This document shows positions 1-64,000 of a DNA stretch of 64,000 bases, one piece after another; the stretch's first letter is position 1; the number at the start of each line of letters is the position of its first letter. This DNA comes from Lachnospiraceae bacterium. Its GTDB lineage: Bacteria; Bacillota; Clostridia; Lachnospirales; Lachnospiraceae. A program made the translations under genes and the position numbers. Under the pieces are notes generated by a model that saw only the letters and a program-made list of their open reading frames with translations, was not told where the DNA came from and did no database searches. The stretch spans positions 22,100 through 86,099 of the forward strand of contig JAILOQ010000102.1 of the NCBI GenBank assembly GCA_024690725.1, in the 5' to 3' direction.

Positions 1-100
1 AAACCGCACAACTATCTACACCCGGAACAGCGTTTACCGCCTTTTCCACGCGTGCCACACAGGCTGCGCAGCTCATTCCGGTTACCTGATATTTTTCCAT
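1..100 (-). CDS. N-terminal fragment of a heavy-metal-translocating P-type ATPase or metallochaperone (HMA domain); the gene runs off the left edge
   Basis: The reverse complement of 1-100 starts with ATG at 100-98 and reads MEKYQVTGMSCAACVARVEKAVNAVPGVDSCAV. This carries the classic GMxCxxC heavy-metal-associated motif. It is too short to appear in the ORF track. Confidence 0.7.
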   Translation of the reverse strand, partial: MEKYQVTGMSCAACVARVEKAVNAVPGVDSCAV

Positions 101-230
101 TTTATGCCATCCTTTCTGTCTTAAATATTATACAACATATTTCCAAAATCCCTATGTTCTTTTTCTAAAATTATGATAAAATATGATCAAGAAGTAGCAC
201 GTTAACGGGCACGCGAAAGGAGGGCTATTT

Positions 231-536
231 ATGGCAGGCATTTCAGGTCTGTATTTTAACAGAAATATGTATGCTTCATCGCTGTTTAACAATACCAATT
301 CCTCCACTTCGGGTGTATCGTCCCTGTCCTCTCTTCTTACGGATTACAGTTCGATCAAGACAGGCGCCTACGGTAAGCTGATGAGTGCGTATTACGCACA
401 GAACACCGCCGATACTTCTTCTACCGCAGAAGCGGAAACGGAAGCGGCAGACAAAACGAAGTCCACGTATGACAATTCGGGTTCTTACAGCAGTGCATCC
501 GATATGGTTGGTACTCTTTACAGCAGCTATTTCTGA
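231..536 (+). CDS. Small Ser/Thr/Tyr-rich hypothetical protein (101 aa)
   Basis: The ATG is preceded by GAAAGGAGGG (SD) with about 7 nt spacing. A strong hairpin terminator follows. I recognise no family. Confidence 0.55.
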   Translation: MAGISGLYFNRNMYASSLFNNTNSSTSGVSSLSSLLTDYSSIKTGAYGKLMSAYYAQNTADTSSTAEAETEAADKTKSTYDNSGSYSSASDMVGTLYSSYF

Positions 537-552
537 ATTTCATTATGAAATG

Positions 553-587
553 AAAAAAGCTATCGACGAACGTCGATAGCTTTTTTT
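553..587. terminator. Bidirectional rho-independent terminator between the convergent genes 231-536(+) and 606-1241(-)
   Basis: AAAAAAGCTATCGACG-AA-CGTCGATAGCTTTTTTT is a perfect 10-bp GC-containing stem flanked by an A-run and a T-run. Confidence 0.85.
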
Positions 588-605
588 GGTTTCTTTTATG
601 TCTTC

Positions 606-1241
606 TTATTCTGCCATTGTTGTTGCCGCAACGTTTGCTTCCTGCGCAGCCTTTATGCTTGCCGCATAGTCGTCAAACAGTTTCTGCGTTGCATCATAGG
701 TCTTCTGGCTGATCTCCGGGAGCTCCTTGCCCCAGGTACCGGTTGCCATCTTGAAGCCCTTTTCGAATGCGCCGCGCATCTCTTCCATCTTATCGGCATC
801 TCCGCCGGTAAGTGCCATGGCAAAGTCAAACATTCTCTGCGACGTCTGGGCTACACCCCAGTATCCGTCTTCCGCAATGCTCGCTCTCGCCTCGGCTCTG
901 GTCGCCTCATCCACTTCGAATTCGCCGTTCGCCAGCTTCTTCCACATGTCATCGCTCAAACCGATGGCCTGTCCCTGATCGCCGAACATCTTCTGAACCA
1001 AGCTGGTCATCTGATCGATCCGGGCCTGTGCGTCCGCCTTCAACTGCGATACGATAGCGGTTCTGTCTTCCTTGGTCATTGCAGCCGCTTTTTCCTTTCC
1101 TGCCGCAGAAGCCTCAAACGTTACCGCTGCCTTGGCTGTTTTATCTTCAGCCGGTTCGGTCACTTCGGTCTTCACCGCAGGTGCGGAATAATTGCTGTAT
1201 GCATCCGTATAGACGTTGCTCACTCCGTTTACTGCACTCAT
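606..1241 (-). CDS. Hypothetical protein (211 aa) with an Ala/Glu/Lys-rich N-terminal half and a conserved-looking C-terminal domain (DGYWGVAQTSQRMFDFAMALTGGD)
   Basis: The ATG is preceded by GGAATGGAGGTG (SD). A sigma-28-type promoter lies upstream. I cannot name a family. Confidence 0.7.
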   Translation of the reverse strand: MSAVNGVSNVYTDAYSNYSAPAVKTEVTEPAEDKTAKAAVTFEASAAGKEKAAAMTKEDRTAIVSQLKADAQARIDQMTSLVQKMFGDQGQAIGLSDDMWKKLANGEFEVDEATRAEARASIAEDGYWGVAQTSQRMFDFAMALTGGDADKMEEMRGAFEKGFKMATGTWGKELPEISQKTYDATQKLFDDYAASIKAAQEANVAATTMAE

Positions 1242-1350
1242 GTTACACCTCCATTCCTTTGGTCAGTTACAAGGGAAATCCGTTTCCCCGCCTACGTGTT
1301 CCGACAGTTTCCTGTCCTTATATAAGAGCGGTTACCCGCTTTCATATCAT

Positions 1351-1378
1351 ATATCGGATATGTCCGACACTTCTTTTA
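1351..1378 (-). promoter_or_regulatory. Candidate sigma-28 (SigD/FliA-type) promoter for the 606-1241 gene
   Basis: The minus strand reads TAAA-N16-TCCGATAT. The B. subtilis SigD consensus is TAAA-N15-GCCGATAT. The element lies about 110 nt upstream of the ATG at 1241. Confidence 0.5.
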
Positions 1379-1382
1379 CCGG

Positions 1383-3521
1383 TCACTCCTCATCATCCAA
1401 AGAGACATTGCTGATATCAATGTCCAAAGAATCCAGATCCAGAGAATCCAGATCGATCTTTCCGTCCGCACCGATACCGAGCTTTGCTTTCAGATCGGCT
1501 CCGTCTTCCGCGGGAGCTTCTTCTGCTGCTTCCCCGGCTGCTTCGGCAGGAACTTCTGTGGCTGCCTCTGCAACTTCTTCCGGAGCTTCTTCTGCTGCCT
1601 CAGCTGCTTCTTCAACTGCCTCCTCGGCTGCCTCAGCCGGTGCACCCTCTGCTTCTTCCGCTTCGATCATGGCCATGATCCTGGCTGCTGCCGCTGCCTT
1701 CATGGCTCTTGCCGCCTCTTCCGCACTCTGCGGTTCGCGGTTGATCTCTTCGGTTACTTCTTCTTTTGCTACCGATACGGCCTCTGCAACCTCTTCGGTC
1801 ACTTCTTCCGCCGCCTCTTCCACTGCTTCGACCGCTTCCTCGGCTGCCTCCACAGGAACCTCTTCTACGGCTTCCGGTGCTTCTGCCGCTTCCCCGGCAG
1901 GAATCTCTTCTACGGCTTCCGGCGCTTCTGCGATTTCTGTCGTAACTTCCTCTGCTGCTTCCACAGGAACTTCTGTGGCTGCCACGTCTGCCGCTTCCGC
2001 TGTTCCCTCGGCCATTTCCGCTTTCATATTCAGATCGTCATCATCAAGTTCCACACTGCTTAAGTCAAGTCCCAAAGCGGAAAGGTCCAGATTATCCAGA
2101 TCCAGTCCACCGCTGGTAATATTCAGCTGATCACGCAATGCAGCGGCATCCACATTTGCCGCGGGCGCGACCGTTTCGGCAACACCGGTTCCATCCATAG
2201 GGATGGTGTCCGAAAAGCCGTCGCTGAGAAGATCCATATCTTCGCCCAGACTCTCGTAACTGATCTGGAACTTCGCGATCTCCTCATTCAGATGCTTCAT
2301 ATTCTCGCGCGTACTCTGGAACTCATCAAAGATGCTATCCGAATGCATCTTCAAAGAAAGTGAGCTGTTCGCGATGGAATCGGTACTCTGTGCACCTTCG
2401 TTTGCGTTCTTTCGGATATCTTCCACAGACTGCATTAAGATCGTTACGTCTTTGTTCAATCCGTTTGCGATGATGGCAAAGTCTGCTACCATATCGTCCA
2501 TGAATCCGGCATCTTTACCGTAGTTCACTGCCGCATTCGCAAAACTGTCAAATGTGATCGGAAGATCGTCCGTAATGAAATCCAAGAGTCGCTTGGTATC
2601 ATCCGCCAGACGGTTTACCGCTTCCTGCACGGATGCCGTAATGGCATCGATCTGTACAACGGTCTCTTTGGACTGATCGGCAAGCTTTCCGATCTGGTTC
2701 GCTACCACGGCGAATCCGCGTCCGCTCTCACCGGCTCTGGCCGCTTCGATCTGTGCGTTCAACGAAAGAAGGTTGGTCTCCTGTGCCACCTTCATGATGG
2801 CTTCGGAAAGAACGTGGATTTTCTTTACAACTTCGATATCGCGAAGCGCCACTTCCAGGTTCTCCTTCAATTCATTGCTGAGCGCCTCTGTCTTCTGTCT
2901 GGTCACCGCAGCCTCAGACTTGATCTTGGTGGCACGGGAATAAATATTGCCGACCTCCAAAACGCCGCTCTTGGCTTTGGATGCGATGTTCTTTGCCGCC
3001 GTATCGATATCTTCACTCATCTCAGCCAGATGATCCGCACTGCCGGCCGTTGTCATCATACCTTCCGCCAGATCATCCGCATTGTTCGATACATCACTGA
3101 TCTCATCGTTTAAGTTTGTAATATCCTTGCCGATCGTAAGCAACGTCTTATCCATGGACTGGACCTGATTGTCCACACGACCGACCAGGGTATTGATGTT
3201 CTCTTTTAAGGTCTTTAAGTTATTGCCCAGGAAACCGAAGTCATCTTTTCTGGCCAAAAGTCTCGGAGAAATATCGTCTCGGAAATTTCCCTGCGCCAGT
3301 TCGTTGATGATCTCATTGAACTTTCCCAAAGCACTCATAATACTCTGATAGATGAAAAATGCCAGCGCCACAGAAGCGGCGATCAAGATCAGTGCCAATA
3401 TAATGGTAATGGCTTTGATCTTCCCGACCGATACCGATGATACGATCACCAGTAGGAGAATACTGAAGATGTCAACCCCCGCCAGCAACATAATCTTGTA
3501 TTTCATGTTCAGATTATCCAT
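1383..3521 (-). CDS. Methyl-accepting chemotaxis protein with two TM helices joined by a very short loop, a HAMP domain, an MCP signalling domain and a long acidic C-terminal extension
   Basis: The highly conserved MCP hairpin sequence is present ([37 protein letters not shown]). A HAMP-like segment follows TM2. I chose the start at ATG 3521 (MDNLNMKYK) because GGGGAGG lies 6 nt upstream. The longer track start at 3557 has no SD. Confidence 0.9.
1386..2125 (-). repeat. Low-complexity, internally duplicated coding region that forms the acidic Ala/Glu/Val/Pro-rich C-terminal tail of the MCP
   Basis: There is a DNA direct repeat CTCTTCTACGGCTTCCGG(T/C)GCTTCTGC at about 1858-1935. AGGAACTTCTGTGGCTGCC also occurs twice, near 1548 and near 1961. 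The protein repeats are EAPEAVEE(I/V)P and AATEVP(V/A)EAA, flanked by LDLDxLDL motifs. Confidence 0.8.
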
Positions 3522-3660
3522 TTTTTGCCTCCCCGACATGCATCGACGACAGAGCATCCCTTCTCACTCCGTCCGGCGAATTCTGCCATACATTTTTTAA
3601 ATACCCGAACTTTCACCCTTCTTTTATTCATTTTACAGGAAAAGCCCTATAAAATCAACA

Positions 3661-3688
3661 AAAGAGATACCAAAATCGATATCTCTTT
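3661..3688 (-). terminator. Hairpin downstream of the cpsD-like gene; possible terminator
   Basis: AAAGAGATA-N10-TATCTCTTT forms a 9-bp stem. The U-tract on the minus strand is interrupted (TGTTGATTTT), so this is only a moderate call. Confidence 0.45.
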
Positions 3689-3695
3689 TGATTTT

Positions 3696-4394
3696 TTATC
3701 TCTTTGTTTCTTTTCCGTAATATTTTCCGTAATACTTTCCGTAGTACCGTCCGTAATAGCTGTTTTGCGACATATCCACCTTGTTTAAGACGACACCGAG
3801 GATCCTTGCGTTTGCCACCTTTAACTGTTCTAACATCTTACGTGCGTAACGATAACTGATCTGGCCCGCACTCATTACCACGACCATGCCGTCGCAGACC
3901 TTGGAGATCACCGCGGCATCGATCACGCTCCCTAACGGGGGTGTATCGATAATAACGATATCAAATACCTGCTTTGCGTCTTTTATCAAGGTCGTAAAAT
4001 TTTTTCCGCCCAGTAACTCACTGGGATTGGGCGGCACCGGCCCCGCAAATGTCATGTAAAAGTTTTCTACATTCGTAGCACAGATGATATCCACCAATTC
4101 CTTCTTATACGCCAGACAATTCGTAAGTCCGTACCGGATCTTTCCACGTTTATGCCTGGCCTGCATCACGGATTTTCTCAGATCCGCATCGATAAGAAGT
4201 ACCTTTCTTCCCGCATCCGCAAACGAAAGAGCCAATTCATAAGAAACACTGCTCTTTCCCTCTCCGGGAGTTGCGCTCGTGATCCCGATCACCTGCGTTT
4301 CTTCTCCGGAAAATTCAATGTTTGTTCTTAATGTTTTAAAGGCCTCCTGGGCTCTGAAATCAAGTTCATCACGTTTAATCTCTATCGATTGCAT
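3696..4394 (-). CDS. CpsD/CapB-family bacterial tyrosine kinase (BY-kinase catalytic subunit)
   Basis: The protein has Walker A (TSATPGEGKS), Walker A' (LLIDADLR) and Walker B (IVIIDTPP). It also has a C-terminal tyrosine cluster, YYGRYYGKYYGKYYGK. An AGGGG SD precedes the ATG. Confidence 0.9.
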   Translation of the reverse strand: MQSIEIKRDELDFRAQEAFKTLRTNIEFSGEETQVIGITSATPGEGKSSVSYELALSFADAGRKVLLIDADLRKSVMQARHKRGKIRYGLTNCLAYKKELVDIICATNVENFYMTFAGPVPPNPSELLGGKNFTTLIKDAKQVFDIVIIDTPPLGSVIDAAVISKVCDGMVVVMSAGQISYRYARKMLEQLKVANARILGVVLNKVDMSQNSYYGRYYGKYYGKYYGKETKR

Positions 4395-4405
4395 AATCCG
4401 CCCCT

Positions 4406-5311
4406 TTACAACTGTGAATCCACCTCATCCAGATCTACGATCTGAATGGTACCCGTATTTGCAACTGCAGGCTTCGGTTTTTTCAACTCATCCTTGCGGT
4501 CGTCTTCGCCCATCAGCGGATAGATCGGTTTCGGCTGTTCCAAATATTCATTCATATACTCAGCGGCGTTTCTTGCCGTCTTTTTCTTCTTTTTCTTCTT
4601 TTTCTTTTTGCCTGTCCCTTCATCAAATAAAGGGATCAATGCAAGAGTACTGACACCCAGATAATGCTCCACGTCTTCCGATGTTTTAATGGTATCATCC
4701 ACAAGATATTTCAAAAAAATGACTGCGGCACTGAAAAGAAAACCGATCATAATGCCGATCTCGGCCCATTTCACGGACGAGGGTCCCGCCGGCCGTTTGG
4801 GATAATTCGCACGGTCTACCACATTCACCGCTTCGGAATTCATCACGTTTTTGATATGCTCCGAAGCCACGGCACAAATGGCATCCGCCAGCTTTTGCGC
4901 CAGCGCCGGATCCTGATCGGTCACCGTGATATGCACAATTCTCGTATCCGTCACATTGGAAACGGAAACCTTGTCAAGGAGCTGTTCGTACTCAAGATCC
5001 AAACCGAATTCCGCGATCACGGATTCGAGTACATAACGGCTTGTGATCAATTGTTCATAGTCCTTGGTCAGCTGCGTCGCAAGCTGCGTGTCACTCAGCG
5101 TAACTGCAGTATTATCGGACTTATTCAGAATATATACGCCTGTCGTGGATTTGTAATACGGTTGCTGCGTATACTTACACAACAAAAAACCTGCCGCTCC
5201 CGCCAGGATCGTACAAATGATGACAAACCAAAGATAATGCCAAAACAGCTTCAATATCTCCGTAAGGTCGATTTCGATTTCTTCATTCGCATCTTTTAAA
5301 TTCATGTCCAT
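4406..5311 (-). CDS. CpsC/Wzz-family chain-length determinant / tyrosine-kinase modulator with an extended C-terminal tail containing a K10 tract
   Basis: It has two TM helices flanking a Wzz-like extracellular domain, and it sits between the cpsB-like and cpsD-like genes. I set the start at ATG 5311 (MDMNLKD) because the longer track ORF would overlap the cpsB-like gene. Confidence 0.8.
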   Translation of the reverse strand: MDMNLKDANEEIEIDLTEILKLFWHYLWFVIICTILAGAAGFLLCKYTQQPYYKSTTGVYILNKSDNTAVTLSDTQLATQLTKDYEQLITSRYVLESVIAEFGLDLEYEQLLDKVSVSNVTDTRIVHITVTDQDPALAQKLADAICAVASEHIKNVMNSEAVNVVDRANYPKRPAGPSSVKWAEIGIMIGFLFSAAVIFLKYLVDDTIKTSEDVEHYLGVSTLALIPLFDEGTGKKKKKKKKKKTARNAAEYMNEYLEQPKPIYPLMGEDDRKDELKKPKPAVANTGTIQIVDLDEVDSQL

Positions 5312-5319
5312 GTATCCGC

Positions 5320-6021
5320 CTAAAAGAATTTCCTTCCGTTTTTGCTCATGATCCGATCCACATATGCCCCGTCGTATTTTCTCTCCAGGATCTTCCTGCA
5401 CTCCCGCATGCGCGGAGCACGATTCTTTGTGTCATGGGCATCGGTCGAAATGTATTCCACCATCTCTTCTTTGAACAGTTTCTTTAAAAACTGTCTTGTC
5501 ACAAATCCGGGATTCTTTGTGACCGTCCCGGAATTGACCTGCAATTTCACTCCCATCTCCGCAAGTTTTTCCGCATAGGAAAACTTCCGGACGATACAGT
5601 CATAACGCTCCACATGTGCCAATACCGGGATCAGATCGTTGGCACGGATCTCATAAAGAGCATTTTGAATGACACGGAAATCCTCCATGGGATGAAACTC
5701 TACCAAAAGATGATCTGTACCTGCCAAGGTCAGTATCTTACCGGCTTCCAGATCATCCATCATTCCGTCAAAATAAAAAATCTCATGCCCCAGGGCCAGA
5801 TGCATGAATATTCCTTCTTCTTCCGCCCTTTGAGCGATCTCGTTTTTTCTCGCACGAAGCGTTTCTATGCTTGCATTATCCTTCCAACTTTTATAATGGG
5901 GCGTGAGGATCACATGTGTGACCCCCTCGTCCCTTGCAGTTTTTAGCATGCTAAGACTCGTCCCGATACTGTCGGATCCGTCATCTACGCCGTATAAAAC
6001 ATGACAATGCATATCAACCAT
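5320..6021 (-). CDS. CpsB/YwqE-type PHP-family protein-tyrosine phosphatase
   Basis: The N-terminal MVDMHCHVLYGVDDGS motif and later His/Asp metal ligands (TPHY, AHVERY, STDAH) are typical of CpsB. Confidence 0.85.
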   Translation of the reverse strand: MVDMHCHVLYGVDDGSDSIGTSLSMLKTARDEGVTHVILTPHYKSWKDNASIETLRARKNEIAQRAEEEGIFMHLALGHEIFYFDGMMDDLEAGKILTLAGTDHLLVEFHPMEDFRVIQNALYEIRANDLIPVLAHVERYDCIVRKFSYAEKLAEMGVKLQVNSGTVTKNPGFVTRQFLKKLFKEEMVEYISTDAHDTKNRAPRMRECRKILERKYDGAYVDRIMSKNGRKFF

Positions 6022-6024
6022 AAG

Positions 6025-6702
6025 CTATTTCTTCAATACTCTTCTTGCGCTCAAAAGCATACCGGCTGCTGCCACTGCCAGGATCAGAACCGCATAAGGA
6101 AGTGCATTTCCCGTCTTGGGAGCTGCCTTTGCTCCGGCATTGCTGAGCTTTACGACTGCGATCGGAGAAAGACTCGGTGTCTTGAAGCTGACCGAACCGT
6201 TTCCTACCGCGGTAGGCTTGATCAGATCCCAGCCGGAGGTCTGATGCAACACGATCACATTGTCACCGGAAGATATTCCCGGAACATTCAGCGTTACGGA
6301 GTAGTTTCCGTCCGCATCCTTCGTTGCGCTGTTCGGCGAAACATCCACAACGGTAGCGATCTTTGCGCTTACCTTCGCGCCACTGTCACCGGCCAAAGCG
6401 GTCAAAGTGGAATTTCCGAGAAGTTTTCCCAAGGTGGAAAGGTCATTCAACAGAGCCTGTACCTTGGTTACCGCGCTGGCTACAACCGCATCGGAAACTG
6501 CTGCAACGGTAAAACCGTCGGAAACCGATGTCTTGGACGCATAGTTCGATCCGGTATCCGGTGCGTCTACGCTTGTTGCGGCCGTCTGCCCGGGAGCAGG
6601 CGCGCTGGTCGTCTGTGTCGTGGGGCTTGCGGCAAACGCCGGAACACAAGTAGCCCCGAGCACACAAAGTGCCATTACCATGGATAAAATTTTCTTTTTC
6701 AT
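6025..6702 (-). CDS. Secreted cell-wall-anchored surface protein with a sortase sorting signal (APKTG + TM + RRVLKK)
   Basis: The signal peptide is MKKKILSMVMALCVLGATCVPAFA. A Thr/Ser/Ala/Pro-rich segment follows it. The C-terminus reads AAPKTGNALPYAVLILAVAAAGMLLSARRVLKK. A strong SD (AGGAGGGG) precedes the start. Confidence 0.8.
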   Translation of the reverse strand: MKKKILSMVMALCVLGATCVPAFAASPTTQTTSAPAPGQTAATSVDAPDTGSNYASKTSVSDGFTVAAVSDAVVASAVTKVQALLNDLSTLGKLLGNSTLTALAGDSGAKVSAKIATVVDVSPNSATKDADGNYSVTLNVPGISSGDNVIVLHQTSGWDLIKPTAVGNGSVSFKTPSLSPIAVVKLSNAGAKAAPKTGNALPYAVLILAVAAAGMLLSARRVLKK

Positions 6703-6765
6703 ATTCCCCTCCTGTATTTGAAATATGTTTATTTATATATTGGTCACCCAATTGTTACCGTTTTT

Positions 6766-7860
6766 TTATTCCGGAACCTCTTCATAAAAGAGTTCCACGA
6801 TCAGATCTTCCAAAGACTTCTTCACAAGATAATACTCCTTGAATTCATCGCCCTCCATGATCTTTCCTTTCGGAGAGACAATGTTCTCGACATCCACATG
6901 ATAGTCCATGAATTCCGTCGCCATATAGGTAAACTCCGACAGATCCACATCGGTCACCATGTGATCGGAGAGCACATCGTAAAGCCCCATCGCGGTCCCC
7001 ACGTTTCCCGCTATCGTTCTTTTTACAGCGGGGACAAAGGCCGTAAGATACTGCTTCTGGCGTTTCAGTCTTCGCTCATTCGAATCCACAAGGCTCCAGT
7101 CACGGTTCCTGACATATTCATATGCCTGCTCCCCCGTCAGAGTGACGACGTCTCCCTCATGAATCCCGTATTTCTTTGCCCAGCCGCCTACATCCTCAAG
7201 AACGGTGACTTCCACACCGCCGACGGCATCGTTCAATTCTTCGATGGCATCCATCCCGATCGCCACATAGCCGTTGATGGGAATGCCCAAAAACAAGCGG
7301 CTTACCGCATTCGCCTGACGCTCGCAGCTTTCTTCCCTGCCGTCACCGTAACCGTGCTGCAGTGCGATCTGCTTTTGGAATGTACCGAGGTAATTTCCTT
7401 CCCGGTCCCAGGTATCCACCGCCGTCATGGTGTTTCGGTTAATGGCAACGATCTTTATCTCTTCCGTATGCGGATCGATCACCAGTAAAAACAGCGCATC
7501 CGCCTGCCCGCCGGCGAGGTTATCTTCTGCTTCACCGGCAGCTTCTGTCGTCGATCCTGTCGTCGATTCCGTCGCCGATCCATCTGCCGAAAGCGACTCC
7601 TTGTCGATCCCCATCATCAAAATGGTGATCAAATCTTCATTCAGTTCATATACACGCCCCTTGTGACGGAGCTGTCCTTCTTTGAGCTCTTTCGCTCCGG
7701 CCGGCTCTTCACTTTCGATCTCGATCCGGGTCTCGGTAACGATGGATTTCCGCAGACGTTCTTTGCCCATGTGGCGCAGCACGCTGTAGGTTCCCGCTGC
7801 GATCGCCGTAAACACCAGCACCATACAGAGAATGACAAGCGCAACTTTTCTTTTCTTCAA
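6766..7860 (-). CDS. LytR-CpsA-Psr (LCP) family protein
   Basis: It has an N-terminal TM anchor and an LCP core (ILMMGID...ADALFLLVIDPHTEEIKIVAINRNT...). It starts at a TTG 3 nt after the sortase stop, with GAGG 8 nt upstream. Confidence 0.8.
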   Translation of the reverse strand: MKKRKVALVILCMVLVFTAIAAGTYSVLRHMGKERLRKSIVTETRIEIESEEPAGAKELKEGQLRHKGRVYELNEDLITILMMGIDKESLSADGSATESTTGSTTEAAGEAEDNLAGGQADALFLLVIDPHTEEIKIVAINRNTMTAVDTWDREGNYLGTFQKQIALQHGYGDGREESCERQANAVSRLFLGIPINGYVAIGMDAIEELNDAVGGVEVTVLEDVGGWAKKYGIHEGDVVTLTGEQAYEYVRNRDWSLVDSNERRLKRQKQYLTAFVPAVKRTIAGNVGTAMGLYDVLSDHMVTDVDLSEFTYMATEFMDYHVDVENIVSPKGKIMEGDEFKEYYLVKKSLEDLIVELFYEEVPE

Positions 7861-7863
7861 CCT

Positions 7864-8736
7864 CTAGTCCTCTTTGGGATTCAGCAAAACACCCGTCACC
7901 AAAAAGCGAAGGTTTTCATTGCTGTCCTTCGTACACGTCGACAACGTCAAGATCCGATCTCCGGCTTTGACGTCTACTCCCTCTTTCATATGCACGATCC
8001 GCCCCGTCTCATTGTGATAAAGGCGATTGATAAAATCATCAAATACGTAGTCGTTCGAAAAATCGTAATTGTCCAGAAGATGCGCGCTTGAATACTCATA
8101 TGCGCCGAAGATCTCATAGACATACGTGTAGTCCTTTGTATAAATGTAGATGAAGTGATCCTTGGCAAAGAAGGTCTTTTCATCATCGAAATTATGGAGC
8201 GTGGAAAACATCGTGTGATCCTTTAAGTTATGCCCGTAGATCACGGTATGCGGATCCGAAAAGTCTTTTTTGTTATAGCCGGCTTCCGTATACAGACACC
8301 CCGGATAACCGACGGAACCGTCCAGATTACCGTTCAGATAAAAAGTATCATCCGTCGGATGCTGCAAAACGGGATAATCCACCGTTGTGTCATCCACGAC
8401 GATCCATGCATAAATATGCGGATTCTGTTCAGAAAGCGCGCTCCAGTCGATTTCCTTATCGGGAATCGTAATCCCCCTCTCTTTTAAAACATCCTTTTCC
8501 TCCGGCATTTCTTCCTGCTGCCGGCTCTGTACCGGTTTTTCTTTTTTCTTTTCGCTCTCTTCCGTTTCGGGTTCTTTCGTTTCCTTCGAAACATTCTCCT
8601 GCATCAGAGCAAATGCTTCTTCCGCTTCCTTCTTTGTTTGCTTCTCGTAAAACACAACACCGGTCGCCACCGCCGCAATGACAAGAAAGAGCATCATACA
8701 GACGAGCCAAACACGGATCTTTCCTTCTTTTCCCAT
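7864..8736 (-). CDS. srtB: Class B sortase with an N-terminal TM anchor and a long charged linker
   Basis: The motifs HTVIYGHNLKDHTMFSTL and RILTLSTCT, together with the FGAYEYS...Y pattern, are typical of SrtB-type sortases. Confidence 0.85.
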   Translation of the reverse strand: MGKEGKIRVWLVCMMLFLVIAAVATGVVFYEKQTKKEAEEAFALMQENVSKETKEPETEESEKKKEKPVQSRQQEEMPEEKDVLKERGITIPDKEIDWSALSEQNPHIYAWIVVDDTTVDYPVLQHPTDDTFYLNGNLDGSVGYPGCLYTEAGYNKKDFSDPHTVIYGHNLKDHTMFSTLHNFDDEKTFFAKDHFIYIYTKDYTYVYEIFGAYEYSSAHLLDNYDFSNDYVFDDFINRLYHNETGRIVHMKEGVDVKAGDRILTLSTCTKDSNENLRFLVTGVLLNPKED

Positions 8737-8877
8737 ATGATCATCGTCTCCGACCGTGACTTTTCAATTATCTTTGTGGGTATCGTTGGTTAGAATACTT
8801 AAAAAACAGAAATGAAAATAAAGCGTCCCCTAAGTCTCCCCATACTCCCCATAATGACTCAATTTACACGCAAATAG

Positions 8878-8907
8878 ATTATAACGCATATGTATAATTT
8901 ATGTCAA
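8878..8907 (-). promoter_or_regulatory. Sigma-A-type promoter for the srtB-lcp-cps operon
   Basis: The minus strand reads TTGACA-N18-TATAAT, about 140 nt upstream of the srtB ATG. Confidence 0.6.
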
Positions 8908-8922
8908 CCTCTCATTTTTTCT

Positions 8923-8951
8923 TTGACATCCCCATTTTCGTATGTTAAACT
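8923..8951 (+). promoter_or_regulatory. Sigma-A-type promoter for the preQ1 riboswitch and queT
   Basis: TTGACA (8923-8928), a 17-nt spacer, then TG-n-TAAACT (extended -10, 8943-8951). Confidence 0.6.
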
Positions 8952-8969
8952 CCCATTACTGCAATGCAG

Positions 8970-9012
8970 CGTGAGTTCGAGACCTTCCTCACGATAAACA
9001 AAACTAAAGGAG
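8970..9012 (+). promoter_or_regulatory. preQ1-I riboswitch (translational; its 3' tail overlaps the SD)
   Basis: The sequence is CGUGAG-UUCGAGACCUUC-CUCACG-AUAAACAAAACUAAAGGAG. It has a 6-bp P1 stem and a loop that begins with UUC. The A-rich tail AUAAA(C)AAAACUAA closely resembles the B. subtilis queC aptamer tail. Loop CCUU can pair with AAGG of the SD. It sits directly upstream of queT, a known preQ1-regulated gene. Confidence 0.7.
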
Positions 9013-9021
9013 AACTTTATA

Positions 9022-9510
9022 ATGAAAAACAGGAAAGCCTATTTTATCACTCAGGCAGCGGTCATCGCTGCCATCTACGTTGTGCTTACCATTGCGATAA
9101 GCGCATTCAATCTGGCCAGCGGCGCCATTCAAGTCCGCATTTCGGAAGCACTTACCATACTCCCATTCTTTACGGAAGCCGCGGTACCGGGGCTGTTCAT
9201 CGGTTGCCTTTTGGCCAACCTTTTGACGGGAGCTCCGATCTGGGATGTGATCTTCGGAAGTCTTGCAACCCTCCTCGGTGCAGTAATCACATATCTTTTG
9301 CGTAAAAAAACAAAATGGATGGCACCGGTGCCACCCATTCTGTCAAATACGTTGATCATTCCGTTTGTACTTCATTTTGCCTACGGGATTCCCGGCGGCA
9401 TCCCGTTCTTCATGCTGACGGTCGGCATCGGAGAAATCCTCTCCTGCGGCGTCCTCGGCATGTGTTTGCTCTTTGTTTTAAACCGTTACAAAGACGTTCT
9501 TTTTCGGTAA
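9022..9510 (+). CDS. queT: QueT queuosine-precursor transporter (ECF S-component-like membrane protein)
   Basis: The N-terminus YFITQAAVIAAIYVVLT...QVRISEALTILPFF is typical of QueT. The protein is polytopic and a preQ1 riboswitch lies upstream. Confidence 0.8.
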   Translation: MKNRKAYFITQAAVIAAIYVVLTIAISAFNLASGAIQVRISEALTILPFFTEAAVPGLFIGCLLANLLTGAPIWDVIFGSLATLLGAVITYLLRKKTKWMAPVPPILSNTLIIPFVLHFAYGIPGGIPFFMLTVGIGEILSCGVLGMCLLFVLNRYKDVLFR

Positions 9511-9511
9511 A

Positions 9512-12049
9512 CTATTCCATCGGGATATAGGTGATGAACTGATTTCCGTTCTTGTTGAAATAGGAGGCGGAGTCGTTCATGCCCATTTTGGAGATCTCCC
9601 CGGTCTGCGGATTTAAGATCACGGTGTTTAACTCATTGAATCCGACGATCAAAACCGCGGTGCGATCGCTCTGGATCGCCATGACCGGGATGTCCCGATT
9701 CACATAGTATAACACCGAATCCAAACTGCACCCGGCAAGGTCTAAGATCTTTTCCCCCGTCATCTGACTTTCCAAAACGGAAAGCGGCGTTTCGCCTTGA
9801 TCCAAGAGAAGTTGCGAGTTACCGCCGTATCCGCGAAGGGAAAGCATCTTGTTGATGCAAACGGCCAAACTTCCCTTTTCCTCGGAAATCTGTTCTTCCG
9901 TGATCGCCATGATCTGATTGGATTTTGCGCGGTTTGCCTTGATCCAGACATACCGGCCCCCGGTATCCACCACGGTTCCGTAGAATTCATCCGCATAAAG
10001 GATCGCTTCCGAAGGCGTCGAGAAGATACTGTCTACACCGTCATCGCCGAAGACGTAAAACTTTTCTTTTTCTTCCGTTTCCGCCTGCAGGATGATCTCA
10101 TGTCCGCCTTCATACATCACTTCGTTCGGCGTCAAAAACTTCAGGGATTTCGTTGCAAAATTTCCCTTCGCCGCGATCTGCACGATCTTTTCAAGGTTGC
10201 TCGTTGCAACCGTCTCCATACGATTTGCGCCCACATTTCCGGTCGCATTGCTCATGATCTGATCATCCGTGGTATAGACGTAGTTGCCGGAAACGGTATT
10301 TCTTTGTACACGCTTCATATTGATCTGATTGTCTTCGATCTCCACATCCAGAACATAAACGCCGTCCTTTTCATACGACATCGAAACGTCATTGCTTTCG
10401 GCTTCGCTGATGTTTACGACATACATGGGATTCATGATTCGTCCGACGGTATCCATATAGCGATCCGAAGAACGGGAGATTCCGTAGATCAGATCCTCCT
10501 CCATAAAGCCCAGCGGGTAAATATGATTGTTCTCCCCGGCCGCGATCGTGATCACGGACGAGGTATTCAGGTTCAACAAAGACAGCTCCGTAGAGTCCGT
10601 TCCGGTCCGGTCATTGGACCAGACGATCATGCGGTTACTCTCGGACACCTTCAGATTGTCCTGACTTAAGTTGCTCACGAGCACATCGTAACTCTTTTCC
10701 TCGAGTTTGATGCTGTAAAGGCATTCATTCATATAGAGGAAGAGCTGATTGTTGTTGTTCAGATATACCAGTCTGTTCAATTCGTTTTCCAAAACGGAAA
10801 ACGCCTTATTGTACGGAATAAACGCCTGCTCCTCGATGGTGTTTAAGACGCTGTTGTAGAAGTATACGGCAATGCCCATATTCCCTTCGTGCGTACCACG
10901 GTTCATGTAACCGTACACGAGGAAATATACATTTCCGGTCTCATCCACATTCAGGATATGAATGCCGTTTCTGTCGTAGGTCGTTCTTTCATCCGGATCT
11001 TCCTCATCGTAAAATGCAAACAGTCTTGCAAAGCGGTTGCTCGAGGAATTGTAGGAAAACAGTCTGTTTTCGGAGACAAATGCAAAGACACCGCCCTCGT
11101 CGCTTTCCATCATCTCAAGGTCTGCCGTATTGATACCGAGGTCCAGTTTGTTGTTCGTAAAAGCAGACTTATCCATGCAGAATACCTCATGCATGGTCCT
11201 CTCATATCCCAAAAGATACATACGTTGCGTACCCCTGCGCAAGCGGAAGCATTCCTCCACGCGGCAGATCCTGTCGCGATCCTCCGTATGCACCTGGACA
11301 AAGTAGGTCAGACGCACACGAGCGGTCTGCGCAAAAAGCTCCGTCAGATTCACCATGGTATCCGTCAATTGCTCTACCTGAAGATCGCCCCAGGTGATCT
11401 GCTTGAAGCTGGAATGGATATCGACATTTGCATAGCTGGTGTTGTCACCGGTCTCATCCGTTTCCAGATAGGTGGCAATGCTCTGGGCCTCGTTTGTATC
11501 ATAGGTTTTATTGTGAAACTCCGTGGCAAAGCGGATCTCTTCGCCCGCGTAATTCTCCGTTCGCTCGATCACTCTGGTATAAAACCGGAGAGGATTCCCG
11601 TCGCCGGCTTCCACGAGGAGTACCAGCATGTATTCCGTATCCGGATCGATCAGATCCTTCAATCGGATGTCGGCGGAGATCGACGTGTTTTCTTCTTTGT
11701 AATCGAAGATCTCTTCGTTTTCGATCAGACGGCTGCCGTCGATGGAGCGCACTTCATAGGAAATCCCGTGAATGGTATTTCCGTACTTTTCCATATAAAT
11801 GGACAATTCTCTGTTCTCGGTCAGAGGCGTGATGACATCACGCATCAGGGCCGGCTCCATTTCGTTTTTGTACCCATGAAGACAGTTGATATGTTGCCCC
11901 TCATAATTGATATAAATTAAAGGATAACTTGCCTCCGGCATTTCCATCGTCATATCCGTATTGCCGCGGTTCATAATGGAACCGATGACATACAGCGACA
12001 CGATAAAGGAAACGATCGCGACAATTACCTTGATCAGTCCTTTTTTCAT
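9512..12049 (-). CDS. Large membrane-anchored protein of unknown function (845 aa)
   Basis: It has a single N-terminal TM helix (IKVIVAIVSFIVSLYVIGSI) followed by a long, probably extracytoplasmic body. I recognise no catalytic motif. Coding quality looks good over the full length. Confidence 0.75.
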   Translation of the reverse strand: MKKGLIKVIVAIVSFIVSLYVIGSIMNRGNTDMTMEMPEASYPLIYINYEGQHINCLHGYKNEMEPALMRDVITPLTENRELSIYMEKYGNTIHGISYEVRSIDGSRLIENEEIFDYKEENTSISADIRLKDLIDPDTEYMLVLLVEAGDGNPLRFYTRVIERTENYAGEEIRFATEFHNKTYDTNEAQSIATYLETDETGDNTSYANVDIHSSFKQITWGDLQVEQLTDTMVNLTELFAQTARVRLTYFVQVHTEDRDRICRVEECFRLRRGTQRMYLLGYERTMHEVFCMDKSAFTNNKLDLGINTADLEMMESDEGGVFAFVSENRLFSYNSSSNRFARLFAFYDEEDPDERTTYDRNGIHILNVDETGNVYFLVYGYMNRGTHEGNMGIAVYFYNSVLNTIEEQAFIPYNKAFSVLENELNRLVYLNNNNQLFLYMNECLYSIKLEEKSYDVLVSNLSQDNLKVSESNRMIVWSNDRTGTDSTELSLLNLNTSSVITIAAGENNHIYPLGFMEEDLIYGISRSSDRYMDTVGRIMNPMYVVNISEAESNDVSMSYEKDGVYVLDVEIEDNQINMKRVQRNTVSGNYVYTTDDQIMSNATGNVGANRMETVATSNLEKIVQIAAKGNFATKSLKFLTPNEVMYEGGHEIILQAETEEKEKFYVFGDDGVDSIFSTPSEAILYADEFYGTVVDTGGRYVWIKANRAKSNQIMAITEEQISEEKGSLAVCINKMLSLRGYGGNSQLLLDQGETPLSVLESQMTGEKILDLAGCSLDSVLYYVNRDIPVMAIQSDRTAVLIVGFNELNTVILNPQTGEISKMGMNDSASYFNKNGNQFITYIPME

Positions 12050-12071
12050 ACTTCTCTTTTACGTTACAGTC

Positions 12072-12104
12072 ATAAACGGGGCGTTGCAAAACACAACGCC
12101 CCGT
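12072..12104 (-). terminator. Rho-independent terminator after atpC
   Basis: The minus strand reads ACGGGGCGTTG-TGTTTT-GCAACGCCCCGT followed by TTTAT. Confidence 0.75.
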
Positions 12105-12110
12105 CATCGA

Positions 12111-12515
12111 TTATTTTAATACTTCAATTCTTGCTAACGAACGAAGCAACGCGGTTTCCGCTCTCGCAACATCCGTCTGGCTGGTTCGGTTCGCCAAACG
12201 CTGTCTTGCGCGTTCCCTTGCTTCTTCGGCTCGTTCCGCATCGATCTCCGTCGGCCATTCGATGATCTCGGCCAGAATGGTGACTTCGTCGGGTAGAATC
12301 TCTGCAAATCCGGCATGAAGGGCAGCTTCTTTGACTCCGCCCTCTTCTGTAATCGTCAGAATACCGGGCTTTACAATGACTGTCATCGGGAGATGTTTTT
12401 TCAAAACACCGATTTCCCCTTCTACGGTATTAAATTCTACCATCGTAACTTCACCTTCATAGAAGACACGATCGGGTGTGATGATTCTCAATGTAAATGC
12501 ATTTTCGCCGGCCAC
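12111..12515 (-). CDS. atpC: F1 ATP synthase epsilon subunit
   Basis: The sequence is typical of epsilon, and the gene is last in the atp operon. It has a GTG start with an AGGTGA SD. Confidence 0.9.
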   Translation of the reverse strand: MAGENAFTLRIITPDRVFYEGEVTMVEFNTVEGEIGVLKKHLPMTVIVKPGILTITEEGGVKEAALHAGFAEILPDEVTILAEIIEWPTEIDAERAEEARERARQRLANRTSQTDVARAETALLRSLARIEVLK

Positions 12516-12523
12516 GCTATCAC

Positions 12524-13930
<1,407 letters not shown>

Positions 13931-13957
13931 TTATGATTTCTTTCCGGCCGCGTGCGA

Positions 13958-14839
13958 TCATCCGATCGCATCCGCACCGGCTATGATTTCCGTTAATTCC
14001 TGGGTAATAGATCCCTGACGGGCTCTATTGTATTGCAGGGATAATTTTTCGATCATTTCCTCCGCATTGCTGGTCGCCGAATCCATGGCCTGCATTCTGG
14101 CTCCGTTCTCGCTGGCTACCGCTTCAACCATTGCGCCGTAGACCAAACTCGAAACATATTTGGGTACCAGCATTTCCAGTGCTTCTTCTTCATCCTGCTC
14201 GAAATTCATCAATGCCTTGGCATCGGAAGCCGCCTCTTGTCCGGACATATCCGAGGTATCCACCCCATCCGGATTAACGGGAAGAAGCTTCAACAACGTC
14301 GGAATATGACTTACCGTATTCTTGAATGCGGTATATGCCAGATAGATCTCTCCGAACTCTTCTTCCTTGAACGCTTTCAGAAGTTCGTTACAGATATACA
14401 TCGCGTCCGAATACACGGGCTGCTCGATCACCTCGGAATATTCCGCGGCAACCTGATAACCGTGGCTGCGGAAATAATCCGCACCCTTGGTTCCGATCGC
14501 ATAGATCAGAACGTTCTCCTTGGTAAACTTCTCATCCCTCGTCACAAGCTTGATAACGTTGGAATTGTAACCTCCGGCCAAACCGCGATTTCCGGTGATC
14601 ACGATGATCGCCTTCTTTTCGCTTTTGCCTTCCACAAGATAAGGACTGCGGATCTCTCCGGTCTTGCTTAAAAGACTTGTGACCGTCTGGTACATGCACT
14701 GAAAATATGCTTTGCTTCTTTCTGCATTGGCTTTGGCTCTCTGAAGCTTTACGGTGGAAACAAGCTTCATCGCTTTGGTGATCTGCTGGGTGCTGGTAAT
14801 GCTGTCCCTACGTCTTTTTATACTTCGCATGGAAGCCAT
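13958..14839 (-). CDS. atpG: F1 ATP synthase gamma subunit
   Basis: It has the conserved N-terminus (IKRRRDSITSTQQITKAMKLVS) and C-terminus (ARQGSITQELTEIIAGA). Confidence 0.95.
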   Translation of the reverse strand: MASMRSIKRRRDSITSTQQITKAMKLVSTVKLQRAKANAERSKAYFQCMYQTVTSLLSKTGEIRSPYLVEGKSEKKAIIVITGNRGLAGGYNSNVIKLVTRDEKFTKENVLIYAIGTKGADYFRSHGYQVAAEYSEVIEQPVYSDAMYICNELLKAFKEEEFGEIYLAYTAFKNTVSHIPTLLKLLPVNPDGVDTSDMSGQEAASDAKALMNFEQDEEEALEMLVPKYVSSLVYGAMVEAVASENGARMQAMDSATSNAEEMIEKLSLQYNRARQGSITQELTEIIAGADAIG

Positions 14840-14863
14840 ATGTTTATCACCTTACCTTTCGGC

Positions 14864-16955
<2,092 letters not shown>

Positions 16956-16968
<13 letters not shown>

Positions 16969-17474
16969 GTGCTCTCACCTATTTCCTTTAACGTCTCATC
17001 GATCAGACTGTCCTGAACGCTTGTGTCCACATTGGCCTTAACGACCTTACCGGCAAGTACGCTCGCGAGATTTACCATCTCGGTCTTTACTTCATCGGCA
17101 ACTCTTTGCTTCTCCAGCTCTGCTTCTTTGTTCGCCCGTTCAATGATTGCCTGAGCATCTTCTCGCGCCTTCGCCAAAATGCTTTCCTCATTCTTGAGAG
17201 CCTTGGCTCTGGCCTCGCTTAAGATCTGCTCCGCTTCTTTGTCAATACTCTTTAATCTGTCCTCGTATTCCAGCTTCAGAGCCTTTGCATCTTCTTTGTC
17301 CTTTTCCGCATCTTCGATATTCTTTGCGATACGATCGGATCGATCCTTTAACATCTTGCGGACCGGATTGAACAATTTGTTGGATGCGACAAGCAACAGT
17401 ACAAAAATGGCGATCATCATCAGAACGGCATCATGTAACAGCTGAAAGTCCAAGTCAAACAATCTTGGTTCCAA
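16956..17474 (-). CDS. atpF: Fo ATP synthase b subunit
   Basis: It has an N-terminal TM helix followed by a long charged coiled coil. The TTG start is 8 nt after AGGAGG. Confidence 0.9.
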
Positions 17475-17514
17475 ATCTTAAGCCTCCTTTCTTTAAATTT
17501 GTAATGGAAGCTTA

Positions 17515-17778
<264 letters not shown>

Positions 17779-17802
17779 TTAAAATGAATGGTTTTCTTTT
17801 TT

Positions 17803-18546
17803 CTAAGATTCACTGCCAATTGCATCATTTACATATGTCATGGTAAGCATACAGAACACGTAAGTTTGAATTGCTCCGGAGAACAAGTCAAAATAAATGT
17901 GCAATGCTGCCGGCCATGCTGTCGCGATCCACCCGAGCAATCCGTATACCAATGCCATGATCGCCGTACCCGAAAGGATATTGGCAAACAAACGCAAGGA
18001 CAACGATACCGGAACCGCAATATCACCAATGATATTGATCGGTGCCCAGAATACCCATGGATCACACAATCCCTTGATCACACCGGACACATGCTGATAC
18101 TTGAATTTGTTGAAATGGATCATACAAAACGTGATCAGCGCCAGTGCAAGGGTCACACCGTAGTCTGCTGTCGGCGGTCTGAGTCCGATCAGACCGGAGA
18201 TGTTACTGATGAAGATAAACAAGAACAAGGTGCCGATATAATTGGCAAACTTTGTTGCATTGGAACCCATGGCACTTTTGATCATACCATCGAGCATCTC
18301 TACGATCAGTTCCACTACATTCAGAAACCCCGTCGGGACAGTGCCTGCCTTCTTTACCGCACGATTTGCTGCCAAACAGAACCCTATGATGATCAGCATG
18401 ACGATCAAGAGACAAACATGTGTGGTTGTTATCCATACCGTTTGACCGAAGATCTCGTAGGAAAAGACACCGTGTATCATAAAATCAATGTCTGATCCCG
18501 CGCTCGCTTCTGCTTCGGCGGCGGACAACAATATTCCATGTCCCAT
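17803..18546 (-). CDS. atpB: Fo ATP synthase a subunit
   Basis: The protein is polytopic and has the conserved LSLRLFANILSG motif. I set the start at ATG 18546 because AGGAGGTG lies 5 nt upstream. Confidence 0.93.
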   Translation of the reverse strand: MGHGILLSAAEAEASAGSDIDFMIHGVFSYEIFGQTVWITTTHVCLLIVMLIIIGFCLAANRAVKKAGTVPTGFLNVVELIVEMLDGMIKSAMGSNATKFANYIGTLFLFIFISNISGLIGLRPPTADYGVTLALALITFCMIHFNKFKYQHVSGVIKGLCDPWVFWAPINIIGDIAVPVSLSLRLFANILSGTAIMALVYGLLGWIATAWPAALHIYFDLFSGAIQTYVFCMLTMTYVNDAIGSES

Positions 18547-18550
18547 ACAT

Positions 18551-18958
18551 TCACCTCCTAAATATTTTATGAGTAAACGGCGCAAGATACGCCGATACTT
18601 TCAAACCAAATACTCCCACCAGTGCTGCGATGGGATTCCCCAGATCAAATGCGAATAAAACACCGATGACGATAAGGATCACTCCGTAGCGAAGCATGCT
18701 TCCCTTTTGCAGGGAACGAACTGCCTCCCCCTCATCATACGAAACGGCCCGATCGATGGAGCGGGCCATGTGCCATGCACAAAACGCTGCCAGAGCACTG
18801 CCGCATAGAAGTCCGATCAGACAATACAGGGGCCTGTCCACAAACCATACGCCGATGCCGATCGCCAGCAACGTATATATCGCTATTCCGATCCACAGAT
18901 CCGGAAGGGAATCATTTATTTCTGCGGCGTTTTTCACGAGGTGTCTCCTTATCTTCAT
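18551..18958 (-). CDS. atpI: ATP synthase protein I (AtpI-like small membrane protein)
   Basis: It is a 135-aa hydrophobic protein immediately upstream of atpB. Confidence 0.7.
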   Translation of the reverse strand: MKIRRHLVKNAAEINDSLPDLWIGIAIYTLLAIGIGVWFVDRPLYCLIGLLCGSALAAFCAWHMARSIDRAVSYDEGEAVRSLQKGSMLRYGVILIVIGVLFAFDLGNPIAALVGVFGLKVSAYLAPFTHKIFRR

Positions 18959-19187
18959 CTAAAATCCGTTTGGCAAAGCGGTATACATTCCTGCCGCCGG
19001 CCAGTGCACCGAGGATAAAAAGAACGATCGCAAAAAAGTTTGTTCCGAGTTTACGATCCAAAAAAGCCCCGAGCAACGTACATGCCACAATGGGCACGAT
19101 CATATTGATACCGAATTGAGTGACCATCATCAGTGATCGAACGATTGTCCTGTCATGTTTCACGATGTGCCGACCCCTCTCATACAA
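18912..19187 (-). CDS. AtpZ/AtpI-family small membrane protein; exact start uncertain
   Basis: It is a two-TM protein with a basic C-terminus and is the first gene of the atp operon. The track start is a TTG, and in-frame ATG codons follow about 20 codons later. Confidence 0.6.
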   Translation of the reverse strand: MYERGRHIVKHDRTIVRSLMMVTQFGINMIVPIVACTLLGAFLDRKLGTNFFAIVLFILGALAGGRNVYRFAKRILDEDKETPREKRRRNK

Positions 19188-19217
19188 CTCCGATTTTACC
19201 CAGAAATACTCCTAAAT

Positions 19218-19246
19218 ATTATACTGTTTTTTCCTTATTATGTCTA
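19218..19246 (-). promoter_or_regulatory. Sigma-A-type promoter of the atp operon
   Basis: The minus strand reads TAGACA-N17-TATAAT. Confidence 0.55.
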
Positions 19247-19324
19247 CTTTTTTCCATTGACTTTTTTCGGGGCGGATTGTATGCTTTTGTTAATCATTTC
19301 GCTGACGTAAAAGGAGGAATACTT

Positions 19325-19867
19325 ATGACGGATCCCGTTCTTTTTCGTAAACGCATCATTCCCGAAGAGTGCATATTGTTAAAAGACGATGAAATCCTTC
19401 TCTTCGATCCCGAGAACAAAAAGCTCATAACCAAATGGCACGCCTTAAAGCCCAAGAAGGATCTCCACCACGGAATATCCGCTTACTTTTGGGACGAAGG
19501 CTTTAAGGTCAGCAAATTCTACGATGCCGACGGTGCTCTTTTATACTGGTACTGCGATATTATCGACGTATGTTATCCGGCCGAAAACGTTATAAATTCA
19601 AAGACCGGAACAGTATTCGGAATGCTTCCCGAAGAGCAGGGACACGAGGCCTTTCTCGCCGTCGATCTTTTGGCCGACGTCATCATCTATCCGGACGGCA
19701 CCGTAAAAGTCGTGGATATCGACGAACTGGCCACGGCATTTGAACACGATACCCTCACAAGCGAACAGCTTTGCGACGGGCTTCGTAAGTTAAACCGGCT
19801 GCTCAGTCTGATCTACTCGGGCAAATTCGAAAAATACCAGGATTACATCGATACCTTCGAATACTAA
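19325..19867 (+). CDS. DUF402-domain protein (FomD/YgaC-like putative nucleoside di/triphosphatase)
   Basis: The motif context LLYWYCDIIDV...DLLADVIIYPDGTVKVVDIDEL is typical of DUF402. The ATG at 19325 is preceded by AAAGGAGGAA. The longer track ORF has no SD. Confidence 0.7.
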   Translation: MTDPVLFRKRIIPEECILLKDDEILLFDPENKKLITKWHALKPKKDLHHGISAYFWDEGFKVSKFYDADGALLYWYCDIIDVCYPAENVINSKTGTVFGMLPEEQGHEAFLAVDLLADVIIYPDGTVKVVDIDELATAFEHDTLTSEQLCDGLRKLNRLLSLIYSGKFEKYQDYIDTFEY

Positions 19868-19870
19868 AAC

Positions 19871-19902
19871 AAAAACAAGCGACGTTTGCCGCTTGTTTTT
19901 TT
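19871..19902. terminator. Bidirectional terminator between the DUF402 gene (+) and the SleB-like gene (-)
   Basis: AAAAACAAGCG-loop-CGCTTGTTTTTTT. Confidence 0.75.
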
Positions 19903-19918
19903 ATGTCTTCTTTACGTT

Positions 19919-21079
19919 TTAATAGAATACATGTCCGCCGATGTTCATACCGACCAAACCGGGGATCGGGGTACGGAAGAACAAACAGTTTCCGACGGGA
20001 GCCGAACCGTTCATCGCGTCCTGCGCCGCCTGATAACAGGTCGCATTGGCGCCTCTTGCCAGAACCACGGCAAAACGTCCGCTGCCGACCGGTGAAAACT
20101 GTCGGTTCTGATACAGCACTTCCAAAACCGTATTCGGGAATTTCGGGGAGCGCACACGGTTCATGACAACATTACCGACCGCCACCTTTCCGACATACGG
20201 TTCTCCGCCGGCCTCACACTCGATGATGGCCGCCATCAGATCGATATCGCCCGCCGCAAACGAAACGGAGGACAGGTCGTTAAATCCGACGAGGGCCGCC
20301 TCTCTGGAAAGCGCAAGTTCCTCTTCGTATTTGGCCTTTAAAGCCACGATATCATTCTCACTCTCGGCGAGCCTCTTCTCATATTCCAAAAGTTCCTGTT
20401 CTTTTGCCGCGATCTCATCGGAATAGGCAAGCATACCCGCACTGGTCTCTTCCACCATGTTGTGGACTTCTTCCTGCTTTTCCGAAGCCTCGGTCTGCAG
20501 TGCCTTTAGCGCATTCGCCTCATCCTGCACGGACTGCTCATCAAAGGCGATCTGTTTTTGCAGGGCGACGAAATCCTGTAACATCGCTCTGTCATACGCC
20601 GTCAGCTGCTCGATATATTCCGACTTGTTCAGAAAATCCGCAAAACTGTCCGAGGTAAAGAACAGATTCAGATAAGCCGTATTGCCCTTCTCGTACATAA
20701 ACTTGATCCGGGCTTTCATCGCCTCATATTGCGTCACTTCATCGATCTTGGCCTGTGCGAGCTTATCCTGAAGTTCCGTTAAAGTCACGTTCTTTTCATC
20801 GATCAAAGACTCGATCGTATGTAACTCCGACGTTGCCTGCTGCAGGTCCTTATTCAACTGATCGAGGGAATCCTGCAATTGGGATCTTCCGGTTGTTAAA
20901 TTGTCCAAATCTTCCTGCGTGTCGCTGATCTGCTGCTCGGCCTGTTCTTTTTCGCCCTCGGCTTCCTTTAACTGCCCGTACGTCGTAGACGCAAAGACCT
21001 CTTTTCCACCTGTAAAAAGAAACAGCACCATGATCAGGACGGGCAGTGCTCCCATAAACGGGAATCTTACCTGTCGCAT
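19919..21079 (-). CDS. Cell-wall hydrolase with an N-terminal signal/anchor, a long coiled coil and a C-terminal SleB-type (Hydrolase_2) domain
   Basis: The C-terminal sequence AAIIECEAGGEPYVGKVAVGNVVMNRVRSPKFPNTVLEVLYQNRQFSP is typical of SleB/CwlJ. I set the start at ATG 21079 (MRQVRFPF) because the longer ORF overlaps the dCMP deaminase gene. Confidence 0.8.
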   Translation of the reverse strand: MRQVRFPFMGALPVLIMVLFLFTGGKEVFASTTYGQLKEAEGEKEQAEQQISDTQEDLDNLTTGRSQLQDSLDQLNKDLQQATSELHTIESLIDEKNVTLTELQDKLAQAKIDEVTQYEAMKARIKFMYEKGNTAYLNLFFTSDSFADFLNKSEYIEQLTAYDRAMLQDFVALQKQIAFDEQSVQDEANALKALQTEASEKQEEVHNMVEETSAGMLAYSDEIAAKEQELLEYEKRLAESENDIVALKAKYEEELALSREAALVGFNDLSSVSFAAGDIDLMAAIIECEAGGEPYVGKVAVGNVVMNRVRSPKFPNTVLEVLYQNRQFSPVGSGRFAVVLARGANATCYQAAQDAMNGSAPVGNCLFFRTPIPGLVGMNIGGHVFY

Positions 21080-21104
21080 AGGTATTCCTTTCCGATCCGT
21101 GAAA

Positions 21105-21590
21105 CTAAAGTTCCAGCGTAATCGTCTTTCCGGAATGGTCGTATTGGTAATACCGTACACCCGCAGCGTCAAACATGCGCTTTGCCGCACGGTTCATATC
21201 CGTTCCGTTATATTTATCGGACGCAAACACCACCGTCTTGATACCGGATTGGATGATCGCTTTCGCACATTCGTTGCACGGAAACAACGACACATAAAGC
21301 GTCGCTCCGTCCAGACTTCCGCCCCTGTAATTTAAGATGGCATTCAATTCACCGTGCGCCACATACGCATACTTTGTGTGGATCGGTTCACCCTCTCTGT
21401 CCCAGGGGAAATCTTCGTCCCGGCATCCGTTCGGAAGTCCGTTGTATCCCATGGAAAGGATCCTGTGGTCTTTTCCCACGATACAGGCACCCACCTGGGT
21501 ATTGGGATCCTTGCTGCGCATGCCCGAAAGCATACAAACTCCCATAAAATACTCATCCCAGGAAATATAATCCGTTCTCTGGTTTGCCAT
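21105..21590 (-). CDS. dCMP (deoxycytidylate) deaminase
   Basis: The zinc-binding motifs H(G)ELNA and PCNECAKAI are present. Size and context are ComEB-like. Confidence 0.88.
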   Translation of the reverse strand: MANQRTDYISWDEYFMGVCMLSGMRSKDPNTQVGACIVGKDHRILSMGYNGLPNGCRDEDFPWDREGEPIHTKYAYVAHGELNAILNYRGGSLDGATLYVSLFPCNECAKAIIQSGIKTVVFASDKYNGTDMNRAAKRMFDAAGVRYYQYDHSGKTITLEL

Positions 21591-21598
21591 AGTTCCTC

Positions 21599-22228
21599 CT
21601 ACTTTGTACCGAAAATACGATCGCCCGCATCTCCGAGTCCCGGAACGATATAACTGTCCTCATTTAACTTCTCATCCATTGCGCCGATGTAGATATCCAC
21701 ATCCGGATGTGCTTCCTGCATCGCCTTTAAGCCTTCGGGAGCCGCAATGATGCAAAGAAAATGAATGTTTTTGCATCCCTTTTCCTTTAACATCCTTATC
21801 GCAGCGATCGAAGAGCCACCGGTCGCAAGCATCGGATCCACAACGAACACATCACGCTCATCGCAGTCCGGCGGGAGCTTACAATAATACTCCACCGGCT
21901 TGATCGTAACCGGATCGCGATACAGGCCGATATGGCCCACCTTCGCAGCCGGGATCAAGCTCAGCATTCCGTCCACCATACCGAGTCCCGCACGTAAGAT
22001 CGGTACAACGGCAAGCTTCTTTCCTTTCAGTTCCTGTACGGTCGTCTTGCAGATCGGTGTCTCAATGTCCACATCCTCAAGCGGAAGATCTCTGGTCGCC
22101 TCATAGCAGATCAGCATTGCGATCTCGCTGATGGTCTGACGAAAATCCTTCGTTCCCGTATCGCTCCTGCGGATGTAACCGATCTTGTGCCGGATCAAGG
22201 GATGATCCATGATCACAACTTTTGCCAT
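21599..22228 (-). CDS. upp: Uracil phosphoribosyltransferase
   Basis: [14 protein letters not shown] is present, together with the PRPP-binding loop [13 protein letters not shown]. Confidence 0.95.
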
Positions 22229-22257
22229 AACTACCCCTCCTTATATTTTTATACGTA

Positions 22258-22686
22258 TTACTCTTCCATTAATGCGATCCTGCGACTGTGACGTTCCTCA
22301 CCGGAGAACTCGGTCTTTAAGAACGTGTCAACGATCTCAAGCGCAAGCCCTTCGCCGACGACATGTGCGCCGAGTGCCAGCACATTGGAATCATTGTGAA
22401 GTCTTGTCATCTTCGCAGTATAACTGTCGGTGCAAAGCGCACAGCGCACACCTTTTACCTTATTGGCCGTAATGGATACGCCGATGCCGGTCGTACAGAT
22501 CACGATACCCTTCGTCGCCGTTTTTGTCGCCACCGCTTCTGCCACTGCCTTGGCAAATACGGGATAATCACAGGAAGACTTGTCATAACACCCCATGTCA
22601 TTGACATCGATCCCCTGTTTTTCCAAGTGCTCGATTACTTTTTCCTTCAGATCGAATCCACCGTGATCGCTACCGATTGCTACCAT
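22258..22686 (-). CDS. rpiB: Ribose-5-phosphate isomerase B
   Basis: MVAIGSDHGGFDLKE and GIVICTTGIGVSITANK are typical of RpiB/LacAB. Confidence 0.92.
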   Translation of the reverse strand: MVAIGSDHGGFDLKEKVIEHLEKQGIDVNDMGCYDKSSCDYPVFAKAVAEAVATKTATKGIVICTTGIGVSITANKVKGVRCALCTDSYTAKMTRLHNDSNVLALGAHVVGEGLALEIVDTFLKTEFSGEERHSRRIALMEE

Positions 22687-22701
22687 GTTTTCCTCCTTCT
22701 T

Positions 22702-22717
22702 GTTAGCACATGCTAAC
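22702..22717. repeat. Copy 2 of the GTTAGC-N4-GCTAAC palindrome, starting 1 nt after the tsaC stop codon
   Basis: GTTAGCACATGCTAAC lies between the tsaC stop and the rpiB SD. Confidence 0.8.
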
Positions 22718-22718
22718 T

Positions 22719-23768
22719 CTATACTTTCGTCACCTTATGTCCGGCCGCCTTCAAAAGACGGTTCATAACTGCCTGTCCGAGCCCTGCCGAAGAAAAAGCT
22801 TCCGAAAAAATGATGTCCGCTTCTTCGTCATCAAATTCTCTGAGCACCCGATAAAGCGTTCTTGCAACACTTGCGGGGTCGTTTCTGTCTCCGACGTTCT
22901 TTTTGATATCCGCTTCATACCGCGCGATCGTTTCCGCGGTTGCAATGACACCGATCCGCTTTCCCTGCGCACCGAGCCGTTTCGTTTCTTCATTTATATA
23001 AGAAACAACCGCTTCGGTCTCCCCCGAGACGATCGTAAGATCTCCCTTGGGAGCGTAATGCCGATACTTCATTCCGGGGGCTTTGGGCGCCACACCGGAA
23101 TCCGCACTCAGGATCGTCCGGTCCGTATCCACTCGTCCCAAAACTTCCGACAGATCCTCTGCGGTATAATACCCCGGTCGTAAGATCACGGGCGGTTCTT
23201 CCGTCAGATCCACGATCGTCGATTCCAGACCGATCTCGGACGATCCGCCGTCCAAAAGCATTTCAATGCGTCCCTTCATATCTTCGTACACCCACTTGGC
23301 TTCCGTCGGGGAAGGCCGTCCGGATGTATTCGCCGAAGGCGCCGCCACATATCCGCCGGCGGCATCGATGAATGCTCGCGCCACGGGATCCGAGGGGCAA
23401 CGTACGGCAACCGTATCAAGGCCGCCCGTCGTCTCATAAGGAACGCGATCGTTCTTTTTCAGGATGATGGTAAGAGGTCCCGGCCAAAAATGTGCGATCA
23501 GCTCTTCCGCACTCTCCGGGATTTCTTTTACAATATAAGGAAGCGCCTCGCGCCCCGTTACGTGAATGATCAACGGATTGTCGCTCGGTCTGCCTTTGGC
23601 CGCATAGATTTTTTTCGAGGAAGCCGGGTTTAATCCGTCTCCGCCCAATCCGTACACTGTCTCCGTGGGAAAGGCGACCAGCCCACCGCGTTTGATCACG
23701 TCTCCCGCCTGCTTTATCTTCTCCGCAGGAATCGTTCCGTCCTGCGGTTTCACCCATTCTGTTTCCAA
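22719..23768 (-). CDS. tsaC: L-threonylcarbamoyladenylate synthase (Sua5/YwlC/TsaC type with the Sua5 C-terminal domain)
   Basis: GGLVAFPTETVYGLG, KGRPSDNPLI and SANTSG are typical YrdC/Sua5 motifs. The 349-aa length implies the Sua5 extension. Confidence 0.9.
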   Translation of the reverse strand: METEWVKPQDGTIPAEKIKQAGDVIKRGGLVAFPTETVYGLGGDGLNPASSKKIYAAKGRPSDNPLIIHVTGREALPYIVKEIPESAEELIAHFWPGPLTIILKKNDRVPYETTGGLDTVAVRCPSDPVARAFIDAAGGYVAAPSANTSGRPSPTEAKWVYEDMKGRIEMLLDGGSSEIGLESTIVDLTEEPPVILRPGYYTAEDLSEVLGRVDTDRTILSADSGVAPKAPGMKYRHYAPKGDLTIVSGETEAVVSYINEETKRLGAQGKRIGVIATAETIARYEADIKKNVGDRNDPASVARTLYRVLREFDDEEADIIFSEAFSSAGLGQAVMNRLLKAAGHKVTKV

Positions 23769-23786
23769 ACCGTTCCGACCTTTTCT

Positions 23787-25466
23787 CTAATTTGCCAAAT
23801 AGGACTGAATGAGCGGCCAGATGTCACTCGTCTCCTGTCCCAGTCTCCAACCGGCCACGCCGCCCAGATTGTATCCGCTCATCACGGACAGTTTCACGGA
23901 AATGGAATCGTAATCCTCAAGCCATACGCATTTCCCTTCTCCGTCACTGTTCGTCCATTCCACAAAATTGCTGCAGGTCAGATCATCCCAGACCGGTGAT
24001 GCGCCCGATTCCGCAACCAATTGTTTTACCTCGGCCATACCGTATGCCGTCTGACTCACATCCCCTGTCGTCTTCCATACACGACTGTAAAAAGGAAGTG
24101 CGTTTATCACTTTTTCTGACGGAACACGTTCGAGTGCGGATTCAATCCCGCTTCTGACGAATTCCACCGATGCACAGGGACCTACGCCGTCTCCGGGAGC
24201 AACGTGTTCATCGTACCCCATTAAGATCACGTAATCCACAACTTCGCCCTGCTGTTTGATATTGTAATTTACCAAATGACTGTTGTCTGCCGAAAGATAG
24301 ATCTGATTCTTTCTGCATTCCACGGACAGCTCGCGCAAGAACTGAATGTATCCTTCCGCCGCTTCCTTGGTCACATACTCAAAGTCCACATTGATGCCGT
24401 CGATCCCATTGGAAAGAACGGTATTCATCAGACCTGCGATCAAGGCGCGTCTGCGCGATGTCACATTCACAACATCCGCGGTCACGACATCGTATTTAAA
24501 GTTATCCACCGTCGCCCATACCATCACGCCGCGGGAATGCATCGTCTGCACATAAGACGGATCCACCAGGGATTCGAAATTTCCTGCGCCGTCCGTAAGC
24601 GACATCCACGTAGGTGCGATCACGTTCACGCCTTGTGTGGCGTTCAACAGATCCGTGGCATATTGATTGGCAACCGTATTGTTCACATTATTCCAGACCA
24701 GACATACCTTGCCGTCCACGTGCATGGACGTATACTCCGGTCTCGGTATTTCATTTAAGGAAACACTTGTCACATCCTCCGGATCCGACATCCTTTTATT
24801 CTCCGTATAGCCGATAAAGCCGGATTCCGTGATCACTTCGCTCCACTCATCCATCCGTTCTTTGACCTCGACTTTTTCTCCCTTTTTCACATCACAAACA
24901 ACGGCACTTTTGATGCCGCCGAGCACACGTACCTGCGTGTCTTTTTTTATCTCCGCAAACTGTTCCGTTCCCCACTTCGTGGTCACAAAAACACGGTTCG
25001 GATCCCGGAAAAAGGTATATTCGTAATTGCATAACGTCTTTAGATAATCCGCCGCAATGTAGATATTTTCTCCGCTTTGACAGGTTAGAGGATAGGTCTC
25101 CGAACGAAACCCTTCCGATGAATTGATGTCCGTAGATCCCACCGTTGTCGTGAGAACATCGGTAGCACTCGTGAAGATCACATAGCTTTCCGTTGCATCG
25201 TGATAGAAATGATCATCGATATGCTCATCCACAAAAGCCATCGAGAAATAAACCCTTCCGTCCTGTACAAGGGCTTTTTCCTCTATCTGCTCATCGTTTA
25301 AGATGATGGTCGCGCCGGAATCTCCGGGATTACCGAAATACTCATTCAAATCCGCTCTTTCTTTGGAATAGGAGAGTTTTTGCAAGAGCATGGATCCCAC
25401 TCCGATCAGGATGATCACCAGGATCATGACAATGGCGATCAACACCGGCATATATCTTTTCTTCAT
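23787..25466 (-). CDS. Membrane-anchored glycoside hydrolase family 18-like protein with an SH3b-like module (YdhD/YaaH-like)
   Basis: The GH18 catalytic motif DGINVDFEY (DxxDxDxE) is present. It has an N-terminal TM helix and an SH3-like segment (VRVLGG...WSEVITESGFIGY). Confidence 0.8.
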   Translation of the reverse strand: MKKRYMPVLIAIVMILVIILIGVGSMLLQKLSYSKERADLNEYFGNPGDSGATIILNDEQIEEKALVQDGRVYFSMAFVDEHIDDHFYHDATESYVIFTSATDVLTTTVGSTDINSSEGFRSETYPLTCQSGENIYIAADYLKTLCNYEYTFFRDPNRVFVTTKWGTEQFAEIKKDTQVRVLGGIKSAVVCDVKKGEKVEVKERMDEWSEVITESGFIGYTENKRMSDPEDVTSVSLNEIPRPEYTSMHVDGKVCLVWNNVNNTVANQYATDLLNATQGVNVIAPTWMSLTDGAGNFESLVDPSYVQTMHSRGVMVWATVDNFKYDVVTADVVNVTSRRRALIAGLMNTVLSNGIDGINVDFEYVTKEAAEGYIQFLRELSVECRKNQIYLSADNSHLVNYNIKQQGEVVDYVILMGYDEHVAPGDGVGPCASVEFVRSGIESALERVPSEKVINALPFYSRVWKTTGDVSQTAYGMAEVKQLVAESGASPVWDDLTCSNFVEWTNSDGEGKCVWLEDYDSISVKLSVMSGYNLGGVAGWRLGQETSDIWPLIQSYLAN

Positions 25467-25524
25467 CTTTCACCTCGGTCGTCGATTTTCTCTCGACACG
25501 TTTCTTTCTTCAAATGCTTGTAAC

Positions 25525-25553
25525 ATTATAACAAAAGTTCCTCGGTTCTACAA
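25525..25553 (-). promoter_or_regulatory. Candidate promoter of the GH18 gene
   Basis: The minus strand reads TTGTAG-N17-TATAAT, with a TGn extended -10. Confidence 0.45.
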
Positions 25554-25655
25554 TGCTTAACCCCCTTTCCCCGCTCGGGCAAACTCCCGGCGCAAACCGA
25601 AATCGACATGGAAAACCCTCGTTTTCGTACCCCTTAAGCATTGTCGGCTTACAAC

Positions 25656-25988
25656 TTACGACAGTGTTACCGCATCAAACCGAATCTGGACCAGTTCCCC
25701 TTTTTCATCGGAAACGTAATCCGGCATGTAGCATACGTCTTCTCTTGCAAGCATCCGCCCGATCCGCTTGGGAGAGGCCGGTTCGTCGTCAATATACAAT
25801 TCAACACCGTTTTTTGCCTGCTCTTTCAGAGAATCCCTCCACTCCTTTGCATATTTTTTTGTTGTCTTCAATTCTTTCCCCCGTATTTTCACACTGCAAA
25901 ACACCTTCCCAAAAGGACTGTGATATATTTTCCGAATCTGTTTGAAAGTGTTTGCACAACGATTGATGCAACGATCTGCCCGGGACAT
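25656..25988 (-). CDS. Hypothetical protein of about 110 aa; no recognisable SD and start uncertain
   Basis: The open frame has plausible composition (…KVFCSVKIRGKELKTTKKYAKEWRDSLKEQAKNGVELYIDDEP…). The first ATG is at 25988 and the TTG at 25997 is the track start. A strong promoter lies about 190 nt upstream. Confidence 0.45.
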   Translation of the reverse strand: MSRADRCINRCANTFKQIRKIYHSPFGKVFCSVKIRGKELKTTKKYAKEWRDSLKEQAKNGVELYIDDEPASPKRIGRMLAREDVCYMPDYVSDEKGELVQIRFDAVTLS

Positions 25989-26190
25989 GCAGCACAAAAA
26001 TAAATGCTTTGTAAAGAATACAAAAAATAAAAATAATAAAATGAAATTGTGAATTATGTTTTTAAATCAAATTTGGAAATCTAGTCTGAAAGCACGAACG
26101 CTTTAGACCGGTACAGAATGTACCGTTTGTGATGAATTCCTCTGCCCTCCTCTCCGCTGCGGAGTATCCCGGAGGCATCTCGTGAGATTA

Positions 26191-26219
26191 ATTATAACGA
26201 ATGTGTCATTTTCTGACAA
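26191..26219 (-). promoter_or_regulatory. Strong sigma-A-type promoter reading toward the 25656-25988 ORF
   Basis: The minus strand reads TTGTCA-N17-TATAAT (cTTGTCAgaaaatgacacattcgtTATAAT). Confidence 0.6.
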
Positions 26220-26255
26220 GGGGGAAATTTCAATTCTTAAATTTTTATAACCTTA

Positions 26256-26284
26256 TTGACGTTTTCCTACCATGCTATTACAAT
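26256..26284 (+). promoter_or_regulatory. Sigma-A-type promoter of mecA; the -10 element ends 9 nt before the ATG
   Basis: TTGACG (26256-26261), a 17-nt spacer, then TACAAT (26279-26284). No SD lies between the -10 and the ATG at 26294. Confidence 0.55.
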
Positions 26285-26293
26285 ACATTTACC

Positions 26294-26986
26294 ATGAAAA
26301 TAGAACGTATCAACGACAATCAAATCCGGTGCACTTTGACCGCAAAAGATCTTGCCGCGCGCAAGATCAAGGTAAGTGAACTGGCATACGGTTCCAGAAA
26401 GGCACGCAGTCTTTTTGAGGAAATGATGCATCAGGCCGAGGAAGAATTGGGCTTTACTGCCGACGACCTTCCTTTGATGATCGAAGCGATCCCGATCAAT
26501 GCGGACTGCATCGTATTCATCATCACACGTGTGGAAGATCCGGAAGAGCTCGATACCCGTTTTTCCAAGTTCATGCCTCAGGTAACCCGTGAAGAAGACG
26601 ACGAAGAAGATGACGAAGAGGAAATCTCTTCCACCTCCTTTGATGACTTTTTGCGCCGTGCTCTCGGTGCCGAAGAGGTCACGGAGCCCGTTACGGTTTC
26701 CGTTGCTTTCCGTTTTGCGTCCTTAAACGATCTGATCTTACTTGCCAACTCCCTTCCGGAGGAAGCGCCCTGCGACAGTGCGCTCTATAAGGATGAAGCA
26801 AGTCATGAATACATTCTCTATTTACCCGCGTTATCCGACGATGATACCGCGGATATCGAGCGCTTTTGCGGTCTGCTTTCCGACTTCGGAACCCCCGACC
26901 GTTCTCTTCGTGTGCTCAATCATCACACCCCGGGATATGAGTGTCTCATTCCCGTCCATGCTCTGTCCCATTTAAAAGAGCTCTAA
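26294..26986 (+). CDS. mecA: Adaptor protein MecA (ClpC/ClpE adaptor)
   Basis: The N-terminus MKIERINDNQIRCTLTAKDL matches the MecA signature start (B. subtilis MEIERINEHT...). An acidic linker and a C-terminal domain follow. Confidence 0.85.
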   Translation: MKIERINDNQIRCTLTAKDLAARKIKVSELAYGSRKARSLFEEMMHQAEEELGFTADDLPLMIEAIPINADCIVFIITRVEDPEELDTRFSKFMPQVTREEDDEEDDEEEISSTSFDDFLRRALGAEEVTEPVTVSVAFRFASLNDLILLANSLPEEAPCDSALYKDEASHEYILYLPALSDDDTADIERFCGLLSDFGTPDRSLRVLNHHTPGYECLIPVHALSHLKEL

Positions 26987-27025
26987 AATTCTTAAAGTGT
27001 TCCCGAAAAAGTACACAGTGCCATC

Positions 27026-27054
27026 TTGCGATTGTCAATCTTTTAACCTATAAT
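27026..27054 (+). promoter_or_regulatory. Candidate promoter of the pfl locus
   Basis: TTGCGA-N17-TATAAT, about 95 nt upstream of the pfl ATG. Confidence 0.55.
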
Positions 27055-27149
27055 CAAATGTACGAGAAGGTTTGGTTTTTCAACCAAAATCTGCACCGAG
27101 CGGGTTTTACCCGTGACAATAAAATATATTTATAGGAGGCTATTGCAAA

Positions 27150-29189
27150 ATGAGACCAGAATGGACAGATTTTGTAGGCGGCAAGTGGGACAGAGAGATC
27201 AACGTACGTGATTTCATCCAGAGGAATTACACTCCCTACACAGGAGATGATTCTTTCTTAGCAGGACCTACACAGAACACAAAAGACTTATGGGATCAGG
27301 TACTTGATCTTCAGAAGCAGGAGCGTGAAGCAGGCGGTGTCCTTGATATGGATACCAAGGTAGTTTCTACCATCACCTCTCACGGACCGGGATATCTTGA
27401 TAAGAGCAAGGAGACCATCGTAGGTTTCCAGACAGACAAGCCTTTCAAGCGTTCCTTACAGCCTTACGGTGGTATCCGTATGGCAGAGAAGGCATGTGCC
27501 GACAACGGTTACACCGTAGATCCTGAGATCTCCGAGTTCTTCTCTACACACAGAAAGACACACAACGCAGGCGTATTCGATGCTTACACACCTGAGATGC
27601 GTGCATGCCGTACCGCTCACATCATCACAGGTCTTCCGGATGCTTACGGTCGTGGCCGTATCATCGGTGACTACAGACGTGTTGCTCTGTACGGTATTGA
27701 CAGATTATTAGAGGACAAGCAGGCACAGAAGGATTCCACCGGCGACGTTATGACAGATGATGTTATCCGTCTTCGCGAGGAGCTTTCCGAGCAGATGACC
27801 GCTCTTAAGATGATGAAGGAAATGGCAGCTTCTTACGGTTGCGATATTTCCAAGCCGGCAGCAAATGTTCAGGAAGCTATCCAGTGGACATACTTCGGTT
27901 ACTTATGTGCAGTTAAGGAGCAGAACGGTGCAGCAATGAGCCTTGGCCGTACTTCTACTTTCATCGACTGCTACGCAGAGAGAGATTTAAAGAACGGAAC
28001 CTTCACAGAGGAGCAGATCCAGGAATTCGTAGATCACTTCATCATGAAGTTACGTTGCATCAAGTTCGCTCGTACCCCTGAGTACAATCAGATCTTCGCA
28101 GGCGATCCGGTATGGGTTACCGAGTCCCTCGGCGGTGTTGGTATCGACGGACGTCCGATGGTTACAAAGATGAGCTTCCGTTATCTGAACACCTTGAACA
28201 ACTTAGGACCGAGCCCTGAGCCGAACCTGACTGTTCTTTGGTCCACCAGACTTCCGGAAGGCTGGAAGAAGTTCTGCGCTAAGATGTCTATCAAGACCTC
28301 TTCCATCCAGTATGAGAACGATGACCTTATGAGAGTAACACACGGCGATGACTACGGTATCGCTTGCTGCGTATCCTCCATGAGAATCGGTAAGGAAATG
28401 CAGTTCTTCGGAGCACGTGCTAACTTAGCTAAGTGCTTACTGTACGCTTTGAACGGCGGTATCGATGAGGTTACCAAGAAGCAGGTTGGCCCGAAGTATC
28501 GTCCGGTTGAAGGTGACGTACTTGATTATGATGATGTTTACGCTAAGTACATGGATATGATCGAGTGGCAGGCTAAGGTATATGTAAATACCTTGAACAT
28601 CATCCATTATATGCATGACAAGTATTGCTACGAGAGAGCTCAGATGGCTTTACATGACAGAGATGTTCGCAGATACTTCGCAACAGGTATCGCAGGTCTT
28701 TCCATCGTAGCCGACTCCTTGTCCGCTATCAAATATGCAAAGGTAGAAGTTGTTCGTGACGAAGACGGCATCATCGTTGACTTCAAGACGACCGGCGACT
28801 TCCCTAAGTATGGTAACGACGATGACCGCGTAGATGATATCGCTCAGGATATCGTTCACAAGTTCATGACAGCCGTAAGAAGACATCATACTTACAGAGA
28901 TGGTTTCCCGACCACTTCCATTCTTACGATCACATCCAACGTAACCTACGGTAAGGCTACAGGTAATACACCGGATGGTCGTAGAAAAGGACAGCCGTTT
29001 GCACCCGGTGCTAACCCGATGCACGGTCGTGATTCCCACGGTGCGGTTGCATCCCTTTCTTCCGTATCCAAGCTTCCGTTCAATGATGCACAGGATGGTA
29101 TCTCCAATACCTTCACCATCATCCCGGGCGCTCTTGGTAAAGAGGATCAGGTATTCGCAGGCGACATCGAGCTTGACTTAAATAAGTAA
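27150..29189 (+). CDS. pflB: Pyruvate formate-lyase (formate C-acetyltransferase) catalytic body lacking the C-terminal glycyl-radical domain
   Basis: The active-site Cys pair [12 protein letters not shown] is present and PFL-like sequence runs throughout. The ORF stops right after ...[23 protein letters not shown]. That point corresponds to the linker that precedes the Gly-radical domain in E. coli PflB (...NALGKDDEVRKTNLAGLMDGY...). Confidence 0.9.
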
Positions 29190-29213
29190 TTCACTACATT
29201 CGGAGGAGACGAT

Positions 29214-29417
29214 ATGGACGAAAATCAAATGGTTGAAGATTTGATCGCACAGTTGGACGGCGGAATGGCCAAAGGCACCGGACATGTGAATGTCGATGTC
29301 AACAGTTTGGCCGAAGGCGTGAAGAACGTTGAGACCATGGGCTGCGTTGATTGCAGCACAAACCCGATGGCTTGCAGCGTCCCTACGCTCCACGAAGGCT
29401 TAGACAAAGAAGAATAA
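29214..29417 (+). CDS. 67-aa ORF inserted between the PFL body and the Gly-radical module; a diverged half-copy of the radical module with a Cys-rich C-terminal part
   Basis: A strong SD (GGAGGAG) lies 5 nt before the ATG. Residues [23 protein letters not shown] align with [23 protein letters not shown] of the next ORF. The following sequence is [13 protein letters not shown] rather than RVSGYAV. Confidence 0.6.
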
Positions 29418-29434
29418 CAAAGGAGGTTTTTACC

Positions 29435-29680
29435 ATGGCAGAAGCTAGTGCAACACAGGTTGATAACTTAGTAAACTTATTAGATGGTTACGCAACAAAG
29501 GGCGGACATCATTTGAACGTTAACGTTCTTAACAGAGATACTTTATTGGATGCTCAGAAGAATCCGGAGAAGTATCCGCAGTTAACCATCCGCGTTTCCG
29601 GTTATGCAGTTAACTTCATCAAGTTGACTCCGGAGCAGCAGGCTGACGTTATCAGCAGAACATTCCACGAGTCCTTCTAA
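29435..29680 (+). CDS. Stand-alone glycyl-radical module (81 aa; GrcA/YfiD-like, equivalent to the PFL C-terminal domain)
   Basis: [59 protein letters not shown] is near-identical in pattern to the PflB/GrcA C-termini and includes the radical Gly in RVSGYAV. AGGAGG lies 8 nt before the ATG at 29435. Confidence 0.9.
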
Positions 29681-29703
29681 TTGGACGCAAAAGAATACAA
29701 ACG

Positions 29704-29739
29704 AAAGCCCTTCGTCATATGGCGAAGGGCTTTTCTTTA
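29704..29739 (+). terminator. Rho-independent terminator or attenuator after the Gly-radical module
   Basis: AAAGCCCTTCG-loop-CGAAGGGCTTT followed by TCTTTAT. Confidence 0.7.
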
Positions 29740-29779
29740 TGCTAGAATAAACGTATCAAAGAACGAAGGAGATAAGCCT

Positions 29780-30550
29780 ATGAGCGGAAGAATTCACTCT
29801 CTCGAAAGTTTCGGTACCGTTGACGGACCCGGAACCAGATATGTCGTATTTGTACAAGGCTGCCCCATGCGCTGCCTCTACTGCCATAATCCCGATACCT
29901 GGGCGATGACCGGCGGTAAGATCATGGAAGCTTCCTACATCATGGAACAATACGACCGCAACAAAGCCTTCTATCAGAATGGCGGCGGCATCACGGTCAC
30001 CGGCGGTGAGCCTCTCATGCAGGTCGACTTTCTGATCGAGTTATTCACCCTGGCCAAAGAACGTGGTGTGCACACTTGCATCGATTCTTCCGGTATCGCG
30101 TTTAACGCCAAGAATACGGCTTTCATCGAAAAACTGGATAAGTTGATGACCTTAACGGACCTCGTTATGCTCGATATCAAACACATTGACCCTGTTAAGC
30201 ATAAGGAACTGACCAGTCAACCCAACGAAGGCATCCTGGCCTTTGCATCCTACTTAAACGACAAGGGTGTCCATATGTGGATCCGCCACGTTGTGGTACC
30301 CGGCTGGACGGATGATCCGAAGTATTTATATGATCTTGGTTACTTCATCGGGCAGTTTACCAACATGACGGCCCTCGATGTCTTGCCGTATCACGATATG
30401 GCCAAGAAAAAATACGAAGAACTCGGCATCGACTATGTATTAAAGGATGTTCCGCCGATGGATAAGGCAAGAGTTCCGGAATTAAAGGCACACATCCTTG
30501 ACGGGATCAAGAAACGCCGTGAAGAGCTGGGCATTACCCATCATACCTAA
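29780..30550 (+). CDS. pflA: Pyruvate formate-lyase activating enzyme (radical SAM)
   Basis: The sequence SFGTVDGPGTRYVVFVQGCPMRCLYCHNPD carries the CxxxCxxC radical-SAM cluster motif of PflA. GAAGGAGA lies 7 nt upstream of the ATG at 29780. Confidence 0.93.
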   Translation: MSGRIHSLESFGTVDGPGTRYVVFVQGCPMRCLYCHNPDTWAMTGGKIMEASYIMEQYDRNKAFYQNGGGITVTGGEPLMQVDFLIELFTLAKERGVHTCIDSSGIAFNAKNTAFIEKLDKLMTLTDLVMLDIKHIDPVKHKELTSQPNEGILAFASYLNDKGVHMWIRHVVVPGWTDDPKYLYDLGYFIGQFTNMTALDVLPYHDMAKKKYEELGIDYVLKDVPPMDKARVPELKAHILDGIKKRREELGITHHT

Positions 30551-30632
30551 TTACGGGAAATCTATTGCTTTTTTTCGATTTCTACCATATAATGACCTTA
30601 ACGAGACTTTTTATCAAAAAGGAGGGTCGATT

Positions 30633-30803
30633 ATGGCTTACGTAATTAATGACGGCTGCGTAGCATGCGGTGCTTGTGAAGGTGCTTGCCCTGTAGGAGC
30701 TATCAGCATGGGCGATTCCAAGTATGAAATTGATGCAGATACATGTATCGATTGCGGTACCTGCGCAGGACAGTGTCCGACAGGATCTATCAGCCCTCAG
30801 TAA
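30633..30803 (+). CDS. Clostridial-type 2x[4Fe-4S] ferredoxin (56 aa)
   Basis: Two CxxCxxCxxxCP motifs are present (CVACGACEGACP and CIDCGTCAGQCP). AAAGGAGGG lies 6 nt before the ATG. Confidence 0.9.
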   Translation: MAYVINDGCVACGACEGACPVGAISMGDSKYEIDADTCIDCGTCAGQCPTGSISPQ

Positions 30804-30810
30804 TAAGACA

Positions 30811-30842
30811 AAAAAAGAACTGCGATGAGCAGTTCTTTTTTT
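30811..30842. terminator. Bidirectional terminator between the ferredoxin gene (+) and dnaB (-)
   Basis: AAAAAAGAACTGC-GATGA-GCAGTTCTTTTTTT. Confidence 0.85.
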
Positions 30843-30872
30843 GTGCTATTTTTTTGTAAAACATCGTCCGTA

Positions 30873-32249
30873 TCAATACTCTTCCTGCTTCGCATACCGC
30901 TGCTCGCCTTCCAAGTTGGCGAACTTCGTGTACTCCCCAAGCCAGGCCAGCTTTGTCGTACCGATCGGGCCGTTTCTTTGCTTGGCGATATTGATCTCAG
31001 CAACACCCTGTTCTTTGGAATCTTTATTGTAATAATCGTCACGATAAATAAACATGACCACATCCGCATCCTGCTCGATCGCACCGGAATCACGAAGATC
31101 CGAAAGCATCGGCCGCTTATCCGATCTGCCTTCCACGGAACGGGATAACTGGCTGAGCGCAATGACCGGAACATCCAACTCTCTTGCAACCGCCTTTAGG
31201 GAACGGGAAATCTCGGATATCTCCTGATTTCGGGAATCCGAAGCAGCACCCTTTCCACTTCCGCTCATCAGCTGAAGATAATCGATGATCACCAGATCCA
31301 ATCCGTTCTCCACCTTAAACTTTCGGCACTTGCTCCGAAGTTCCGACGCAGTGATACCGGGCGTTGCATCGATAAACAGCTTTGTCTTTCCCAGTCGATC
31401 TGCTCCGATCAGGAGGTTGTCCCACTCTTCGTCATTCAAATCTCCGATACGCATCTTTCCGGCATTCACGCTCGATTCCAGAGACAGCATACGATTGATC
31501 AGCTGAACCTCCGACATCTCCAACGAAAAGATCGCTACCGATTTGTTTTCACGCGTGACCACATGATGTGCGATATTTAACACAAACGCAGTCTTACCCA
31601 TGGAAGGACGCGCTGCCACAAGGACCAGATCGGAATTCTGTAAGCCTGCCATCTTGTAATCCAGATCCGTAAATCCGGTTGGGATACCGGTGATGTTTCC
31701 TTTTGTCTGATAAGCCTTTGCGATCCTGTCGACGGCTTCTTTCAAAATATCGTCGATCGGCCTGACCTCATTCCCGCTACGGTTCTGCAAGAGGGAAAAC
31801 ACTTTCTTTTCGGTCTCTTCGAGGAGCGTATCCGTATCGTCTTTGCCAAGAAAACAAGCATCCCCGATCTCTTTCGTGGTACGGATCAGTTTTCGCAAAA
31901 CAGACTTTTCGTACACGATATTCGCATACTCACGAACCTGTCTGCTCGACGGCAGTTCCGTCACCAGATTTCCGAAAAACGCCGCATTGTTGATCTCTGC
32001 CGGCATGGATAACTGATTTAATTTGTTCTGTAAGGTAACGATATCCACCGTTCCCTGTTCATCATTGATATCTTTGATCGCCTGAAAGATCGTCCCAAAA
32101 TGCTTGGAATAAAAATCATCCTTACCGATCACGGTAGACGCAGTATAGATCGCATCACGATCCATGAGCATTGCCGCGATCACGCTTTTTTCCGCAAGGT
32201 CACTGTGGGGCATTTCCCTGGCGATCGTTGTGTATTCTTCCGAAGGCAT
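30873..32249 (-). CDS. dnaB: Replicative DNA helicase
   Basis: Walker A ARPSMGKTAF is present, with DnaB motifs (IIDYLQLM, ALSQLSR). I set the start at ATG 32249, which follows AAGGAGAA. Confidence 0.95.
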   Translation of the reverse strand: MPSEEYTTIAREMPHSDLAEKSVIAAMLMDRDAIYTASTVIGKDDFYSKHFGTIFQAIKDINDEQGTVDIVTLQNKLNQLSMPAEINNAAFFGNLVTELPSSRQVREYANIVYEKSVLRKLIRTTKEIGDACFLGKDDTDTLLEETEKKVFSLLQNRSGNEVRPIDDILKEAVDRIAKAYQTKGNITGIPTGFTDLDYKMAGLQNSDLVLVAARPSMGKTAFVLNIAHHVVTRENKSVAIFSLEMSEVQLINRMLSLESSVNAGKMRIGDLNDEEWDNLLIGADRLGKTKLFIDATPGITASELRSKCRKFKVENGLDLVIIDYLQLMSGSGKGAASDSRNQEISEISRSLKAVARELDVPVIALSQLSRSVEGRSDKRPMLSDLRDSGAIEQDADVVMFIYRDDYYNKDSKEQGVAEINIAKQRNGPIGTTKLAWLGEYTKFANLEGEQRYAKQEEY

Positions 32250-32259
32250 GGTGTTCTCC

Positions 32260-32709
32260 TTATGACTCTTCCGCAATATGAACCGAAAGCACACCCGTCA
32301 CCTTGGGATGCAGTTTCACTTTGACTTCATAGGTTCCGAAGCTCTTTAACGCCTCGGGCAATATCAGTTTCTTTTTATCGATTTCCTTGCCGAACTGTGC
32401 TTTGTATGCCTGCGCGATCTCCTTGGACGAAACGGAGCCGAAGGCCTTTCCGCCGGCACCTGCTTTCATCTTCAGTTCCACCGTCTGCTCTTTTAATTCA
32501 TCCGCAAACGCCTGTGCATCGGCCAGTTTTTCGGCCGCCAGTTTATCATCATTTGCTTTCTGCAGCTTTAAATCGTTTAGATGCTTTGCATCTGCCGGTA
32601 CCGCAAGCTTTTGCGGCAGAAGGTAGTTGCGTACATATCCGTCGTTCTTGTCGACGACATCGCCCTTCTTGCCTACGTTCTTTACATCTTCCAATAAGAT
32701 AACCTTCAT
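32260..32709 (-). CDS. rplI: 50S ribosomal protein L9
   Basis: MKVILLEDVKNVGKKGDVV is a typical L9 N-terminus. The ATG lies 1 nt after the gdpP stop, with GGAAGGAG upstream. Confidence 0.95.
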   Translation of the reverse strand: MKVILLEDVKNVGKKGDVVDKNDGYVRNYLLPQKLAVPADAKHLNDLKLQKANDDKLAAEKLADAQAFADELKEQTVELKMKAGAGGKAFGSVSSKEIAQAYKAQFGKEIDKKKLILPEALKSFGTYEVKVKLHPKVTGVLSVHIAEES

Positions 32710-32710
32710 C

Positions 32711-34762
32711 TTAGATTGCTCCTTCCTCTTGCATCTCATCCAGAGTTGCCTTCAGTGTTTCCTCCGCCTCTGTAAGCGATACACCCTGCATCTGCACCGC
32801 CGCAACGTTCAGATGACCGCCGCCGCCGAGACGCTCCATGATGATCTGCACATTGATCTCATCCATGCTGCGGGCACTGATGTAGATCGTTTGATTATAA
32901 TCCGTCAGCACAAAACTGGCTTTGATCCCGCTGATACCCAAAAGCTCATTTGCCGCCTGCGCACCGACAATGGTCGGATTGTGCGCCTCTCCGGCCTGTG
33001 TGGCCGCAATGGCAAAGATATCTTTGTATATGGCTGCCTTACTGATCACCAGCGCCTTTGCGCGATAATCGCTGACATCGTCACGCAGCATCTTTCGCAC
33101 TCTTGTCACATCCGCCCCGCTCCTGCGCAGATATGCGGCAGCTTCAAAGGTACGGACACCGGCCTTGTTGGTGAAGTTATTGGTATCGATCACCATACCG
33201 GAATACAGGCAATCTGCCTCTGCACTGGTCAGTTTCACACCGCTTTCAATGTACTGTGTGATCTCCGCAACCATCTCACAGGCACTCGATGCGTAAGACT
33301 CAATATAGGATAACGTCGCATTCTCGATCGTTTCTTCGCCCTGTCTGTGATGATCCAATACAACGATCGTACGACATACTTTCAATAATTCCGGACATTC
33401 CGTAATGCTCGGTTTATTCACATCCACAACGACCAGACAGGTATTCGCACCGGCTAACTCCATGGCCTGGGAATTGTTGATGATGATGGAATTGTCCTTC
33501 TCACTCTCCAAAAAGTGATCGACCATCGGGCGGATGGAACCGCTGATATCATTGATCACGATATTGACATTTCTGCCCAGAGCCTTTGCCACACGGAAGA
33601 TCCCGACACCGGCACCGAACGCATCCTCGTCGGTCATACGATGTCCCATGATGAGCACGCGATCCTTTGTGGAGATCAGCTCCTTTAGAGCCTGTGCCTT
33701 TACACGCGCTTTTACGCGGGTGTTCTTTTCCATCCTCTGGCTCTTACCGCCGTAATATTTCATACCGTCATTCGACTTTACGATCGCCTGATCGCCGCCG
33801 CGACCGAGCGCCAAGTCCATAGACGTACGGGCATACTCATAATTTTGTGCATAGGAGAGTCCTCCCACACCCACACCGATACTGATCGTAACACTCATTT
33901 CGTTGCCGATCGTAACGGTCTTAACGTCTTCCAAAAGATCGAAGCGGTTCGCCTGGATCTCCTGCAACGCCTCTTTTCTTATAACAAAGAAGAACTTATC
34001 CTTTTCCGTCTTTCGTACGATTCCGTCCATCGATGCAAAGTACTTGTTGATCTTTCGCTCGATCAGAGCACCGAGCAGGGATCTTCTGACTTCTTCAACA
34101 CTGTCCAAGGCCTCTTCGTAATTGTCCAAATAGAGAAGCCCCACCGCAAGAGACTGCTTATCGTTTTCACGGATCGCAAGCTTTAAGGCTGTGTTATCAA
34201 ACAGGTACAGAGCGATCAGGCATCCCTGATACGGCCCGTCCGACTCGAAGATATCGCTGTTTTCCACCATCTCATCCAACGGCACTCTCTTTAACTTCGC
34301 CCGGAAATCTCGGTCCTCAAGCTGAAACTCCAGTTCCGCTTCGTTCATATCCGCCTTGACCGGCAGGTACTCCTCCGTAATCTCCGGAAAATACGTTCCG
34401 ATCTGCTTATATTCGGCTTTGTTCTTGCCGATGACCTGTAAAAATGCGGCATTGGCCCAAACGATCCTGCCTTCGTGATCGAGCAGGGCATTCGGAAGCT
34501 CCAGATCCCGCAACAGACTCTTTTGTATCTGACCGTATTGGGTGGCGAAACTGACCATTTCGTTGATCATGATCGGTTTGTTGAACCGGTCCATCAGCAA
34601 AAAGACGATCAGATAGATCAACGTAAAGCAGGACATGATAATCCCCACCTTCATGTCTACCAAATAAAGCGCTACGTCGATCAATGCCAAAAACAATCCA
34701 AACCATAACGGCATTGCCATATACAGGCGCAAACGGCCTTTAAATCGCAAATTCTTGTTCAT
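32711..34762 (-). CDS. gdpP: GdpP/YybT-type DHH/DHHA1 phosphodiesterase (c-di-AMP phosphodiesterase architecture)
   Basis: It has two N-terminal TM helices, a PAS-like region, a degenerate GGDEF-like region, a DHH motif (VLDHHR) and the DHHA1 motif GGGH. The yybT-rplI-dnaB synteny is conserved, as in Bacillus. Confidence 0.85.
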   Translation of the reverse strand: MNKNLRFKGRLRLYMAMPLWFGLFLALIDVALYLVDMKVGIIMSCFTLIYLIVFLLMDRFNKPIMINEMVSFATQYGQIQKSLLRDLELPNALLDHEGRIVWANAAFLQVIGKNKAEYKQIGTYFPEITEEYLPVKADMNEAELEFQLEDRDFRAKLKRVPLDEMVENSDIFESDGPYQGCLIALYLFDNTALKLAIRENDKQSLAVGLLYLDNYEEALDSVEEVRRSLLGALIERKINKYFASMDGIVRKTEKDKFFFVIRKEALQEIQANRFDLLEDVKTVTIGNEMSVTISIGVGVGGLSYAQNYEYARTSMDLALGRGGDQAIVKSNDGMKYYGGKSQRMEKNTRVKARVKAQALKELISTKDRVLIMGHRMTDEDAFGAGVGIFRVAKALGRNVNIVINDISGSIRPMVDHFLESEKDNSIIINNSQAMELAGANTCLVVVDVNKPSITECPELLKVCRTIVVLDHHRQGEETIENATLSYIESYASSACEMVAEITQYIESGVKLTSAEADCLYSGMVIDTNNFTNKAGVRTFEAAAYLRRSGADVTRVRKMLRDDVSDYRAKALVISKAAIYKDIFAIAATQAGEAHNPTIVGAQAANELLGISGIKASFVLTDYNQTIYISARSMDEINVQIIMERLGGGGHLNVAAVQMQGVSLTEAEETLKATLDEMQEEGAI

Positions 34763-34829
34763 TTCAGTCCCTCAATTTCGGCGTCAAAAGAAAACCCGCC
34801 AAATACAAGTATATCATATTTCAGACCAT

Positions 34830-34860
34830 AAAAAAAGAGTCCGAGGATATCCTCGGACTC
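34830..34860 (-). terminator. Rho-independent terminator after rpsR
   Basis: The minus strand reads GAGTCCGAGG-ATAT-CCTCGGACTC followed by TTTTTTT. Confidence 0.9.
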
Positions 34861-34871
34861 TCATGTCCTTA

Positions 34872-35132
34872 TTAGTCCTGTACGTAAGGCATCAATGCGA
34901 TATGACGAGCGCGCTTGATAGCGACGGTTAAAGCTCTCTGATGCTTTGCACAGTTACCTGTGATCCTGCGGGGAAGGATCTTTCCGCCTTCGGAGATATA
35001 TCTCCGTAACTTAGCGGCATCCTTATAATCAATGACATTGTCTTTGCCACAGAATACACAAACTTTTTTTCTTCTGCGGATGCCCGTTCTTCTCTTCGGT
35101 GCATCAGCTCTGTCTGTCTTATTGTAAGCCAT
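34872..35132 (-). CDS. rpsR: 30S ribosomal protein S18
   Basis: The sequence is typical of S18 (KVCVFCGKD...IDYKD...[18 protein letters not shown]). Confidence 0.95.
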
Positions 35133-35158
35133 GATTTGCCTCCATTCTTAATCCATCT

Positions 35159-35608
35159 CTAATTGAACGGCAAGTCGTCAACTCCGGAAGGAATATTCAT
35201 GAAATCACTGTTGGCCGGTGCAGGTTCGCCGCTCGGAGCCTGCGGAGCATCATATCCGCCGCCGTTTGACTGGTTTGCGGCTTTGCTCTCTGCAAATTCC
35301 ACATCTTCGGCTACGACATCCGTCGTGTAAACCTTCTGTCCGTCCTTATTGGTATAACTGCCGGTCTGAATACGGCCTGTCAGAGCGATCTTGGTTCCCT
35401 TGTGCAAATACTTCTCAACGAACTCTCCGGTCTTACCGAAAGCCACGCAGCTGATAAAATCCGCTGTCTGCTGTCCGTCCTGATTGTTGCGGGAAAATCT
35501 TCTGTCCACGGCAACCGTAAATCTGGCTATCGCGGTACTGCTCTCGCCCTGTGAATATCTGACATCCGGGTCTCTTGTTAAACGTCCCATTAGAATAACT
35601 TTATTCAT
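35159..35608 (-). CDS. ssb: Single-stranded DNA-binding protein
   Basis: MNKVILMGRLTRDPDVRY marks the OB fold, and the acidic C-terminal tip DDLPF is present. Confidence 0.95.
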   Translation of the reverse strand: MNKVILMGRLTRDPDVRYSQGESSTAIARFTVAVDRRFSRNNQDGQQTADFISCVAFGKTGEFVEKYLHKGTKIALTGRIQTGSYTNKDGQKVYTTDVVAEDVEFAESKAANQSNGGGYDAPQAPSGEPAPANSDFMNIPSGVDDLPFN

Positions 35609-35623
35609 CTGTAATTCTCCTTA

Positions 35624-35914
35624 TTATGCCTCGTCCTGTCTTACGCATAAATATCTGAGAACATTGTCCATAATACGCATATTTTCTTCAAGCTGCGCGG
35701 GAACATCTGCCTCAGCATCGAACTGGATGAAATAATAGAACGCTTCACTCATTTTCTGAATTTCGTAAGCAAGTTTCTTCTTACCCCATTCATCAACATT
35801 TGTGATCGTTCCGCCGAACCGCTCGATATAAGCTTTTGCCTTGTCTACAGTAGCAGCTCTCTCATCGTCTTCGATGTTTGCGTTAACAACAACGGCTAAC
35901 TCATACTTGTTCAT
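35624..35914 (-). CDS. rpsF: 30S ribosomal protein S6
   Basis: The sequence is typical of S6 (MNKYELAVVV...WGKKKLAYEI) and the rpsF-ssb-rpsR order is conserved. Confidence 0.95.
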   Translation of the reverse strand: MNKYELAVVVNANIEDDERAATVDKAKAYIERFGGTITNVDEWGKKKLAYEIQKMSEAFYYFIQFDAEADVPAQLEENMRIMDNVLRYLCVRQDEA

Positions 35915-35986
35915 GCTTTGTTACCTCCTTTTGGTCTCTGGCCCTAAGTCTATGCAAAGAGCAAGGAAAATATATCACAAGTAAAG

Positions 35987-36015
35987 ATTTTACCATCGAC
36001 TCCATGCATTTTCAA
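35987..36015 (-). promoter_or_regulatory. Sigma-A-type promoter of the rpsF-ssb-rpsR operon
   Basis: The minus strand reads TTGAAA-N17-TAAAAT, about 70 nt upstream of the rpsF ATG. Confidence 0.55.
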
Positions 36016-36065
36016 GCCTTTTTCCAAAAATAGAAGGCATTTTTTTCGATACACCACATTTTGTG

Positions 36066-36272
36066 TCACTCTTCTTTTTCCCGGAGTTTCGCATTCTTTT
36101 CCACGAGACTTCGCGCCATCATCACCTGACGCCCGCAGCCCTTGCACTCCAGGCGAAAATCCGCTCCCACACGCAATATGGTCCATTCCCTGCTGCCACA
36201 GGGATGCTGTTTCTTCATTACGACCGCATCGCCTACCTGAAACAAATCGCACCTCGCTTCCGTTACGGCCAA
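36066..36272 (-). CDS. DUF951-family small protein
   Basis: It is 68 aa, and VGDAVVMKKQHPCGSREWTILRVGADFRLECKGCGRQVMM matches my memory of the DUF951 pattern. Its location next to rpsF is typical. Confidence 0.65.
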   Translation of the reverse strand: MAVTEARCDLFQVGDAVVMKKQHPCGSREWTILRVGADFRLECKGCGRQVMMARSLVEKNAKLREKEE

Positions 36273-36292
36273 AGACCGCTCCTCATCCTTTT

Positions 36293-37051
36293 TTAGAGTT
36301 CGATCCCCTGTCGCTCTGCCACCCGGGCAAAGAAGGTTCCGATGCTCTCCGTTACTTCCAGGGTATCCACAGCGATACGAACGTGGAGTTTGTCACGGTT
36401 GATCACCACAAGACTCCGCCCGCTGAAATAGTTGATGAAGGATGCTGCGGGATATACCGAAAGGGACGTTCCTCCGATGATGAGCATATCCGCTTCGGAA
36501 ATACAACGGATCGCACCCGCTACCGCGTCATCCGGAAGTCCTTCTTCATATAAGGTGATGTCCGGTCGGATGATGCCGCCGCATTCACAGGTCGGGATCG
36601 GCTCCGTGGAGGTGAATATATAATCCTCCGGATAGACCTTACCGCAGTTTACACAGTAATTGCGCAGTGCGCTTCCGTGGATCTCATATACCTTTTTGCT
36701 GCCGGCCTTTTGATGCAAGCCGTCGATATTCTGTGTGACGATCCCGGTCAGTTTTCCGTTTTCTTCGAGTTTTGCCAGATACTTGTGTGCATTGTTAGGC
36801 TCGATGTTTCTGGTATCCATCTTCTGTCTGTGGAATTCATAATATACCTTCGGCTTGTCCACAAGGCAGCTGTGGCTTAAGAGATATTCCGGCCGATACA
36901 TATCAAACTGCACATCATGCTGGTTATAAAGTCCGTCTTTGCTGCGAAAATCCGGGATCCCGCTCTCCGTGGAAACACCGGCGCCTCCGAAAAACGCCAC
37001 TTTCTGTGCTCTATCCAGATACTCGATAAAACTGTCATAAATATCCTTCAT
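36293..37051 (-). CDS. NAD-dependent protein deacylase (Sir2/CobB family)
   Basis: GAGVSTESGIPDFRS, TQNIDGLH and a Zn ribbon (CVNCGK...CECGG) are present. The start at ATG 37051 follows GAGGTGA. Confidence 0.9.
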   Translation of the reverse strand: MKDIYDSFIEYLDRAQKVAFFGGAGVSTESGIPDFRSKDGLYNQHDVQFDMYRPEYLLSHSCLVDKPKVYYEFHRQKMDTRNIEPNNAHKYLAKLEENGKLTGIVTQNIDGLHQKAGSKKVYEIHGSALRNYCVNCGKVYPEDYIFTSTEPIPTCECGGIIRPDITLYEEGLPDDAVAGAIRCISEADMLIIGGTSLSVYPAASFINYFSGRSLVVINRDKLHVRIAVDTLEVTESIGTFFARVAERQGIEL

Positions 37052-37061
37052 ACGCTCACCT

Positions 37062-39374
37062 CTACTTCCATATGCTGGTTCGTTTGCTCTGCTTTTGAAC
37101 ATAAAGATCGTCGTCTGCGATCGCCATCATATCATCCAGATTAGTATCCGCCGTGATAGGGAACGCATGACTACCGATACTCATACTCACGTAATAAGGT
37201 TTTTCACTTTCTCCGTTTTGCCGTCCGGTCTCATCTCTGACCCGAGCGCGGATCTCTTTTTCTTCCTCCATGTTCTTCAAAAGAACGAATACGCCGAATT
37301 CATCTCCGCCCAAACGGCCGATGATCGCATCCTTGCCCATCGATTCCTTCAGGATGGAAGCAACCATACGCAGGGAATTATCACCTTCCTCATGTCCGAA
37401 CTGATCGTTTACCAACTTCAGATTGTTCATGTCCGCATATCCGAACATGGCGATCCGCCCCTGATTTTCTTTGGCCCGGATCAGTTTCTTTGCCGTCACC
37501 AAAAATCCGCGGCGATTGTATACTTCCGTAAGTTCATCGGACTTGGAAACCTCATCCAAAAAGGCATTGGTTTCTTTTAATTCCTGCAGATTCTCTTCGA
37601 GCTTGTCCGCGATCTCTTCCTTTTGTTCCACCAAAGAGATCGTCTGGAGCGCCGACGAGATCTGGAAACGCAACGGCTCAAGTGCCGTCAGATTATCATA
37701 GTTCGGTTCCGCCACAAACAGACCGTACTGCTCTCTTCCCGAAAACAGGCAGGAGACTGCCATCGTCCTTCGGCGGTTGCTGTCTAAATTGCTGTTGGAA
37801 AAGAAGTTGGAAACATCCACCTTCTGTTGGTTCTTCGGCGGTGTCACCGCTTCGGAGCCCACCTGGATCGCGCGCACATACATCTGCTTTGGCATCTTCC
37901 AATCGCCCACCGTCGCGCATTGGATCGGCTTTTTCAATGCAATGATGGAGCTGGAATGGATTCCCAGCATTTCCATCTTCCGAAGCAGGATATGCATCCG
38001 GATCCGGGACATATCCTCGGAAAGAATATCTCTTGTGATGTCCATCATGATCCAGTTTAGGATATTGCCTTCCCGGCCTTCGTTGTTTCTGCAGCGCTCC
38101 ACCTCCACGCTGATGCTCTTAAAGCATTCGGACAGCGCCAGATAGAGTTCGTTTCGATCCTCATCGGTGCTAACATAACGCGAAAAAAGAATGGTAAGAA
38201 ACTCCGCCAGATCGAACAACAACTGTCTTTGTGTCGTAATGGGAAGGATCTCCACGATGATCATGCGGTACTCATCGATGAGCATCGGGATCTTGTCTTT
38301 GACCGGTTTTCCGTCGCAGATCCTGCGATCGTAAAAACGTACCAGACGCTCCACATTTTCGCGCACAATACTAAGACCTCCGATATCCGTATGGTTATGA
38401 AACAGCCCTTCCGTAATGTGATCCGTAAGCTTCGGGATCGCTTTCGCAGAGTGAAGGGTATATTCGTACTTTTCCGCTGTATTCACAAAACCGGTCAGCT
38501 TGTTGCCGCCGCAGGATTCGCGTACCACAAGCGTCGTATCGACCAAGATCTCTTTTTCTTCGTTCTTTTCGATCTTTAATAATTCCTTGATGGAACGATA
38601 TCCGAGTTCTGCGGCATCCGCCTTGGTCGTCGTCAGTCGCGGATTCATAAGCGCCGCAAACGGAGCATCGTCGAATCCTACAACAACGATGTCCTGTCCC
38701 GGACGAAGGCCGCGCTTTTCAAACACACGATACCCGCCGAGCGCCATATGATCGTTGCAAAAAACGATCGCTTCCAGGCCGGGGTTTGCATCCAAAAGGC
38801 CTTCCACAACCGTGTCGCAGTATTCGGAGAAATTCCCGTATACGATACGCTCCTCCAAAATCGGAAGATCGTGCGCACGCATGACTTCCTTATATGCTTC
38901 CAGACGAGCGATCGCATCCGCATTGGTATCCGGTCCGCAGACAATGCCGATCTCTTTCTTTCCGAGCGTATCGATCACGTATTCCACTTCTTTTTTGAAA
39001 CCGCCGATGTTGTTAAAAGCAATGCTCGCATAGCCGGGAGCCTTATCGGCAATGGAAATGATCGGTACGCTGTCAAATCTCTTCAGAAATGCCAGTTTCT
39101 CTTCTTCATCGACATGACTTGCTATGGTACCGAGAAGTACCGCCACGCAATCCACATTTTGTTCATTCACAAATTCATACAGGAAATTATTCTGATACTC
39201 GTATGCGTTTTTACTCGCATCGACATACGTAGACTTTAAATATCCACCGGAAAAGATGAACATATCCTGATCCAGATCTTCCGCTGCGCGCATGGCGCCT
39301 ATGCAGACTTCCCTGGCAAAAGAGTCGTAGTATTCACTGATCAATAACCCAATCCGTTTTCTGTTTTTCTTCAC
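37062..39374 (-). CDS. Cytoplasmic signalling protein with an N-terminal LacI/GalR-type periplasmic-binding-protein-fold ligand domain (no HTH), an uncharacterised middle region and a C-terminal GGDEF diguanylate cyclase
   Basis: The N-terminus RIGLLISEYYDSF...IVFCNDHMALGGYRVFEKRGLRPGQDIVVVGFDD is typical of a LacI-family effector domain. The C-terminus has an intact RLGGDEFGVF motif. I prefer the GTG at 39374 (GAGGGA 6 nt upstream), but the ATG at 39416 or the TTG at 39455 remain possible. Confidence 0.8.
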   Translation of the reverse strand: MKKNRKRIGLLISEYYDSFAREVCIGAMRAAEDLDQDMFIFSGGYLKSTYVDASKNAYEYQNNFLYEFVNEQNVDCVAVLLGTIASHVDEEEKLAFLKRFDSVPIISIADKAPGYASIAFNNIGGFKKEVEYVIDTLGKKEIGIVCGPDTNADAIARLEAYKEVMRAHDLPILEERIVYGNFSEYCDTVVEGLLDANPGLEAIVFCNDHMALGGYRVFEKRGLRPGQDIVVVGFDDAPFAALMNPRLTTTKADAAELGYRSIKELLKIEKNEEKEILVDTTLVVRESCGGNKLTGFVNTAEKYEYTLHSAKAIPKLTDHITEGLFHNHTDIGGLSIVRENVERLVRFYDRRICDGKPVKDKIPMLIDEYRMIIVEILPITTQRQLLFDLAEFLTILFSRYVSTDEDRNELYLALSECFKSISVEVERCRNNEGREGNILNWIMMDITRDILSEDMSRIRMHILLRKMEMLGIHSSSIIALKKPIQCATVGDWKMPKQMYVRAIQVGSEAVTPPKNQQKVDVSNFFSNSNLDSNRRRTMAVSCLFSGREQYGLFVAEPNYDNLTALEPLRFQISSALQTISLVEQKEEIADKLEENLQELKETNAFLDEVSKSDELTEVYNRRGFLVTAKKLIRAKENQGRIAMFGYADMNNLKLVNDQFGHEEGDNSLRMVASILKESMGKDAIIGRLGGDEFGVFVLLKNMEEEKEIRARVRDETGRQNGESEKPYYVSMSIGSHAFPITADTNLDDMMAIADDDLYVQKQSKRTSIWK

Positions 39375-39453
39375 AAAACGTCCCTCGCATCGTTGTAATT
39401 TGCTACCCCATTTCATTATAAATATTCGATATTTTTTTGTAAAGCGGACAATC

Positions 39454-39482
39454 AAAAAGGGACGCAGAATCCCTGCGTCCCC
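39454..39482 (-). terminator. Rho-independent terminator after the 39495-40556 gene
   Basis: The minus strand reads GGGGACGCAGGGATTCTGCGTCCC followed by TTTTTG. Confidence 0.8.
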
Positions 39483-39494
39483 GGATTAATTTTT

Positions 39495-40556
39495 TTACAT
39501 TGCAAGATCAAGCTGCTGCATCGTGCCGACCCCTCCGTCTTCATATAGGAAGAAACCGGTGGACCGAACCTTTCCGTAAACACTGTTATCTTCCTGCGAA
39601 TTCAGCGAGAACTCCGTTTGTGCCTTGGCAAGACAAAGGGCCCCGACACCCGCTTCCTTGAGATAATACATTTCATCCTCACCGGCATCGTTCTTTGACC
39701 AGATGATCAGTTTGGAAAAGATCTCATCGTTCTCATCGATCCAGCCGTTGCCGTCCTCATCGTAGATTGCAAGATCCCGGAAGCCGTCACCGGAGGATGT
39801 CCCGAAAAGTTCCGAACCGTCGCCGATACGACCGTCGCCGTTTCTGTCCAGAGCCAGATATCCGTTTCCGGATTCAAGCCGGTGGAGATTCTCCAATACT
39901 CCGTCCCCGTCCAGATCGAACGTAAAGGTCTGATCCGAAAGACCGGTCAGATTCCCTTTCGTGTTGATCACCAGCGGGTCCATCATCTGAACGATCTCAC
40001 CCATGTTTTTGCTTGCATAGGTTTCTTCGAAGCTACGGCTCATCGTCGCGGAGATGTTAAAGGAAATCTCCCTTCCGTCTTCGGTGATGACCGTGCCCTG
40101 CGTAGCAAACGTCGTTGTCTCTTCCTCACGATAGTAGGAGGAATAGTTGACTTCCATCACGCTTTTTGCGGATGCGGTCTGTGCCGTCGGCGTTTGACTC
40201 ATGCAGCCATCTCCCATTTCGTTCATGCGTTCTTTCAGTTTTTCCATATCCCCGCCGAACAACCAGTAGATCAGATACTGCAGGCAACTTCTCCGAATGC
40301 GTTCGATCTCTTTTTTGGCATCGAACCCGTCGGTCTCGAAGCGGTTTGCGATATCCATGCGTTTATCGGATACCTTCTTCGCTCCTTCCTCGCTTTGCTC
40401 ATCGGATGACAAAAATCCCGCAAAGCCTAATTCATTCCCTTCCTTGGCGCTTTTCTCGGTACCGATGGTTGCGGCTCTCGCAAACACCTGTGACTGAGAA
40501 ACAGAAGCATAACTTCTGGCGGACTCCATTCCTATGGTACCGGAATAGATCTTCAA
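39495..40556 (-). CDS. Hypothetical protein with C-terminal DxDxDG-type calcium-binding repeats
   Basis: Three repeats are present: DLDGDGVLE, DRNGDGRIGDGSE and DEDGNGWIDENDE. The TTG start has AAAGGTG 6 nt upstream. Confidence 0.7.
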   Translation of the reverse strand: MKIYSGTIGMESARSYASVSQSQVFARAATIGTEKSAKEGNELGFAGFLSSDEQSEEGAKKVSDKRMDIANRFETDGFDAKKEIERIRRSCLQYLIYWLFGGDMEKLKERMNEMGDGCMSQTPTAQTASAKSVMEVNYSSYYREEETTTFATQGTVITEDGREISFNISATMSRSFEETYASKNMGEIVQMMDPLVINTKGNLTGLSDQTFTFDLDGDGVLENLHRLESGNGYLALDRNGDGRIGDGSELFGTSSGDGFRDLAIYDEDGNGWIDENDEIFSKLIIWSKNDAGEDEMYYLKEAGVGALCLAKAQTEFSLNSQEDNSVYGKVRSTGFFLYEDGGVGTMQQLDLAM

Positions 40557-40668
40557 TAAAACACCTTTCTGTCCTGTTATTTTTTACAGATATTCGGACT
40601 TATACCTGTATCTATTGTATCGGCATTTTCCTGCATCTTCTAAACCGTATTCCCCGGATCGCTTCCGG

Positions 40669-40731
40669 CAAAAAACAGGCAGATACGATACATGGCCGGG
40701 ATCCCGGCTCATATCATAACTGCCTGTTTTG
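40669..40731 (-). terminator. Compound hairpin terminator downstream of the aconitase gene
   Basis: The minus strand reads ACAGGCAG...(inner GCCGGGATCCCGGC)...CTGCCTGT followed by TTTTTG. Confidence 0.6.
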
Positions 40732-40810
40732 TATTCGCTTATATGTTTGTTCCTTCTTTGTCCGCGCGCACGGTAAACGATCCAACATGGGCGAATCGTC
40801 GAAATGCAAT

Positions 40811-43102
40811 TTAGGATACGCGGTTATAGTTGATCAGACAACCCTTTAAGATGATCTCTCTTTCCTCATCGGTAAGCTCGCCGAGCGTCATCTCGAATTT
40901 CTTGAGCGCGCCGTCTTTTACGACATATGCTTCGATCGTATCGTCCTTCTCTTCCACTGCCTTGCGGATATTGGGAAGGAAGATGTAATCCAAGTTTGCA
41001 AACGGAAGGTCACCATCCGGGATCAGGAAGGGCAGCATACCCCAGTTGATCAGGTTCGAACGATACCGCTTGGTCGCATATTCATTCGCGATGTTCGCCC
41101 AGCCGCCAAGTACCTTCTGGCAGCTCGCAGCCTGCTCTCTCGCGGAACCGTCACCCGGCTTGACCGCAAAGATCGTGGAACCGATCCCGAGATTTTCCGG
41201 TGTAACATCGTAGCTTGCTTTTACTGCGGCAAGAGCCTCGGCAAAGCCTTCCGGCGCCTCGGAGGCAAACGCAGCGTCCGCTTCTCTTGCTTTTTCCACC
41301 TTTTGTACTTCCTTGGCTCTTCCGACATATGCGGGATCCTTTCTGGAAAGCGCAAATTCCGCAAGCCCCAACGGATTGGAACGATAGGAACTGGTCTCAC
41401 CGGAAGGAATGAGCTCATCGGTCGTGGTTACGGGATCGTGGATCTCGGATACCACACGAAGCATCAAATGATCGGTCAGTGCAACCATGGCCGGCCAGTC
41501 CTTGATGTTGGGACCGAATTGGATCTCAACAGCAGGGTCTGCAACGCCCTTGGAATCAAAGACGCGATTTGCGTAGATCTTGCTGTCAAAGTGATATTCG
41601 TATTTATGCAACTGTCCGTCGAACTCGGTCGCCGGTGTCAGATAGCCCTGATTTGCGGCTGTTGCTGCGATGGATCTTGCGTCCATCAGTGCAACGGAAG
41701 AAATCTGTCCGTTCTGCAGCTTCGAACCCTCGCGGTTCGGGAAGTTTCTGGTGGAATGGCGAATGGAGAATGCGTTGTTTGCCGGTGTATCCCCCGCACC
41801 GAAGCACGGTCCGCAGAACGCGGTCTTCATAACGGCACCGGTCTCCATCAAGGTTGCGGCACAACCGTTTCTTACCAATTCCATATAGACCGGCATGGAG
41901 GCCGGATACACACTCATCGTGAACTTATCGGAACCGATGAACTTGTCTTTCATAATGTCCGCTGCGGCACAGATATTCTCGAATCCACCGCCGGCACAAC
42001 CTGCGATGATACCCTGATCGACCAAAAGCTTTCCGTTTACCACCTTATCCTGCAAACTGTAAGGCACCTGATTGTCCAAAGAAACCTTGGCTCTTTCCTC
42101 CACGTCATGAAGGACATCCTTTAAGTTTTTGTTTACTTCTTCGATCGTGTAGGTGTTGCTCGGATGGAAGGGCATTGCGATCATCGGACGGATCGCGGAA
42201 AGATCCACTTCGATCACACCATCGTAGTAAGTTACGGCTGCGGGCTTTAACTCCTTGTAATCCTCACTTCTTCCGTGAATATCATAGAAATTCTTCACCT
42301 CATCGTCCGTCTGCCAAATGGAGGACAAGCAGGTCGTCTCCGTCGTCATGACATCGATGCCGATACGGAAATCGGCACTTAAAGATGCAACACCGGGACC
42401 TGCAAATTCCATTACTTTATTCTTTACATAGCCGTTCTTAAATACCGCACCGATGATGGCCAAAGCCACGTCCTGCGGACCGACACCCTTTACGGGCGCA
42501 CCGGTCATATGTACCAAGACAACGCCCGGCATGTTGATATCATACGTCTGATTCAATAACTGCTTTACAAGCTCCGGACCGCCCTCGCCCATGGCCATGG
42601 TGCCGAGTGCGCCGTATCTGGTATGGGAATCGGAACCCAAGATCATGCGTCCGCCGCCTGCGAGCATCTCGCGCGCAAACTGATGAATGACTGCCTGATG
42701 CGGAGGTACATAGATCCCACCGTATTTCTTTGCACAGGTAAGACCAAACATGTGGTCATCCTCGTTGATGGTTCCGCCGACCGCACACAGGGAATTGTGG
42801 CAGTTCGTGAGAACGTAAGGGATCGGGAACTTCTCAAGACCTGACGCACGCGCGGTCTGAATGATCCCGACGAAAGTAATATCATGAGAGGTCAGCTTGT
42901 CGAATTTGATCTTCAGCTTCTCCATATTTCCGGACGTATTGTGTGCTTCCAAAATTCCGTAGGCGATCGTGCCTTTCTTTGCTTCTTCTTTGGAAGGTAC
43001 ACTGCCGGTCTTTGCCGCTACGGCCGCTGCCGCATCCGCATCATCGTATACCAGCTCCGTTCCGTTGATAAGATATGCTCCTGTTTCCGATAATTTCATC
43101 AT
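40811..43102 (-). CDS. Aconitase-family hydratase (aconitate hydratase, 763 aa)
   Basis: The motifs VIHQF, GSDSHT, CGPCFG and TRNFPNREG are present, with a swivel-domain [10 protein letters not shown]...[12 protein letters not shown]. Confidence 0.8.
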
Positions 43103-43134
43103 CGCTTCCTCCTGTTTTCCGTTTTATCTTTATG

Positions 43135-43164
43135 ATTATAAGTTGTTTTTGTCATTTCTGTAAA
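43135..43164 (-). promoter_or_regulatory. Candidate promoter of the aconitase gene
   Basis: The minus strand reads TTTACA-N18-TATAAT. Confidence 0.5.
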
Positions 43165-43173
43165 GGACGAATC

Positions 43174-43686
43174 TTACATATCTATCCCCAGGCCAAAGAT
43201 TCCCTCCGCAACCTGCGCAAACGGATTCTCGTAGACGATCGCATGCCAAAACCCGCTGCTCTCGGCCTGCGCCAGGATCTCTTCGTTCCAGATCGGCACA
43301 TGAAACTGTACCAAAACAGCCGCCAAAAACAATGCGACGCACGCTCCGATCAGGGCACCCGCCACCATACCGAGCGTCTTATCCACGCCGTGGATGATGG
43401 GAAGCTTCGTCAAAATCCGTAAGATGAGCAAACACACACGAAAAGCCAGGACCGCCAGTGCGTAACACAACAACACCACAACGACCCGGACCAAAATATT
43501 TTTCCCCGAAAAAAATGCCCACTGAAACAAAAAACGAAATGCCCAGGTCTTCAGTGCGATGACTACCACAATTGAAGCCACCGTACAGATCACCGGGATA
43601 CAAAGATTTACCAAACCCTGCCATCTTCCGAGTATGGCAAAAAGCACTATCAATACCAAAAGACCGATCAAATACTCATTCATCAC
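43174..43686 (-). CDS. CvpA-like small polytopic membrane protein
   Basis: It has about four TM helices, and its size and topology resemble the colicin V production protein family. It overlaps the upstream gene by 4 nt (ATGA). Confidence 0.5.
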   Translation of the reverse strand: MMNEYLIGLLVLIVLFAILGRWQGLVNLCIPVICTVASIVVVIALKTWAFRFLFQWAFFSGKNILVRVVVVLLCYALAVLAFRVCLLILRILTKLPIIHGVDKTLGMVAGALIGACVALFLAAVLVQFHVPIWNEEILAQAESSGFWHAIVYENPFAQVAEGIFGLGIDM

Positions 43687-44843
43687 TTCAGTTTTATCGT
43701 CTCCATCGCTGAGTCCCGCACGACAATAAACTTCGTCGAGCCGGAGGCGGGAACGATTCCCCTGACTCCCTCTCCAAAGGTTCCTGCATACTTTTCCACA
43801 CCGCTCTTGGTAAAGAGCAGCACCTCGCCTTCATTGTAGATCAAAACCCTGTCATCTGCGATCAGGATATCATCGTATTCCATGTTGAAGGTGCGACGCA
43901 ATACTTCCTTGGCATCGGTATTATACAAAGCGATCGTATACTTATCTTCGCCTTCGTCATTCAAAAATACAAGTCCCACGAGGCCGTCTCCGCAGTACAC
44001 ACTCTCAATGTCTTCCGGGATCTCAACCGTGGCGCGTTCATCCGGGATCTGCTTTCCGGAGTACACGGTCAAAGAATGTTCCCCGACGGCAACGGCATCA
44101 TTCTCCGTGACAAACCGCAAAAACGGGATCACACAATCATCGTGGTCAAAGCCGCTGACGATCTTATCCGTCATATTCTGTCCGACATCGCCGAAATTAT
44201 AGAAAGCCACACTGGTCTTCGCGCTCGTGCCTCCGGTCTTTAAATAGGACACGCCCATCTTCACATTGTCCGAAGACATCGTCGTGGTCAGCGGAAATCC
44301 CGTTTGCTCCATCGACGTCTTGACGGAAACGATCTGTTCCCCTTCCGAAGAGTAAATATTGAGCCATGTCGTACTCTTATCATCCAGGGTCGCGGTAACA
44401 ACGCCTTTCCCGGAAATATTCAGATCCAGGATCACAAGGTTCGTATCGATCTCTCCGCACAACCCCATTCCGTTCATAATGTAGATGCTGTTTCCCTTGT
44501 AATCTCCGACGACCACATATTCGCCGGCAAACGCAACGATGGGAGACTGCATCTCATAGGTATGATTCCAGATCTGCTCACCCTTTGCATTATAAGACGA
44601 AATACCGTCCCTGCTGTAGCAAAGGATCTGCCCGTTGTTATACGGCTTGATCACGCTGTCCGAAGCGCCGATCGTATCGGTACTCTTCACCACCTGAAAA
44701 TCCGTATACTCTCTTGCATCAAAGGAAAACTTCAGGATCAAAATGATGGCCACGATCAGTGCCAAACCAAGAACCACCTGATATGTAATTGTCAGCCTGT
44801 GCCGGACGATCCTGTCCTCCCAGCTCATTTCCTGTCTTGCCAT
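43683..44843 (-). CDS. Membrane-anchored hypothetical protein, probably an extracytoplasmic beta-rich domain (possibly DUF5711-like)
   Basis: It has an N-terminal TM helix (VVLGLALIVAIILIL) followed by repetitive beta-strand-like sequence. The family name is from memory and is not verified. Confidence 0.6.
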   Translation of the reverse strand: MARQEMSWEDRIVRHRLTITYQVVLGLALIVAIILILKFSFDAREYTDFQVVKSTDTIGASDSVIKPYNNGQILCYSRDGISSYNAKGEQIWNHTYEMQSPIVAFAGEYVVVGDYKGNSIYIMNGMGLCGEIDTNLVILDLNISGKGVVTATLDDKSTTWLNIYSSEGEQIVSVKTSMEQTGFPLTTTMSSDNVKMGVSYLKTGGTSAKTSVAFYNFGDVGQNMTDKIVSGFDHDDCVIPFLRFVTENDAVAVGEHSLTVYSGKQIPDERATVEIPEDIESVYCGDGLVGLVFLNDEGEDKYTIALYNTDAKEVLRRTFNMEYDDILIADDRVLIYNEGEVLLFTKSGVEKYAGTFGEGVRGIVPASGSTKFIVVRDSAMETIKLK

Positions 44844-44854
44844 CTGTCGCTCCC

Positions 44855-45898
44855 TTAGATGAACCGATATACCGTCTTATACGTTACCTTCTTACCGGGT
44901 AAAAGAACGGGTGTCTCAAAGTTTTTGTCATTTGCACTGTTCGGGAAGAATTGTGTTTCGAGACATACGGCATTTCTTCTGTGATACATCACATGTTCTT
45001 TGCCCAGGTGACGTCCGACAAAGTTTGCGGTATAGACCTGGATGCCGGGCATATCCGTATACACTTCCATGGTACGACCCGCCTTCTTATCACTCAAAAC
45101 GCCTGCCAGCTTTAACTTTCCGTTCGCACCGTCGATCACGAAATTGTGGTCATATCCGCCCGCCAGACGAAGTTGCGGATATCTTGCGCGGATCCGTTTG
45201 CCGATCACCTCCGGCTTTGTGAAATCCATGGGTGTGCCGATGACCGGAACGATCTTACCGGTCGGGATCAGATCATCTTCCACCTCGGTATAACCGGAGC
45301 AGTTCAGCTGAAGGGTCGACTCCTCGATCGTAGCCGCATCGTGGCCGCGCAGATTGAAATAGGAATGGTTCGTCGGATTGAACAAAGATTCCTTATCGCT
45401 CTTTCCGGTATACGTGATCTCCAGACCGTTATCCTCGGTCAGTGCGTAGGTTACGGTAAAATCACGATTTCCGGGAAGGCCGAGCTCGCCATCCTTTAAG
45501 GATACGGAAAAGGTTACGGCGTTCTTCTTCTCATCTGCCTTGGCCTTGAAAACTCTCTTATGAAGTCCCGCATCCGCATCGGAATGGAGATTGTTTGCAT
45601 TGTCGTTTACGGGAAGTTTATAGGTCTTGCCGTCGATCTTTACCTTTGCCTTTGCCGTACGATTGGAAAGAGGACCGATGGTAGAACCAAAGTAGCAACC
45701 GTTCTTGTAGTATTTCTTGATGTCGTCATAGCCTAAGACCACATCTGCCTTTTTGCCCTTCTTGTTCGGAACATAGAGATTTACGAGGATCGCCCCGAAA
45801 TTCATCACATCCGCCTGCAATCCGTTTGCATTGGCGATGGAATACAATGTGATCTCTTCGCCGTTCGGTGCCTTACCGAAATTCTTCTTTGTTATCAT
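44855..45898 (-). CDS. galM: Aldose 1-epimerase (galactose mutarotase)
   Basis: The motifs NNLHSD, TNHSYFNL, DHNF and ETQFFPNS are typical of mutarotases. Confidence 0.88.
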   Translation of the reverse strand: MITKKNFGKAPNGEEITLYSIANANGLQADVMNFGAILVNLYVPNKKGKKADVVLGYDDIKKYYKNGCYFGSTIGPLSNRTAKAKVKIDGKTYKLPVNDNANNLHSDADAGLHKRVFKAKADEKKNAVTFSVSLKDGELGLPGNRDFTVTYALTEDNGLEITYTGKSDKESLFNPTNHSYFNLRGHDAATIEESTLQLNCSGYTEVEDDLIPTGKIVPVIGTPMDFTKPEVIGKRIRARYPQLRLAGGYDHNFVIDGANGKLKLAGVLSDKKAGRTMEVYTDMPGIQVYTANFVGRHLGKEHVMYHRRNAVCLETQFFPNSANDKNFETPVLLPGKKVTYKTVYRFI

Positions 45899-45960
45899 AC
45901 TTCATTTCCTCCCACATAAACTTATCTGTTGTCTGATTTGTTATTCTATTTTGACATGTA

Positions 45961-45976
45961 GTTAGCATGGGCTAAC
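45961..45976. repeat. Copy 3 of the GTTAGC-N4-GCTAAC palindrome, abutting the recR stop codon
   Basis: GTTAGCATGGGCTAAC starts immediately after the recR TAA on the coding strand. Confidence 0.8.
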
Positions 45977-46576
45977 TTATAATTCCACGCGTCCGTCGAG
46001 CGCGCGCAAAAGTGTTACCTCATCGATATATTCCAGATCGCCGCCGACCGGTACACCGCTCGCGATCCTGGTGACTTTGATGCCGGTGGGCTTGATGAGC
46101 TTGCTGATATACATGGCCGTTGTCTCGCCTTCCAGACTGGAATTGGTCGCAATGATGACTTCCCGGACATCCGCCCCCTGCAATCTTTGCATCAGTTCTT
46201 TTAAGCGAATGTCGCTCGGACCGATACCGAGCATCGGCGAGATCGCTCCGTGCAATACATGATAGACGCCGTTAAACTTCGACGTCCTCTCATAAGCCGC
46301 CAGGTCCCTGGAATTTTCCACCACCATGATCGTCGTATGATCCCGCTTGGGATTCGAACAGATGGGACAGATCTCCTGATCCGTCAGCGTACAGCAACAG
46401 CTGCAATAACGCACCTTTTCCTTGGCTTCCACCATGGTATTCGCAAGCCGCTTCACCGATTCCTCCGGTTGATTGACCAGATAAAACGCCAGCCGTTGCG
46501 CCGACTTGTTTCCGATCCCCGGCAATGCCGACAATTCTTCAATTAAACGATTGATATAACCGCTGTACAGATCCAT
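45977..46576 (-). CDS. recR: Recombination protein RecR
   Basis: LPGIGNKSAQRLAF (HhH), a C4 zinc finger (CSCCCTLTDQEICPIC) and a Toprim domain are present. Confidence 0.95.
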   Translation of the reverse strand: MDLYSGYINRLIEELSALPGIGNKSAQRLAFYLVNQPEESVKRLANTMVEAKEKVRYCSCCCTLTDQEICPICSNPKRDHTTIMVVENSRDLAAYERTSKFNGVYHVLHGAISPMLGIGPSDIRLKELMQRLQGADVREVIIATNSSLEGETTAMYISKLIKPTGIKVTRIASGVPVGGDLEYIDEVTLLRALDGRVEL

Positions 46577-46920
46577 TAGAACGGAAGTCCTCCCAGTCCG
46601 CCTGTCAAACCGCCCATCATGGCGCTGCTTGCTTCATCCGCCTTGCGAAGCGCTTCGTTTACGGCAGCCATAATGGTATCCTGTAACATTTCCGTTTCTT
46701 CCGGATCTACCGCTTCGGGATCGATCTTGATCTTCGTCACTTCCTTTGCTCCGGATACGGTTACCTCTACGGCACCGCCGCCTGCAGTCGCACTGAATTC
46801 CTTGGACTCAAGTTCTTTCTGACTCTCCTCCATCTGCCGCTGCATTCTCTGTGCCTGTTTCATTAAATTGTTCATGTTGCCCGGCATTGCGCCACCGGGA
46901 AATCCGCCTCTCTTAGCCAT
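46576..46920 (-). CDS. ybaB: YbaB/EbfC nucleoid-associated protein
   Basis: NMNNLMKQAQRMQRQMEE...GGGAVEVTVSG is typical of the family. The ATG at 46920 lies 6 nt after GGAGG. The dnaX-ybaB-recR synteny is conserved. Confidence 0.9.
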   Translation of the reverse strand: MAKRGGFPGGAMPGNMNNLMKQAQRMQRQMEESQKELESKEFSATAGGGAVEVTVSGAKEVTKIKIDPEAVDPEETEMLQDTIMAAVNEALRKADEASSAMMGGLTGGLGGLPF

Positions 46921-46946
46921 AGCTTCCTCCAATAAAAATATTTATA

Positions 46947-48539
46947 CTATTCTTCCTCTTCCGTAATATCCATTTGAATGATCTTTGAAAGATCCACAAA
47001 ATGATTGGAAAAGGCATCCTGAAACTGATTTCTTTTGACCGAGACCTTTACCTCTTTCCCGATCACTTCGGCGATGGCCGCCTGTACGATTTCTTCCACG
47101 GAAGGTTTCCTTTGTTCTTCCTCTTTCCCGTCACTCTTTCCACCGAAAAACTTCATCGCGAAATCGTTGTCAAGATAGATGATCAATTCTCCGTTTTTTC
47201 CGAGTGTCTGTTTGCCCCTCTTTATAACCCCCTTGAGCGGTTGATCGATCTTTGTCAAGATCATCGCCCAGTTTCGGATCGCTTCTTTGACGTCCTCGGG
47301 CACCGCGGCAGGTAAGGTCGGCTTCGACAGAACCTCTCCGGCATCGCTTCCATCCGCCGGGGCAGCCCCGGATCTTACAAACACACCGCTTTCCATCTTT
47401 TCTTCCAGAACACGGATGCGTTCGAGCATGGACTCATCGTCCCGCTCCATCTCCGGCCTGCAGGCTTTTACCAGCGTCATTTCAAAGATCACACGCTTAG
47501 ACGTTGCATAGCGAAGTTTGCCGGCCAGTTCGGAAAAGATCCGTAACAGTCGTAAGACCGTTACCTGTTCACACATTTCGGATTCTTCCTTCAATTTTTT
47601 GAGATTCTCGGAAGAAACGTCCAATAAATGCTCTGCATCATCGCAGCTTTTGATCAGCATGAGATTGCGCAGATACCAGGTAAAGTCTTCCGCAAACCGG
47701 TTTAATTCGCGTCCCTGCATCACAACATCTTCCAGAATCCGGATGCATTCTGCGACATCCTCTCCCAAAATCGTACGAAACAGTTCGGACAGGATGTCCT
47801 GATCCACAACGCTGAGTACTTCCAGAACCATATCATAGGTCAGTTCCTTATCAAAATGAAAAGAAACACAGCGCTCCAAAAGGCTTAAGGCATCACGCAT
47901 GGAACCGTCGGCAAGCTTTGCGATGTAACGCAAGGCTTTCGGCTCTATCGTAACCTGTTCTTTGTCCATGAGTTCCTGTAGTCTTGCAGTGATGGTATCG
48001 ATATCGATCCTTCGGAAATCATAGCGCTGACAACGGGATAGGATCGTGATCAGCATCTTTTGAGGATCGGTCGTAGCCAAAATGAACACGGCATACTCCG
48101 GCGGTTCTTCCAAGGTTTTTAACAGCGCATTTGACGCTTGCGGGGTCAGCATATGTACCTCGTCGATGATATAAACCTTGTACTTGCCGTCTACCGGAGA
48201 GTAGGATACCTCTTCGACGATCTGGCGCGCACTGTCCACACCGTTGTTGGACGCCGCATCGATCTCGATCACGTTCATACTGCTTCCGGCCTGAATGGCT
48301 CGACAGCTCTTGCAGACGCCGCACGGACTTCCGTTCTTGGGATCCTCGCAGTTGATCGCTTTTGCCAGGATCTTTGCCACCGTCGTCTTACCGGTTCCGC
48401 GTGTACCGCAAAAAAGGTAGGCGTGACCTACCCTCTTTGTGAGAATCTGATTTCGTAATGTTTCTACGATCGCATCCTGCCCTTTTACGTCATCGAAAAC
48501 GGCGGGACGGAACTTTCTATATAATGCCTGGTAGGCCAT
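46947..48539 (-). CDS. dnaX: DNA polymerase III subunits gamma/tau
   Basis: HAYLFCGTRGTGKTT (Walker A), the Zn module CxxCxxC and the DEVHML box are present. Confidence 0.95.
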   Translation of the reverse strand: MAYQALYRKFRPAVFDDVKGQDAIVETLRNQILTKRVGHAYLFCGTRGTGKTTVAKILAKAINCEDPKNGSPCGVCKSCRAIQAGSSMNVIEIDAASNNGVDSARQIVEEVSYSPVDGKYKVYIIDEVHMLTPQASNALLKTLEEPPEYAVFILATTDPQKMLITILSRCQRYDFRRIDIDTITARLQELMDKEQVTIEPKALRYIAKLADGSMRDALSLLERCVSFHFDKELTYDMVLEVLSVVDQDILSELFRTILGEDVAECIRILEDVVMQGRELNRFAEDFTWYLRNLMLIKSCDDAEHLLDVSSENLKKLKEESEMCEQVTVLRLLRIFSELAGKLRYATSKRVIFEMTLVKACRPEMERDDESMLERIRVLEEKMESGVFVRSGAAPADGSDAGEVLSKPTLPAAVPEDVKEAIRNWAMILTKIDQPLKGVIKRGKQTLGKNGELIIYLDNDFAMKFFGGKSDGKEEEQRKPSVEEIVQAAIAEVIGKEVKVSVKRNQFQDAFSNHFVDLSKIIQMDITEEEE

Positions 48540-48553
48540 AAAACCACTCTTTT

Positions 48554-49627
48554 CTAGTCACCGAAACTGATGCCTAACATCTTTGCCTCGTGAATGATCG
48601 AAGCATCCGGCGACACATATTTTAACTTTCCGGCCACATCCTCAAGCGGTACCTTGATGATCTCGCGGTTCTTGATCCCGACCATGAAACCGTATTCGCC
48701 GTTCATGATCAGCTCGCCCGCTTCGGATCCCAACCGGGATGCAAAGACTCTGTCATACGGACAAGGGCTTCCGCCTCTTTGGGTATGTCCCGGCACGGTC
48801 ACGCGCACTTCGTAATTTGACTTCTTCTGGATCTGATCCGCAACCTCATAGGAAACCGAGGGGTAAGGATAATTCTCCAAACGCTTCTTTTGTTCCTTCT
48901 TACTCATTGCGGCAACCTCTTTCGAGATCGCACCCTCTGCAACGGCTAAGATCGTAAACTTGCTGCCTCTCTTATGACGGGCTTCGATCGCATTGATGAT
49001 GCTGTCGATATCATATGGGATCTCGGGGATCAGGATGATGTCCGCACCGCCTGCCATGCCGGCATTCAAGGTAAGCCAGCCAACCTTATGTCCCATCACT
49101 TCCACGATGAATACACGTCCGTGGGATGCGGCTGTGGTATGGATGCAATCGATCGCATCCGTTGCGATATCCACCGCACTCTGGAAACCGAAGGTCATAT
49201 CCGTTCCGTAAAGATCGTTATCGATCGTCTTCGGAAGGGTTACCACATTTAAGCCTTCCTCTCTAAGTAAGTTTGCCGTCTTATGGGTTCCGTTACCGCC
49301 GAGGATCACCAGACAATCCAGCTTCAGCTTATAGTAATTCTGCTTCATTGCCTCGACCTTATCAAGGCCGTTCTCATCGGGTTCACGGATCGTCTTAAAG
49401 GGAGTACGGCTGCTGCCCAAGATCGTTCCGCCGACCGTCAGGATGCCGGAAAAATCTTTGCTCGTCAACATTCTGAAATTGCCGTAGATCAAACCCTTGT
49501 AACCGTCTTCAAAACCGTAAATCTCTACATCTTCGTCGTGATTGCTGACGGATTTTACCACACCGCGCATTGCTGCGTTCAATGCCTGACAATCACCGCC
49601 GCTTGTTAACATACCGATTCGTTTCAT
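48554..49627 (-). CDS. pfkA: 6-phosphofructokinase
   Basis: RIGMLTSGGDCQALNAAMRG, ILGGNGT and PKTIDNDL are present. A Gly at the GGxG position suggests the ATP-dependent type. Confidence 0.9.
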   Translation of the reverse strand: MKRIGMLTSGGDCQALNAAMRGVVKSVSNHDEDVEIYGFEDGYKGLIYGNFRMLTSKDFSGILTVGGTILGSSRTPFKTIREPDENGLDKVEAMKQNYYKLKLDCLVILGGNGTHKTANLLREEGLNVVTLPKTIDNDLYGTDMTFGFQSAVDIATDAIDCIHTTAASHGRVFIVEVMGHKVGWLTLNAGMAGGADIILIPEIPYDIDSIINAIEARHKRGSKFTILAVAEGAISKEVAAMSKKEQKKRLENYPYPSVSYEVADQIQKKSNYEVRVTVPGHTQRGGSPCPYDRVFASRLGSEAGELIMNGEYGFMVGIKNREIIKVPLEDVAGKLKYVSPDASIIHEAKMLGISFGD

Positions 49628-49707
49628 GCTATACCTCCCATTCTCTGCTAAATTCTCTGTTTTGCCCGATCAAAATCCTTCTCTGTTTTCCTTCTCGCGC
49701 ACTTATA

Positions 49708-49736
49708 ATTATAGCTTATTTAACCGAAGTTCACAA
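49708..49736 (-). promoter_or_regulatory. Candidate promoter of pfkA
   Basis: The minus strand reads TTGTGA-N17-TATAAT. Confidence 0.5.
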
Positions 49737-49746
49737 CGCATTTTCA

Positions 49747-51051
49747 TTATTCGTAGCGCAGTGCATCGATGGGCGACATACGTGCCGCGCGCTTGGCCGG
49801 ATACGATCCGAAGACGATACCGACGACCATCGAGAAGATAAAGGAAATAAAGATCGCTCCCATGGGAGGGCTTACCGTGACCGTCATTCCTTCAAACAAT
49901 TCTGAGTTGCTCAATGCGTACTTCGCCACCACGGAAACAAGTCCGCCGTTTACCAGACCCAAAAGGATTCCGATGATACCGCCAATCACACAGATCAAGA
50001 CCGCTTCCACCAAAAACTGCATTTCGATGGCTCTGTTCTTTGCCCCGAGGGCCTTTCGGATACCGATCTCTCTGGTTCGCTCCACCACGCTTACCAGCAT
50101 GATGTTCATAACGCCGATACCTCCGACGATCAGTGAGATCGCGGCAATAACGGAAATCGCAACCGTTACGGCATTTAAAACGGAATTGATCATACCGAGC
50201 TGCTGCTCTAAGCTTTGGACTTCCAAGATGTAATTCGAATCCTTCGGAAGCTTCCGTTCAAAATAATTCTTGGTCCCTTCCATAACCTGGTTTGCATCCG
50301 TACCGGGCTGTAAAAACGCATATGCCATATCCAGTCCCGCATCTTCGCTGCCCAGACCGTAATAATCGAATACGGTCTGTACCGGAACGACAAACGGTGT
50401 CGCTATATCCTTTTCCGCCTGCTTCATCCCGCCGAAACCACTGATCTTGGACGCATTATACTCATAAACACCGATGACATATACGGTAAGTACATCTCCC
50501 GATTCCAGGGTGATCTCCACGCGTTGTCCGATCGGATTGTTATTGTCGAGCGCATATTTTACAAACAGATCCGAAACCATCGCCACATTCCTGTGATCCA
50601 GGCTGTCCTGTATCGTGACACCGCGACCGCGCAGGATCGTCAGTTTGTTCTCATCCTCGTACCCTTCCGTACAGCCGATCACCTGCACCTTTACGTTGTT
50701 TTCTTTACCGACACAAACGGAATTTCCGGGAATATTTCTCATAGCATGGATCGTCGTTACACTACTCTTAAACACTTCCCGGTATTTCAAAAGGTCTTCC
50801 AGCGTGAATTGCGGAAAATCCGAACCGTCGTATGCTTCCCAATCGGCCGGATAATAGGCAAACGCGATCTGATTGGCTCCGGTCATGTCCATGATACTGT
50901 TTTCGATCGTGGAGCGGAGCGTCGATCCGATGGTAGATATCGTAATGACCGAGCTGATACCGATGATGATACCCAGCATGGTAAGAACGGAACGCATCTT
51001 GTTCGAACGTACACACTCGTAAGCCAGCCGTAAGTTTTCAAAGAAATTCAT
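49747..51051 (-). CDS. MacB/FtsX-family ABC transporter permease
   Basis: It has an N-terminal TM helix, a large extracytoplasmic domain and a C-terminal FtsX four-helix bundle (REIGIRKALGA). Confidence 0.88.
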   Translation of the reverse strand: MNFFENLRLAYECVRSNKMRSVLTMLGIIIGISSVITISTIGSTLRSTIENSIMDMTGANQIAFAYYPADWEAYDGSDFPQFTLEDLLKYREVFKSSVTTIHAMRNIPGNSVCVGKENNVKVQVIGCTEGYEDENKLTILRGRGVTIQDSLDHRNVAMVSDLFVKYALDNNNPIGQRVEITLESGDVLTVYVIGVYEYNASKISGFGGMKQAEKDIATPFVVPVQTVFDYYGLGSEDAGLDMAYAFLQPGTDANQVMEGTKNYFERKLPKDSNYILEVQSLEQQLGMINSVLNAVTVAISVIAAISLIVGGIGVMNIMLVSVVERTREIGIRKALGAKNRAIEMQFLVEAVLICVIGGIIGILLGLVNGGLVSVVAKYALSNSELFEGMTVTVSPPMGAIFISFIFSMVVGIVFGSYPAKRAARMSPIDALRYE

Positions 51052-51063
51052 TCGTCTGCCCTC

Positions 51064-51771
51064 CTATCTGTAGTTCTCACTGTTCACATCGCTGATGATC
51101 CTGCCGTCGCTGATCGTAACCTGCCTCTGCGTTTCCGCGGCCAGTTCTTTGCTGTGTGTGATCAAAATGATGGTCTTTTTTTGTTCCTTATGGAGCTTAT
51201 GGAAAATATCCATGATCAATCGTCCGGTCTTGGAATCCAGGGCACCGGTCGGCTCATCCGCAAGGATGATGGCCGGATCGTTTGCAAGCGCTCTTGCGAT
51301 CGCCACACGCTGATTCTGTCCGCCGGATAACTCATTCGACTTATGCGAATAACGCTCTCCCATCCCCATCATCTCCAACAGTTCCATGGCGCGCTCTTTT
51401 CTGGCTGCGCGGCCCACGCCGGCGTACATCAGAGGTACACATACATTTTCCAGCGCCGTTACACGCGGGATCATGCAAAAGTTCTGAAACACAAATCCGA
51501 TGTGCAGATTCCTTATTTCAGACAGCTCCTCGTCCTTCAGCGTGGAAATATTCTGACCGTCCAGATAATACGTCCCGCTCGAAGGTCTGTCGAGCGCTCC
51601 CATAATGTTCATCATGGTGGATTTTCCGGATCCGGACTCTCCGACCAGCGCAACAAATTCCCCGTCGTTCACGGTCAGATTGATATGATGCAGGATCTTT
51701 AACTCATTCTCCTGCCCTTCGTAATAGTTTTTGCAAATATCACACATCTCGATAACTTTTTTCGGTTCCAT
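51064..51771 (-). CDS. ABC transporter ATP-binding protein (MacB/LolD-like)
   Basis: Walker A GESGSGKST, the signature LSGGQNQR and Walker B ILADEPT are present. Confidence 0.93.
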   Translation of the reverse strand: MEPKKVIEMCDICKNYYEGQENELKILHHINLTVNDGEFVALVGESGSGKSTMMNIMGALDRPSSGTYYLDGQNISTLKDEELSEIRNLHIGFVFQNFCMIPRVTALENVCVPLMYAGVGRAARKERAMELLEMMGMGERYSHKSNELSGGQNQRVAIARALANDPAIILADEPTGALDSKTGRLIMDIFHKLHKEQKKTIILITHSKELAAETQRQVTISDGRIISDVNSENYR

Positions 51772-51776
51772 GGCAC

Positions 51777-53600
51777 TTACTCCCCTTCCCCGTCATTGCT
51801 ATCGTCTTTCTTTTCTTCTTTCTTTTTGTCTTTGTCGTCTTTATCGTCTTTATCCGTCACCGGGGCACTTCCGTCATCAACGCTGATCACACCGCCCTCC
51901 ATGACCATTTCCGGATAAAGAACGACCAGATCGCCTTCCGCAAGGTCACCGCCGATGATCTCGGTATAATAATCACTTCCCTGACCGGTTTCCACGGACA
52001 CCGCCGTTACCTGATACAGGTCATTTCCGAGTTCCTTGGCCACAAAGACCTTCTCCTCGCCTTCGCTTCCCATGACAGCGGTATAAGGCACTGCCATCAG
52101 GCTCTCATTGCTTCCGACATGGATCTTGGCCTTTACCTTCATGCCCAAAAGGAGATTCTCCCCGCTGTCGATCGTGATCGTCGCACGATAGGACGCGGAA
52201 GTCGTACCGGTCATCTGTGCCCCCGCAAGGCTCTGTGAAGAGCTTGCACCGGAAGCCGCAATAAAGTCCAAGACCTTCGTAACGGTTCCCTGTCCGGTCA
52301 CTTCTTTTAGCGAGTCATTGGAAATATCCACCGTCTGGCCTTCCGCGATCTTAAAGATATCTCTTTCCTTGATATCCACATTTAACTTAAAGTGTGTCGC
52401 ATCCTCGATCTGCATCAGATTCCCGGTTGCCGCCGCACCTTCCTTGGCGTAGATCGCCGTAACGATACCGCTCTGCCCGGCTGTGATCTGCGCAGACTCC
52501 CGCTGCTCATAATACTTTGCTAAGGTCTGTGCTGTTTGCGACACACCAAGACCGGAAATATACGTCATTTCCTGTGAATCCTTTGCGGAGATCAAAGAGT
52601 CGTTTGCCGCAATGATGATTTTGTTGTAATTATCCGTCACCGCTTCATACGATTCTCCCGCCGCATCCCTGGCTGTCGTGTATTTTGCCAAGGGCTCCAG
52701 CGTTGCTTCGTAGGCCGCTTTTGCAAGGTCCATCTTATTCTTCAATTCTGTCAGCGAGTCTGCAGGTAAGGTATTTGCACTGACGGAGTCCGCATATTCT
52801 TTTGCAAGCGCATCGTAATTGCCCTTTGCCACATCGGAGATGTGTTGTGCCTCCGCCAACTGGCTGACCGCCGTATCATACGCCTTCTTAGCCTTTTGCA
52901 ATTCCCTTGCCGCATCTACGACCTGCCCGTTTGCACTGTGTGTGGCCGCATCCAACTGATGTCTGGAGCTTTCCAGCTGCTTTGCCTGCTGTCTGTCCTC
53001 GGCGCTGGCCTGCTTTTCCAGGGTTGCGATCTGCTTTTCGAGCTCGCTCGTGTCGAGCACACAAAGAAGCTCACCGGCCTGCACTTCATCTCCCACGACA
53101 ACCGTGATGGTCTCCACCGGATAGGTAAGCGACGTGGAAACATACTCCACACTCTGACTTTCCAACGTTCCCGTGGTATTGATATAAGTGGAAATGTCCT
53201 GCATGCCGAACGCTTTTACTTCGGTCTTATTCTCTGTCATCGTACTCAATGCTTTTTTTGCCGCCATCGTGATCGCGATCCCGATTCCGATCAGGACAAT
53301 GAGTACAACCGCCACGATGATCAGGGGAAGAAAGTTTTTCTTCTTTTTTTCCTTCTGCTTCTTTGCCTTTTTGATCTCTTTCATGGCCATCCCCGATGCT
53401 TTCGTTTCTTCCGCCTCGGGTTCGGGCATCGTTTCGGTCTCGTCTCCTGCCGGTGCATCCGTTTCTTCTGCTACCGCCACGTCCGATTCCGTTTCCGGTA
53501 TCTCTCCCACTTCTGCCGTTTCTGTCAACTCTGTGTCCGAAAAAGTTTCCTCTTCGGACGTCGTTTCCAATTCCGATGTTTCAAGTTCTTCTTTTTCCAT
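51777..53600 (-). CDS. HlyD/MacA-type periplasmic adaptor (membrane fusion protein) with an acidic N-terminal extension and a Lys/Asp-rich C-terminal tail
   Basis: It has a TM anchor, a coiled-coil hairpin and lipoyl/beta-barrel-like segments (GDEVQAGELLCVLD). It is in an operon with the MacB-like ABC genes. Confidence 0.8.
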   Translation of the reverse strand: MEKEELETSELETTSEEETFSDTELTETAEVGEIPETESDVAVAEETDAPAGDETETMPEPEAEETKASGMAMKEIKKAKKQKEKKKKNFLPLIIVAVVLIVLIGIGIAITMAAKKALSTMTENKTEVKAFGMQDISTYINTTGTLESQSVEYVSTSLTYPVETITVVVGDEVQAGELLCVLDTSELEKQIATLEKQASAEDRQQAKQLESSRHQLDAATHSANGQVVDAARELQKAKKAYDTAVSQLAEAQHISDVAKGNYDALAKEYADSVSANTLPADSLTELKNKMDLAKAAYEATLEPLAKYTTARDAAGESYEAVTDNYNKIIIAANDSLISAKDSQEMTYISGLGVSQTAQTLAKYYEQRESAQITAGQSGIVTAIYAKEGAAATGNLMQIEDATHFKLNVDIKERDIFKIAEGQTVDISNDSLKEVTGQGTVTKVLDFIAASGASSSQSLAGAQMTGTTSASYRATITIDSGENLLLGMKVKAKIHVGSNESLMAVPYTAVMGSEGEEKVFVAKELGNDLYQVTAVSVETGQGSDYYTEIIGGDLAEGDLVVLYPEMVMEGGVISVDDGSAPVTDKDDKDDKDKKKEEKKDDSNDGEGE

Positions 53601-53667
53601 AATTTCCCTCTCTTCGGTGTTGCCACCTTCGTCCCTATTATTCTAAAATGCTTTTCCTAAAATACTC

Positions 53668-53703
53668 AAAAAAAGCCCATTGTAGAACTTTCTACAATGG
53701 GCT
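53668..53703 (-). terminator. Rho-independent terminator after glgP
   Basis: The minus strand reads AGCCCATTGTAGAA-AGT-TCTACAATGGGCT followed by TTTTTT. Confidence 0.9.
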
Positions 53704-53714
53704 GCTTTCAGTTC

Positions 53715-56210
53715 TTATTTGCCTGTAACCCTCTTTTTCGGTAAGGTCACCTTATCCAAATGCCAGATTTCGTCCACATATTCCTTGATGGTACGGTCGG
53801 ATGTGAACTTCCCGGAGCAAGCCACATTCAAGATCGCGCTCTTCGCCCAAGCCTTCTCATCCTTATAAGCCTCTCCGACTTTCTTCTGTGCTTCCGCATA
53901 GGAACGGAAATCCTTCAGGATAAAGTAGGTGTCCGCTTTGGATGTGGAAAGCGTGTTCAGCAAGGAGTTATACAGATCGCGGAACAGTTCCGTATCTTCG
54001 TTGTAAGTACCGTTGATCAACTGCATCAAAACCTTGCGGATATCCGCATCGTTGTTGAAGATATCCATCGGATTGTAGCCACCGAAGTTCTCGTAACGAA
54101 TGACTTCATCGGAGGACAGACCGAAGATGAATGCGTTCTTTTCTCCGACTTCCTCTACGATCTCTACGTTGGCGCCGTCCATGGTTCCGAGTGTCAGAGC
54201 ACCGTTTAACATGAACTTCATGTTACCGGTTCCGGAAGCCTCCTTGGAAGCCGTGGAGATCTGCTCGGATACATCGGCTGCCGCAAAGATCCACTCCGCA
54301 TTGGATACGCGGTAGTTCTCGATAAATACGACCTTGATCTTTCCGCCGATGGATTCGTCGTTGTTAACAACGTCCGCAACGGAATTGATCAACTTGATCG
54401 TAAGCTTTGCATTACGATATCCGGCTGCTGCCTTCGCACCAAAGATAAAGGTACGGGGATAGAAATCCATATCCGGATTCTCTTTTAATTCATTGTACAG
54501 ATACATAACATGAAGGATGTTCAATAACTGTCTCTTGTACTCATGCAGTCTCTTTACCTGTACATCGAAGATGGATCTGGGATCCACTTCCACGCCGTTA
54601 TGCTCAAGAATGTAGTTGGCAAGACGCACCTTGTTCTGATACTTGATGTTCATGAACTCCTGCTGTGCCTTCTCATCCGAAGCATATACTTTCAATTTCT
54701 TGATCTTGCTTAAGTCCGTGATCCAGTCGCTTCCGACATGTGCGGTTACCCAGTCTGCCAAAAGCGGATTTCCGTGAAGCAGGAAACGTCTTTGGGTGAT
54801 ACCGTTGGTCTTATTGTTGAACTTCTCTGGCATCAGCTCGTAGAAATCCTTCAACTCCTGATTCTTTAAGATCTCGGTATGAAGTCTTGCAACACCGTTT
54901 ACGGAGAAGCCTGCGGCAATGGCAAGGTGTGCCATCTTTACCTGTCCGTCATAGATGATCGCCATCTTGCGGACCTTCTCCTGATTGCCGGGATAAGCCG
55001 TCTCGATCTTGTTGATGAAACGACGGTTGATCTCCTCAACGATCTGATAGATTCTCGGAAGCAGGCGTGAGAACAGCTCGATCGGCCACTTCTCAAGTGC
55101 TTCGCTCATGATCGTATGATTGGTGTATGCACAGGTCTTGGTCGTTACTTCCCAAGCTTCATCCCATTCAAGATAATACTCATCCAAAAGGATACGCATC
55201 AGCTCCGCAACCGCTACGGTCGGGTGGGTGTCATTCAACTGAAATACCACCTTCTCATGGAACTTACGGATATCCTTATGGGTACGCATGTATTTTGCAA
55301 CCGCTTCCTGCACGGATGCGGAAACAAAGAAATACTGCTGCTTTAATCTTAATTCCTTACCGGAATAGTGATTGTCGTTCGGATAAAGAACCTCTACGAT
55401 GTTCTTTGCCAAATTCTCCTGTTCAACGGCCTTCTGATATTCGCCCTTGTCAAAGGAATCGAGCTGGAAGCACTCCACCGGCTGTGCATCCCAGATACGA
55501 AGAGTATTTACGATGCCGTTTCCGTAACCCACGATCGGAAGGTCATACGGAATCGCCGTTACAGACTGATAACCTTCCTGTGTGAAGAGGTTACGTCCGT
55601 CCTTTTGCTGTACGGCTACATAACCGCCGAATTTAACTTCCTTTGCATATTCCGGACGACGAAGTTCGAACGGATTTCCGTCGACCAGCCAGTTGTCCGG
55701 CACCTCGATTTGATAACCGTCACGGATCTCCTGCTTAAACATACCGTATTTGTAACGGATGCCACATCCGTATGCGGAATAACCGAGGGTTGCGAGAGAA
55801 TCAAGGAAACATGCTGCCAAACGACCCAGACCTCCGTTACCGAGTGCTGCGTCCGGTTCCTGATCCTCTACTACATTGATATCAAGTCCCAATTCCTCAA
55901 GCGCTTCCTTGACCGGCTTATATGCCTGTAAGTTGATCAGGTTATTGCCAAGGGCACGTCCCATCAAAAACTCCATAGACATATAATAAACCGTCTTGGG
56001 ATCTTTTTTCTCATATTCTTTTTGTGACTCCAACCAATGATCGATGATCTGATCCTTGATCGCGTATGATACTGCCTGAAATACTTGCTGATCGGATGCC
56101 TCATCCAAGGTCTTTCGATATAAGGTCTTTATGTTATAAAGAACACTTCTCTTGAACAGCTCCTTATCAAAATTCATAGTTGCCGGTGTTTCCTTCTGTG
56201 TACTTGCCAC
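53715..56210 (-). CDS. glgP: Glycogen/maltodextrin phosphorylase
   Basis: The pyridoxal-phosphate site EASGTGNMKFMLNGA is present, along with GLGNGGLGRLAACFLDS. A GTG start follows AGGAGG, but the exact start is slightly uncertain. Confidence 0.95.
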   Translation of the reverse strand: MASTQKETPATMNFDKELFKRSVLYNIKTLYRKTLDEASDQQVFQAVSYAIKDQIIDHWLESQKEYEKKDPKTVYYMSMEFLMGRALGNNLINLQAYKPVKEALEELGLDINVVEDQEPDAALGNGGLGRLAACFLDSLATLGYSAYGCGIRYKYGMFKQEIRDGYQIEVPDNWLVDGNPFELRRPEYAKEVKFGGYVAVQQKDGRNLFTQEGYQSVTAIPYDLPIVGYGNGIVNTLRIWDAQPVECFQLDSFDKGEYQKAVEQENLAKNIVEVLYPNDNHYSGKELRLKQQYFFVSASVQEAVAKYMRTHKDIRKFHEKVVFQLNDTHPTVAVAELMRILLDEYYLEWDEAWEVTTKTCAYTNHTIMSEALEKWPIELFSRLLPRIYQIVEEINRRFINKIETAYPGNQEKVRKMAIIYDGQVKMAHLAIAAGFSVNGVARLHTEILKNQELKDFYELMPEKFNNKTNGITQRRFLLHGNPLLADWVTAHVGSDWITDLSKIKKLKVYASDEKAQQEFMNIKYQNKVRLANYILEHNGVEVDPRSIFDVQVKRLHEYKRQLLNILHVMYLYNELKENPDMDFYPRTFIFGAKAAAGYRNAKLTIKLINSVADVVNNDESIGGKIKVVFIENYRVSNAEWIFAAADVSEQISTASKEASGTGNMKFMLNGALTLGTMDGANVEIVEEVGEKNAFIFGLSSDEVIRYENFGGYNPMDIFNNDADIRKVLMQLINGTYNEDTELFRDLYNSLLNTLSTSKADTYFILKDFRSYAEAQKKVGEAYKDEKAWAKSAILNVACSGKFTSDRTIKEYVDEIWHLDKVTLPKKRVTGK

Positions 56211-56320
56211 TGCTATTTATCCTCCTTTTGGATAGCGAAATCGCCGCCATCTTACTTGCATCGATGTAATTGTGCCACATCAAACACAATTATACTATAA
56301 ATTGTGGAAAATAAAAAGTT

Positions 56321-58000
56321 TTAGCCATAATTTTTTGCTTTTGGATCATAAAAAACAAATCGCCCTTTTCCTTGCTTTTTTGCCGCATACAACGCTATAT
56401 CGGCGGCATGGTACAGTTCCGACCGGGTAGTTCCGTGCAACGGATAGACGGAAACGCCGATGGAACAGCTCAAACGCAGCTGATTTCCGCCATATTCCCT
56501 TCGTTCCCGCATCTTTTCAAGAACTTCATTTAACTTGTGTTTCAGTTCGGCATCCATGCCGGTATTCGGGAGGAATACGACAAACTCATCTCCGCCGAGA
56601 CGTCCGATGGAACCTTTCTCGCCGAAAATCTCGGTGATCACCTCCGCAAAATGGATCAACACCTTGTCTCCGACCGGATGGCCGTAGGTATCATTGATCT
56701 CTTTAAAGAAATCCATATCCAGAAGGATGATGATCGCACGTTCTTTTTCCGCGCCGTCCTTGATATATCCATCGACTCTTCGCTCGATCTCCTTGCGGTT
56801 GTAAAGCCCTGTCATCAGATCATGGGACGCTTCGAGCGCCATTTCCTCAAGCTGCGCATTCTGTTCTTCCCTGGATCTTCGCAGCTCCTGCAGCATCTGA
56901 TTCAGACCGTTGGATAAATGGTCGAATTCCTGGTTGTGACGGATGGACGCATATACGTTGAAATCGCCCTGTGTCACCTGATTGACCAGATGATTCGTCT
57001 GCGCCAATCCGTCTGCGACATCACGCTTGATCGCACGCATGACAAATTTGTATATCAAAAAGAACGAAACCATCAATCCCGCAAATACCGTAAGGCCGGA
57101 AAAGAACGCAGTCCTGCCGGCCTCCCAAAATCCGATATAGGCGTACAGCGTATAGTTTGCGAAACGCGCACGCTTTACAAAAGTTTTTTCTCCGAACAGA
57201 TAGGTGACAAAATGGTCCTCGTCCGGAAGATCGAACAGGGATTCCGCATTTCCGCCGATGTAATTTTCATCCTTCGCACCTACGATATAACCGGAATCGG
57301 TGATCATCACACCACCGTTTCTGCCGACTGTGAGGTTCTCCGCGATTCCCTTGATGGAAACATCCATGCGGCTTTCCACGGCATTCGAAGAATACACCGA
57401 CACCTGAATGATCCCGGGCGCATCCTTTCTGGATATACCGACATATTCCATCTTACGACTCGCGCTGTTTTTTCCACGATCCACACGGCCGCTCTCTACA
57501 ATGACCAGCTTTTCGTTTTCGATCAGCTCCACGTACTTTTTCGTTTCTTCGTAATTGTTCAGATCCTCACCAAAAAACACCGCCGGATAGGATGTGATCA
57601 CCACGGCCTTATCATCCGTGATACATACCTGGTCCAGTTCCTGTTCCTTACAGAAGGAGGCGAACCGCTCCTCATCTTCCAGGACGCTCGGATCCAGCGC
57701 AATATAATCCCGGACCGCCCGCGCTTTTGTATACATGTCCATCTGGTACTCCACCAGAACATTGTTACGCATCACCGTGTATTCATCCAGCTTATCGCAA
57801 CAATACGAAATGGCATCTTCCAGATCCTGTTCCTCATTTATGCGCGTCAAAGCGATCAAAACCACTGCGGTCACGAGCAGACTCAGTACCATTCCCACCA
57901 CACTGACTCTGACGATATCCTTGCGGATCTGCTGCTTCAGGTAAGGCAAACGATTTTTATTATGTCCTTTTCCCCTAACGCTTCTTCTTTCCTCTTTCAA
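56321..58000 (-). CDS. Membrane diguanylate cyclase with an extracytoplasmic sensor domain (Cache-like), a HAMP domain and a GGDEF domain
   Basis: Two TM helices flank a roughly 250-aa domain. A HAMP-like segment and an intact RLGGDEFVVF motif follow. The TTG start lies 13 nt after the upstream stop, with GGGGA as SD. Confidence 0.85.
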   Translation of the reverse strand: MKEERRSVRGKGHNKNRLPYLKQQIRKDIVRVSVVGMVLSLLVTAVVLIALTRINEEQDLEDAISYCCDKLDEYTVMRNNVLVEYQMDMYTKARAVRDYIALDPSVLEDEERFASFCKEQELDQVCITDDKAVVITSYPAVFFGEDLNNYEETKKYVELIENEKLVIVESGRVDRGKNSASRKMEYVGISRKDAPGIIQVSVYSSNAVESRMDVSIKGIAENLTVGRNGGVMITDSGYIVGAKDENYIGGNAESLFDLPDEDHFVTYLFGEKTFVKRARFANYTLYAYIGFWEAGRTAFFSGLTVFAGLMVSFFLIYKFVMRAIKRDVADGLAQTNHLVNQVTQGDFNVYASIRHNQEFDHLSNGLNQMLQELRRSREEQNAQLEEMALEASHDLMTGLYNRKEIERRVDGYIKDGAEKERAIIILLDMDFFKEINDTYGHPVGDKVLIHFAEVITEIFGEKGSIGRLGGDEFVVFLPNTGMDAELKHKLNEVLEKMRERREYGGNQLRLSCSIGVSVYPLHGTTRSELYHAADIALYAAKKQGKGRFVFYDPKAKNYG

Positions 58001-58013
58001 ATAAAATTCCCCA

Positions 58014-58823
58014 CTATTCCTCTACCAGATAGGACTCCAAACTCCATTTTCTTGCCAGATGCTCCATGGTTCCGTCCTGTCTTAACGCATCAAGTGCTTC
58101 GGCTATCTTATCCCTCAATTCCGTATTATCCTTACGCAGGCCGACGCCCACGCTGTTGTCTTTTACATGTTCTTTTAAGATCCGGTATTTATCCGGATGC
58201 AACATGCAATGATACGTCGCCGTTCCGACATCTACGAGCGCGGCATCCGCTGCATTGTAGGAAACATAGGTGATCACCGATTCATTGCCGTCCAATTCGT
58301 AAATACAAGAAAGGTTTTGCATGATTTCCGGCTCTTCCCGAAGTGCTTCCTGCGCGCTCGTCCCGGTCTGCACCGCCAAAGACTTCCCTGCCAGATCCTC
58401 CGCTGTCATAATATCGGATTCCTGCTTGACCAGATAGCACTCTCCGATGGAAAGATAAGCCGGTGTAAATGCGCACAGCTCTTCTCTGCCCTCGATCGTA
58501 AATGCACTCCAGACACAGTCGATCTCACCGTCGTCAAGCATTTTAAACTTCCGATCCCAGTCGATCGGAACGATCACGAGCGAATAATTCATCCGTGCGC
58601 ATGTGGCACGCGCAAGTTCAATATCAAAGCCCGCATACTCTCCGACATCATTTTGATAAGTAAAAGGGGGAAATGCGTCATCGACGCCCACACGAAGAAC
58701 ACCCTCGTATGCACCGGCAACGCGTTCAGATGTGCCCGATATGTCGTCGCTTGTCTTAACACAAGCAACGCAAAGAAGAGCCATTACCAAAAGTAATGAC
58801 AATAGCAATATTGTCCGTTTCAT
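58014..58823 (-). CDS. Family-3 (amino-acid/polar) solute-binding lipoprotein
   Basis: A lipobox (LLCVAC) is present. The sequence is PBPb-like (LRVGVDDAFPPFTY...GFDIELA...DCVWSAFTI...). Confidence 0.8.
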   Translation of the reverse strand: MKRTILLLSLLLVMALLCVACVKTSDDISGTSERVAGAYEGVLRVGVDDAFPPFTYQNDVGEYAGFDIELARATCARMNYSLVIVPIDWDRKFKMLDDGEIDCVWSAFTIEGREELCAFTPAYLSIGECYLVKQESDIMTAEDLAGKSLAVQTGTSAQEALREEPEIMQNLSCIYELDGNESVITYVSYNAADAALVDVGTATYHCMLHPDKYRILKEHVKDNSVGVGLRKDNTELRDKIAEALDALRQDGTMEHLARKWSLESYLVEE

Positions 58824-58860
58824 ATGATTCCCCTAGTACCACAAATTATGTCTTTAGATA

Positions 58861-58889
58861 AAAATAAGGGGCGGCGCCTGCCGCCCCTT
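58861..58889 (-). terminator. Rho-independent terminator after ileS
   Basis: The minus strand reads AAGGGGCGGC-AGGC-GCCGCCCCTT followed by ATTTT. Confidence 0.8.
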
Positions 58890-58898
58890 AAAAACATA

Positions 58899-61800
58899 TT
58901 ACACTTTTTTGATGGAAATGGAAACACTTTCTTTGTTAACTTTCCATTCTTTTTCGATATCAAACGCACCTTCCGTGACGATCTCATCCGCCAATACCTT
59001 AGCAGCGATCTCAGCCTCGTGTTCTTTTACGATCGCAGCGAGTTTTTCGTTTCCGGAAACGGCAAGTTTGATGTGGTCCATTACCTCAAATCCGGAGTCT
59101 TTACGCATGGTCTGGATCTTGGAGATGATCTCTAAGACAAATCCTTCTTTTACCAGGTCCTCGGTAAGGTTTGTGTCAAGCACGACCGTTACGGTATTGT
59201 CCGCCTCGGTCACAAAGCCATCCTTTTGCTCGGTAGAGATGAGCAGATCTTCTTCGGCGAGTTTCACTTCCACGCCGTCCACATCGAAGGTGATGGCACC
59301 GTTTTCTTTCAACTCGGCGTAGCCTTTCACACCGTCGAGGCTTCCCAAATACTTCTGAATGCCGCCAAGCTGCTTGCCGTACTTCGGACCGACGGTACGA
59401 AGCTGAGGCTTGAAGCTGTAAGACGTAAAGTCTGCCACATCATCGGTAAAGGTTACCTTCTTTACATTCAGCTCGTCCTCGATGATCTCAACGTAGAACG
59501 CATCGAGCTGTCTCGGTGCTTTTACATACATGTTGCCGATCGGCTGACGGTTCTTGATGGCTGCCGTATTGCGGGCCGCACGTCCCATGACAACGATCTT
59601 TAAGACCTCATCCATATCGTTCTCAAGCTTCTCGTCGATCCACTCCGTCTTTACGGTCGGATAGTCACACAGGTGCACGCTTTCGGGTGCCGCGGGATCG
59701 ATCGAGCAGACCAGATTGCGGTAAATATCTTCCGTCATGAACGGAACCATGGGAGCTGCTGCCTTTGCGATCTCCACAAGCGCCGTATAAAGCGTCATGT
59801 ACGCATTGATCTTATCCTGCTCCATGCCCTTTGCCCAGAAGCGCTCACGGCTGCGGCGTACATACCAGTTGCTGCAGTCATCCACAAATGCGGAAAGTGC
59901 ACGTCCCGCCTCGGGAATGCGGTAGTTATAAAGATCGTCATCCACTTCCTTGATGGTGGAAGCAAGCTTGGACAGTAACCACTTATCCATAACGGAAAGC
60001 TTATCGTATTCGAGCGTATATTTCGTAGCATCGAAGTTATCGATATTTGCATAAAGAACAAAGAACGCATAGGTATTCCAAAGCGTACCCATGAACTTGT
60101 TTTTACCTTCTTTGACCGCGTCGCCGTGGAAGCGGTTCGGAAGCCATGGTGCGGAATTCACGTAGAAGTACCAGCGGATGGCATCTGCACCGTATTCTGC
60201 CAGGGCATCAAACGGATCGACCGCATTTCCCTTGGACTTACTCATCTTCTGGCCGTTCTCGTCCTGCACGTGGCCGAGTACGATAACGTTCTCGTAAGGT
60301 GCCTTGTTAAACAGAAGCGTCGACTCTGCAAGGAGGGAATAGAACCAACCTCTCGTCTGATCCACAGCCTCGGAAATGAACTGCGCCGGGAACTGCTGTT
60401 CAAACAGATCCTTGTTTTCAAACGGATAATGATGCTGTGCAAACGGCATCGCACCGGAGTCGAACCAGCAGTCGATCACCTCGGGTACACGCTTCATCGT
60501 GCCACCGCACTTCGGGCAGCGGAGCGTGATCTCATCGATATACGGGCGGTGAAGCTCTACGGTCTTGGCTGCTTCGTTTCCGCTCATTTCATATAACTCT
60601 TCTCTGGAGCCCACGGATTCCATATGACCGCATTCGCACTGCCAGATGTTTAACGGCGTACCCCAGTAACGGTTACGGGAAACACCCCAATCCTGGATAT
60701 TCTCCAGCCAGTCACCGAAACGTCCCTTACCGATGGATTCGGGGATCCAGTTTACGGTGTTGTTGTTCTTGATCAGATCGTCCTTTACGGCGGTCATCTT
60801 GATAAACCAGGACTCTCTCGCATAGTAGATGAGCGGTGTATCGCAACGCCAGCAGAACGGATAATCATGTTCAAACTTCGGATCCGCAAACAGAAGGTTT
60901 CTGGAATTCAAGTCCATCAGTACCTTCGGGTCGGCATCCTTTACGAACAGACCGCCGAACGGCGTATCGTCCGTCATGTTACCCTTTTCATCCACGAGCT
61001 GAACAAACGGAAGGTCATTGTCTCTTCCGACTCTCGCATCGTCTTCACCGAATGCGGGAGCGATATGTACGATACCGGTACCGTCGGAAAGCGTTACGTA
61101 GGTATCTGCCGTAATGAAGTGTGCTTTCTTGTGCTGCTTTTCGGCAAGTGCGGCAGCGCAATCATACAACGGTTCATATTCCTTACCGGTCAGATCCTTA
61201 CCGATGTAAGATTCGATGATCTCATAGTTCTTACCGGCCTTCGCCAGTTCATTCTCAGGGTTAGCCTCTGCTAACTTTCCTAAGACGGTATCCAAAAGCG
61301 CCTCAGCCATGATATAGGTATAGCCGTCGGCCGCTTTTACTTTCACATAGGATTCGTTCGGGTTTACGCAAAGCGCAACGTTACTCGGAAGCGTCCAGGG
61401 TGTGGTCGTCCATGCAAGGAAATATGCATCCTCTCCCTTGATCTTGAAACGAACGGTTGCCGAACGTTCCTTTACGGATTTATATCCCTGCGCCACTTCG
61501 TGCGAAGAAAGCGGGGTACCGCAACGGGGACAGTAAGGCACGATCTTAAAGCCTTTATAAAGAAGGTCCTTCTTCCAGATCTCCTTTAATGCCCACCACT
61601 CGGATTCGATAAAGTCATCGTGATAGGTAACGTAAGGATCGTCCATGTCCGCCCAGAAGCCGACGGTGCCGGAGAAATCCTCCCACATACCCTTATATTT
61701 CCAAACACTTTCCTTACACTTTGTGATAAACGGATCCAGACCGTATTCTTCGATCTGTTCCTTGCCGTCGAGTCCCAAAAGCTTCTCCACTTCGAGCTCG

Positions 61801-62075
61801 ACCGGGAGTCCGTGCGTATCCCATCCTGCCTTACGGGGTACCATGTATCCCTTCATGGTGCGATATCTGGGGATCATATCCTTGATAACACGGGTCAAAA
61901 CGTGTCCGATATGCGGCTTTCCGTTTGCGGTCGGAGGACCGTCGTAAAAGGTATAAGTCGGTCCCTCTTTGCGGGAATCCATACTTTTCTCAAAAATCTT
62001 GTTCTCTTTCCAGAACTTTTCCGTTTCTTTTTCGTGGGCTACAAAATCCACGTTTGTTTCCACTTTGTTGTACAT
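58899..62075 (-). CDS. ileS: Isoleucine-tRNA ligase, long type-2 (eukaryote-like) form
   Basis: HIGH (PHIGH) and KMSKS motifs are present. The N-terminus TFYDGPPTANGKPHIGH and the roughly 1058-aa length are typical of type-2 IleRS. The ATG at 62075 follows AGGAGG. Confidence 0.95.
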   Translation of the reverse strand: MYNKVETNVDFVAHEKETEKFWKENKIFEKSMDSRKEGPTYTFYDGPPTANGKPHIGHVLTRVIKDMIPRYRTMKGYMVPRKAGWDTHGLPVELEVEKLLGLDGKEQIEEYGLDPFITKCKESVWKYKGMWEDFSGTVGFWADMDDPYVTYHDDFIESEWWALKEIWKKDLLYKGFKIVPYCPRCGTPLSSHEVAQGYKSVKERSATVRFKIKGEDAYFLAWTTTPWTLPSNVALCVNPNESYVKVKAADGYTYIMAEALLDTVLGKLAEANPENELAKAGKNYEIIESYIGKDLTGKEYEPLYDCAAALAEKQHKKAHFITADTYVTLSDGTGIVHIAPAFGEDDARVGRDNDLPFVQLVDEKGNMTDDTPFGGLFVKDADPKVLMDLNSRNLLFADPKFEHDYPFCWRCDTPLIYYARESWFIKMTAVKDDLIKNNNTVNWIPESIGKGRFGDWLENIQDWGVSRNRYWGTPLNIWQCECGHMESVGSREELYEMSGNEAAKTVELHRPYIDEITLRCPKCGGTMKRVPEVIDCWFDSGAMPFAQHHYPFENKDLFEQQFPAQFISEAVDQTRGWFYSLLAESTLLFNKAPYENVIVLGHVQDENGQKMSKSKGNAVDPFDALAEYGADAIRWYFYVNSAPWLPNRFHGDAVKEGKNKFMGTLWNTYAFFVLYANIDNFDATKYTLEYDKLSVMDKWLLSKLASTIKEVDDDLYNYRIPEAGRALSAFVDDCSNWYVRRSRERFWAKGMEQDKINAYMTLYTALVEIAKAAAPMVPFMTEDIYRNLVCSIDPAAPESVHLCDYPTVKTEWIDEKLENDMDEVLKIVVMGRAARNTAAIKNRQPIGNMYVKAPRQLDAFYVEIIEDELNVKKVTFTDDVADFTSYSFKPQLRTVGPKYGKQLGGIQKYLGSLDGVKGYAELKENGAITFDVDGVEVKLAEEDLLISTEQKDGFVTEADNTVTVVLDTNLTEDLVKEGFVLEIISKIQTMRKDSGFEVMDHIKLAVSGNEKLAAIVKEHEAEIAAKVLADEIVTEGAFDIEKEWKVNKESVSISIKKV

Positions 62076-62112
62076 TGTGGCGCCTCCTGCTTTCTGTACT
62101 TTCATATGTTAT

Positions 62113-62142
62113 ACTATAATGTCATAAAACAAGGATTGTCAA
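62113..62142 (-). promoter_or_regulatory. Candidate ileS promoter overlapping the mfd stop codon
   Basis: The minus strand reads TTGACA-N18-TATAGT. The -35 element includes the mfd TGA. Confidence 0.5.
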
Positions 62143-64000
62143 GACTTCGGCACATCCTCCATCTTCAGCAATTCCGTCATTCTTTCCACGATCTTCTCGG
62201 CTGTCTTTAATACATTCTCCTCATCCTTTACATCATACCCTACGGGAGAAAGAACGTGTCGAAACTCCGGAACGGGTTTATAGGTAAACCGAAGTCTTCC
62301 CCCGAATTCTTCCACAAGCTCGGGAATGTGCTCTGCCGCAAGCTTTGCCTGCGGATACATCCGGATGGTGATGCCGTTCTTTTTCCCTTTGATCTCTTCT
62401 ATATATATGGAAGAGGCACGGGCTTTTAAGAGCGCGATGCGTAAGAGGTTTTGCGCCGTGAGCGGGAGGTTTCCGAACCGGTCCTTCAACTCCCCTTCCA
62501 TCTCTTCTTTGTCTTCCTCGCTTAGGATCAGAGAGATCCGTTTGTAGATATCGAGTTTCTGCGTTTCGTTTAAGATGTATTCGTCCGGAATGTAGGCATT
62601 GACATCCAGATCCACCGTGGTCTCAAAGCCGCGGATCTCTTCCTGTATGCCCTTGAGCCCCTTTACGGCTTCGTTTAACATCTTGCAATACAGATCGTAT
62701 CCCACGGCTTCCATATGTCCGTGCTGCATCTTACCCAAGAGATTTCCGGCCCCGCGCAATTCCAGATCCTTCGTGGCAATACGGTAACCGCTGCCGAGAT
62801 CCGTGAATTCCTTGATGGCCTCCAGACGCTTTTGTGCCACTTCCCTCAAGATCTTGTCGCGCTTATACATCAGGAACGCATAGGCATTCCGGCTGCTCCG
62901 GCCCACGCGTCCGCGCAGCTGATATAACTGCGCCAGTCCCAACGCATCCGAATTATGAATGATCATGGTGTTTACGTTCGGAATATCGATCCCCGTCTCG
63001 ATGATCGTGGTCGAAACCAGAACATCGATCTCGCCGTTGATGAAATCATACAGGATATCTTCCAGTTCCCGTTCCTTCATCTTGCCGTGTGCAAACTCCA
63101 CGCGTACGTCGGGTACCAGCTCTCTGACCTTCGCCGTCACCTCCGCGATATCGGCCACACGGTTATATACGTAATACACCTGACCGCCGCGTGCCGTTTC
63201 ACGCAGGATCGCTTCGCGCACCATTTCGGAATTGTATTCCATGACATAGGTCTGGATCGGCTGTCGATCCTCCGGCCCTTCTTCCAAAAGGCTCATATCT
63301 CGGATCCCGATCAGGCTCATATGAAGGGTCCTGGGGATCGGCGTCGCAGTAAGCGTGAGCACATCCACATCCTTCTTCATCTGCTTGATCTTTTCCTTGT
63401 GCGTCACGCCGAAGCGCTGCTCCTCATCCACGATCAACAGGCCCAGATCCTTAAATTCCACATCCTTACTCAACAGCCTGTGGGTACCGATCACGATATC
63501 CACGCCGCCTTTTTTCAGTTCATGCAAGGTTTTTCTTTGTTCCGCCGCCGTCTTAAAGCGCGAGAGCATCTCAATACCGATCGGAAAATCCTTCATGCGC
63601 TGACGGAAGGTATCGTAATGCTGCTTGGCAAGGATCGTCGTCGGCACCAGATAGGCCACCTGCTTTCCCTCCATCACGGCCTTAAATGCTGCCCGGATCG
63701 CGATCTCCGTCTTTCCGAAGCCCACATCGCCGCAGATCAATCGGTCCATGATGCGGTCACTTTCCATATCCGCCTTCGTCGCCTCGATCGCCGCAAGCTG
63801 ATCCTCGGTCTCTTCATAAGGAAAGAGTTCCTCAAACTCTTTTTGCCAGACTGTATCCGACAGATATGCATGCCCGCGTTTGTTCATGCGCACCGCATAC
63901 AGTTGCACGAGTTCTTTGGCTACCTCGTTGACGGCCGTTTTCACCTTGCTCTTTGTCTTCGTCCACTCCTGCGTGCCGAGTTTGTTGAGTTTCGGCGTTT
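62139..64000 (-). CDS. mfd: Transcription-repair coupling factor Mfd (C-terminal ~620 codons); the gene continues beyond the right edge
   Basis: PYEETEDQLAAI, the helicase motif I GDVGFGKTE, DEEQRFGV and the TRG/translocation region are present. The frame stays open to position 64000 and reads ...TPKLNKLGTQEWTKTKSKVKTAV.... Confidence 0.93.
   Translation of the reverse strand, partial: TPKLNKLGTQEWTKTKSKVKTAVNEVAKELVQLYAVRMNKRGHAYLSDTVWQKEFEELFPYEETEDQLAAIEATKADMESDRIMDRLICGDVGFGKTEIAIRAAFKAVMEGKQVAYLVPTTILAKQHYDTFRQRMKDFPIGIEMLSRFKTAAEQRKTLHELKKGGVDIVIGTHRLLSKDVEFKDLGLLIVDEEQRFGVTHKEKIKQMKKDVDVLTLTATPIPRTLHMSLIGIRDMSLLEEGPEDRQPIQTYVMEYNSEMVREAILRETARGGQVYYVYNRVADIAEVTAKVRELVPDVRVEFAHGKMKERELEDILYDFINGEIDVLVSTTIIETGIDIPNVNTMIIHNSDALGLAQLYQLRGRVGRSSRNAYAFLMYKRDKILREVAQKRLEAIKEFTDLGSGYRIATKDLELRGAGNLLGKMQHGHMEAVGYDLYCKMLNEAVKGLKGIQEEIRGFETTVDLDVNAYIPDEYILNETQKLDIYKRISLILSEEDKEEMEGELKDRFGNLPLTAQNLLRIALLKARASSIYIEEIKGKKNGITIRMYPQAKLAAEHIPELVEEFGGRLRFTYKPVPEFRHVLSPVGYDVKDEENVLKTAEKIVERMTELLKMEDVPKS

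Follow-up and report, generated by a model that had tools for sequence, protein, structure and literature searches.

Pyruvate formate-lyase genes of many Lachnospiraceae encode the catalytic core and the glycyl-radical domain as separate proteins, with a conserved small ORF between them

No glycyl radical enzyme (GRE) is more widespread than pyruvate formate-lyase (PFL), through which gut anaerobes make much of their acetyl-CoA and formate as one of their main routes. In the single-chain enzyme, the radical domain can reach the activase only by swinging out of the barrel, and oxygen damage means the loss of the whole 85-kDa chain. The small protein GrcA/YfiD serves as a spare part that rescues oxygen-cleaved PFL; in those systems, PflB has a radical domain of its own. 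Multi-subunit GREs, namely benzylsuccinate synthase (alpha-beta-gamma) and 4-hydroxyphenylacetate decarboxylase, carry the radical domain on the large subunit, and their small subunits bind [4Fe-4S] clusters. YfiD can supply the radical domain in trans to a PFL core (PMC8683613). Andorfer et al. (2021, PMC8683613) complemented an engineered E. coli PFL consisting of residues 1-695 (tPFL) with YfiD, and this pair was as active as the wild type once the radical was installed. Trans-complementation is not automatic, since tPFL bound YfiD too weakly to measure and activation was 32-fold less (PMC8683613). In the same study, the N-terminal half of E. coli YfiD was found to matter for activation by PFL-AE. 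Docking, activation, and exchange of the radical domain have so far been probed only with these poorly binding engineered E. coli fragments.

Here, we analyzed a PFL locus from a gut Lachnospiraceae bacterium; the window, that is, the whole stretch of DNA analyzed, spans 64 kb. A previous inspection of the letters alone (hereafter, the sequence-only reading) had described a PFL split into a catalytic core, an insert ORF, and a stand-alone radical module, with pflA and a ferredoxin following. Our annotation bears out this layout, with the features listed below.

27026-27054, + strand: promoter-like site TTGCGA-17-TATAAT 5' of the core gene (consensus scan, 10/12 matches; pattern only)
27150-29189, + strand: PFL catalytic core gene, 679 aa (PF02901, 733 bits; TIGR01255, 1098 bits)
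28365-28370, + strand: catalytic Cys pair C406-C407 in GIACCVSS, equivalent to E. coli C418/C419 (translation)
29154-29186, + strand: 11-aa acidic tail of the core, specific to split-type cores (conserved motif)
29202-29208, + strand: Shine-Dalgarno GGAGGAG of the 67-aa ORF (sequence reading)
29214-29417, + strand: 67-aa small-protein ORF (conserved family; no Pfam or NCBIfam model)
29420-29426, + strand: Shine-Dalgarno AAGGAGG of the radical-subunit ORF (sequence reading)
29435-29680, + strand: 81-aa glycyl-radical subunit, GrcA3-type (PF01228, 82.6 bits; NF038360, 157.6 bits)
29703-29734, + strand: terminator-like hairpin between the radical-subunit gene and pflA, 14-bp stem and T-run (pattern scan only)
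29780-30550, + strand: pflA, radical SAM activase of PFL, 256 aa counted from the ATG at 29780 (TIGR02493, PF04055, PF13353)
30633-30803, + strand: ferredoxin, 2x[4Fe-4S], 56 aa (PF00037, PF12838)

The 245 nt between the core stop codon and the ATG of the radical-domain ORF (29190-29434), the 11-aa tail, and a Shine-Dalgarno (SD) site before each of the two downstream ORFs had all been reported by the sequence-only reading and were found as described. The cognate radical SAM activase is present, as the pflA product scores 293 bits against a TIGR02493 cutoff of 232. No PFL other than the split core is encoded within the 64-kb window, which also contains no tRNAs, and an Rfam scan of positions 25400-31000 returned no intron or other RNA family above threshold.

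The core polypeptide is a PFL that stops short of its radical loop. It matches model positions 2-665 of 744 in TIGR01255, well over the cutoff of 994 bits, and covers positions 1-51 of 106 in Gly_radical (PF01228), the first half of that model. According to the Pfam and TIGR01255 profiles, the RVSGYAV glycyl-radical loop is absent from this chain, and it is found instead on the 81-aa ORF. The latter aligns with TIGR01255 positions 663-743; the two products thus tile the model and together make up one PFL with no part missing. The motif GIACCVSS occupies core residues 403-410, and C406 and C407 are invariant in a 10-row alignment of diverse split cores. Fused relatives read ...ALGKEDEV-QVRNLVSMLDGY... 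at the junction, which places the break exactly between GKEDQV and QVDNLV, at about E. coli PflB residues 680-683, in the linker where the sequence-only reading had put it. A chimeric query spanning the junction, used to find the nearest fused PFLs, returned mostly contig-end fragments; the top match was 81% identical across the junction. Where fused PFLs have the linker to the radical domain, split cores have the tail, which fused PFLs do not possess. Its motif, F(A/S)GD(I/L)(E/D)(L/V/I)DL(N/S)K, was present in all 33 aligned species, and it is retained as IF(V/M)GDL(E/D)L(E/D)L in cores of only 72-76% identity. A neighbor-joining tree of the 125 aa preceding the junction did not resolve whether split cores are monophyletic and of single origin. 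The AF2 model of the core, built from a single alignment, was poor (pLDDT 48.5), and a Foldseek search with it recovered only E. coli PFL, as expected, and other GREs.

The 81-aa product comprises an N-terminal helix, the strand GGHHLNVNV, the loop TIRVSGYAV, and a C-terminal helix, and its radical glycine is Gly56 (codon 29600-29602). Its match to PF01228 covers positions 50-106. Among the families of stand-alone radical modules, NF038360 (GrcA3) gave 157.6 bits over positions 2-77 of 78, which is 0.4 bits short of the curated cutoff of 158; the scores for TIGR04365 (GrcA/YfiD) and NF008341 (GrcA2) were 101.5 and 106.6 bits, under their cutoffs of 170 and 145, respectively. Proteins 88-91% identical to it are named GrcA3 by NCBI, the operon copy of Acetatifactor muris among them. 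As a small protein that carries RVSGYAV and has its own SD and stop codon, it shows the first of the features by which GrcA/YfiD-type proteins are functionally defined. GrcA3-type modules 89-90% identical to it are also encoded by orphan genes with no PFL nearby, some of them adjoining a Crp/Fnr-type regulator; thus, the module is not exclusive to split operons. Our literature search found no publication on the GrcA3 family NF038360.

How does this locus relate to the described systems? It belongs to the same enzyme family as single-chain PflB of E. coli (PDB 1H16 and 2PFL), which the core matches with 991 bits over residues 10-681, and the Cys pair, the barrel, the RVSGYAV loop, and the PflA activase are all found. 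Unlike PflB, it places the equivalent of residues ~681-759 on the separate 81-aa polypeptide and adds the conserved tail of the core and the 67-aa gene in between. The 81-aa subunit resembles GrcA/YfiD (PDB 6OWR, 90.6 bits) as a stand-alone protein with a glycyl-radical loop. In contrast to YfiD, it lacks the 60-aa disordered N terminus, it keeps the native lead-in helix, and its gene lies inside the pfl operon, where the neighboring core has no radical domain itself. The name GrcA3 implies a repair part, whereas here the module is apparently the sole radical domain available to the adjacent core. The engineered pair of tPFL and YfiD is similar in that a PFL core without the whole radical domain works with a separate radical module. 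Yet tPFL is artificial, the natural break lies about 13-15 residues further upstream, and the natural system has a conserved tail and a 67-aa protein, which may solve the binding problem. Multi-subunit GREs also pair a large catalytic subunit with small accessory ones of 60-90 aa from the same operon; in the split PFL, however, the small subunit is the radical domain itself, and no more than two Cys residues of the 67-aa protein are broadly conserved.

The top PDB matches to the core are 38la and 38lb, both entitled "Formate acetyltransferase" (687 and 739 aa; 1110 and 1140 bits). These are post-April-2026 entries, absent from the PDB copy ending 2026-04-08 in which the Foldseek search was run. 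Neither chain has a match to the glycyl-radical domain. The former ends in ...NSLGKED, which is the natural split point, and the latter runs on as GKSGNVMFGECDM, resembling the split-type tail. Sequence searches of the PDB found no partner chain like the 81-aa or the 67-aa protein on record for these entries, and we found no papers citing either identifier.

To what extent is this arrangement shared? The 67-aa protein is encoded in at least 588 species-representative genomes, nearly all of them Lachnospiraceae. At each of the 87 loci inspected, the order is core, small ORF, and radical ORF, always as separate ORFs, even where the small protein is only 34-45% identical; this holds for the 80 loci kept as well as for L001-L005 and L096-L099. 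Across the 80 species loci, the core is 85-95% identical and always has the same end point, and the radical ORF is 81-98% identical. PflA, at 61-83%, falls below both. The dN/dS values of 0.04 for the core, 0.07 for the 67-aa ORF, and 0.05 for the radical ORF indicate purifying selection. The radical module always follows the core gene, and pflA usually does. Split calls of other kinds were set aside as artifacts, being due to a scaffold gap (a run of N) at L092/L093 and to frameshifts at L094/L095.

In the sequence-only reading, the middle ORF was an insert. It is indeed present; however, it encodes a conserved family whose N-terminal half is paralogous to the radical module. Residues ~1-31, a helix followed by the strand GHVNVDV, correspond to the segment by which the radical domain docks. 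BLASTP aligned the protein with the radical ORF at an E value of 1e-5, and hhalign probabilities against the radical domain rose from 65% to 95.8% (E value, 6.7e-9) with wider profiles, the confident alignment being confined to the first ~31 residues. Gly_radical is also the commonest weak Pfam match among family members. The RVSGYAV motif is lacking. The C-terminal half carries the pattern (D/E)C-x5-7-AC-x-(V/I)P(T/N)L-x-x-G-x-D. C47, C54, and His24 are widely conserved and C44 is lost in many members; the four-Cys cluster motif of Fe-S GRE small subunits is therefore absent, C47 and C54 being the only cysteines conserved family-wide. An alternative hhalign register with G43 opposite the radical glycine was rejected, as G43 is not conserved across the family and the per-column confidence was near zero. 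These comparisons suggest that the 67-aa protein is most likely a degenerate paralog of the radical subunit, in which the docking module was kept and the Gly-loop region gave way to a Cys-containing motif.

No Pfam or NCBIfam model matched the 67-aa protein, and sequence searches of the PDB with small-protein profiles gave chance matches only. Its family comprises 43 clusters at 90% identity and 224 at 50% identity, with members of 36-140 aa and no fusion to a PFL among the clusters. At every locus examined, the gene is located in a split-PFL operon. When modeled alone by AF2 from a 25-row alignment (pLDDT 55), the protein showed no confident fold, with helix 3-19 as the only predicted element. 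This family is the new element of the system; its possible roles are considered below.

Several readings of the locus have to be weighed. An assembly or sequencing artifact, or the recent pseudogenization of a normal pflB of ~750 aa, could be invoked given that fragmented PFL calls do exist in public assemblies, such as those at L092 to L095. This reading is already refuted by the comparative data: identical boundaries recur across many species and projects, at 87 or more independent loci, the protein encoded in the 245-nt gap is under purifying selection, and strong SD sites precede both downstream ORFs. It is extremely improbable that the pieces are rejoined into a single-chain mature enzyme by split inteins (a "fractured gene"), by bypassing or frameshifting, or by RNA splicing. 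There are precedents for such events. T4-type phages have nrdD genes split by an intron or an endonuclease. For genes interrupted by an inserted ORF, rejoining by split inteins has been described (PMC2677866). Here, however, the core tail of 11 aa and the 7-aa leader of the radical ORF are too short for intein halves, no nucleophile and no HNH or LAGLIDADG domain is present, and the small ORF has no Pfam match; flank length and the absence of these domains rule out the split-intein idea. Moreover, the gap contains a conserved translated ORF with its own SD and stop codon, and no Rfam family matches the region. A third possibility, very unlikely in our view, is that the 81-aa protein serves as a repair part for a full-length PFL elsewhere and that the 679-aa gene is a truncated paralog, either nonfunctional or with a different function. 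The family name, "autonomous glycyl radical cofactor GrcA3," and the orphan copies, some beside a Crp/Fnr-type regulator, speak for it. Yet no protein of the locus is more conserved than the supposedly truncated core, which has the lowest dN/dS and an invariant Cys pair; it always stops at the same residue, with a conserved tail, and has the radical module next to it in every case. In addition, no activity is known for a PFL core without a radical domain.

Two further readings accept the split enzyme and differ in what the 67-aa protein does. The protein might act on the activase, either by binding PflA in the manner of a glycine-less decoy or adaptor or by handing over or gating the free radical subunit. 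Its resemblance to the portion of the radical domain with which PflA has to interact, the missing RVSGYAV motif, the largely disordered AF2 model of the protein alone, and the role of the N-terminal half of YfiD in activation by PFL-AE (PMC8683613) are consistent with this idea, which we nonetheless consider unlikely: there is no detectable similarity between the 67-aa protein and the N-terminal region of YfiD, and the small ORF always has the core and the radical ORF as its neighbors but not always pflA. Alternatively, the 67-aa protein could be independent of PFL assembly and merely share the transcript, as a small thiol/redox or metal-binding protein or a peptide precursor. The conserved C47, C54, and His24 and the lack of any recognizable family would fit such a role. 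We regard it as quite unlikely, given the strict co-occurrence at the same position at all loci examined, down to 34% identity, and the homology of the N-terminal half to the radical domain. Furthermore, an Fe-S site such as those in the small subunits of benzylsuccinate synthase or 4-hydroxyphenylacetate decarboxylase would need more than two conserved Cys residues, and the only radical SAM gene within 4-5 kb on each side of the small ORF is a standard pflA.

The split has been kept under purifying selection; therefore, this locus is best read as one in which the core depends on a radical subunit provided in trans. Our full proposal, to which we assign a probability of roughly 65%, is a naturally split PFL made of a core and a trans-acting radical subunit, together with a core-binding 67-aa paralog, that originated by insertion or duplication within a fused gene. 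In this proposal, the 679-aa core carries the barrel and the catalytic Cys pair, breaks off in the flexible linker near E. coli residue 680, and ends in the acidic tail. By homology with single-chain PFL, the 81-aa subunit would bring in, as a separate chain, exactly what the core lacks, from the lead-in helix and the tenth barrel strand to the Gly-radical loop and the C-terminal helix, and the PflA encoded just downstream would install the radical on it. A radical subunit cleaved by oxygen could then be replaced while the 679-aa core need not be remade. As a working hypothesis, the 67-aa protein might bind the core via its helix-strand module, at or beside the socket of the radical domain, and act there as a placeholder, assembly factor, or regulator. 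Relative to an ancestral fused gene, the tail, the small ORF, and the leader form a cassette inserted between GKEDQV and QVDNLV, which probably arose from a tandem duplication of the segment coding for the radical domain. A more specific version of the split-PFL proposal, which we offer tentatively and consider doubtful, holds that the 67-aa protein is a glycine-less dummy that plugs the socket of the core, with a conserved Cys at the site of the glycyl loop, and that PFL would be switched and protected from oxygen by exchange with the live subunit, activated off the enzyme by PflA. If true, such an exchange of dummy and live subunits would control the enzyme in a way so far described for no GRE.

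A natural PFL with a separate 9-kDa radical subunit would permit direct study of docking, activation, and exchange of damaged domains, and the conserved tail and the 67-aa paralog are candidates for what makes trans-complementation efficient. The novelty of the split is lower than the sequence-only reading had assumed. While our literature search found no publication describing a natural split PFL, the arrangement is in part already widespread and annotated, given its occurrence in at least 588 genomes and the name that NCBI attaches to the 81-aa module through NF038360. As for annotation, the "GrcA3 spare part" encoded beside pflB in hundreds of Lachnospiraceae genomes is probably an essential subunit. 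The 679-aa protein annotated as "formate C-acetyltransferase" is incomplete alone, and the intervening "hypothetical protein" is part of the system. The ferredoxin downstream of pflA, which is also kept at loci L001 and L004, is a candidate electron donor for PflA.

The locus encodes all parts of pyruvate formate-lyase (PFL) on two polypeptides, together with the activase, and a small ORF lies between the two. Every coordinate that the sequence-only reading proposed for these ORFs held when checked against the raw sequence and its ORF list.

ORFs of the split PFL (window positions)
27150..29189, + strand: PFL core, 679 aa, containing GIACCVSS
29214..29417, + strand: small ORF, 67 aa, starting 24 nt past the core, with GGAGGAG before its start
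29435 (ATG) to 29680 (end of stop codon), + strand: radical ORF, 81 aa, with AAGGAGG before its start

The small and radical ORFs are 17 nt apart, and the translation of the latter includes GGHHLNVNV...TIRVSGYAV. In NCBIfam profile searches, the core matched positions 2-665 of the 744 in TIGR01255 (formate C-acetyltransferase), above the equivalog cutoff, and the 81-aa ORF matched positions 663-743. The Pfam Gly_radical model is also shared out: its positions 1-51 match the core, its positions 50-106 the 81-aa ORF. Downstream of the radical ORF lie pflA (TIGR02493, above cutoff) and then a two-cluster ferredoxin gene; mecA is upstream of the core, and dnaB and rplI are downstream on the opposite strand. 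Pattern matching alone gave a promoter-like site 5' of the core gene and a terminator-like hairpin between the radical ORF and pflA.

To locate the break, we compared the window with fused relatives, which read ...ALGKEDEV-QVRNLVSMLDGY... or ...ALGKDEAAQENNLVAMLDGY... across the junction. The window core terminates in GKEDQV plus an acidic 11-aa tail; therefore, a cassette of ~300 nt, made up of the tail, a stop codon, the small gene, and a 7-aa leader, sits as an insert in the linker, around E. coli residues 680-683 as numbered by 1H16 alignments. By this comparison, no PFL residues were lost at the split.

Such a layout could reflect an enzyme genuinely encoded in pieces or, alternatively, an assembly error, recent pseudogenisation, or a chance ORF. 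A genome scan confirmed relatives in at least 588 species-representative genomes, and 80 loci kept from it were searched by tBLASTN with the core, the small ORF, and the radical ORF. The three occur in this order in 80/80 loci, with identities of 85-95% for the core (query residues 1-679), 56-79% for the small ORF, and 81-98% for the radical ORF. Whether orthologues are contiguous or split, which the sequence-only reading had left to database comparison, is thereby answered for these loci: the parts occupy separate stop-to-stop frames in all 80, usually with pflA next. Acetatifactor muris and two other MAGs have the identical three-ORF layout, which is kept even in low-GC contigs whose small protein and core are only 34-45% and 72-76% identical, respectively. 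Pairwise dN/dS is ~0.04 for the core, ~0.07 for the small ORF, ~0.05 for the radical ORF, and ~0.03 for pflA, rough values with dS near saturation. The tail follows the pattern F(A/S)GD(I/L)(E/D)xDL(N/S)K in 33/33 aligned species and is still recognisable in divergent low-GC loci. Because layout, low dN/dS, and tail recur across loci, artefact, pseudogene, and chance are excluded.

In eight loci (L026, L027, L032, L040, L042, L060, L071, and L076), an insertion separates pflA from the radical ORF, so that pflA is either ~2 kb further downstream or on the other strand; the three ORFs stay contiguous. Two MAGs carry the split operon on two contigs each (L040 and L045 in JAGBMJ01; L026 and L041 in JAEEIK01), which could be a duplicated operon or bin redundancy. 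Contigs labelled Bacteroides sp. (L031) and Muribaculum sp. (L078) have a Lachnospiraceae-type split operon with a core 91-93% identical, probably through binning contamination. Apparent splits elsewhere are no further kinds of PFL split: the 536+202-aa case in L092 (3900-3905; also L093) is a run of N in the scaffold, and the 380+101+170-aa case in L094/L095 (2296-4513) is a frameshifted assembly.

The 81-aa module scored 157.6 bits against NCBIfam NF038360, "autonomous glycyl radical cofactor GrcA3" (cutoff 158). Its best 120 database homologues are all 79-136 aa; NCBI labels several of them GrcA3 or GrcA, the A. muris operon copy among them. Modules 89-90% identical to the window radical ORF also occur as true orphan genes, far from any PFL.

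Orphan GrcA3 genes in other loci
L006-L008 and L100-L109: gene at 5001-5246 or 1001-1246
L009-L011: further orphan genes

One orphan set always has a Crp/Fnr-family regulator gene immediately upstream; another adjoins the spoIIIA operon. The GrcA3 family therefore covers both operon subunits and orphan copies.

At 90% identity, homologues of the 67-aa protein fall into 43 clusters, from Lachnospiraceae wherever a taxon is named; at 50% identity, its family comprises 224 clusters, all of 36-140 aa and none fused to PFL. No Pfam model, NCBIfam model, or PDB relative was found for it. Its N-terminal half is similar to the beginning of the radical module (BLASTP E 1e-5), the segment that forms the lead-in helix and tenth barrel strand in single-chain PFL (PMC8683613). 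In hhalign, this likeness scored 65% with shallow profiles and 95.8% (E 6.7e-9) with 113 small-family against 228 radical-domain sequences; Gly_radical is also the commonest weak Pfam match in the family (5/60 members, best E 0.005). The family alignment has neither an RVSGYAV motif nor a conserved glycine at the equivalent place. Judging by its length, position, and helix-strand order, the gene likely arose when the segment coding for the radical domain was duplicated in tandem and this copy lost its radical loop. AF2 predicted only the N-terminal helix for the protein alone, with modest confidence, which would suit a protein that folds upon binding a partner but proves nothing. We favour a role in which the protein binds the core by its docking module, as a placeholder or regulator. 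A role directed at the activase is a less likely alternative, as is an unrelated redox role. The C-terminal half carries the family motif (D/E)C-x5-7-AC-x-(V/I)P(T/N)L-x-x-G-x-D, and only two cysteines are broadly conserved.

In the loci compared, the PFL parts and the activase are under strong constraint and strictly co-inherited, and at the sequence level a split enzyme is well supported. From PFL biochemistry, the 81-aa protein would dock on the core as the tenth strand plus Gly loop, PflA would place the radical on it, and an O2-cleaved subunit could be swapped for a new one. The obligate dependence on a separate radical subunit that had been proposed is a reasonable conjecture, as is repair by subunit exchange. 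E. coli PFL(1-695) with the spare-part protein YfiD reaches wild-type activity once activated, yet binding is undetectable and activation 32-fold lower (Andorfer et al., PMC8683613). Unlike that pair, the natural system has a radical subunit that retains the lead-in helix, a core with a conserved acidic tail, and a 67-aa paralogue; these are obvious candidates for making trans-assembly efficient.

Novelty, about which the sequence-only reading was uncertain, is moderate, since the arrangement is found widely among public genomes and its radical module bears a curated name, albeit one denoting a spare part and not a split-enzyme subunit. Full-text literature searches found nothing on GrcA3, a natural split PFL, or the 67-aa protein, and a glycyl radical enzyme review (2026) covers only YfiD-type spare parts. 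As far as searched, the paralogue and the conserved tail are undescribed. In the PDB sequence file, the best matches to the core are 38la_A (687 aa) and 38lb_A (739 aa), both "formate acetyltransferase", and neither chain has a radical-domain match. The former ends ...NSLGKED, at the natural split point; the latter has a tail-like GKSGNVMFGECDM and then ~43 more residues. Both are absent from a structure library ending 2026-04-08 and were released later, and the literature search found no paper citing them. Others may therefore already be working on PFL cores lacking the radical domain.

Between the ferredoxin gene and convergent dnaB, a 16-bp hairpin without mismatches, bordered by A- and T-runs (30808-30844), looks like a bidirectional terminator; it probably accounts for an overlapping sub-threshold Rfam OrzO-P match (32 bits vs 60). 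The ~700 nt upstream of mecA (25470-26200) contain only short overlapping ORFs and no long one, with no Rfam match at E<0.1. The mecA-to-core interval is only ~160 nt in the window, whereas in two related loci it holds a minus-strand 63-aa DUF1858 gene (L001, 2423-2614; L004, 2199-2390).

Follow-up and report, generated by a model that had tools for sequence, protein, structure and literature searches.

A small protein encoded within the split PFL of gut Lachnospiraceae, a probable stand-in or docking aid for the replaceable radical piece

Pyruvate formate-lyase (PFL), of all glycyl radical enzymes (GREs) the most widespread, carries out a central fermentation step in the abundant Lachnospiraceae of the gut. 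When E. coli PFL is cleaved by oxygen, it retains residues 696–733, that is, the beta10 strand and half of the glycine loop, and this beta10 is duplicated by the first strand of the spare-part protein YfiD (PMC8683613). The retained segment is needed for both YfiD binding and radical installation and must then vacate its place for the YfiD loop, while free YfiD is not activated without an acceptor enzyme (PMC8683613). E. coli tPFL (residues 1–695) folds and is active without any placeholder, and YfiD raises the question of how a spare part finds its acceptor, pushes out the resident strand and is made ready for activation (PMC8683613). In a strain carrying PflB G734A, in which the domain is intact and radical-less, formate production is restored by GrcA (PMC12338860).

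In a 2026 GRE review, such spare parts figure only as additions to formate lyases that are themselves intact, and a split PFL does not occur; small subunits are known so far only in HPAD, BSS and MASS (PMC13450708). Full-text literature searches on GrcA3 and on split PFL yielded no relevant paper. The literature searched does not describe a PFL that is constitutively split and has a third, radical-less subunit derived from the glycyl-radical domain (GRD).

The stretch of DNA analysed here (the window) comprises 64,000 nucleotides from a Lachnospiraceae bacterium (assembly GCA_024690725.1, contig JAILOQ010000102.1, positions 22,100 to 86,099 of the forward strand). On its + strand, a split PFL operon runs in the order PFL body, ORF2, GrcA3, terminator, PflA and ferredoxin (Table 1). 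The body is without the last ~80 residues of PFL and covers positions 2–665 of the 744 in TIGR01255. On the PFL model, its end (position 665) meets the start of the radical module (position 663), and the arrangement therefore represents a clean gene fission. Split bodies end in an added tail of 12 aa, which is conserved among the 47 examined. The GrcA3 module aligns with E. coli PFL 682–758 (1H16 numbering) and with YfiD 66–126, placing its G56 at PFL G734. A scan of the window found no terminator between the body, ORF2 and GrcA3 cistrons, and the three are therefore predicted to form one transcription unit. NCBI already has names for two of the pieces: ‘formate C-acetyltransferase’ for the body and ‘autonomous glycyl radical cofactor GrcA3’ for the radical piece. 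The unrecognised part of the split PFL is ORF2, which encodes an acidic protein (13 D/E versus 3 K/R). The initial annotation had credited this gene with a strong Shine-Dalgarno sequence, and that sequence is present immediately upstream of its start codon.

Table 1. Features of the split PFL operon, with positions given in window coordinates unless residues are stated
Feature	Position	Strand	Basis or remark
Promoter-like site, TTGCGA-17-TATAAT	27026..27054	+	Upstream of PFL body; consensus scan, 10/12 positions, consensus match only
PFL body, 679 aa, formate C-acetyltransferase	27150..29189	+	TIGR01255, 1098 bits; Pfam PFL-like and first half of Gly_radical
PFL body active-site ACC	residues 405-407		
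Shine-Dalgarno GGAGGAG of ORF2	29202..29208	+	5 nt upstream of ATG; read in sequence
ORF2, 67 aa, middle cistron of split PFL	29214..29417	+	Homologue clusters, dN/dS, constant gene context
ORF2 residues 3-33, docking-segment paralogue (helix + beta10)	29220..29312	+	hhalign, shuffle test, 1H16 mapping
ORF2 residues 39-64, conserved C-terminal motif	29328..29405	+	pN and column conservation
ORF2 C47 codon	29352..29354	+	
ORF2 C54 codon	29373..29375	+	
Shine-Dalgarno AAGGAGG of GrcA3	29420..29426	+	Read in sequence
GrcA3-type glycyl-radical module, 81 aa, with RVSGYAV	29435..29680	+	NF038360, 157.6 bits (cut-off 158); Pfam Gly_radical 50-106
Intrinsic terminator 3' of GrcA3	29703..29744	+	14-bp stem, 7 GC pairs, then T-rich tail
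PflA, PFL-activating radical-SAM enzyme, 256 aa	29780..30550	+	TIGR02493, 293 bits
Small 2x[4Fe-4S] ferredoxin, 56 aa	30633..30803	+	Pfam Fer4

Some further features of the locus can be recorded here. The small ferredoxin is a frequent neighbour of the operon, being present in loci L001, L002 and L006 too. Set against only two unsplit comparators, the body has candidate split-specific Cys and His residues at H398, C493, H580 and H625. The body and ORF2 share a reading frame in the window. Given that the frame relation divides 24/21/20 across loci, this sharing was dismissed as a coincidence.

A word-indexed search recovered 43 clusters of ORF2 homologues (56–97% identity, all 54–73 aa), and an exhaustive profile search (E ≤ 1e-3) recovered about 221 clusters at 50% identity, nearly all of them 45–90 aa long. 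Few copies carry a name from their source, and all of these are called ‘hypothetical protein’. Neither Pfam nor NCBIfam holds a model for the family, and a sequence search of the PDB gave no match. One candidate member, P0185 (1035 aa, with 14 repeats), was discarded as a spurious low-complexity match. Two over-long body homologues, P0194 and P0203, were considered as natural fusions of body and ORF2 and proved to be internal duplications.

Intact reading frames are found throughout, in 70 of 70 copies from the fetched loci, among them the window's own, and in all 80 ORF2-seeded metagenome loci. Of 66 distinct loci, 57 have a Shine-Dalgarno-like core in front of ORF2. Across 49 loci, Nei–Gojobori estimates give a pN of 0.22, a pS of 0.79 and a dN/dS of ~0.13, with synonymous sites saturated. 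ORF2 is a real gene under purifying selection. The initial annotation had named three outcomes that would speak against its reading, and none of them refutes it; one was a lack of conservation in relatives that share the split, and the 43 clusters, the 70 intact copies and the low dN/dS show the opposite.

The gene is also consistently placed. In readable contexts, a PFL body of 678–687 aa is followed by ORF2 and then by a GrcA3 of 78–89 aa, usually with PflA after it. Nine context look-ups, which included the most divergent members of the family, all gave the order body, ORF2, GrcA3. Among the best 80 GrcA3-seeded genome loci, ORF2 lies directly 5' of GrcA3 in about 61, preceded by the body or by a contig end at which the body is truncated, and none of these 80 loci holds a split PFL without ORF2. 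Seeding with ORF2 itself in metagenomes gave 75 complete loci out of 80 and another four cut by contig ends, the last being an odd, chimeric-looking contig with 1.2x coverage.

Stand-alone GrcA3, with no body or ORF2 nearby, accounts for 17 of the best 80 GrcA3-seeded loci, and two MAGs carry both the operon and a stand-alone GrcA3 copy. PflA is not always beside the operon, as in L004, L005 and several GrcA3-seeded loci. Two loci, L084 and L086, have unsplit PFLs with a variable linker of 40–65 aa at the fission point and no ORF2. Beside these unsplit PFLs and beside stand-alone GrcA3, ORF2 is absent, and it was not found in viral contigs. The co-occurrence with split PFL genes that the initial annotation had proposed to check is thus borne out in genome loci, in metagenome loci and in distant members. 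Judged by gene content, the PFL of many gut Lachnospiraceae is split into a body, ORF2 and GrcA3, and ORF2 is very likely a genuine accessory protein specific to PFL. One carrier is Lacrimispora saccharolytica, with the body P0298.

ORF2 had been described as a half-copy of the radical module. This description holds, with the homology limited to the N-terminal helix and beta10 and with the glycine loop missing. The alignment first proposed was right in its 11 identities over 23 positions and in the module residues concerned (9–31), and needed correction on the ORF2 side, where the matching residues are 7–29 and not 8–30. The Smith–Waterman score between ORF2 and GrcA3 (BLOSUM62) is 59, compared with 22.5 +/- 4.2 for shuffled sequences (z = 8.6), and none of 20,000 shuffles reaches it, so that a score no better than shuffled controls, another outcome named beforehand as adverse, did not occur. 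When the families are compared as profiles (232 ORF2-family and 78 GrcA3-family sequences), hhalign aligns ORF2 3–33 with GrcA3 5–35 at a probability of 95.5% and an E of 1.5e-8, and the match ends there. The ORF2 HMM likewise cross-matches GrcA3 ORFs, including stand-alone copies, and the same segment of unsplit PFLs.

Through the equivalence of GrcA3 residue 9 with PFL residue 682 (1H16 numbering), ORF2 7–29 corresponds to E. coli PFL ~682–709, which is the helix and beta10 barrel strand upstream of the glycine finger. The family's N-terminal motif, DDLVxMLDxGMxxGxGHVNV, is present in the window ORF2. Within the 232-sequence family alignment, D15, G23, H24 and N26 are conserved at 92–97%, and the most conserved N-terminal residues (L14, D15, G23, H24, N26 and V27) are those conserved in GrcA3 and PFL (LLDG...GHHLNVNV). 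On these alignments, the N-terminal half of ORF2 is a paralogue of the helix and beta10 docking segment of the glycyl-radical domain.

In several respects ORF2 resembles GrcA/YfiD, GrcA2 and GrcA3, each of which is a small protein that copies a C-terminal segment of PFL and is meant for a PFL without its own radical domain. All share the beta10-strand segment (GxHxNV) and are encoded with PFL and PflA. Unlike these proteins, ORF2 has neither the glycine-radical loop nor the C-terminal helix and so cannot carry a radical, and its C-terminal half is a novel Cys-pair motif with no similarity to the N-terminal 60 residues of YfiD. The family models reflect this difference. The GrcA3 model NF038360 matches ORF2 residues 4–30 weakly, at 14 bits (E 0.039) against a cut-off of 158, and the GrcA and GrcA2 models (TIGR04365, NF008341) do not match it.

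After the strand, the two proteins part. As had been noted from the outset, ORF2 diverges here and has no RVSGYAV: 4015 of 20,000 shuffles reach the score observed between the C-terminal halves of ORF2 and GrcA3, which are unrelated, and ORF2 contains neither a radical glycine nor a GrcA3-like C-terminal helix. Residues 39–64 instead form the motif V-[EQ]-T-[ML]-G-C-x-D-C-S-x-x-P-[LM]-A-C-S-V-P-T-L-x-x-G-L-D. This is the most constrained part of ORF2, since its pN is the lowest (0.124, compared with 0.217 for residues 1–30 and 0.54 for the linker at 31–38). Sequence searches of Pfam, NCBIfam and the PDB found no homologue of the motif.

The CxxC...C pattern of the initial annotation does occur in the window ORF2, as C44-x2-C47-x6-C54, and is not the signature of the family, in which only C-x6-C and the following x-[VI]-P-T are conserved. 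Among 232 members, the general columns are C47 (0.88), C54 (0.93), P57 (0.95) and T58 (0.86), while C44 (0.62) and G43 (0.65) are not family-wide. The family-wide signature, C-x6-C-x-[VI]-P-T-[LF]-x-x-G-[LI]-D, is found in the window ORF2.

Several possible sources of the C-terminal half were considered and rejected. TMGC does not qualify as a degenerate glycine-radical loop, as G43 and C44 are only 62–65% conserved and are replaced in several lineages (TFRSSDC in L002). A relationship to the long linker of the unsplit L084 and L086 fails because the ORF2 HMM matches only the canonical helix and beta10 of these proteins. A 10-residue stretch resembling the active-site loop of the body was the top hhalign match and is not significant (E 0.4, probability 0.15%). 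Comparison with the N-terminal 60 residues of E. coli YfiD, a sequence partly confirmed by alignment, gave no similarity.

The cysteines invite comparison with the small subunits of other GREs, and an analogy to the Fe-S subunits BssB/C and HpdC had been suggested. Like ORF2, the beta and gamma subunits of BSS, the beta, gamma and delta subunits of MASS and the gamma subunit of HPAD are small Cys-containing polypeptides encoded with the catalytic subunit. However, these subunits have 4-Cys or 3-Cys-1-His sites, resemble HiPIP or rubredoxin, and are not homologous to the radical domain, whereas ORF2 is a GRD paralogue that belongs to PFL. In place of four ligands (4 Cys or 3 Cys + 1 His), it offers C47 and C54 alone family-wide. 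With two conserved Cys and no similarity in Pfam, NCBIfam or the PDB, the suggested analogy is weak.

Codon usage gives an indirect view of how much of each protein is made. The codon contrast first reported between ORF2 and its neighbours is real: the Gly codons of ORF2 are GGC (five) and GGA (two), with no GGT, and 30 of the 56 Gly codons in the body are GGT. The separate origin once suggested for it is not supported, as ORF2 matches the background. On a score defined as log2 (body-like / background-like), the body (+0.37) and GrcA3 (+0.39) of the window are positive, and ORF2 (-0.50), PflA (-0.375) and MecA (-0.42) are negative, as are the other long ORFs of the window. Because its codon style matches the window background, like that of PflA, ORF2 looks like an ordinary gene of the same genome, and a foreign origin of the insert was rejected as a candidate on this ground.

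With the references taken from each locus, namely its own body and PflA, GrcA3 outscores ORF2 in all 38 loci compared. The bias shared by the body and GrcA3 is read as a mark of very high expression, and a difference in expression level is the better reading of the codon difference than a separate origin. Taken as a proxy for abundance, and codon usage is a proxy only, the data speak for an ORF2 that would be less abundant than the body and GrcA3, and make a foreign origin unlikely.

The closest functional counterpart of ORF2 may be found in the damaged E. coli enzyme itself. Residues 696–733 of E. coli PFL, proposed as the element by which YfiD is recognised (Andorfer et al. 2021, PMC8683613), are, like ORF2, a radical-less beta10 segment at the site of the incoming spare part, a position that for ORF2 we infer. 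Both duplicate a strand of the incoming module, and the length that follows the strand is comparable. They differ in that the E. coli segment is part of the PFL chain and is made by damage, while ORF2 is made from a gene dedicated to it and carries a conserved tail of its own. ORF2 would thus work most like the retained 696–733 of damaged E. coli PFL, as a recognition element.

A plug was among the roles suggested at the outset, and this reading is kept because ORF2 retains the PFL-conserved LxD, GH and NV in its docking segment. A plug or placeholder is also the most economical reading. More specifically, ORF2 is tentatively taken to stand in, without a radical, at the body's beta10 site and to serve there as a recognition element. 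Its helix and strand would dock at the same site on the body as GrcA3, supplying the missing beta10 strand and completing the barrel while no intact radical module is present. The Cys-bearing C-terminal finger would fill or cap the channel left empty by the glycine loop, through which the active-site Cys pair is reached. The body would in this way be held receptive, in a state like that of oxygen-cleaved PFL, with ORF2 as the in trans counterpart of E. coli PFL residues 696–733. Once GrcA3 binds and is activated by PflA, ORF2 would be displaced or released. The outcome would be a cheap swap of oxygen-damaged radical modules, including with stand-alone GrcA3 from elsewhere in the genome. Under this correspondence, the body alone would resemble the poorly accepting tPFL, the body with ORF2 the well-accepting cleaved PFL, and GrcA3 would take the part of YfiD.

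A stronger version, in which ORF2 is a ‘dummy cartridge’ whose Cys pair caps the catalytic Cys-Cys pair and licenses the docking and in-situ activation of fresh GrcA3, is possible, if doubtful; such capping might run through a shared metal or a thiol contact. A model in which ORF2 fills only half of the sites, sitting on the protomer without the radical, was set aside, since half-site reactivity of PFL is disputed in vivo (PMC12338860).

Structure predictions for the isolated partners are of low confidence. ORF2 alone has a helix at 3–19 and is otherwise poorly defined (pLDDT 57), and the docking segment of GrcA3 alone falls below pLDDT 50, a pattern that would fit folding on docking. The PflA-like codon score of ORF2, below that of GrcA3, fits a recycled, sub-stoichiometric factor. 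Against a placeholder stand the strong Shine-Dalgarno sequence of ORF2 and its predicted transcript in common with two genes that look very highly expressed. The C-terminal motif, the most conserved part of the protein, also counts against it, being explained only loosely. A stabilising role is not obviously needed either, because E. coli tPFL is folded and active without a placeholder.

In another reading, ORF2 would be an accessory subunit for good, staying in the active enzyme alongside GrcA3; its Cys pair would hold a metal, and its role would be structural or regulatory. The metal ligands would be the Cys pair together with His/Asp or residues of the body, and in its role ORF2 would parallel the small subunits of BSS, MASS and HPAD, which are an established concept in GREs (PMC13450708). 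Such a subunit would account for the constraint on C47, C54 and the surrounding motif, and the third Cys of this clade (C44), with H24 or H60, could complete the site. It would also suit a gene that always has a stoichiometric partner on either side, shares one predicted transcript with both and has a good Shine-Dalgarno sequence, and the extra 12-aa tail of split bodies could hold the partner. However, two family-wide Cys do not suffice for ORF2 to form a [4Fe-4S] or rubredoxin site by itself, and sequence searches of Pfam, NCBIfam and the PDB gave no HiPIP-like or rubredoxin-like similarity. The homology of the helix and beta10 predicts GrcA3's own site, which argues against simultaneous canonical binding, and the codon style is unlike that of the body and GrcA3 in all 38 loci. 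A permanent subunit, the main rival to the placeholder, is therefore rather unlikely, though well short of negligible.

The same low-abundance codon style, being PflA-like, would also suit a catalytic or regulatory factor that controls the radical, either presenting GrcA3 to PflA or withholding it, or quenching the glycyl radical through its thiols in a deactivase-like manner. Conserved thiols do adjoin the GRD-like docking segment in ORF2, and in E. coli free YfiD is a poor PflA substrate whose activation is licensed by the acceptor (PMC8683613). Yet no sequence feature ties ORF2 to PflA, nothing in it resembles the RVxGY recognition peptide, and in some loci (L004, L005 and several others) the operon has no PflA beside it, which together leave a controller improbable.

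Two further explanations conflict with the data. That a short ORF with Cys residues lies close to a radical-SAM gene recalls the Cys-rich peptide precursors (SCIFF, sactipeptide or ranthipeptide-like) that such enzymes modify. The neighbour here, though, is a canonical PflA (TIGR02493, 293 bits) whose Pfam matches are only the radical-SAM core and the single-cluster domain Fer4_12, with no SPASM-type maturase. ORF2 itself has only 2–3 Cys, an N-terminal half homologous to a structural segment of PFL, linkage to the body and GrcA3 and not to PflA, and no NCBIfam match to any such precursor family, making a precursor very improbable. Least probable of all, to the point of being hardly credible, is that ORF2 is a functionless chance ORF or the decaying remnant of a partial duplication at the fission. 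Half of it is indeed a recognisable duplicate of the 5' part of the GrcA3 gene, and no curated family exists for it. Set against this, all 70 copies in fetched loci and all 80 in metagenome loci are intact, dN/dS stands at 0.13 with synonymous sites saturated, the half that is not duplicated is the better conserved, the family spans 221 clusters at 50% identity, and the Shine-Dalgarno sequence is conserved.

By kind, the ORF2 family is rated among the accessory and spare-part proteins of glycyl radical enzymes, and ORF2 probably serves as a stand-in or docking aid for the replaceable radical piece. For annotators, it is a new family to name. The split PFL places three actors on three polypeptides, each of which can be combined with the others, varied in amount or mutated by itself, and this makes the question posed by YfiD directly testable. 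If the ‘dummy cartridge’ is true, ORF2 would be the first subunit dedicated to holding the place of a protein-radical cofactor or to its exchange, and would offer the recognition step of E. coli YfiD in a natural and separable form. The finding bears on oxygen tolerance and on the economy of repair in strict anaerobes.

Two unsplit relatives of the window's split pyruvate formate-lyase (PFL) gene, L084 and L086, share 74–76% identity with its 679-residue body. Both carry a variable acidic linker of 40–65 aa and, because this linker lies exactly where the window's gene is split, the fission site is a permissive insertion point. No ORF2, the 67-residue middle cistron, was found near either unsplit gene. 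The motif VF[AS]GD[IL]E[LIV]DL[NS]K forms a conserved C-terminal tail in every split body; it has no counterpart in E. coli PFL and is only faintly present in L084 and L086. ORF2 or GrcA3, the 81-residue glycyl-radical module, may dock on this tail.

Coordinates of features in the window and in fetched loci
Feature	Location	Strand	Remark
Body tail, residues 668–679	window 29151–29186	+	conserved among split bodies
ORF2 segment	window 29370–29399		
Body catalytic loop	window 28362–28391		
Conserved operon surroundings	window 26294–26986 and 30633–30803		also L002, L004
Unsplit PFL, L084	1829–4240		797 aa
Unsplit PFL, L086	1886–4240		775 aa
ORF2, L170	829–1026		
Stand-alone GrcA3	~4001–4240 in most of 17 loci		L016, L021, L022, L031, L033, L044, L045, L051, L052, L055, L058, L065, L072, L079, L081, L082, L087

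In the window, the body (start 27150) and ORF2 (start 29214) share a reading frame, separated by TAA and eight codons; hypothetical read-through would yield a protein of 755 aa. The shared frame is a coincidence, since the two genes fall into the three possible frame relations at random when loci are compared (24/21/20). A segment of ORF2 resembles the catalytic loop of the body; this pairing was the top hhalign match but was not significant (E 0.4).

Only in L170 is ORF2 not preceded by a PFL body; there it follows ribosomal proteins L29 and S17 on a 1.3 kb contig of 1.2x coverage, probably a chimeric assembly. One body homologue (P0203, 821 aa) ends in a differing Cys-rich tail, ...GKEDMVMLDSISLDDLSFSLEPDCACCEPNLSVDEAE; its internal duplication looks like an assembly artefact.

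Synteny around the split operon holds across genera, with MecA upstream and, on the downstream side, genes for a small ferredoxin of the 2x[4Fe-4S] type, a regulator of the MerR type, DnaB, and ribosomal protein L9. The ferredoxin, whose codon style is body-like (log2 score +0.23), could be the electron donor for the PFL activase, PflA.

Among the GrcA3-seeded loci, 17 carry GrcA3 paralogues remote from any PFL body or ORF2. A Crp/Fnr-family regulator lies immediately 5' of the paralogue in four checked loci (L058, L052, L044, and L072), spoIIIAA adjoins it in three (L022, L081, and L082), and two MAGs hold both operon and stand-alone copies (L056 with L016; L074 with L087). These positions, neighbours, and two-copy genomes suggest that the stand-alone modules are true spare cartridges, separately controlled in a manner that is possibly redox-responsive.
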